This document shows, piece by piece, positions 1-7,643 of a DNA stretch of 7,643 nt. Origin of the DNA: a virus; IMG/VR virus record IMGVR_UViG_3300008222_000107. One strand, written 5' to 3'. Within the stretch, counting starts at the first letter, position 1. The number at the start of each line of letters is the position of its first letter. The position numbers and the translations under genes are program-made. The notes under the pieces were generated by a model that searched no databases, was not told the DNA's origin, and saw nothing but the letters and a program-made list of their open reading frames with translations.

Positions 1-123
1 GGCTTCACGCATTAATTTTGGATAAAGAATAAAACCATCATCATCAAGGATTAATTCTCCAGTATCATCTGTAGAGCCTTCATCAGTTTCAGGAGTGAAT
101 TTTTTTCTTTCTGAAACTGAATA
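1..123. repeat. Terminal redundancy, left copy (identical to 7521-7643)
   Basis: ggcttcacgcattaattttggataaagaat...ttttttctttctgaaactgaata is read identically at both ends of the window. It lies inside an open reading frame, so it reflects circular closure or assembly overlap and is not an LTR or att repeat. Confidence 0.97.
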
Positions 124-501
124 ATTATAATATTTTTCAGGTAAATGATTTTTTATAGAATCTATACCTTCGCTGTCTAAGTCCTCAGGCTTGAAAACTT
201 TGGCATCAGAAGGAAAAACATCTTGTACTTCATCCATGATAATAAAAGCCTTTACAGGCATCCACCAAAACCATCTACGCCATAAAAACAAACCCTTTTC
301 GGTCTGACTAGATAAGCGCCAAATATCAGCAGAATCAGGGAAAACTTCATTTAGTTCAATTTCAATAGATTCTTTCGTTAACATGCCCTCAATATTAGTA
401 ACAACAACACGACCAGCACGAAGCGCTGGGAGCATTTCAAACCAAACTGCACTAGCAGATTTAAAAGAACCTGGTGCACCGTGAAAAATTTTCGCAGCCA
501 T
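1..501 (-). CDS. zot: Zot / gene-I (pI)-like assembly ATPase, N-terminal P-loop half. The gene continues across the circular junction into 7520-6717, for 434 aa in total.
   Basis: Hand translation of the minus strand from ATG 501-499 gives MAAKIFHGAPGSFKSASAVWFEMLPALRAGRVVVTNIEGMLTKESIEIELNEV...AFIIMDEVQDVFP...LYPKLMREA. There is no stop down to base 1. The frame joins the listed ORF 6717-7532, whose MREANMRHRKYNWDII follows directly. Walker A is GAPGSFKS (480-457) and the Walker-B-like motif is FIIMDE. The N-terminus closely resembles V. cholerae Zot as I recall it (HGAPGSYKTSGALW..LLPAIKSGRHIITNVRG). The SD is GAGGA, 10 nt upstream. The start overlaps the upstream stop as TAATG. Confidence 0.9.
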   Translation of the reverse strand, partial: MAAKIFHGAPGSFKSASAVWFEMLPALRAGRVVVTNIEGMLTKESIEIELNEVFPDSADIWRLSSQTEKGLFLWRRWFWWMPVKAFIIMDEVQDVFPSDAKVFKPEDLDSEGIDSIKNHLPEKYYNYSVSERKKFTPETDEGSTDDTGELILDDDGFILYPKLMREA

Positions 502-926
502 TAGAAAATAGTCCTCATAACAAAACGTGTCATATAAGCATTAAGCAATAAATTAAGACCATCAAACAAACGCATATCAACAAAAGCCTGTCTAACATCC
601 TGAGGTAATGCACTAATCTGTGCAGTTATTTGAGACATAATGTTTAAATCAATAATGATTTCTTTACCCACAATCCAAGAAAACTTTAAAGCTTCAAGAT
701 AAGCAAATAATTTTGCTTTTACATACCATTTAACAGCCCAAGACCAAAAGCGATGCCATAAAGTAGGAGTATCATCAAATAAAAACTTCCAAAACAAAGA
801 AATATTGTCAGCAAGCATTTGAGAAGTACCAGCCGCATCTTGATAAGTATCCGCATAAGCAATATACGGAAATAAATAAAACAAAATAAAAAATGAAAAG
901 CTTAAATAAAACCCTTTATTAAACAT
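501..926 (-). CDS. pVI-like hydrophobic minor virion/membrane protein (141 aa)
   Basis: It sits between the pIII-like and Zot-like genes, the gVI/ace position. The protein is very hydrophobic and aromatic-rich (MFNKGFYLSFSFFILFYLFPYIAYA..., WHRFWSWAVKWYVKAKLFAYLEALKFSWIV). TAATG overlaps at both ends (924-928 and 499-503) suggest translational coupling. Function is assigned by position only. Confidence 0.6.
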   Translation of the reverse strand: MFNKGFYLSFSFFILFYLFPYIAYADTYQDAAGTSQMLADNISLFWKFLFDDTPTLWHRFWSWAVKWYVKAKLFAYLEALKFSWIVGKEIIIDLNIMSQITAQISALPQDVRQAFVDMRLFDGLNLLLNAYMTRFVMRTIF

Positions 927-2302
927 TATCTTTTTCCCCCAAGTAACACGAACGCGGCAATTAAAGAACAGATAAGCATGACAGGAGCAGCAAGCAATTT
1001 AAAAAAGTACGAAAAACGACTTAATGACATATCAAAAGTCCCTTTAGTTAAAACAAGGTTTCTTGCTTCATAACCACCAGCCGCAGCGGTAATTGTAAAC
1101 ATTGCACTAGCTTCAGATCTAATCGTTGATATTTCCGCTTTAACATCAGCTTTTAATTGAACAATTTCAGCCTCTAAAGCAGCTGTTTGAGCATCTCCAA
1201 ACATTTCATCGAATTTTGTTCTATCAATAGGTTGTGTTGTTGTTGTATAAGTCATTTTTTCACCAAGTTCACCAATACCATCTTCTAAACCTGACATGTC
1301 AATATTAACTACAGTTGAATTAGTGTCACCGTCACCATCAGAGATAGGATCATCTTTTCCATCACCATCACTATCTAAATCATCCTCATTTTTTATACCA
1401 TCACCATCTATATCTGGATCATCATAATCTGGTAAACCATCACTATCAGTATCAGTATCGTAACAAGCAAAAACATCGTTCACATAACCGCAACCCTCTT
1501 GGCAATTAGTTCCATCAGAATCACAAACATCATCAGGATTAGCAGGACAAGTAAGAAGGTTGCCTGAGGTCGTACATTCACCATCAACAGGTAGTTCTCC
1601 AATTGAACCGTTATCATCTAAAGTCGGATATGTTTCAGAATAGCAATCACCTTCTAAATCCATTTGATAAACAGAGTTTCCACCACCAACATCAACGGCA
1701 TTATATTTACAAACTGAACCGTCAGACTGAGTAAAACAACCGACAGCATCGGTTACTTGAATATTTAAAACAGAATTACCAGAAGCTGAATTACATGAGT
1801 CATTTAAATTTAAATCAGCAGGTTTAGCACAACCAATAACTTTTTGCTCACCATCAACATCACCAAGAACAGGGTAAGTGTGCTCTGGATACTCTGGAAT
1901 ATTAGGACATATACGGGAATCACTCACCTCAACAAAGCTTGCATTAATATCAGTACTTATCGTTTTATCAGTATCATAAGTGCAAGCAAATTGTGGTCGT
2001 TTGTATGTTTCGCTATTGGCATTCCATTGTTGAAAAGTACAACTTTCAATAGCGTAAGAGCCTGACAAGTATGCAATAGCTGCTTCCTCAGCAGCACCAA
2101 TTTGAAAGCCTTCTGCAGAACATGTTGTTGTATTTATACTGTATTTTGAATAAGACCATTCATCACAAACTTCCATATCAGGAGGCTTAAGCTCCGCAAA
2201 ATCTGAGATATCTGCAGATGAAAAAAAAGGCACAAAAAAAGCGACTATAAAAGCCGCCTTTAATGTGAGTTTGCGGCAATAATTAACTGGTTCTAATTGC
2301 AC
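926..2302 (-). CDS. pIII-like receptor-binding / adsorption minor coat protein (about 458 aa from GTG 2302; the track ORF starts at TTG 2344)
   Basis: It is the largest structural ORF and lies directly after the major coat gene. The track start at 2344 is a TTG with no SD. GTG at 2302-2300 is preceded by GAGGG with 8-nt spacing. The GTG start gives the signal peptide M-QLEPVNYCRKLTLKAAFIVAFFVPFFSSA / DISDF. The N-terminal region has 16 Cys between track residues 60 and 294. An Asp-rich repeat linker follows (DTDTDSDGLPDYDDPDIDGDGIKNEDDLDSDGDGKDDPISDGDGD). The C-terminus has a hydrophobic anchor and basic tail (FFKLLAAPVMLICSLIAAFVLLGGKR), as in pIII C-domains. Confidence 0.75.
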   Translation of the reverse strand: MQLEPVNYCRKLTLKAAFIVAFFVPFFSSADISDFAELKPPDMEVCDEWSYSKYSINTTTCSAEGFQIGAAEEAAIAYLSGSYAIESCTFQQWNANSETYKRPQFACTYDTDKTISTDINASFVEVSDSRICPNIPEYPEHTYPVLGDVDGEQKVIGCAKPADLNLNDSCNSASGNSVLNIQVTDAVGCFTQSDGSVCKYNAVDVGGGNSVYQMDLEGDCYSETYPTLDDNGSIGELPVDGECTTSGNLLTCPANPDDVCDSDGTNCQEGCGYVNDVFACYDTDTDSDGLPDYDDPDIDGDGIKNEDDLDSDGDGKDDPISDGDGDTNSTVVNIDMSGLEDGIGELGEKMTYTTTTQPIDRTKFDEMFGDAQTAALEAEIVQLKADVKAEISTIRSEASAMFTITAAAGGYEARNLVLTKGTFDMSLSRFSYFFKLLAAPVMLICSLIAAFVLLGGKR

Positions 2303-2366
2303 TCGAAAAGCCCTCGACAAAACAATATGTAAAAATAGTCGCAAACATCAAAGAAGTAAGCACGAA

Positions 2367-2558
2367 TTAACGACCTAACAACTTGATAACAATGCCAACA
2401 CCAGTAACAACAGCAGCAATAGTTAAAACAACAACAACTGCAGCAGTAGTGTTAGTTGTACCATCAGTGCCAGCGGCAGTAATAGCGGTAGAGTGATCAA
2501 CAGCAAAAGCGCTAACCGATGCAAAACTGGCAGAGCCAAAAGCTAATAAACGTTTCAT
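2367..2558 (-). CDS. Major coat protein (gVIII-like), 63-aa precursor
   Basis: ATG at 2558-2556 is preceded by AAGGGGA with 5-nt spacing. The track's longer ORF begins at a GTG at 2600 that overlaps the upstream stop and lacks an SD. The signal peptide is MKRLLAFGSASFASVSAFA. The mature ~44-aa protein is VDHSTAITAAGTDGTTNTTAAVVVVLTIAAVVTGVGIVIKLLGR. It has an acidic/polar N-terminus, an Ala/Val/Gly-rich helix and a basic C-terminus (K, R), the classic inovirus coat layout. Confidence 0.85.
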   Translation of the reverse strand: MKRLLAFGSASFASVSAFAVDHSTAITAAGTDGTTNTTAAVVVVLTIAAVVTGVGIVIKLLGR

Positions 2559-2599
2559 AATATTCCCCTTAGGAACAAAGTTAAAAAAAAAGTAAAACA

Positions 2600-2989
2600 C
2601 TATGTTTTACCTAAAACGCGAAGCACACGCCCAATGGAGTGACCCGCAATAAATCCGATTAAACAAATCGCATTGAAATAAGCGAAATCTTCACCCGAAA
2701 ATTCAAATAAATCTGTCAAAGTAGCAATAACACCATCTTGATTAATTGCGTCATATTCAGATTTAGAAAGTAGAATCAAGCCAGAAGGGCAAGATTCGAC
2801 TGAAACACTGTCTATTCTCAAATTGCCATTTGTTTCTTCTGATAAACAATAAGAAGCATTAGCATTGAAAATAAAAAAGACCATCACCAAAAAAATAAAA
2901 ACTTTAAAAAATGGAAAAGTTGTTTTTCTAGGTTTAAAAGTAAAATAAACCTCATCAATGACTTTTTTATTTTGTTGGTGACTGGTCAT
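2600..2989 (-). CDS. Hypothetical membrane protein (129 aa) with an N-terminal signal/TM segment and a C-terminal TM plus basic tail; possible minor coat or assembly protein
   Basis: ATG at 2989 lies 5 nt after the stop of the upstream gene. The N-terminal hydrophobic segment FPFFKVFIFLVMVFFIFNANA is followed by a soluble ~60-aa domain. The C-terminus is FAYFNAICLIGFIAGHSIGRVLRVLGKT. It occupies the gVII/gIX position, between the gV-position gene and the coat gene. I recognise no sequence family. Confidence 0.5.
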   Translation of the reverse strand: MTSHQQNKKVIDEVYFTFKPRKTTFPFFKVFIFLVMVFFIFNANASYCLSEETNGNLRIDSVSVESCPSGLILLSKSEYDAINQDGVIATLTDLFEFSGEDFAYFNAICLIGFIAGHSIGRVLRVLGKT

Positions 2990-2994
2990 AAAAA

Positions 2995-3297
2995 CTAAGA
3001 TGCCTTAGGCAAATCAAAACCGACAATTTTCATTGTCATAATGCCTTTTTTTACTGCAGTTTCTACTTCACACAATATTGAAGATGGAACTACACCAGTA
3101 GAAGCAAGTTTTTTAGATAATGCGTTTTCATTATTTGTGCAGATTGTAACTTTAGCTTGTTGTTGACCAACATCGATGCGATCAGCTTCAATTGTATTAG
3201 CAATAGAGTTATCTAAAATAAAAGCATTGGCATATAGCATTCCATTATCTTCGATTTTTCCCGCTGATATGCGCAGAATTTCTAGTGGAATTTTCAT
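2995..3297 (-). CDS. Hypothetical 100-aa protein in the gV position; candidate ssDNA-binding protein
   Basis: It is the first gene downstream of the strong minus-strand promoter at 3354-3382. SD AAGG lies 10 nt upstream of ATG 3297. The protein is small and soluble with no TM segment, and it lies immediately upstream of the coat module. Function is inferred from size and position only. I see no recognisable similarity to Ff gVp. Confidence 0.55.
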   Translation of the reverse strand: MKIPLEILRISAGKIEDNGMLYANAFILDNSIANTIEADRIDVGQQQAKVTICTNNENALSKKLASTGVVPSSILCEVETAVKKGIMTMKIVGFDLPKAS

Positions 3298-3333
3298 ATA
3301 TATTTAACCTTAAATTATTATCAGTGAAACAAC

Positions 3334-3380
3334 GACACGTTGAAACTAAAATTAATATAGACACTCAGTTTCAATGTGTC
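3334..3380. promoter_or_regulatory. Candidate operator: 13-bp inverted repeat GACACGTTGAAAC (3334-3346) / GTTTCAATGTGTC (3368-3380), 12 of 13 complementary, with a third TGAAAC at 3325-3330
   Basis: Read directly from the sequence. The right arm overlaps the -35 element and spacer of the minus-strand promoter. The left arm lies just downstream of its predicted start site. Confidence 0.4.
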
Positions 3381-3382
3381 AA
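3354..3382 (-). promoter_or_regulatory. Sigma70-type promoter for the structural/assembly operon (gV-position gene through zot)
   Basis: The minus strand reads TTGACA (3382-3377), a 17-nt spacer CATTGAAACTGAGTGTC, then TATATT (3359-3354). The -35 is consensus, the spacing is optimal and the -10 matches 5 of 6. It lies about 55 nt upstream of ATG 3297. Confidence 0.6.
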
Positions 3383-3391
3383 TTTTTATTT

Positions 3392-3419
3392 TTGACAAAA
3401 AGACTATAATTGATATACA
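3392..3419 (+). promoter_or_regulatory. Candidate divergent promoter for the 63-aa regulator gene
   Basis: The plus strand reads TTGACA (3392-3397), a 16-nt spacer, then TATACA (3414-3419), preceded by TG at 3411-3412 (extended -10-like TGaTATACA). This -35 lies back to back with the minus-strand -35, 9 nt apart, forming TGTCAA-n9-TTGACA. The -10 is imperfect, so confidence is modest. Confidence 0.35.
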
Positions 3420-3452
3420 ACAAATATGTTACATACAAAAAAGCAGTAAAAT

Positions 3453-3644
3453 ATGTCAAAAACAAAAACGGTAAGAATGAAACATGAGGATGCTTTCATT
3501 GTAGAACAAGCAGCAAGAGAGCTTGCAGCTGAGTTACAACAGGAAGTTATAGTTAGTCAATTATTAAGGGAATTAATGAAAGATGTACCAAAAGCAAAAG
3601 AAAGACTTAAAAACAAACTTATTAAACTTAGCGAAAAAAAATAA
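3453..3644 (+). CDS. Small 63-aa putative transcriptional regulator, ribbon-helix-helix (CopG/Arc/MetJ)-like pattern
   Basis: It is the only plus-strand gene. It is divergent from the structural operon and convergent with rep. MSKTKTVRMKHEDAFIVEQAARELAAELQQEVIVSQLLRELMKDV fits a short beta strand (TVRM), helix, turn, helix, followed by a Lys-rich tail. Its own terminator follows. The SD is weak. The fold is assigned by pattern only. Confidence 0.55.
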   Translation: MSKTKTVRMKHEDAFIVEQAARELAAELQQEVIVSQLLRELMKDVPKAKERLKNKLIKLSEKK

Positions 3645-3660
3645 AATAAGCTTTAGAAGA

Positions 3661-3712
3661 TTAAAAAAAAGATTACAAAATTAATTTGTAAAGGGGTGAT
3701 TTAATCACCTCT
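3661..3712 (-). terminator. Candidate terminator for rep (the convergent, bidirectional partner)
   Basis: On the minus strand the 3712-3692 hairpin is followed by a second hairpin: TTACAAA (3691-3685), loop TTAAT, TTTGTAA (3679-3673). Then comes TC plus a T8 run (3670-3663). The second stem is AT-only, so its strength is uncertain. Confidence 0.4.
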
Positions 3713-3723
3713 TTTATTTTTAT
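3692..3723 (+). terminator. Rho-independent terminator for the regulator gene
   Basis: AGGGGTGA (3692-3699), loop TTTAA, TCACCTCT (3705-3712). This is an 8-bp stem with one G-U pair on the plus-strand transcript, followed by TTTATTTTTAT. The rep stop codon (3703-3701) sits in the loop. Confidence 0.6.
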
Positions 3724-5278
3724 AATCATAAATTGCCCTATCAAAAACATTCATATTAATACGAGTAAAATCACCAGTGATTAAATGATTTTTATGTTCA
3801 TTTTTAATTTTACTTTTATATGGATTTGAGAGAGATTTGTTTTCAGTGCTGATCCAGTTATCAGTATTAATTTGTAAATCTTCTGAAACTGTATTTCTAT
3901 TTGAAAAATTATCATAATATTCTTCAAAACTATCATATTCATTGTTAAATAATAATTGAGCGATAGCTTTAGAACCACCATTTTCGGCAAGCTGACAAAC
4001 AACAGAACGAAGTTTGTTTTTTAAAATAAATTCCCATTCTTCAGGGGTTATGTAACATAGAAAATCGGCTTTATCTTCCTCTTGAGATATTATATCTTCA
4101 TCAGAAGAATCTTTACCAAGTTCAAAAAATGCCCTTAAACCTTTTGACCATTTAATTAACGTAGTGCCAACAAAAGCACGAGCATAATGCAAAAATAAAA
4201 TTTTATTTTTTTGTCTTTCTTCTTTATCTTCTAATTCAATTGAATTGCTCAATAAATCCCAAGGAGATGAAGATTTTTTACGCCCTGTTTTTGTATTGCC
4301 TTTTGTCATTTCGTCTGCCATATCCCAAGTGACTTTTTTACCTGTTTTAGTTTCTAAAAATTCATCATCTGAGCCAAATTTAGTAATATATTCCCCTGCT
4401 TTTTCACCGTTTGAAATATCAAAACCATACTCATTAGGACAATTAAGACCAGAACGGACAACCATAGTTTTCCATCGATTAAATAACCATAAATAATCAA
4501 AATTATCCTGTTTGGTTGGTATTTTAATTTTACTAAAAATAATAATATGGAAATGAGGATGCCAACCATTAGAACCATGGCGAACTTCAAAAGATCTAAT
4601 ATTACCGACAACACCAAACCTATTTTTGAATTTGCGCATAGGAGCACCAGCCCAAAACTTAGCGTTGGAAAAAGAAATTTTTTCTTTTAATTCGTCCAGC
4701 ATATCTCCAGCATTATGAGGAGCTGTTAAGGTAATCATTGAAATTTTTAATTTTTGTGCTTTGGCAATGTTGAAAGCGACACGCATTTCATTCGATTTTC
4801 TTTCAGTAATTTTAGCTGAGCAAACAGGACAAGTACGAGAATTTGCACAAGTTAAAAGACCACTAAAAAAAGCTTTCCCATTGGTTTTAGATTTAACAAT
4901 GTCAACGGTTTGAGATTTTCGAAATTTTGTACAAGTGCAAGTTCTATGATGAACATCATAGCCTTTTGCATTAACGGGAACATTTGAACCATGAAAACCA
5001 TACAGGATATTAGCAGCAGCATCTTGTAATTTATAACGAGTTTCTCTAGCTAAATTTACAGCATCTTTTTGATTGATAGCCCCATGTATAAGGCTTTCCC
5101 CTGTTGAAAAATCAACATATTCATTTTTTTTTCTAGTGTATTTTTCAGGGGGGGTACATAACTCCGTAGCATTACCGAGAGCGCTACTCGCTTTTCCTCG
5201 TTGCTCAGGCTTCGCCCTCGTCAACGCTCGCACGCGCTTCAAAGGTTGAAAAGAGGATTTTTGTTGATTATACTTCAT
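3701..5278 (-). CDS. Rolling-circle replication initiator (HUH endonuclease), pC194/Rep_1-like motif set, 525 aa
   Basis: Motif 1 is ISMITLTAPHN (the FLTLT type). Motif 2 (HUH) is WHPHFHIIIF, with H-P-H-F-H at 4561-4547, checked by hand. Motif 3 is GEYITKFGS, with candidate catalytic Tyr297 at 4390-4388. An upstream Cys cluster, LLTCANSRTCPVCSAKITERK, resembles the C..RFCP.C motif of pC194-family Reps. A long C-terminal extension follows. Confidence 0.85.
   Translation of the reverse strand: MKYNQQKSSFQPLKRVRALTRAKPEQRGKASSALGNATELCTPPEKYTRKKNEYVDFSTGESLIHGAINQKDAVNLARETRYKLQDAAANILYGFHGSNVPVNAKGYDVHHRTCTCTKFRKSQTVDIVKSKTNGKAFFSGLLTCANSRTCPVCSAKITERKSNEMRVAFNIAKAQKLKISMITLTAPHNAGDMLDELKEKISFSNAKFWAGAPMRKFKNRFGVVGNIRSFEVRHGSNGWHPHFHIIIFSKIKIPTKQDNFDYLWLFNRWKTMVVRSGLNCPNEYGFDISNGEKAGEYITKFGSDDEFLETKTGKKVTWDMADEMTKGNTKTGRKKSSSPWDLLSNSIELEDKEERQKNKILFLHYARAFVGTTLIKWSKGLRAFFELGKDSSDEDIISQEEDKADFLCYITPEEWEFILKNKLRSVVCQLAENGGSKAIAQLLFNNEYDSFEEYYDNFSNRNTVSEDLQINTDNWISTENKSLSNPYKSKIKNEHKNHLITGDFTRINMNVFDRAIYDYKNKRGD
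5246..5274 (+). promoter_or_regulatory. Candidate plus-strand promoter inside the 5' end of rep, firing antisense across the rep leader
   Basis: TTGAAA (5246-5251), a 17-nt spacer AGAGGATTTTTGTTGAT, then TATACT (5269-5274). Both hexamers match 5 of 6 at optimal spacing. The predicted start near 5281 lies just beyond the rep ATG (5278-5276). Confidence 0.5.
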
Positions 5279-5280
5279 TT

Positions 5281-5366
5281 GTCTAGCTCGCAGTCGTTGT
5301 CGTGATGATTAAAGCAAAAAGACATAAGGGTTGAATGTTTTGGCGAACGTTCAACCCGTTTTTTTG
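5281..5366 (+). ncRNA. Candidate ~85-nt antisense RNA (countertranscript) complementary to the orf91-rep intergenic leader, including the rep ribosome-binding region
   Basis: It is bounded by the promoter at 5246-5274 and the intrinsic terminator at 5328-5365 on the same strand. No plus-strand ORF lies in the interval. The ends are predicted, not measured. Confidence 0.4.
5328..5366 (+). terminator. Textbook rho-independent terminator on the plus strand
   Basis: GGGTTGAATGTT (5328-5339), loop TTGGCG, AACGTTCAACCC (5346-5357). This is a 12-bp stem with one G-U pair on the plus-strand RNA, followed by G plus T7 (5359-5365). On the minus strand the same stem has an A-C mismatch and the T-run lies 7 nt away. 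It therefore reads best as a plus-strand terminator. Confidence 0.65.
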
Positions 5367-5410
5367 CTTAAAATATAATAATCTAAATATTCATACTAAA
5401 CCAGAAGTTA

Positions 5411-5686
5411 TCACTTAGCGGCACTTTCAAAAGTTAATTCAACAAATTCACCAGAACTTAAAGGCAAAGCGTTAAATAGAGAATTCATTGAAGAAAAGGA
5501 ACGTAAAGAATTTTTCTGAGTAACTAAATTATATACTGACAATTCAGAACGAACTGAAAGCTCAACAAAAAAAACATCTGAATCATGGTTGTAACAAACA
5601 ACTAATTTAGAATCATCACAATCAAAATATTTAGAAATAAACTCATTTAATTGCAGGGTTTTTCTTTCGATTTTAGAGTAAGACAT
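5411..5686 (-). CDS. Hypothetical 91-aa protein, first gene of the putative orf91-rep operon
   Basis: ATG at 5686 has SD AGGAA with 7-nt spacing, and a good promoter lies upstream. The protein is soluble with no TM segment. I recognise no family. Confidence 0.6.
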   Translation of the reverse strand: MSYSKIERKTLQLNEFISKYFDCDDSKLVVCYNHDSDVFFVELSVRSELSVYNLVTQKNSLRSFSSMNSLFNALPLSSGEFVELTFESAAK

Positions 5687-5717
5687 TTTTTAATTCCTTT
5701 TTTATTAAGTTGAATTA

Positions 5718-5745
5718 AATATACCATATTAAATTAATTTTGCAA
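5718..5745 (-). promoter_or_regulatory. Sigma70-type promoter for orf91 (and probably rep)
   Basis: The minus strand reads TTGCAA (5745-5740), a 16-nt spacer, then TATATT (5723-5718), preceded by TGG (extended -10-like). The -35 overlaps the left arm of the 5742-5781 palindrome. Confidence 0.55.
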
Positions 5746-5781
5746 GTTTAATTTAAAAGTTTTATTTTAAATTAAACTTGC
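5742..5781. repeat. Perfect 17-bp inverted repeat with 6-nt spacer (40-bp palindromic element)
   Basis: GCAAGTTTAATTTAAAA (5742-5758), gtttta, TTTTAAATTAAACTTGC (5765-5781). It begins 11 nt after the stop of the 250-aa gene and overlaps the orf91 promoter -35. No adjacent T-run is present on either strand. Confidence 0.9.
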
Positions 5782-5792
5782 TGATATAATTA

Positions 5793-6545
5793 TTACTTAG
5801 TCATATCCTTTAAAAAAGTCTCGCCTTGTTGAAGTTCGCCATTATTATCATAATAACTAAGTACCCATAAATCATCGTCTGCAGGGTTTCCACTATTGGA
5901 AAAAGTTGTTTGATATTCAACGATTGCACAACCAGTAAAACCACCACCAACGCAAGCTTCTATCGCACTTGTAGACCAATCATCAAATTCATCAATAACA
6001 TCAGGCAAAGCAGGGATAACAATAGGAACAGCAGGATCGTCACCATCGCAAGGATCGCAATCATCACTTCCACATTCTTCTGCATTTTCACAACCAAAAG
6101 AACTTATAGGGTAATCATTTACCAATCCAATTTGAAAAAAATTGGTGGCTTGCTCCCTCACTTCATCAGCATTTCCAGAAATTAAAGTCGCTTTGATCCT
6201 AAAGTCATTACGATTTTTAACAGGTTTCATAATATAAATCTCATGACCTGATTCAGTGCGCGATTTAATAACTTTCATTACTGATATTTTTGACTCGAAA
6301 ACTAGATAATCATTAGCCTCTTTGGCTTTTTCTTCTGCCGTTTTAGCTAGTAAATAACGAAGTTTATATCTACCGACTGCAGTTTCATAAGTGGCACGTA
6401 ATTCAGGGTCGTCAATAATCTTTTGTAATAACCCAGAAACTACATCATCTTTTGAAGTAGTTAGTTTTAATTTCCCTGCAAAAGCATTTGTAGTAAAAAC
6501 CAAAACCAATGTAATAAGTAAGACATGTACAATTTTCATTTTCAT
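5793..6545 (-). CDS. Secreted accessory protein of unknown function (250 aa) with a Cys/Asp-rich C-terminal half
   Basis: The signal peptide is MKMKIVHVLLITLVLVFTTNAFA / GKLKL, with an AFA-G cleavage site and no lipobox Cys. The second ATG at 6539 has better SD spacing (AGGAA + 6 nt) than the first at 6545. The N-terminal half is charged and helical-looking. Then come CENAEECGSDDCDPCDGDDPAVPIVIPALPDVIDEFDDW and ...ACVGGGFTGCAIV, giving 6 Cys. I recognise no family. It lies between the zot-like gene and the replication module. Confidence 0.75.
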   Translation of the reverse strand: MKMKIVHVLLITLVLVFTTNAFAGKLKLTTSKDDVVSGLLQKIIDDPELRATYETAVGRYKLRYLLAKTAEEKAKEANDYLVFESKISVMKVIKSRTESGHEIYIMKPVKNRNDFRIKATLISGNADEVREQATNFFQIGLVNDYPISSFGCENAEECGSDDCDPCDGDDPAVPIVIPALPDVIDEFDDWSTSAIEACVGGGFTGCAIVEYQTTFSNSGNPADDDLWVLSYYDNNGELQQGETFLKDMTK

Positions 6546-6641
6546 TTCCTTTTTAGTAAAAATATAAGTCCTTTTAGACTTACGTGTGTAAATTGGCTAG
6601 CAACAAAATTTTGTTAAATTGCGCCAAAATATAAATAGAAC

Positions 6642-6688
6642 ATTACCGGCCCAGGCACAAAACAAAAAACTGTGCTTGGGCTGGTAAT
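6642..6688 (-). terminator. Long hairpin after zot: candidate operon terminator and/or packaging-signal/origin hairpin
   Basis: ATTACCGGCCCAGGCACA (6642-6659), an 11-nt A-rich loop, TGTGCTTGGGCTGGTAAT (6671-6688). This is an 18-bp stem with two non-Watson-Crick positions, G-T on the plus strand and A-C on the minus strand. It starts 29 nt after the zot stop. The minus-strand trailer TGTTCTATTTATATTTT is T-rich but is not a clean T-run. Confidence 0.45.
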
Positions 6689-6716
6689 AACCTAACTTAA
6701 ATTTCTGTCACTATCT

Positions 6717-7643
6717 CTAAGTTGAATTAGAAACATCACTACCTTGTGGTCGTTGTTTTTCTATCTTTCTTGGTGGGCAATAAGCATATCTGAAGTTATC
6801 TTCTTTAAATATTTTTGCAGAACATTCATTAACAAAACGAACAACAAAACCCATTTGTTTTAGGTTATCACCACTTAAATAATACTTTTCAGTGCCTTTT
6901 ATAAGTGTAAAAAGATATTCCCTTTGACGGTTATTTTTGTTTTTAATATCAACATAGCCATTGAAATATATTTCATTGGCTCGATATGGCAAATCTACAG
7001 AAATAGGGCTTTCATTACTATTCTGAATAGCGTTAGTAATATTAGAAATATTAGGACTTTTAGTAGTGGCTTCGCTAGATAGTGAAATATTTTTACCAAC
7101 ACTTTCTTCAATCCTTTCAGCAGCTGTTGCTTTATCTTCTTTAATAAAGAGCCACCATGTCGCATAACTGAAACAAAGAAATAATAGGGCGATAGTAAAA
7201 ATAAGTGTAGGATCTTTAAACGCGTTAAGTGCTCCAGCTTTTGTTGTTTTTCCCGTGCTTGTACTTCTATAACATTTGTGTACTTCGACTGGCACTCTTC
7301 GCCATTTAACCTGTTCACCTTTTTTAGCGGTGACACCTGTTGATTTTGGGCTATGTTCATTTATTCGTGGTCTCCGCTTAAAGTAAGGTATAAATTCAAG
7401 AGATTCATTGTATTTATGGAAGTAAGCAAATTCACAAACAGAGCGAACTAGTTTATGAATTTCAGATATTTCAGGGGTACAGTAAATGATATCCCAATTG
7501 TATTTACGGTGACGCATATTGGCTTCACGCATTAATTTTGGATAAAGAATAAAACCATCATCATCAAGGATTAATTCTCCAGTATCATCTGTAGAGCCTT
7601 CATCAGTTTCAGGAGTGAATTTTTTTCTTTCTGAAACTGAATA
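6717..7643 (-). CDS. zot: Zot / gene-I (pI)-like assembly protein, C-terminal part. It covers residues 127-434 of the 434-aa protein, and its 5' continuation is 1-501 through the circular junction.
   Basis: The frame is open from the right edge of the window to the stop at 6717. The listed ORF (6717-7532) begins only at an internal Met. MRHRKYNWDIIYCTPEISEIHKLVRSVCEFAYFH matches the Zot core as I recall it (HRHHGWDICLTTPNIAKVHNMIREAAEIGYRH). A single TM segment (LIFTIALLFLCFSYATWWLFI) is followed by a ~140-aa C-terminal domain, the pI/Zot topology. Confidence 0.9.
   Translation of the reverse strand, partial: YSVSERKKFTPETDEGSTDDTGELILDDDGFILYPKLMREANMRHRKYNWDIIYCTPEISEIHKLVRSVCEFAYFHKYNESLEFIPYFKRRPRINEHSPKSTGVTAKKGEQVKWRRVPVEVHKCYRSTSTGKTTKAGALNAFKDPTLIFTIALLFLCFSYATWWLFIKEDKATAAERIEESVGKNISLSSEATTKSPNISNITNAIQNSNESPISVDLPYRANEIYFNGYVDIKNKNNRQREYLFTLIKGTEKYYLSGDNLKQMGFVVRFVNECSAKIFKEDNFRYAYCPPRKIEKQRPQGSDVSNST
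7521..7643. repeat. Terminal redundancy, right copy (identical to 1-123)
   Basis: Base-for-base identity with 1-123; 7521 corresponds to base 1. Confidence 0.97.

Follow-up and report, generated by a model that had tools for sequence, protein, structure and literature searches.

The question raised by this stretch of DNA, 7,643 nucleotides that were analysed whole and are here called the window, is whether it holds a complete circular phage genome or a sequence of some other origin, such as integrated prophages. We consider, with a probability of roughly 85%, that the window is one full copy of the circular 7,520-bp genome of an uncultivated filamentous phage (an inovirus, order Tubulavirales). 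The circular closure, the genes present, the motifs of Rep and the conserved elements outside genes are direct observations, while gene functions, host, episomal state and control by RNA are inferred.

Circular closure and assembly

Self-comparison gave an exact match between positions 1-123 and 7521-7643, the longest exact prefix-suffix overlap of the window and one expected by chance at a rate of about 4^-123. The second copy is redundant and the true unit is positions 1-7520. When this unit is circularised, a 434-aa ORF on the minus strand runs from a start at 501 through base 1 to 7520 and on to a stop at 6717, with the 123-base repeat spanning approximately codons 127-167 of Zot. The identical 434-aa Zot is on record in a protein collection (P0001), and a JGI contig of sample 3300025738 (Ga0209292_1022937, or L034; 4,493 bp) carries an uninterrupted zot across the 7520/1 junction at 100% identity. 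The first-pass annotation had read the identical ends, lying within an intact zot-like frame, as circular closure and not as a flanking repeat, and these findings bear it out on each point. Related circular contigs have end overlaps of exactly 127 or 123 bases: relatives L004, L007 and L010 circularise at 6.8-7.6 kb with 127-base overlaps, and a 7,647-bp contig (7,520 + 127) in the protein collection encodes identical Zot, orf250 and orf100 proteins. Since relatives overlap by these same lengths, the 123-base overlap is an assembler k-mer signature and says nothing about phage biology; the assembler opened the circular path arbitrarily, within zot, and thereby repeated the first 123 bases at the end.

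A false circle might also arise if modules of two co-occurring phages were joined during assembly. Related phages do co-occur in sample 3300025738, where one contig holds the replication module (L001, 2,953 bp) and another, L034, the structural module of the same sequence, with breaks at 2746-2782 and 5736-5772 that are plausible module borders. However, L001 is identical to window positions 2783-5735, the two contigs together match 7,446 of the 7,520 bases at 100% identity, no foreign sequence was found at their ends, and the window runs unbroken across the two 37-base gaps. The gene set is moreover complete and non-redundant, being an inovirus set with one copy of each gene, and L004, a circular relative that was assembled separately, has the same module combination and order. 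We therefore regard a chimera as highly improbable.

Structural module and the variable slot

With a single exception, the genes are encoded on the minus strand, which is T-rich (35%). The zot/pI gene, encoding the putative morphogenesis ATPase, is divided by the cut into an N-terminal part (aa 1-167; 1-501) with Walker A-like (GAPGSFKS) and Walker B-like (IIMDE) motifs, and a C-terminal part (aa 168-434; 6717-7520, stop codon at 6717-6719) with a transmembrane segment; it matches Pfam Zot (PF05707, E=1.7e-36) and phrog_197 (3.4e-62). Next to it lies the gene for a 141-aa pVI/Ace-like minor coat protein (501-926; Pfam DUF2523, 1.3e-08; phrog_306 'Ace-like', 5e-22), followed by a JGI gene call for a 458-aa protein (926-2302) that is assigned as the pIII-like adsorption protein by position, size and topology only. 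This protein combines a signal peptide with a Cys-rich N-terminal part, a linker of Asp-rich repeats and, at its C-terminus, a membrane anchor. It had no family match in profile searches (Pfam, PHROG and others), and over its C-terminal ~120 aa it shares 48-56% identity with the proteins that occupy the pIII position in relatives. The predicted major coat protein, a 63-aa precursor (2367-2558; phrog_1859, 2e-11; phrog_1646 'major coat protein'), shows a signal peptide, acidic N-terminus, hydrophobic core and basic C-terminus, and is 81% identical to the same-position protein in the prophage L035. Beside it, orf129 (2600-2989; phrog_969, 2e-11) encodes a membrane protein conserved in the structural module, with 64-67% identity over ~98 aa in L004 and L035. 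Directly after zot there is a GC-rich imperfect hairpin (6642-6688, minus strand; ssDNA fold of 6600-6716, z=-3.72), a candidate terminator and/or packaging signal, the sequence of which is not kept in the relatives compared.

The slot downstream of zot contains orf250 (5793-6545, minus strand), predicted to encode a secreted, Cys- and Asp-rich protein of 250 aa. Among 5.8 billion proteins the search found only orf250 itself, and among 1.84 billion representatives a single true homologue (P0122; 29% full-length identity, pairwise E=4e-32). It is absent from all related loci compared, without a family match in profile searches (Pfam, PHROG and others) and without similarity to toxin families, and would thus appear to be a near-orphan secreted protein.

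Replication module

The replication initiator of rolling-circle type, a 525-aa Rep_1/HUH protein (3701-5278, minus strand), matches Pfam Rep_1 at 37.3 bits (cutoff 33.2) and phrog_11698 at 1.4e-66. Eleven relatives keep its HPHFH motif (240-244), E296-Y297-x2-K300 and C144/C150/C153 unchanged, and the closest Rep in IMG/VR shares 60% identity with it. The first-pass annotation had predicted a full filamentous-phage module set free of host flanks, and the Zot, Rep_1 and coat families were all matched as predicted through Pfam and PHROG; no secretin, integrase, tRNA, dif-like site or host gene was found in the window.

Next after rep on the coding strand, with the oppositely oriented orf63 in between, comes orf100 (2995-3297, minus strand), an arrangement seen in all relatives. 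The AlphaFold2 model of its product (pLDDT 94) has OB-fold topology. Among PDB folds it comes closest almost exclusively to SSB, PriB or PrgE, with weak scores (best E=7e-3, TM 0.4-0.54), while matches in BFVD include SSBs and an 'RstB-like protein'. On the strength of this model, orf100 is a candidate ssDNA-binding protein that may be the functional equivalent of gene V protein or RstB. Upstream of rep, orf91 (5411-5686, minus strand; also a JGI gene call) had no family match in profile searches (Pfam, PHROG and others) and a homologue in one relative only (L010, 39%). The pC194-type nick motif CTTGATA occurs in the window at chance level only and on the wrong strand. Just downstream of orf250 lies a perfect 17-bp AT-only hairpin with a 6-nt loop (5742-5781; inverted repeat I1; ssDNA fold z=-5.64), a candidate replication-origin or module-boundary element, and it is here that the assembly of the other sample breaks (5736-5772).

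Candidate regulatory elements

The best promoter in the window (TTGACA-17-TATATT; 3354-3397, minus strand; 11/12 match) precedes the orf100-to-zot operon, and its -35 sits in a perfect 21-bp palindrome, TGTCAA-N9-TTGACA (3377-3397), which is a candidate operator. Every relative examined carries the ATTGACAC element in this place. The sole plus-strand gene, orf63 (3453-3644), encodes a small basic protein with homologues of 46-69% identity at the same place and in the same orientation in 8 relatives; family searches and PDB sequences gave no match, and its position makes it a candidate transcriptional regulator. Where the ends of rep and orf63 converge, a hairpin (3690-3714; terminator scan; ssDNA fold z=-4.05) is read as a bidirectional terminator.

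Promoter and terminator scans also revealed a candidate countertranscript RNA gene (5246-5366, plus strand). Its promoter, TTGAAA-17-TATACT (5246-5274), has a -10 that abuts the complement of the rep start codon, and the transcript would run antisense to the rep leader for ~85 nt, with the hairpin at 5328-5357 and a T7 run after that; its RNA fold is put at -31.7 kcal/mol (z=-3.8). Although the Rep N-termini diverge, the promoter stands in the same register in 9 relatives, which represent 7 further lineages, the chance of a match being ~0.007 per lineage. In relatives whose Rep shares only ~60% identity, positions 5309-5382 still show 88-92%, and there are compensatory changes in three stem pairs. 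This promoter-plus-terminator pair antisense to the rep leader suggests plasmid-style antisense RNA control. In pUB110 and pC194, rep is controlled by antisense RNA. Such control is the classical scheme of rolling-circle plasmids (PMC5703833, PMC5717011, PMC5737340).

This resemblance also bears on whether the circle might be a plasmid of rolling-circle type, or a defective element derived from a phage, that still replicates but has ceased to produce virions, since its Rep is as close to those of small cryptic plasmids (30-34% identity) as to phage Reps and the genome has no secretin gene. Many active inoviruses, such as CTX-phi and Pf, lack a secretin and use that of the host. However, each coat and assembly gene is present as an undamaged ORF of full length, signal peptides and anchors included, and the same full gene set is retained in relatives, making this the least probable of the alternatives considered.

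Host, lifestyle and proposed life cycle

The named Zot relatives at 53-63% identity are all from Colwellia, Thalassomonas or Thalassotalea, three genera of the Colwelliaceae, followed by Pseudoalteromonas at about 41-46%. The GC content of the host-flanked relative L035 (35%) is near that of the phage (33%). From the structural module alone, we infer that the host is probably a member of the marine Colwelliaceae; the receptor-binding part of the pIII-like protein is not conserved with Colwellia prophages.

The same assembly cycle would be expected from tandem integrated prophages, as in CTX-phi-like arrays, if the repeats were collapsed to a loop and low-coverage host junctions were dropped. 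Zot relatives at 53-68% identity are indeed integrated in chromosomes, and a 14.3-kb contig (L003) consists of two inovirus genomes head to tail, such that multi-copy arrangements exist in the group. Yet searches of the window for an integrase, a dif-like site or an att-type repeat were negative, contigs with identical proteins are all <=7,647 bp, the Rep_1/orf100 module is on no chromosomal-length contig, and no Rep above 34% identity was found in 185,579 species-representative genomes. An episomal lifestyle is favoured because this replication module occurs only on contigs <=14.3 kb (all 72 orf100-family clusters) and because the integrated relatives use a different one, in which Rep_trans is paired with RstB or DUF1293 and a tyrosine recombinase lies alongside. 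The absence of a dif site says little about integration, since a conventional dif/Xer system is reportedly missing from Colwellia (PMC2731167). We consider a tandem array unlikely and persistence as an episome most likely; the earlier claim of an episomal and not integrated state is thus favoured by the phage-sized contigs and the different module of integrated relatives, though the assembly cycle itself would equally come from a tandem array.

Drawing on established inovirus biology, we propose that the Rep_1/HUH protein would nick the plus strand at an origin, leading to rolling-circle replication of the double-stranded replicative form, and that the OB-fold orf100 protein would cover the newly made single-stranded DNA. 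The major coat, pIII-like and pVI-like proteins, and perhaps that of orf129, would enter the inner membrane, where the Zot/pI ATPase may assemble virions and extrude them, presumably through a host secretin since the phage encodes none. Expression would be driven by the strong promoter with its -35 within the palindromic operator, beside the divergent orf63, and the short RNA antisense to the rep leader may add to its control.

Comparison with known systems

At the nucleotide level no catalogued phage matched, and the best protein identities to described phages are 31.7% (Zot) and 35% (Rep), in agreement with the earlier suggestion that the phage is not a described one. The structural and assembly module recurs in Colwelliaceae prophages (Colwellia sp. 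MAG GCA_047518385.1, Thalassomonas sp. RHCl1 GCA_947387555.1, and JGI L035 and L084), which share the order orf129 homologue, major coat, pIII, pVI/DUF2523 and Zot. L035, compared in detail, is 68% identical in Zot, 73% in pVI and 81% in the coat protein, and Zot in the other three is 61-63% identical; every one has a variable slot after zot. Unlike the window, which has Rep_1 with orf100 and no recombinase, these prophages are chromosomal, with Rep_trans (RstA-like) and RstB or DUF1293, beside a tyrosine recombinase.

CTX-phi, VCY-phi, vB_Vipa36 and V. cyclitrophicus phages likewise have no secretin gene and a coat-pIII-Ace-Zot order, and in Vibrio inoviruses zot is followed by a slot for accessory genes, filled by ctxAB in CTX-phi. 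Their Zot proteins are about 30-32% identical over the full length, and the window differs in having no RstA, RstB or RstR and no dif-like attP. The Rep_1 (PF01446) HUH type with E-Y-x2-K is shared with Pseudomonas phage PMBT54, blackswan219-6, Propionibacterium phage B5 and pC194/pUB110-type plasmids, but identity to the Reps of such inoviruses and plasmids is only 25-35%, the pC194 nick motif is absent, and a long Rep C-terminal extension (about aa 450-525) is specific to the clade of the window.

Uncultivated inoviruses have been catalogued, and their exchange of replication genes with plasmids described, by Roux et al. 2019 (Nat Microbiol; PMC6813254), and the window conforms to that description in being a 5-15 kb circular contig with a pI/Zot marker, a small coat protein and many ORFans. 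Although undescribed, the phage is thus an ordinary find, thousands of comparable uncultivated inoviruses being catalogued already. None of these contigs is close at the nucleotide level and none has orf250, while L004 (IMGVR_UViG_3300049783_001587), a 7,617-bp circle, has the same module order, with identities of 53% in Rep, 62% in Zot, 69% in the major coat protein and 64% in orf129.

Results

Circular closure of the genome

The first 123 bases of the window recur exactly as bases 7521-7643, and this is the longest exact match between its prefix and suffix. Removal of the duplicate leaves a closed unit of 7,520 bp with 33% G+C, within the size range of circular inovirus genomes (about 5-15 kb). 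Once the unit is circularised, a 434-aa ORF runs from 501 through base 1 and onward from 7520 to a stop at 6717. Since this ORF closes across the junction and matches Zot, the terminal repeat lies inside an intact zot/pI gene, as the first-pass annotation had read it, and the same 434-aa protein is present in a public protein collection (P0001). The circular closure claimed there is borne out by a 4,493-bp contig from JGI sample 3300025738 (L034), in which the zot gene is uninterrupted and which is 100% identical to the window along 5773-7520 and, past the junction, up to 2745. At the assembly level the junction is thus backed by a contig that was assembled separately. A second contig of that sample (L001) equals window 2783-5735 at 100%; the two jointly make up all of the unit except two 37-base stretches, both bridged by the window, and neither carries foreign sequence at its ends. 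A junction-spanning exact 40-mer is contained in L034 and had 0 matches in metagenome_contigs, a collection evidently without the source samples.

The 123-base overlap is a technical feature. Among related circular contigs, the ends overlap by exactly 127 bases in L004, L007, L010 and L011 and by 123 bases in L012, and a 7,647-bp contig (7,520+127) with identical Zot, orf250 and orf100 is on record. A cycle in a de Bruijn assembly is reported with a fixed overlap of k-mer length, and it is from this general knowledge of assemblers that we infer a k-mer origin.

Sample 3300025738, on which a literature search gave no paper, yields the identical phage in two pieces, one contig with the replication module and one with the structural module, separated by gaps at 2746-2782 and 5736-5772. 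These breaks coincide with module borders, one inside the non-conserved N-terminus of orf129 and the other at an AT palindrome, which hints that co-occurring phages have one module in common and not the other. A related contig of 14,310 bp (L003, the same as L086; 1-14310) has a 48-base terminal overlap and holds two different inovirus genomes head to tail: zot occurs twice, and so does the rep-leader element, at a spacing of 7,029 nt. The contig may have arisen as a co-integrate, as a tandem arrangement or by merging during assembly.

Gene content

Every long ORF is on the minus strand. This coding strand is rich in T (35%), and so, usually, is the strand that inoviruses package. The Zot, Rep_1 and coat profiles, which the first-pass annotation had proposed for searching, all found matches. 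Zot/pI (501..1 and 7520..6717, -) scored 126 bits against Pfam Zot (PF05707; cutoff 20.3, 1.7e-36) and 3.4e-62 against PHROG 197, and it has the Walker A-like motif GAPGSFKS, an IIMDE motif and a hydrophobic segment expected of an inovirus ATPase. The 63-aa major coat protein (2558-2367, -) matched PHROG 1859 (2e-11) and PHROG 1646, annotated as major coat protein; it is of the small coat type (about 30-90 aa), with a signal peptide, a hydrophobic core and a basic C-terminus. A pVI/Ace-like protein (926-501, -) was recognised by DUF2523 and PHROG 306 (5e-22), and orf129 (2989-2600, -) is a membrane protein of PHROG 969. The pIII-like protein (2302-926, -) had no family match in Pfam, PHROG or further family searches and was placed by its position, size, signal peptide, Asp-rich linker and C-terminal anchor. 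Within its gene a repeat with a 39-nt period (1354-1453) encodes Asp-rich DxDxDG-type repeats, which had no Pfam match and look like calcium-binding repeats. Read along the minus strand, orf91 (5686-5411, -) comes first, ahead of rep.

Pfam searches found no secretin or integrase in the window, a tRNA scan of it found none, and nothing came close to any gathering score in Rfam. Judged from the sequence, the module set is complete for a secretin-less inovirus and no module is duplicated, so the full filamentous-phage set claimed by the first-pass annotation holds in this form. We conclude that the window spans one whole genome, assembled as a circle, of a so far undescribed inovirus whose replication module is of the plasmid-type Rep_1 kind.

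The slot downstream of zot is variable, its content differing in each relative, and here it is occupied by orf250 (6545-5793, -), which was absent from every relative fetched. Its 250-aa product carries a signal peptide, and the C-terminal half of the protein is rich in Cys and Asp. Among 5.8 billion proteins its only match was itself, and an exhaustive search of 1.84 billion representatives gave a single true homologue, the 260-aa P0122 (29% identity along the whole protein, pairwise E=4e-32), located on contigs under 1 kb that offer no context, together with a weak match to a repeat protein (P0123, E=7.7e-4). No family in Pfam, NCBIfam, PHROG or PADLOC matched, and a single-sequence structure model was unusable (pLDDT 40). 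The protein is best described as phage cargo, and its target could be the host envelope or other cells.

Two further hairpins stand out: a perfect 17-bp AT hairpin at 5742-5781 (z=-5.6 against shuffled controls), which lies downstream of orf250 at the 3300025738 assembly break, and an imperfect GC-rich hairpin at 6642-6688, directly after zot, in a region with z=-3.7 against such controls. The sequence of neither is conserved among relatives. Either could serve as an origin, a packaging signal or a terminator.

The replication module

Rep (5278-3701, -) scored 37.3 bits against Pfam Rep_1 (PF01446; threshold 33.2) and 1.4e-66 against PHROG 11698, and its profile found no match among PDB sequences. 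When Rep was aligned with ten relatives, its HUH motif HPHFH (240-244), the catalytic tyrosine within E296-Y297-x2-K300 and three cysteines were invariant in all 11 sequences, placing the protein in the Rep_1 family of pC194/pUB110-type rolling-circle initiators. Rep has a long, poorly conserved C-terminal extension (aa ~450-525, window 3701-3925) that is found in its closest relatives only and ends in a short conserved FDRA motif in the window, L004 and L007. The nick motif CTTGATA of pC194 occurred twice in the window, both times on the non-coding strand and inside genes, with 1.56 matches expected by chance, a chance-level frequency that points to no pC194-type origin in the window.

The gene orf100 (3297-2995, -) has no sequence-family name. 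Both it and orf63 (3453-3644, +, opposite to the other genes) gave noise only when compared with Pfam and PDB sequences, whether the query was a single protein or a family alignment. An AlphaFold2 model of orf100 built from a 69-sequence alignment (pLDDT 94) has OB-fold topology, and its best matches among solved structures, weak in score (best E=7e-3, TM 0.4-0.54), were almost all ssDNA-binding proteins (SSB, PriB, PrgE, Rim1). A viral structure library likewise returned SSBs and an "RstB-like protein". These fold matches, together with a position and presence of orf100 that are conserved in all Rep relatives, indicate that it is likely to be an ssDNA-binding protein. The Rep_1 match and the OB-fold model, with its weak fold scores, would together give the module a rolling-circle initiator and an ssDNA-binding protein.

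The strongest sigma-70-like promoter in the window (TTGACA-17-TATATT, 3382-3354, -, 11/12) is directed at orf100 and the structural genes, and its -35 lies within a perfect 21-bp palindrome, TGTCAA-N9-TTGACA (3377-3397). The element ATTGACAC occurs at the main-promoter position in every relative and is followed by lineage-specific short repeats. This arrangement suggests a main promoter with its operator, of which orf63 is likely the regulator. Downstream of the promoter, window 3298-3452 contains inverted GTTTCA/TGAAAC motifs, which may be operator or iteron-type binding sites; relatives have other short repeats there.

Upstream of rep, the block 5309-5382 is 88-92% identical in relatives whose Rep proteins are only ~60% identical. 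It contains a hairpin (5328-5357) with compensatory changes at three stem pairs in the close set of relatives, and on the plus strand this hairpin is followed by a run of seven T, the form of an intrinsic terminator. A promoter-like sequence, TTGAAA-17-TATACT (5246-5274, +), has its -10 adjoining the complement of the rep start codon. The same register was found in 9 relatives from 7 further lineages, among them L002, L003, L004, L010, L007, L005, L008 and L009, and it is kept despite differing Rep N-termini, with the hairpin and T-run 75-90 nt onward in each. For each lineage, a promoter match within a 4-nt window has a chance of about 0.007, a figure that measures conservation and is not a true probability, because the lineages share ancestry. 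Across lineages, MAFFT could not align the distant members and RNAalifold found no pairs, so that the covariation comes from the close set. The predicted antisense RNA folds at -31.7 kcal/mol (z=-3.8).

At the sequence level, the opposite-strand promoter and terminator and the complementarity to the rep leader give the layout of a countertranscript, here a predicted RNA of ~85 nt (window 5281-5366, +). The chance that it is a real regulatory RNA seems to us only a little short of even. The same conserved element could instead be a plus-strand origin or a leader attenuator. If it does encode an antisense RNA, that RNA may act together with the orf63 protein, by analogy with pMV158, in which CopG and RNA II act together in copy control. 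Countertranscripts that control rep in rolling-circle plasmids have this layout (PMC5703833, PMC5717011).

Host and lifestyle

The named Zot relatives at 53-63% identity belong to Colwellia MAGs, Thalassomonas sp. RHCl1 and Thalassotalea sp. ND16A, all Colwelliaceae, and the next are from Pseudoalteromonas at about 41-46%. The host is thus probably a member of the Colwelliaceae; a literature search found no characterised filamentous phage of Colwellia.

Four integrated relatives (L035, L083, L084 and L085) share the structural module and carry Rep_trans with RstB or DUF1293 in place of Rep_1 and orf100, and a tyrosine recombinase adjoins each. Since the orf100 family is confined to contigs of at most 14.3 kb (72/72 clusters) and the integrated relatives have another module, an episomal, non-integrating lifestyle of the Rep_1-type phages is favoured. 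The first-pass annotation had taken the genome to be episomal and not integrated. That reading stands as the favoured one, with the confinement of the replication module to short contigs on its side, and loses its certainty to a tandem prophage array in place of a free circle, which we consider improbable.

A scan for dif/XerCD attP sites, using those of E. coli and V. cholerae dif1/dif2, gave a best match with 6 arm mismatches or worse. This is uninformative here, since Colwellia psychrerythraea reportedly has no conventional dif/Xer system (PMC2731167). A search for att direct repeats around integrated L035, L083 and L084 found nothing convincing, and therefore no attP could be projected onto the window. 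In two Colwellia-type chromosomes a 294-aa tyrosine recombinase lies next to efp (L083 12445-13329, L084 15283-16167), and the prophage with variable cargo is flanked by a radical-SAM gene and this recombinase. Given the reported lack of conventional dif/Xer in Colwellia, the recombinase and its site may be the integration route of these prophages.

Discussion

The phage is undescribed and its class is well catalogued. In keeping with the first-pass view that it was uncharacterised, a nucleotide search of 50,697 phage records gave no match, the best described Zot relatives are Vibrio phages (about 30-32%), and the best described Rep relatives are phage blackswan219-6 (35%) and Pseudomonas phage PMBT54 (29%). 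The best Rep in IMG/VR is 60% identical, and the closest relative with both modules is a 7,617-bp circle (L004; Rep 53%, Zot 62%). No Rep above 34% identity was found in 185,579 species-representative genomes, and Reps of small cryptic rolling-circle plasmids are 30-34% identical to that of the window.

Taking these strands jointly, we propose that the lineage took up a plasmid-type Rep_1 together with plasmid-style copy control by the ~85-nt antisense RNA, perhaps helped by orf63, and that it lives as a non-integrating, copy-controlled episome in Colwelliaceae, carrying orf250 as near-orphan secreted cargo. We would give this reading a probability of about 0.4. If it is true, the phage would be able to persist in its host without integrating, and if the antisense RNA is real, inovirus persistence would be linked to the copy-control logic of plasmids, a link that would be easily tested.

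The genome adds a complete reference for a marine inovirus lineage, probably of Colwelliaceae, without a cultured or described representative. Current understanding is unchanged, since thousands of such genomes are known: Roux et al. 2019 catalogued 5,964 distinct inovirus genomes, in which ORFans are numerous and replication and integration genes are often exchanged (PMC6813254). Its main interest lies in the candidate antisense RNA and in the replication-module swap relative to the integrated Colwelliaceae prophages. The swap is a clean one, the same structural module occurring with an integrating RstA/RstB-type module in chromosomes and with plasmid-type Rep_1 on free circles.

Comparison with known systems places the phage outside the CTX-phi-like group (Affertcholeramvirus). 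Those phages have RstA/RstB/RstR and an XerCD/dif-like attP, whereas the window has no Rep_trans or CTX_RstB match, its Zot is only about 30% identical, and its best dif-like match has at least 6 arm mismatches out of 22. Where Ff phages have Gly-rich linkers, the pIII-like protein has Asp-rich repeats. In CTX-phi the slot downstream of zot holds cholera toxin, whereas here it holds the near-orphan secreted protein orf250.

Follow-up and report, generated by a model that had tools for sequence, protein, structure and literature searches.

A conserved promoter-terminator pair antisense to the 5' end of rep suggests a plasmid-type countertranscript in a filamentous phage

The plus-strand interval 5246-5366 of the window (the whole 7,643-nt stretch of DNA that was analysed; its source is a filamentous phage, a complete circular inovirus of 7,520 nt) is probably the gene for a small non-coding, cis-encoded antisense RNA of a plasmid-type replication module (Table 1). 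The hexamers of an antisense promoter (P_as), their spacing of 17-18 nt and an antisense terminator are found at matching distances from the rep ATG in six or more inovirus lineages, and this unit recurs despite differing amino acids over the hexamers and unrelated hairpin sequences. The first-pass annotation had proposed a countertranscript like those of rolling-circle plasmids and had named conservation of the promoter and terminator in relatives as a check; the check was passed, and the core of the proposal stands on this conservation together with RNA structure on the antisense strand, from which the function is read. We infer that an unstable RNA is synthesised and that it works through translation, not attenuation or transcriptional interference; most likely, the predicted countertranscript blocks translation of Rep, by analogy with what has been proposed for pC194 and pUB110.

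Table 1. Features of the rep region, in coordinates of the window
Feature	Position	Strand	Remarks
63-aa ORF	3453-3644	+	Opposite strand, downstream of rep
rep	3701-5278	-	525 aa, Rep_1 (pC194-type) rolling-circle initiator; proposed regulated gene
Candidate origin inside rep	about 5150-5182	sense strand	Nick-like motif, CTCGGTAATGCTACG
-35 hexamer of P_as, TTGAAA	5246-5251	+	Overlaps rep nt 28-33, codons 10-11
-10 hexamer of P_as, TATACT	5269-5274	+	Overlaps rep nt 5-10, codons 2-4
rep mRNA leader (proposed target)	5279-5366	-	rep nt -1 to -88, read from sequence
Predicted antisense RNA, ~86 nt	5281-5366	+	Putative start ~7 nt past the -10
SL1	5292-5310	+	7 pairs in the window (AGTCGTT / GATGATT), 5-nt loop
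SL2, terminator hairpin	5328-5357	+	13 pairs, loop UUGG
U-tract of the antisense terminator	5358-5366	+	G (5358), T7 (5359-5365), G
Putative P_rep, TTTAGT-17-TATATT	5372-5400	-	8/12 match; -10 at 5377-5372
orf91	5411-5686		Small ORF upstream of rep

The initiator was described at first pass as pC194-like, and its match to Pfam Rep_1 (PF01446, E = 2.6e-9, 37.3 bits against a curated cut-off of 33.2) bears this out. No initiator family of Pfam other than Rep_1 was matched, and the protein does not belong to Rep_2. It also matches PHROG 11698 (E = 1e-66) and is ~32% identical to Rep proteins from plasmids of 2-3 kb. A near-match search of INPHARED found nothing for the phage, and a protein search found distant phages only. 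The exact-protein look-up returned only identical copies of the phage in two JGI metagenomes, and therefore no micro-variation was gained from it. Judged from a GC content of ~33% and from the metagenomic sources, the hosts are probably Gram-negative marine bacteria.

A plus-strand promoter had been noted inside the first rep codons, and TTGAAA-17-TATACT (5246-5274, plus strand) is indeed found there; with a 10/12 match it is the third best promoter-like site in the window. Within a single AT-rich genome this match is no better than chance. Promoter-like sites number 30 in the window, compared with 31.5 ± 5.6 after shuffling; for terminator-like sites, the figures are 7 and 4.3 ± 2.1. Such near-shuffle counts would suit a chance match in AT-rich DNA without function, an explanation that all of the comparative results speak against and that we regard as highly improbable. 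The promoter/terminator pair is judged real only because of the comparison with relatives. Inoviruses with Rep proteins merely 46-60% identical retain the antisense -35/-10 pair at matching rep nucleotides, and the TTG of the -35 and the TATA.T of the -10 are invariant in seven aligned clade members (alignment A2), where hexamers and spacer length hold and the letters of the spacer vary. For TTGnnn, 11 loci have a start at rep offset +32/+33, and all others but L006 have +35/+36 (the script picks TTCACC at +38 in L006, which also has TTGATT at +32). Among 20 loci, the -10 ends at offset +4 in 12, at +7 in 7 and at +10 in the L006 site picked by the script, and the -10 of other lineages reads TATAAT, TATTAT or TATCAT at +4 or +7. 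A tool check of L004 and L085 agreed with these positions. P_as-like sites have a background density of 0.0013 per nt per strand; when 115 other ORF starts of these genomes were examined at the P_as position, an antisense promoter matching 9/12 or better turned up at only 4.

It is also evident that the amino acids over P_as differ. The -35 region is encoded as FQ, NQ or LQ or via other reading frames, with TTG corresponding to Gln CAA in one clade and to other frames in L004, L005 and L007. Judged from these alignments, it is a DNA motif, rather than the protein sequence, that is conserved at P_as. The promoter match reaches only 8/12 in L005, L084 and L088-93, and the AT-rich codons 2-4 could account partly for the -10-like sequences. 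Among relatives with at least 50% GC, an antisense -10-like hexamer was found in 12 of 22 and a sense one in 1 of 22.

The terminator was likewise recovered in relatives. In the window clade the stem spans rep -50 to -79; L004, L005 and L006, whose hairpin sequences are unrelated, have it at rep -49 to -83. L004, L005 and L008 have a T-run on the antisense strand but not on the sense strand, and in L007 none is detectable. In a survey of 85 non-redundant Rep_1 loci, which belong to related lineages and whose counts are thus not fully independent, an antisense terminator was found upstream of rep in 54 and a sense terminator in 19; at 16 loci, one bidirectional hairpin accounts for both. Antisense-only terminators occur at 38 loci versus 3 for sense-only. 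Among 46 antisense-terminator loci analysed further, 24 have an antisense promoter of at least 9/12 located 25-150 nt before the terminator, and 3 promoters of this quality were found on the sense strand of the same windows before the terminator. PMBT54, a cultured relative from Pseudomonas, has the same antisense terminator upstream of rep. Rep-only replicons of 2.4 kb have the unit too, as do phages lacking the 63-aa ORF; the unit therefore travels with rep, not with its neighbours.

The predicted antisense RNA consists of a 5' tail, a first stem-loop (SL1), an A-rich linker and the terminator stem-loop (SL2), and it would end in or after the T7 run. The terminator claimed at first pass is present as a hairpin followed by G and T7 (5328-5365, plus strand); the 12-bp stem and 6-nt loop described then are the 13 pairs and 4-nt loop given by the folding tool without the closing U.G pair. 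The transcript was also held to have no ORF, which agrees with the relatives, where the 9-codon ATG ORF of the window lacks its start codon (alignment A3). The 86-nt RNA (5281-5366, plus strand) folds at -27.3 kcal/mol (z = -3.4), a value equalled by 0 of 200 shuffles. In the closest clade, the predicted RNA forms two stem-loops with 8 covarying pairs, the consensus structure leaves 97.9% of cells paired, and 0 of 500 shuffles equal it. SL1 shows compensatory double changes at 5 of 8 consensus pairs, with 96% of cells paired. Every cell of SL2 pairs, with compensatory changes at 2 pairs among five sequences and at 3 pairs among seven. In alignment A2, T7-T8 followed by GC is invariant. A covariance model (R1) scores 86 bits on the plus strand of the window locus and 31 bits on the minus strand, and it matches two loci on which it was not trained, L163 (62.7 bits) and L006 (32 bits), in both cases directly upstream of rep. 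No Rfam countertranscript or antisense family, ctRNA_pGA1, ctRNA_pT181, ctRNA_pND324, CopA and RNAI included, was matched when the whole window was searched with cmscan (E up to 1), and the only Rfam match on the interval is a chance hit to mir-987 (25 bits against a gathering score of 98). The SL2 loops of the clade (UUGG, UUCG, UUUG and UUAG) suggested by eye a YUNR U-turn, which was discounted because a chance occurrence is too likely and the sequences are too closely related.

The strand on which this structure lies bears on whether the hairpin is instead a sense or bidirectional terminator or attenuator, ending orf91 transcripts or limiting read-through into rep, with an incidental promoter match. 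On the sense strand of the window clade, the hairpin has A7 before it and a T-rich stretch (TTATGTCTTTTTGC) after it, a sense terminator coincides with the antisense one at the 16 bidirectional loci, and promoter-like sites occur in the genome at chance frequency. All of these would fit such a terminator, which the antisense-only excess among the loci nevertheless speaks against, as does the absence of a sense T-run in L004, L005 and L008. As claimed at first pass, the terminator hairpin folds better on the plus strand, where G-U pairs replace A-C mismatches (-16.8 versus -11.8 kcal/mol), and it is more stable as antisense than as sense RNA in 9 of 9 lineages. Many of the SL1 pairs are G.U, for which the sense RNA would have A.C mismatches; in total, 37 G.U cells fit the antisense strand only and 0 the sense strand only, and 40 cells would be unpaired on the sense strand. 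The covariation and the G.U asymmetry thus put the selected structure, as far as the alignments indicate, on the plus (antisense) strand. With the position of the antisense promoter conserved and orf91 not conserved upstream of rep, we consider a sense terminator an unlikely primary function, though sense attenuation and an antisense RNA could operate together in the window clade.

Two further explanations keep the conserved sites and give the RNA another role or none. In one, the act of transcription itself matters, either by interfering with the rep promoter or because local negative supercoiling behind P_as aids Rep in opening and nicking the candidate origin. P_as and the putative rep promoter (P_rep) are convergent and ~100 bp apart, and a strongly conserved DNA motif, CT[CT]GGTA..., lies on the sense strand 65-95 nt behind P_as. 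P_rep is weakly predicted, however, and the covariation in SL1 and SL2 together with their G.U pairs shows selection on the RNA fold, which makes this explanation quite unlikely in our judgement. In the other, the region acts on the viral strand as single-stranded DNA, for instance as a packaging signal or as a minus-strand origin at which RNA polymerase does the priming, and the RNA is a primer. The region adjoins rep, and transcription of the viral (sense) strand would yield RNA of antisense sequence, as happens at the Ff and ssoA origins (for ssoA, PMC5703833). Set against this, an inverted-repeat search found no repeat that would turn the -35/-10 region double-stranded in single-stranded DNA, and the fold of the sense strand over 5130-5420 is unexceptional (z = -1.6, equalled by 11 of 200 shuffles). 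The genes and the nick-like motif moreover lie on the strand where the hairpin has A.C mismatches, and a linear hexamer spacing of 17-18 nt is a feature of a duplex promoter; we consider such an element very unlikely. As for nick sites, the pC194 heptamer CTTGATA has two matches, both on the plus strand, which is no more than chance, and neither has any connection with the interval; the hairpin was rejected as a site nicked by Rep, its loop not being conserved between lineages.

For the countertranscript, the proposed target is the rep leader, and the full complementarity claimed earlier follows from geometry, with the RNA spanning rep -3 to -88. This leader contains a weak GAG Shine-Dalgarno-like triplet and a conserved GAGCAGACAA block before the ATG; the weak or unclear Shine-Dalgarno sequence of rep counts against the proposed occlusion. 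The window, L001, L004, L005 and L009 have a sense -10-like hexamer whose end lies between rep -94 and -99; in L007 and L008 such a hexamer directly precedes the hairpin, and the block AAATATA[AG]TAAT of this region is conserved in alignment A2. P_rep is offered as a putative promoter only, because its -35 is weak; it would start the rep mRNA near the 3' end of the antisense RNA. In the mechanism that we propose, host sigma-70 RNA polymerase would start from P_as at ~5281, move away from rep and halt at the hairpin and T7 (5328-5365). The resulting RNA of ~86 nt, a perfect complement of the leader from about -3 to -88, would pair with the leader and mask the ribosome-binding region, reducing translation of Rep, and RNase III may also cleave the RNA-leader duplex. 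Every replicative-form (RF) molecule would make the antisense RNA, whose level would then follow RF copy number and feed back negatively on rolling-circle initiation. The RNA may also inhibit incoming related phages in trans.

A CopG-like partner upstream of rep, the other half of the plasmid circuit suggested at first pass, was not upheld. The candidate, orf91, has no Pfam or PHROG match and is absent upstream of rep in every relative except L009, where it lies ~900 nt away; with neither family matches nor synteny, it was rejected as a Cop analogue. The only conserved small ORF is the 63-aa ORF after rep on the opposite strand (44-69% identity among relatives). It has no Pfam, PHROG or PDB-profile match and no hhalign match to ORF2 of PMBT54, and its single-sequence AF2 model is one long helix; none of this confirmed it as a ribbon-helix-helix (RHH) protein.

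Low RF copy number is what lets filamentous phages live chronically in the cell. To our knowledge, its restraint has been detailed only for Ff (pV and pX) and for a few integrating phages with repressors, and our literature search found no paper linking inoviruses with countertranscripts or antisense control of rep. If the reading is right, a large group of inoviruses, known mostly from metagenomes, acquired the initiator of a plasmid together with its RNA-based circuit of copy control. The conserved countertranscript would be a concrete regulator for such phages, among which PMBT54 is cultured, and a likely determinant of incompatibility or superinfection exclusion among related phages. It would also suggest a rule for annotating metagenomic Rep_1 replicons, namely to check the 5' end of rep for a promoter and a terminator in antisense orientation. 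The mechanism is textbook knowledge for plasmids, and the advance is one of scope and context (a phage), not of principle. A bolder and rather doubtful extension is that the antisense RNA is the main determinant of specificity or immunity in a large set of uncultured Rep_1 inoviruses and their 2.4-kb rep-only relatives, within a mobile cassette of rep, countertranscript and internal origin. Were this true, lineage-specific hairpins on a fixed architecture would define incompatibility or superinfection-exclusion groups, a resident phage would silence the rep of incoming relatives in trans, and the cassette would move between small plasmids and filamentous phages.

Among filamentous phages, one comparison is Ff (M13/f1), where the single-stranded DNA-binding protein pV binds the gII mRNA leader and controls gene II. 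The proposed regulation likewise acts post-transcriptionally on the initiator at the leader and would couple replication to the progress of infection, but the Ff repressor is a protein rather than an antisense RNA, and the initiator family differs. The Xanthomonas filamentous phage Cf has an immunity RNA, cM1, which is small and untranslated and for which RNA-RNA pairing on a leader has been proposed; it differs in serving the lysogenic immunity of an integrating phage. In plasmids pT181 (RNAI/RNAII) and pIP501 (RNAIII), a countertranscript with two stem-loops also lies in the rep leader, and the window clade shares the U-rich stretch after the leader hairpin. Attenuation requires an antisense-induced terminator in the leader; a sense U-run is absent in L004, L005 and L008, and attenuation is therefore not the conserved mechanism. 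The pT181 initiator belongs to Rep_trans, unlike the Rep_1 initiator of the phage.

The worked example of a countertranscript that controls Rep is RNAII of pMV158, which is cis-encoded, has its complement in the mRNA directly before the rep start and is built, like the phage RNA, of a single-stranded 5' tail, an intrinsic terminator hairpin and a U-tract (PMC4485353). RNAII is a translation inhibitor, a copy-number sensor and an incompatibility determinant (PMC4485353), roles that the phage RNA would share by analogy. RNAII has 48 nt and one hairpin, whereas the phage RNA is predicted to have ~86 nt and two; the pMV158 initiator is of the Rep_2 family and that of the phage of Rep_1. In pMV158, cop is co-transcribed directly upstream of rep, whereas orf91 of the phage is an unconserved accessory without a DNA-binding signature and the only conserved small ORF lies downstream on the other strand. 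With the CopG part (orf91 and an unconfirmed RHH ORF) unsupported, the closest analogues among plasmids are therefore pC194 and pUB110, which have Rep_1 initiators, rather than the CopG and RNAII pair of pMV158. For pC194 and pUB110, antisense RNAs across the Rep translation start have been predicted (PMC5703833, summarising Alonso & Tailor 1987; Maciag et al. 1988), and a counter-transcribed small RNA has been proposed to block translation of Rep (PMC5703833). These RNAs are themselves just partly characterised and have no detectable sequence or Rfam relationship to the phage RNA. They belong to plasmids of Firmicutes, whereas the element described here belongs to a filamentous phage of probably Gram-negative marine hosts, and the candidate nick motif lies inside rep in the phage and upstream of it in the plasmids. 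The phage and these plasmids share the initiator family, Pfam Rep_1, and, as predicted here, a module made up of a rep promoter, a leader and a countertranscript.

A promoter-like site and a terminator-like hairpin lie on the + strand opposite the 5' end of rep, exactly where the first-pass annotation had described them, with the -10 covering rep nt 5-10 and the -35 covering rep nt 28-33. The RNA predicted between them folds at -27.3 kcal/mol (z -3.4), and the + strand version of its hairpin is stabler by 5 kcal/mol than the - strand version. In the window alone this pair is weak evidence, because promoter-like sites are as many there (30) as in shuffles (31.5).

Features of the window and their coordinates
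Feature	Position	Strand	Remarks
Terminal direct repeat	1-123 and 7521-7643		exact
Divergent control region	3298-3452		63-aa ORF and promoter face each other across it
Promoter facing 63-aa ORF	3382-3354	-	TTGACA-17-TATATT, strongest in genome
63-aa ORF	3453-3644	+	between rep and ssb-like gene
Convergent-end hairpin	3690-3714		11 bp, AAAGGGGTGATTTAATCACCTCTTT
rep	3701-5278	-	Pfam Rep_1 (pC194-type) initiator
Inverted repeat inside rep	5098-5112 / 5140-5154		CCCCTGTTGAAAAAT / ATTTTTCAGGGGGGG; 80% complementary, 27-nt spacer
Candidate origin island	~5150-5182	-	~30 nt
Antisense promoter-like site	5246-5274	+	TTGAAA-17-TATACT, 10/12 match
Predicted antisense RNA	5281-5366	+	86 nt
Terminator-like hairpin (SL2)	5328-5357	+	13 pairs, 5 G-C; then G and T7
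Zot-rep segment	5411-6545		orf91, orf250
Zot		-	Pfam PF05707; Walker A GAPGSFKS
pVI-like DUF2523 protein		-	
pIII-like protein		-	
Coat protein		-	
ssDNA-binding-protein candidate		-	100 aa

The window ends in the same 123 nt with which it starts and is therefore a complete, circularly closed inovirus genome of 7,520 nt, with the Zot/pI ORF crossing the circular junction. The - strand carries every structural and replication gene, and the 63-aa ORF is the sole convincing + strand gene. Copies identical to this phage are present in the JGI metagenomes 3300025731 and 3300025738. Relatives were found via the Rep protein (inovirus contigs L001-L009, L077, L080 and L085; Rep 46-60% identical), and L163 was added by a DNA-pattern search. 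Their common gene order, traced by tblastn with the window's proteins, is Zot, variable genes, rep, reversed 63-aa ORF, ssb, coat, pIII and pVI. Compared with these relatives, the Zot-rep segment is accessory and variable. Its secreted-looking 250-aa protein has no tblastn match in the relatives checked, and neither it nor orf91 matches any family. The only tblastn match of orf91 is in L009, which lacks a Zot match in the fetched stretch; orf91 is thus rejected as the Cop analogue proposed earlier.

In all these relatives an antisense -10-like hexamer, preceded by a TTGnnn hexamer at a spacing of 17-18 nt, ends at position +4 or +7 of rep; in L006 the script ranks a site at +10 first, and one at +4 scores equally. 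The arrangement was tool-confirmed on L004 and L085. Among the seven aligned sequences of the closest clade, TTG, TATA.T and the spacer length are invariant and the spacer sequence is variable. The peptides encoded over the hexamers vary (MKYNQQKSSFQP, MNYIDKVSVNQD, MNNSKQFDGFTT and others), and TTG corresponds to Gln CAA in one clade and falls in different reading frames elsewhere; what is conserved is therefore the DNA motif. Against a background of 0.0013 sites per nt per strand, an antisense promoter with at least 9/12 matches occurs at +1 to +12 in 11 of 16 rep starts, compared with 4 of 115 starts of other ORFs from these genomes; at least 8/12 is reached in 16/16 rep starts.

The antisense hairpin is at -50 to -79 relative to the rep ATG in the window clade and, with unrelated sequences, at -49 to -83 in L004, L005 and L006. 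The antisense orientation is stabler in 9/9 hairpins tested, and in L004, L005 and L008 only the antisense side bears a T-run. For the seven clade members RNAalifold gives a 5' tail of ~12 nt, a first stem-loop of 8 pairs and, after a linker, the terminator SL2. By pair counting, 97.9% of the cells are paired, and compensatory double changes occur at 8 pairs; 0/500 shuffles reach the observed pairing, and slid controls are at most 48% paired. The helices contain 105 Watson-Crick, 37 G.U and 3 unpaired cells on the antisense strand, versus 105, 0 and 40 on the sense strand, a decisive result in favor of structure on the antisense RNA. A sense or bidirectional terminator, effects of transcription alone, or a single-stranded DNA origin could each explain some of these features, but all three leave unexplained the combination of strand-specific covariation and conserved duplex promoter geometry. 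A covariance model trained on these seven members reaches 86 bits for the + strand of the window versus 31 bits for the - strand. It also matches untrained members directly upstream of rep in L163 (63 bits), in L006 (32 bits) and, weakly, in the Ancylomarina contig L050 (25 bits).

The predicted RNA has its complement in the rep leader, between about -3 and -88. A sense promoter, weak but recurrent in position (its -10 ends at -94 to -99), would start the rep mRNA at about the 3' end of the antisense RNA, so that pairing could extend over the entire 5' UTR. The most parsimonious reading is that the antisense RNA would occlude the ribosome-binding region of the rep mRNA, its level reporting the copy number of the replicative form. 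Several lineages lack the sense U-run, which makes attenuation less likely as the conserved mode.

The survey was also extended to the sequence preceding Rep_1 genes in phage contigs, in metagenomes and in contigs of bacterial genomes, 85 non-redundant regions in all. An antisense-oriented intrinsic terminator lies within 220 nt of the predicted rep start in 54 of them and a sense-oriented one in 19, of which 16 are the same bidirectional hairpin. Among the 46 analysed loci having the antisense terminator, an antisense-strand promoter of at least 9/12 is found 25-150 nt before it in 24, versus 3 on the sense strand in the same windows (12 versus 0 at a cut-off of at least 10/12). In relatives with GC of at least 50%, a -10-like hexamer, often TAGAAT, is present in 12/22 on the antisense and 1/22 on the sense strand. 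The cultured Pseudomonas phage PMBT54 has A12 and a hairpin upstream of rep, forming an antisense terminator of which its own paper makes no mention. Because the antisense unit is also found in 2.4-kb rep-only replicons and in phages without the 63-aa ORF, it belongs to rep. In L088 and L089 (also L090-L093) a rep of 47% identity returns every ~2.4 kb, with three copies in L089; these contigs appear to be assembled concatemers of a 2.4-kb replicon that has only rep and could be a plasmid or a satellite, and the antisense terminator is found upstream of their rep too.

The N-terminal part of rep, variable elsewhere, contains a second conserved element 65-95 nt behind the antisense promoter. This island (LGNATELRTPP) is kept including all synonymous sites, CT[CT] GGT AAT GCT ACG [AG]AG TTA CGA ACC CCC CC, and is also found in L001-L009, L085 and L157 (~258-290), with a wider consensus of about CCCTTGGTAnnAATGCGAAAT. 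Its core CT[ACT]GGTA (background 0.05 per 450 nt) occurs near the rep start in sense orientation at 60 of 82 non-redundant Rep_1 loci and in antisense at 1/82, and resembles CTTGATA, the nick site of the pC194 family. The island is probably the plus-strand origin, embedded in rep. An inverted repeat directly adjoins its conserved CCCCCCC end and could be part of the origin.

The 63-aa ORF, 44-69% identical in L001, L003, L006, L007 and L080, and the genome's strongest promoter face each other over a divergent control region; the product of the ORF is probably the phage's transcriptional regulator. The RHH fold that the first-pass annotation had suggested was not confirmed for it. PMBT54 has at the equivalent place a reverse ORF annotated MatP_C, with no detectable similarity to the 63-aa ORF. 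Where rep and the 63-aa ORF converge, a hairpin followed on the + strand by a T-run (TATTTTTATA) would terminate the 63-aa ORF transcript, would keep it from continuing antisense through rep, and may act on rep as well.

The predicted antisense RNA matches no Rfam family, and our literature search found no paper describing cis-antisense rep control in inoviruses. Control of a rolling-circle initiator by a cis-antisense RNA is classical; the putative case described here is well supported in silico, and what is new is its host element, an inovirus. Occlusion-type antisense control of Rep is the proposal for pC194 and pUB110 (PMC5703833); for pMV158 RNAII it has been demonstrated (PMC4485353). 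The window Rep is ~32% similar to the Rep of 2-3 kb plasmids, roughly equal to its similarity with other phages. The CopG and RNAII pair of pMV158 had been suggested as the analogue of the phage unit; the Rep_1 plasmid control system fits better and is the closer one.

What the first reader, a model, noticed from the sequence alone, without database searches (positions are those of the whole stretch)
5793..6545. Secreted Cys/Asp-rich cargo protein at the position where CTXphi carries ctxAB
The gene lies after the zot-like gene and its hairpin, and before the replication module. It is not part of the canonical inovirus core. It has its own SD and a clear Sec signal peptide. The mature protein has a charged N-terminal half. 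The C-terminal half carries CENAEECGSDDCDPCDGDD plus a Pro-rich segment and two more Cys. In CTXphi the cargo toxin genes occupy this post-zot slot. Such slots in inoviruses commonly hold moron genes affecting the host phenotype. The candidate could be a superinfection-exclusion factor, a receptor or pilus binder, a host-interaction factor or a toxin. I cannot assign any family.
Basis: inference. Interest (0 to 1): 0.65.

Follow-up and report, generated by a model that had tools for sequence, protein, structure and literature searches.

The report
Orphan exported cargo gene in inovirus
A small filamentous phage, probably of the marine bacterium Colwellia, carries one extra gene after its assembly gene; the gene encodes an exported protein with a single known relative and no assignable function, which is the usual kind of passenger gene at this spot.

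Summary
A 250-codon ORF on the minus strand (6545..5793; the likelier start is ATG 6539, giving 248 aa) encodes a protein with a textbook Sec signal peptide (cleavage after AFA, residue 23). Its N-terminal half has balanced charge. A Cys/Asp-rich, Pro-rich linker follows, then an acidic C-terminal module with two more Cys.

The gene is real. An ORF this long is not expected by chance (about 5e-5). Its codon usage matches the phage core genes (r = 0.91). A full-length homologue, P0002 (33% identity), keeps four of the Cys.

The window is a complete circular inovirus of 7520 nt with a 123-nt terminal repeat. The gene lies between zot/pI and the Rep gene, the variable interval of this clade. No homologue was found in any of about 23 related zot-bearing phage and Colwellia/Alteromonadaceae prophage loci. 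Two of these carry other exported proteins in the same interval. This matches the hypervariable region described after zot in Vibrio CTX-type inoviruses.

No family, fold or function could be assigned:
- Pfam, PHROGs, NCBIfam, PADLOC and PDB gave nothing.
- Both AlphaFold models were unusable (pLDDT about 41).
- A weak SPOR-domain lead failed targeted tests.

My best guess is an accessory binding protein acting in the cell envelope. The finding is ordinary in kind and orphan in sequence.

The parts
5793..6545 (-). ORF250 coding sequence. The likelier start is ATG 6539 (248 aa); the stop is TAA at 5795-5793.
6477..6545 (-). Sec (type I) signal peptide, residues 1-23, with predicted cleavage AFA|GK.
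   Evidence: Read directly from the sequence; hydropathy. The AFAGK site is conserved in homologue P0002.
6547..6551 (-). Shine-Dalgarno AAGGA, 7 nt upstream of ATG 6539.
6561..6590 (-). Sigma-70-like promoter match (TACACA-18-TATATT). It is weak, and the region holds no more such matches than chance predicts.
6625..6705 (-). Long imperfect hairpin between the zot stop and ORF250. It could be a terminator, packaging signal or origin; its role is undetermined.
   Evidence: z = -6.7 as RNA, -4.4 as DNA
6036..6092 (-). Codons for the Cys/Asp-rich segment CENAEECGSDDCDPCDGDD (residues 152-170). The Pro-rich linker follows it.
   Evidence: C163 and C166 are conserved in P0002.
5796..5993 (-). Codons for the acidic C-terminal module (residues 185-250) with conserved D.FD.W...A.E.C.GGG.T.C and Y.D..GE.Q.G.T motifs.
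5732..5791 (.). AT-rich inverted repeat (27-nt arms, 85% complementary) directly after the ORF250 stop. It overlaps a promoter-like site for ORF91.
5411..5686 (-). ORF91, a second orphan small ORF in the same variable interval, lying upstream of Rep.
5311..5381 (.). Hairpin region upstream of Rep (stem 5328-5357). It is conserved with relative L011 (83% over 72 nt) and marks the Rep-side edge of the variable interval.
5198..5217 (-). Conserved 20-mer GGGCGAAGCCTGAGCAACGA, shared exactly with related phages and Colwellia prophages. In most relatives it lies right after zot.
6717..7643 (-). C-terminal part of zot/pI. The gene starts at window 501 and runs across the circular junction (434 aa in total).

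Best explanation
ORF250 is a genuine accessory ('moron' or hypervariable-region) gene of a circular 7.5-kb inovirus whose hosts are probably Colwellia.

**Shown**
- It lies in the zot-to-Rep interval, the variable part of this phage clade.
- It is absent from every relative examined.
- It has the codon usage of the phage core genes.
- It has one full-length homologue elsewhere.

**Read from the sequence**
- It has a Sec type-I signal peptide and no other membrane segment, lipobox or beta-barrel terminus.
- The 25-kDa acidic product should therefore be released as a soluble protein into the periplasm, and possibly beyond.
- Four conserved Cys (CxxC plus Cx7C) probably form disulfides there.

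**Inferred**
- Inovirus virion proteins are membrane-anchored before assembly, and this protein has no anchor. The relatives also do without it. It is therefore not a structural or assembly protein.
- No His or other catalytic-type residue set is conserved between the two family members. This favours a binding protein over an enzyme.

**Most likely role.** It acts in the envelope of the chronically infected cell, binding or masking a receptor or co-receptor, or otherwise changing the cell surface. That would protect the carrier cell from further phage infection or alter its surface behaviour.

**Probabilities**
- Accessory exported cargo: about 0.8.
- Envelope-acting binding protein: about 0.5.
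- Superinfection exclusion specifically: about 0.3.
For: **Real gene**
- Chance expectation for an ORF this long is 5e-5; codon-usage r = 0.91 against core genes, versus 0.20 for the +1 frame.
- Homologue P0002 is 260 aa and scores E = 1e-20 in an exhaustive search of 1.8 billion representatives. It aligns end to end at 33% identity. The signal-peptide cleavage site, 4 Cys and the GGG motif are conserved.

**Inovirus context**
- Rep_1, DUF2523/pVI-like, Zot and major coat hits.
- A 123-nt terminal repeat shows the genome is circular.

**Accessory status**
- No homologue in 11 related IMG/VR loci.
- No homologue in 34 loci from genome contigs that share the phage's 20-mer, about 12 of which also carry zot.
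- The zot-to-core gap is 24-139 nt in 11 relatives and 0.6-2.8 kb in 7; it is 1.5 kb here.
- The closest Rep relative, L011, carries unrelated 112-aa and 93-aa ORFs in the slot.

**Exported cargo recurs in this slot**
- L042 carries a PEP-CTERM protein (22 bits against a cut-off of 20.7).
- L006 carries a 465-aa FIMAH/LDL-B-like protein with a signal anchor.

**Known precedent**
- Hypervariable regions between zot and xafT in Vibrio CTX-I inoviruses carry defence genes and, in several V. mimicus inoviruses, the exotoxin TDH (PMC12715192).
- 2 of 10 inovirus hypothetical proteins tested gave superinfection exclusion (PMC6813254).

**Export features**.
Against: - No experiment or transcript data show expression or export. 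SignalP was not available.
- No family, domain or fold was found: Pfam, PHROGs, NCBIfam and PADLOC, PDB by sequence, AlphaFold at pLDDT 40-41, and Foldseek with no hit at E <= 0.001. The proposed role therefore rests on position, export signal and precedent only.
- No similarity to this clade's pIII-like receptor-binding proteins, which a decoy model might predict.
- The 'no catalytic residues' argument rests on only two sequences.
- The only homologue sits on contigs of 0.9 kb with no context. It is unknown whether the family is phage-specific.
- The gene's codon usage fits the phage perfectly. That is also what a long-resident gene with a phage-specific role would show.
Confidence: 0.55

Rival explanations
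1. It is a secreted toxin or effector aimed at other organisms, the functional equivalent of ctxAB or TDH. It would be exported by Sec and then passed across the outer membrane by a host secretion system.
For: - It occupies the same genomic slot as ctxAB in CTXphi (established knowledge) and as TDH in the hypervariable regions of several V. mimicus inoviruses (PMC12715192).
- It has a signal peptide and disulfide-type Cys.
Against: - No hit to any toxin family in Pfam or NCBIfam.
- The STS string at residues 191-193 that might recall ADP-ribosyltransferases is not conserved in P0002.
- There is no partner B-subunit gene. The neighbour, ORF91, has no signal peptide.
- The hosts are free-living marine psychrophiles, which lowers the prior for a host-directed toxin.
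Confidence: 0.1
2. It is a phage-specific egress or envelope-remodelling helper. It would be a periplasmic protein that binds peptidoglycan (SPOR-like) or a host secretin to assist filament extrusion. It would stand where Ff phages encode the signal-peptide-bearing secretin pIV, directly after gene I.
For: - The position directly after pI/zot matches that of gene IV in Ff (established knowledge).
- An exhaustive phmmer search gave E = 7.7e-4 to P0003, a protein with two SPOR domains. The alignment covers residues 82-164 at 27% identity.
- Codon usage is fully phage-like.
Against: - All relatives lack the protein, and no secretin gene appears in the listed ORFs of the relatives either.
- At 250 aa it is too short for a secretin, and there is no Secretin hit.
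- The SPOR lead fails targeted tests. The Pfam SPOR model gives no hit even at E <= 10. An HMM built from E. coli FtsN, DamX, DedD and RlpA SPOR domains scores the P0003 repeats at 18.6 and 13.3 bits, but ORF250 and P0002 at -1.4. That is no better than shuffles (821 of 2000 do as well). hhalign gives a probability of 0.16%.
- The P0003 score is inflated by two near-identical repeats. Rescaling the single-HSP BLAST E-value (1e-7 pairwise) to the size of the library gives about 50 by my arithmetic.
- P0002 itself shows no similarity to P0003.
Confidence: 0.12
3. It is a virion component, for example an extra tip or adsorption protein.
For: - It has a signal peptide like pIII and pVIII.
- Its acidic Asp-rich, Cys-containing linker is reminiscent of the Asp-rich repeats in this phage's own pIII-like protein.
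Against: - There is no C-terminal or internal membrane anchor. All inovirus coat proteins need one before assembly (established knowledge).
- It is absent from all relatives, which keep pIII, pVI and pVIII.
- It shows no similarity to any pIII of the clade.
Confidence: 0.03
4. It is not a functional gene: a chance ORF or a decaying remnant.
For: There is only one homologue among about 15 billion proteins, and no expression data exist.
Against: - Chance expectation is 5e-5, and it has the best codon-usage match of all genes in the genome.
- Full-length conservation with P0002 holds across very different GC contents (35% against 47%). Conserved Cys, Gly and aromatic residues remain.
- A well-placed Shine-Dalgarno site is present.
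Confidence: 0.02

Closest known systems
Phage-encoded hypervariable regions (pHVRs) between zot and xafT in Vibrio CTX-I inoviruses (PMC12715192)
   Same: - A variable insert lies directly downstream of zot and ahead of the lysogeny/replication genes.
- Sizes are similar: 1.5 kb here against 1.9 +/- 1.3 kb there.
- Presence and absence vary among close relatives.
- The content is exchanged horizontally.
   Different: - The host clade differs (Colwellia/Alteromonadaceae), and Zot is only about 32% identical to Vibrio phage Zot.
- No xafT (DUF3653) was recognised here.
- The content is an exported orphan protein, not a recognisable defence system (PADLOC negative).
ctxAB of CTXphi
   Same: Both are non-core genes downstream of zot that encode Sec-exported, disulfide-containing proteins (established knowledge; position confirmed).
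   Different: ORF250 has no sequence similarity, no A/B gene pair, and no ADP-ribosyltransferase or enterotoxin-B domain. The resemblance is positional only.
Post-zot ORFs of f237-type Vibrio parahaemolyticus phages (ORF8 region; for example vB_Vipa36)
   Same: These are strain-specific hypothetical ORFs between zot and the ORF9/ORF10 regulators.
   Different: No similarity was found. tblastn of ORF250 against 50,697 phage records gave no match.
Exported cargo of sister Colwellia (pro)phages: the L042 PEP-CTERM protein and the L006 FIMAH/LDL-B-like protein
   Same: They occupy the same interval in the same phage clade and carry signal peptides. This suggests a recurrent theme of cell-surface cargo.
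   Different: The sequences and domains are unrelated. The L006 gene is on the opposite strand. ORF250 has no PEP-CTERM sorting signal.
Gene IV (secretin pIV) of Ff phages
   Same: It is the gene immediately after gene I and encodes a signal-peptide-bearing envelope protein (established knowledge).
   Different: ORF250 is about 250 aa against about 426 aa for pIV. It has no Secretin domain and is absent from relatives.
SPOR peptidoglycan-binding domain (PF05036)
   Same: One SPOR protein, P0003, aligns to residues 82-164 at 27% identity over a full domain length.
   Different: ORF250 fails the Pfam model, an independent SPOR HMM and hhalign. It is not filed as a member.

Membership tests
Inovirus post-zot hypervariable-region cargo (moron) | Located between zot/pI and the replication/lysogeny module. 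| tested here: met
   The order is zot stop 6717, hairpin, ORF250, ORF91, then Rep start 5278.
Inovirus post-zot hypervariable-region cargo (moron) | Present or absent among related phages that share the core genes. | tested here: met
   - No homologue in 11 IMG/VR relatives or about 12 zot-bearing Colwellia/Alteromonadaceae prophage loci.
- The slot length varies from 24 nt to 2.8 kb.
Inovirus post-zot hypervariable-region cargo (moron) | Not homologous to any core inovirus protein. | tested here: met
   PHROGs and Pfam gave no hit. There is no similarity to the pIII, pVI, pVIII, pI or Rep proteins of the clade.
Inovirus post-zot hypervariable-region cargo (moron) | Own transcription signals (promoter and terminator). 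| tested here: inconclusive
   - One weak sigma-70-like site lies at 6590..6561, but the count equals the shuffle expectation.
- A strong hairpin lies upstream and an AT-rich inverted repeat lies downstream.
Sec-exported protein (type I signal peptide) | Positive n-region, hydrophobic h-region of 10-15 residues, and A-x-A at -3/-1. | tested here: met
   The sequence is MKMK-IVHVLLITLVLVFTT-NAFA|G. The site is conserved in P0002. No SignalP run was possible.
Sec-exported protein (type I signal peptide) | Actual export and cleavage in the host. | not testable with these tools
   This needs PhoA or Bla fusions, or fractionation.
Bacterial lipoprotein | Lipobox L-[AS]-[GA]-C at the cleavage site. 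| tested here: not met
   There is no Cys before residue 152.
Cholera-toxin-type AB5 toxin (ctxAB) | ADP-ribosyltransferase A subunit plus a pentameric B-subunit gene. | tested here: not met
   There are no Pfam or NCBIfam toxin hits. It is a single gene, and the neighbour ORF91 has no signal peptide.
SPOR domain (PF05036) | Match to a SPOR family profile. | tested here: not met
   - The Pfam model gives no hit at E <= 10.
- A four-sequence E. coli SPOR HMM scores -1.4 bits, equal to shuffles, while the positive controls score 13-19 bits.
- hhalign gives a probability of 0.16%.
SPOR domain (PF05036) | beta-alpha-beta-beta-alpha-beta fold that binds denuded glycan. | tested here: inconclusive
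   The AlphaFold models have pLDDT of 40-41 and Foldseek results are meaningless. Binding cannot be tested here.
Secretin pIV (PF00263) | C-terminal Secretin domain and a length above 400 aa. | tested here: not met
   The protein is 250 aa with no Secretin hit.
Inovirus coat or adsorption protein | A membrane anchor that holds the protein in the inner membrane before assembly. | tested here: not met
   No hydrophobic segment follows the signal peptide; the maximum 19-residue Kyte-Doolittle value is 1.18.
Known anti-phage defence systems (PADLOC) | Match to a defence protein model. | tested here: not met
   No hit at E <= 1.

The most novel reading that the evidence does not exclude
ORF250 and P0002 may found a new family of phage-borne, disulfide-stabilised periplasmic proteins with a new fold. 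In this reading they act as soluble receptor or co-receptor blockers, for example against a pilus or Tol component used by Colwellia inoviruses. That would be an envelope-level superinfection-exclusion mechanism not yet described for filamentous phages of marine psychrophiles. Alternatively, they are a new exported effector. Nothing found here excludes either reading, and nothing found here specifically supports either.
Probability: 0.25. Interest if true: 0.55.

Novelty: new member of a known kind. Interest (0 to 1): 0.3.

Why it matters
Filamentous phages change their hosts mostly through the few passenger genes they carry after the assembly genes. Cholera toxin is the classic example. This work shows that the same hot spot exists in a barely studied clade of Colwellia-type inoviruses from cold marine environments. 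There it repeatedly holds exported, cell-surface-directed proteins.

ORF250 is one such passenger. It belongs to a two-member orphan family, so it offers a clean candidate for testing what surface or immunity trait these phages give their hosts. Without a fold or phenotype it remains a catalogue entry, not a discovery.

Tried and rejected
**1. SPOR-domain lead.** The only non-family hit in the exhaustive search was P0003 (E = 7.7e-4), which carries two SPOR domains. I rejected it as unsupported for these reasons:
- The score is doubled by two near-identical repeats.
- The Pfam SPOR model is silent.
- An independent HMM from E. coli FtsN, DamX, DedD and RlpA recognises P0003 but not ORF250 or P0002.
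- hhalign gives a probability of 0.16%.
- P0002 does not match P0003.

**2. Structure prediction.** A single-sequence model and a two-sequence-alignment model both reached pLDDT of about 41. Foldseek against PDB and BFVD gave nothing at E <= 0.001.

**3. Further homologue searches.**
- A word-indexed search with ORF250 and with P0002 returned only the queries themselves.
- A third search with the SPOR segment of P0003 found no candidates and was wasted.
- Three IMG/VR scans, one metagenome scan and one genome scan gave nothing real. The single metagenome hit, L015, is a ComEA-like protein that shares only the signal peptide.
- Phage and plasmid tblastn searches gave no match.

**4. Weak Pfam hit.** Me-amine-dh_L (E = 0.04-0.06 against a cut-off of 25 bits) was dismissed as Cys-driven noise. 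The transferrin hits in PDB (E > 0.6) were dismissed in the same way.

**5. ORF91 as a homologue of the small pre-Rep ORFs of L004, L005 and L008.** The alignment was suggestive, but the HMM score of 0.2 bits is no better than shuffles.

**6. Decoy derived from pIII.** No similarity to any pIII of the clade was found.

**7. Recent import from a compositionally different donor.** Rejected, because GC, GC3 and codon usage equal those of the core genes.

**8. Rfam families in the flanking hairpins.** None were found.
Full report
**What the window is**

The 7643-nt window has identical 123-nt ends, so it is a circular genome of 7520 nt cut inside a gene. A second metagenome contig, L001, is 100% identical over 4.5 kb. 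All core genes lie on the minus strand:
- Rep (5278..3701; Pfam Rep_1, phrog_11698).
- A g5-position protein (3297..2995).
- A conserved 129-aa protein (phrog_969).
- The major coat protein (2600..2367).
- A 472-aa pIII-like protein (2344..926).
- A pVI-like protein (926..501; DUF2523).
- Zot/pI (434 aa), running from 501 across the junction to 6717.

A 63-aa ORF on the plus strand (3453..3644) lies divergent from the Rep/g5 region. The genome is 33% GC. No cultured phage is close. Megablast found nothing, and the best Zot matches are Vibrio phages VCY-phi and f237-like vB_Vipa36 at about 32% identity.

**Checking the observation**

The ORF at 6545..5793 (minus strand, 250 aa) is as described. 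The AAGGA Shine-Dalgarno at 6551-6547 sits 1 nt from the first ATG and 7 nt from the second (6539). The real start is therefore probably 6539, and the public gene call is indeed 248 aa.

The N-terminus, MKMK-IVHVLLITLVLVFTT-NAFA|GK, fits the n/h/c layout and the -3/-1 rule of a signal peptidase I substrate. No other hydrophobic segment exists, and there is no Cys before residue 152, so the protein is neither a lipoprotein nor an anchored membrane protein.

The mature protein is 25 kDa with pI 4.4. Its segments are:
- Residues 24-150: rich in both K/R and D/E, net +3.
- Residues 151-185: net -11, with 4 Cys and 5 Pro.
- Residues 186-250: net -10, with 2 Cys.

An open frame of 250 codons is expected about 5e-5 times in this AT-rich sequence. 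The gene's codon usage correlates with the core genes at r = 0.91, the highest of any gene in the genome, against 0.20 for its +1 frame.

Upstream lies an 81-nt imperfect hairpin (6705-6625; -32.2 kcal/mol as RNA, z = -6.7). A sigma-70-like site lies at 6590..6561, but such sites are no more frequent here than in shuffles. An own promoter is therefore not established.

**Relatives of the protein**

Pfam, PHROGs, NCBIfam and PADLOC give no family. PDB sequence searches with the protein and with a profile give only noise.

The word-indexed search of 5.8 billion clusters returned only the protein itself. The exhaustive phmmer search of 1.84 billion representatives returned two other proteins.

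- **P0002** (260 aa, E = 1.3e-20) is a true homologue. It aligns from the signal peptide to the C-terminus at 33% identity. It conserves the AFAGK cleavage site, a helix-like Y..YL.AK..EE.AK.A..Y..FE stretch and a G..IY...P stretch. It also conserves four Cys (CxxC and Cx7C), D.FD.W, a GGG motif and Y.D..GE.Q.G.T. It is known only from two contigs of 0.9 kb at 47% GC, with no usable context. No His is conserved, and there is no obvious catalytic set.
- **P0003** (E = 7.7e-4) has two SPOR domains. It aligns to residues 82-164 of ORF250.

I treated the SPOR hit as a lead and tested it:
- The two repeats of P0003 are nearly identical, which doubles the score.
- The Pfam SPOR model does not see ORF250 or P0002 even at E <= 10.
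- An HMM built from the SPOR domains of E. coli FtsN, DamX, DedD and RlpA scores the P0003 repeats at 18.6 and 13.3 bits. It scores ORF250 and P0002 at -1.4 bits, no better than shuffled sequences.
- hhalign gives 0.16% probability.
- P0002 does not resemble P0003.

The SPOR reading is therefore not supported.

AlphaFold2 on the single sequence and on the two-sequence alignment gave pLDDT of 40.5 and 41.5. Foldseek on that model found nothing at E <= 0.001 in PDB or BFVD.

**Is it core or cargo?**

Eleven IMG/VR contigs encode Zot proteins 53-68% identical to this one. They share its pVI, pVIII, 129-aa protein and the C-terminal part of pIII. None has a homologue of ORF250 or of ORF91.

The closest Rep relative, L011, is circular with a 127-nt terminal repeat. 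It has the same gene order, but between zot and Rep it carries unrelated 112-aa and 93-aa ORFs. Nucleotide similarity with L011 stops inside zot and resumes at the hairpin just upstream of Rep (window about 5381-5311).

A 20-mer, GGGCGAAGCCTGAGCAACGA (window 5217..5198), is exact in six of the eleven relatives. It also occurs in 34 stretches of genome contigs. Thirty-two of these are from Colwellia, Cognaticolwellia, Pseudocolwellia or Alteromonadaceae, and two look like chance matches. This points to Colwellia-type hosts.

About 12 of the genome loci also encode Zot homologues. None encodes an ORF250 relative by tblastn or by a profile of the two family members.

In 18 loci where both the zot end and the 20-mer are present, the gap between them is 24-139 nt in 11 and 608-2812 nt in 7. 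In the window it is 1500 nt. The inserts mostly hold small opposite-strand ORFs. Two hold exported proteins:
- L042 carries a 211-aa PEP-CTERM protein.
- L006 carries a 465-aa protein with a signal anchor, a FIMAH domain and LDL-receptor-B-like repeats.

ORF250 is thus a passenger in the variable interval of this clade.

**Comparison with what is known**

A 2025 survey of Vibrio inoviruses describes hypervariable regions of 1.9 +/- 1.3 kb between zot and xafT in CTX-I phages. These regions are hot spots of exchange. They carry defence systems and, in several V. mimicus inoviruses, the exotoxin TDH (PMC12715192).

The f237-like phage vB_Vipa36 likewise has several hypothetical ORFs after zot. 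In CTXphi itself, ctxAB follows zot (established knowledge). In a functional screen, 2 of 10 inovirus hypothetical proteins caused superinfection exclusion (PMC6813254).

The present gene belongs to this known kind by position and variability. It shares no sequence or domain with any named member.

**Mechanism**

The following is shown or read from the sequence:
- It is a real, well-adapted gene.
- It is absent from all relatives examined.
- It carries a Sec signal and no membrane anchor.
- It has four conserved Cys in a protein bound for an oxidising compartment.
- Its C-terminal half is acidic.

The following is inferred. The protein is a soluble periplasmic, or further secreted, two-module protein that the phage does not need to build virions. 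It more likely binds something than catalyses something.

The role I consider most likely is action on the envelope of the chronically infected cell. This could be masking of a receptor or co-receptor, which would give superinfection exclusion, or another change of the cell surface. The recurrence of surface-directed cargo in sister phages points the same way. I put about 0.8 on 'accessory exported cargo' and about 0.3 on superinfection exclusion specifically.

The rivals are a secreted toxin or effector (0.1), a phage-specific egress or peptidoglycan-binding helper (0.12), a virion protein (0.03) and a non-functional ORF (0.02).

**Verdict**

The gene is a new orphan member of a known kind of feature, cargo after zot in inoviruses. 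Interest is modest. It would rise only if a fold or phenotype were found.

Noticed in passing
window 1-123 and 7521-7643: The two ends are an identical 123-nt direct repeat. The window is therefore a complete circular genome of 7520 nt, and zot/pI (434 aa) runs across the window ends, from 501 down to 1 and then from 7520 down to 6717.
   Followed up: yes
window 5198-5217 (minus strand), inside the first 30 codons of the Rep ORF: The 20-mer GGGCGAAGCCTGAGCAACGA is exact in 6 of 11 related phage contigs and in 32 Colwellia/Alteromonadaceae genome stretches. It usually lies 24-139 nt after zot. It is often embraced by variable inverted repeats, and L030 has three tandem copies. It is conserved across phages with different Rep types. 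An attachment site, an origin or a packaging signal are all possible.
   Followed up: partly
window 6625-6705: An 81-nt imperfect hairpin lies between the zot stop and ORF250 (z = -6.7 as RNA). Two positions in the stem are A-C mismatches on the coding strand. On the complementary strand those positions read as G-T wobble pairs (by inspection). Its function is undetermined.
   Followed up: partly
window 5311-5381: A GC-rich hairpin (stem 5328-5357, followed by a T-run on the plus strand) lies just upstream of Rep. It is 83% conserved with relative L011 although the flanking cargo differs.
   Followed up: partly
window 5411-5686 (minus strand): ORF91 is a second orphan ORF in the variable interval. 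It has its own AGGA-type ribosome-binding site and a TG-extended promoter-like site (5745..5718). It matches no family and has no homologue in relatives. An apparent likeness to the small pre-Rep ORFs of L004, L005 and L008 was not significant.
   Followed up: yes
window 926-2344 (minus strand): The pIII-like protein has a long Asp-rich stretch (DTDTDSDGLPDYDDPDIDGDGIKNEDDLDSDGDGKDDPISDGDGD). It looks like thrombospondin-type-3 calcium-binding repeats and sits where Ff pIII has Gly-rich linkers. Only its C-terminal roughly 100 residues are well conserved among relatives.
   Followed up: no
L006 6788-8185 (minus strand) and 9474-11414: A related prophage carries a 465-aa exported protein after zot (FIMAH domain, LDL-receptor-B-like repeats, Asp-rich Cys motif). 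Beyond the conserved 20-mer it carries a PLD-like/KilAC protein and an AbiGi-like protein, which suggests a defence island next to the phage.
   Followed up: partly
L042, reverse-complement coordinates about 1044-1679: A Colwellia psychrerythraea prophage carries a 211-aa PEP-CTERM protein with a signal peptide in the same post-zot interval, on the same strand as zot.
   Followed up: partly
window 3453-3644 (plus strand): This 63-aa ORF is the only one on the opposite strand. It is conserved in L011 (61% identity) and L009 (53%) at the same place next to Rep. It is a likely repressor-type regulator but matches no family.
   Followed up: no
L015 2592-2849: A ComEA-like helix-hairpin-helix protein from a gammaproteobacterial metagenome contig shares only the signal peptide (…LSTNAFAGK) with ORF250. 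This produced a false 'relative' in the metagenome scan.
   Followed up: yes
post-zot regions of L002, L008, L009, L011 and L012: A short motif of the form TTTTAGTACCAAA / TTTTGGTACCA recurs, sometimes as inverted copies, in the non-coding DNA after zot of several relatives. I did not search for it in the window.
   Followed up: no
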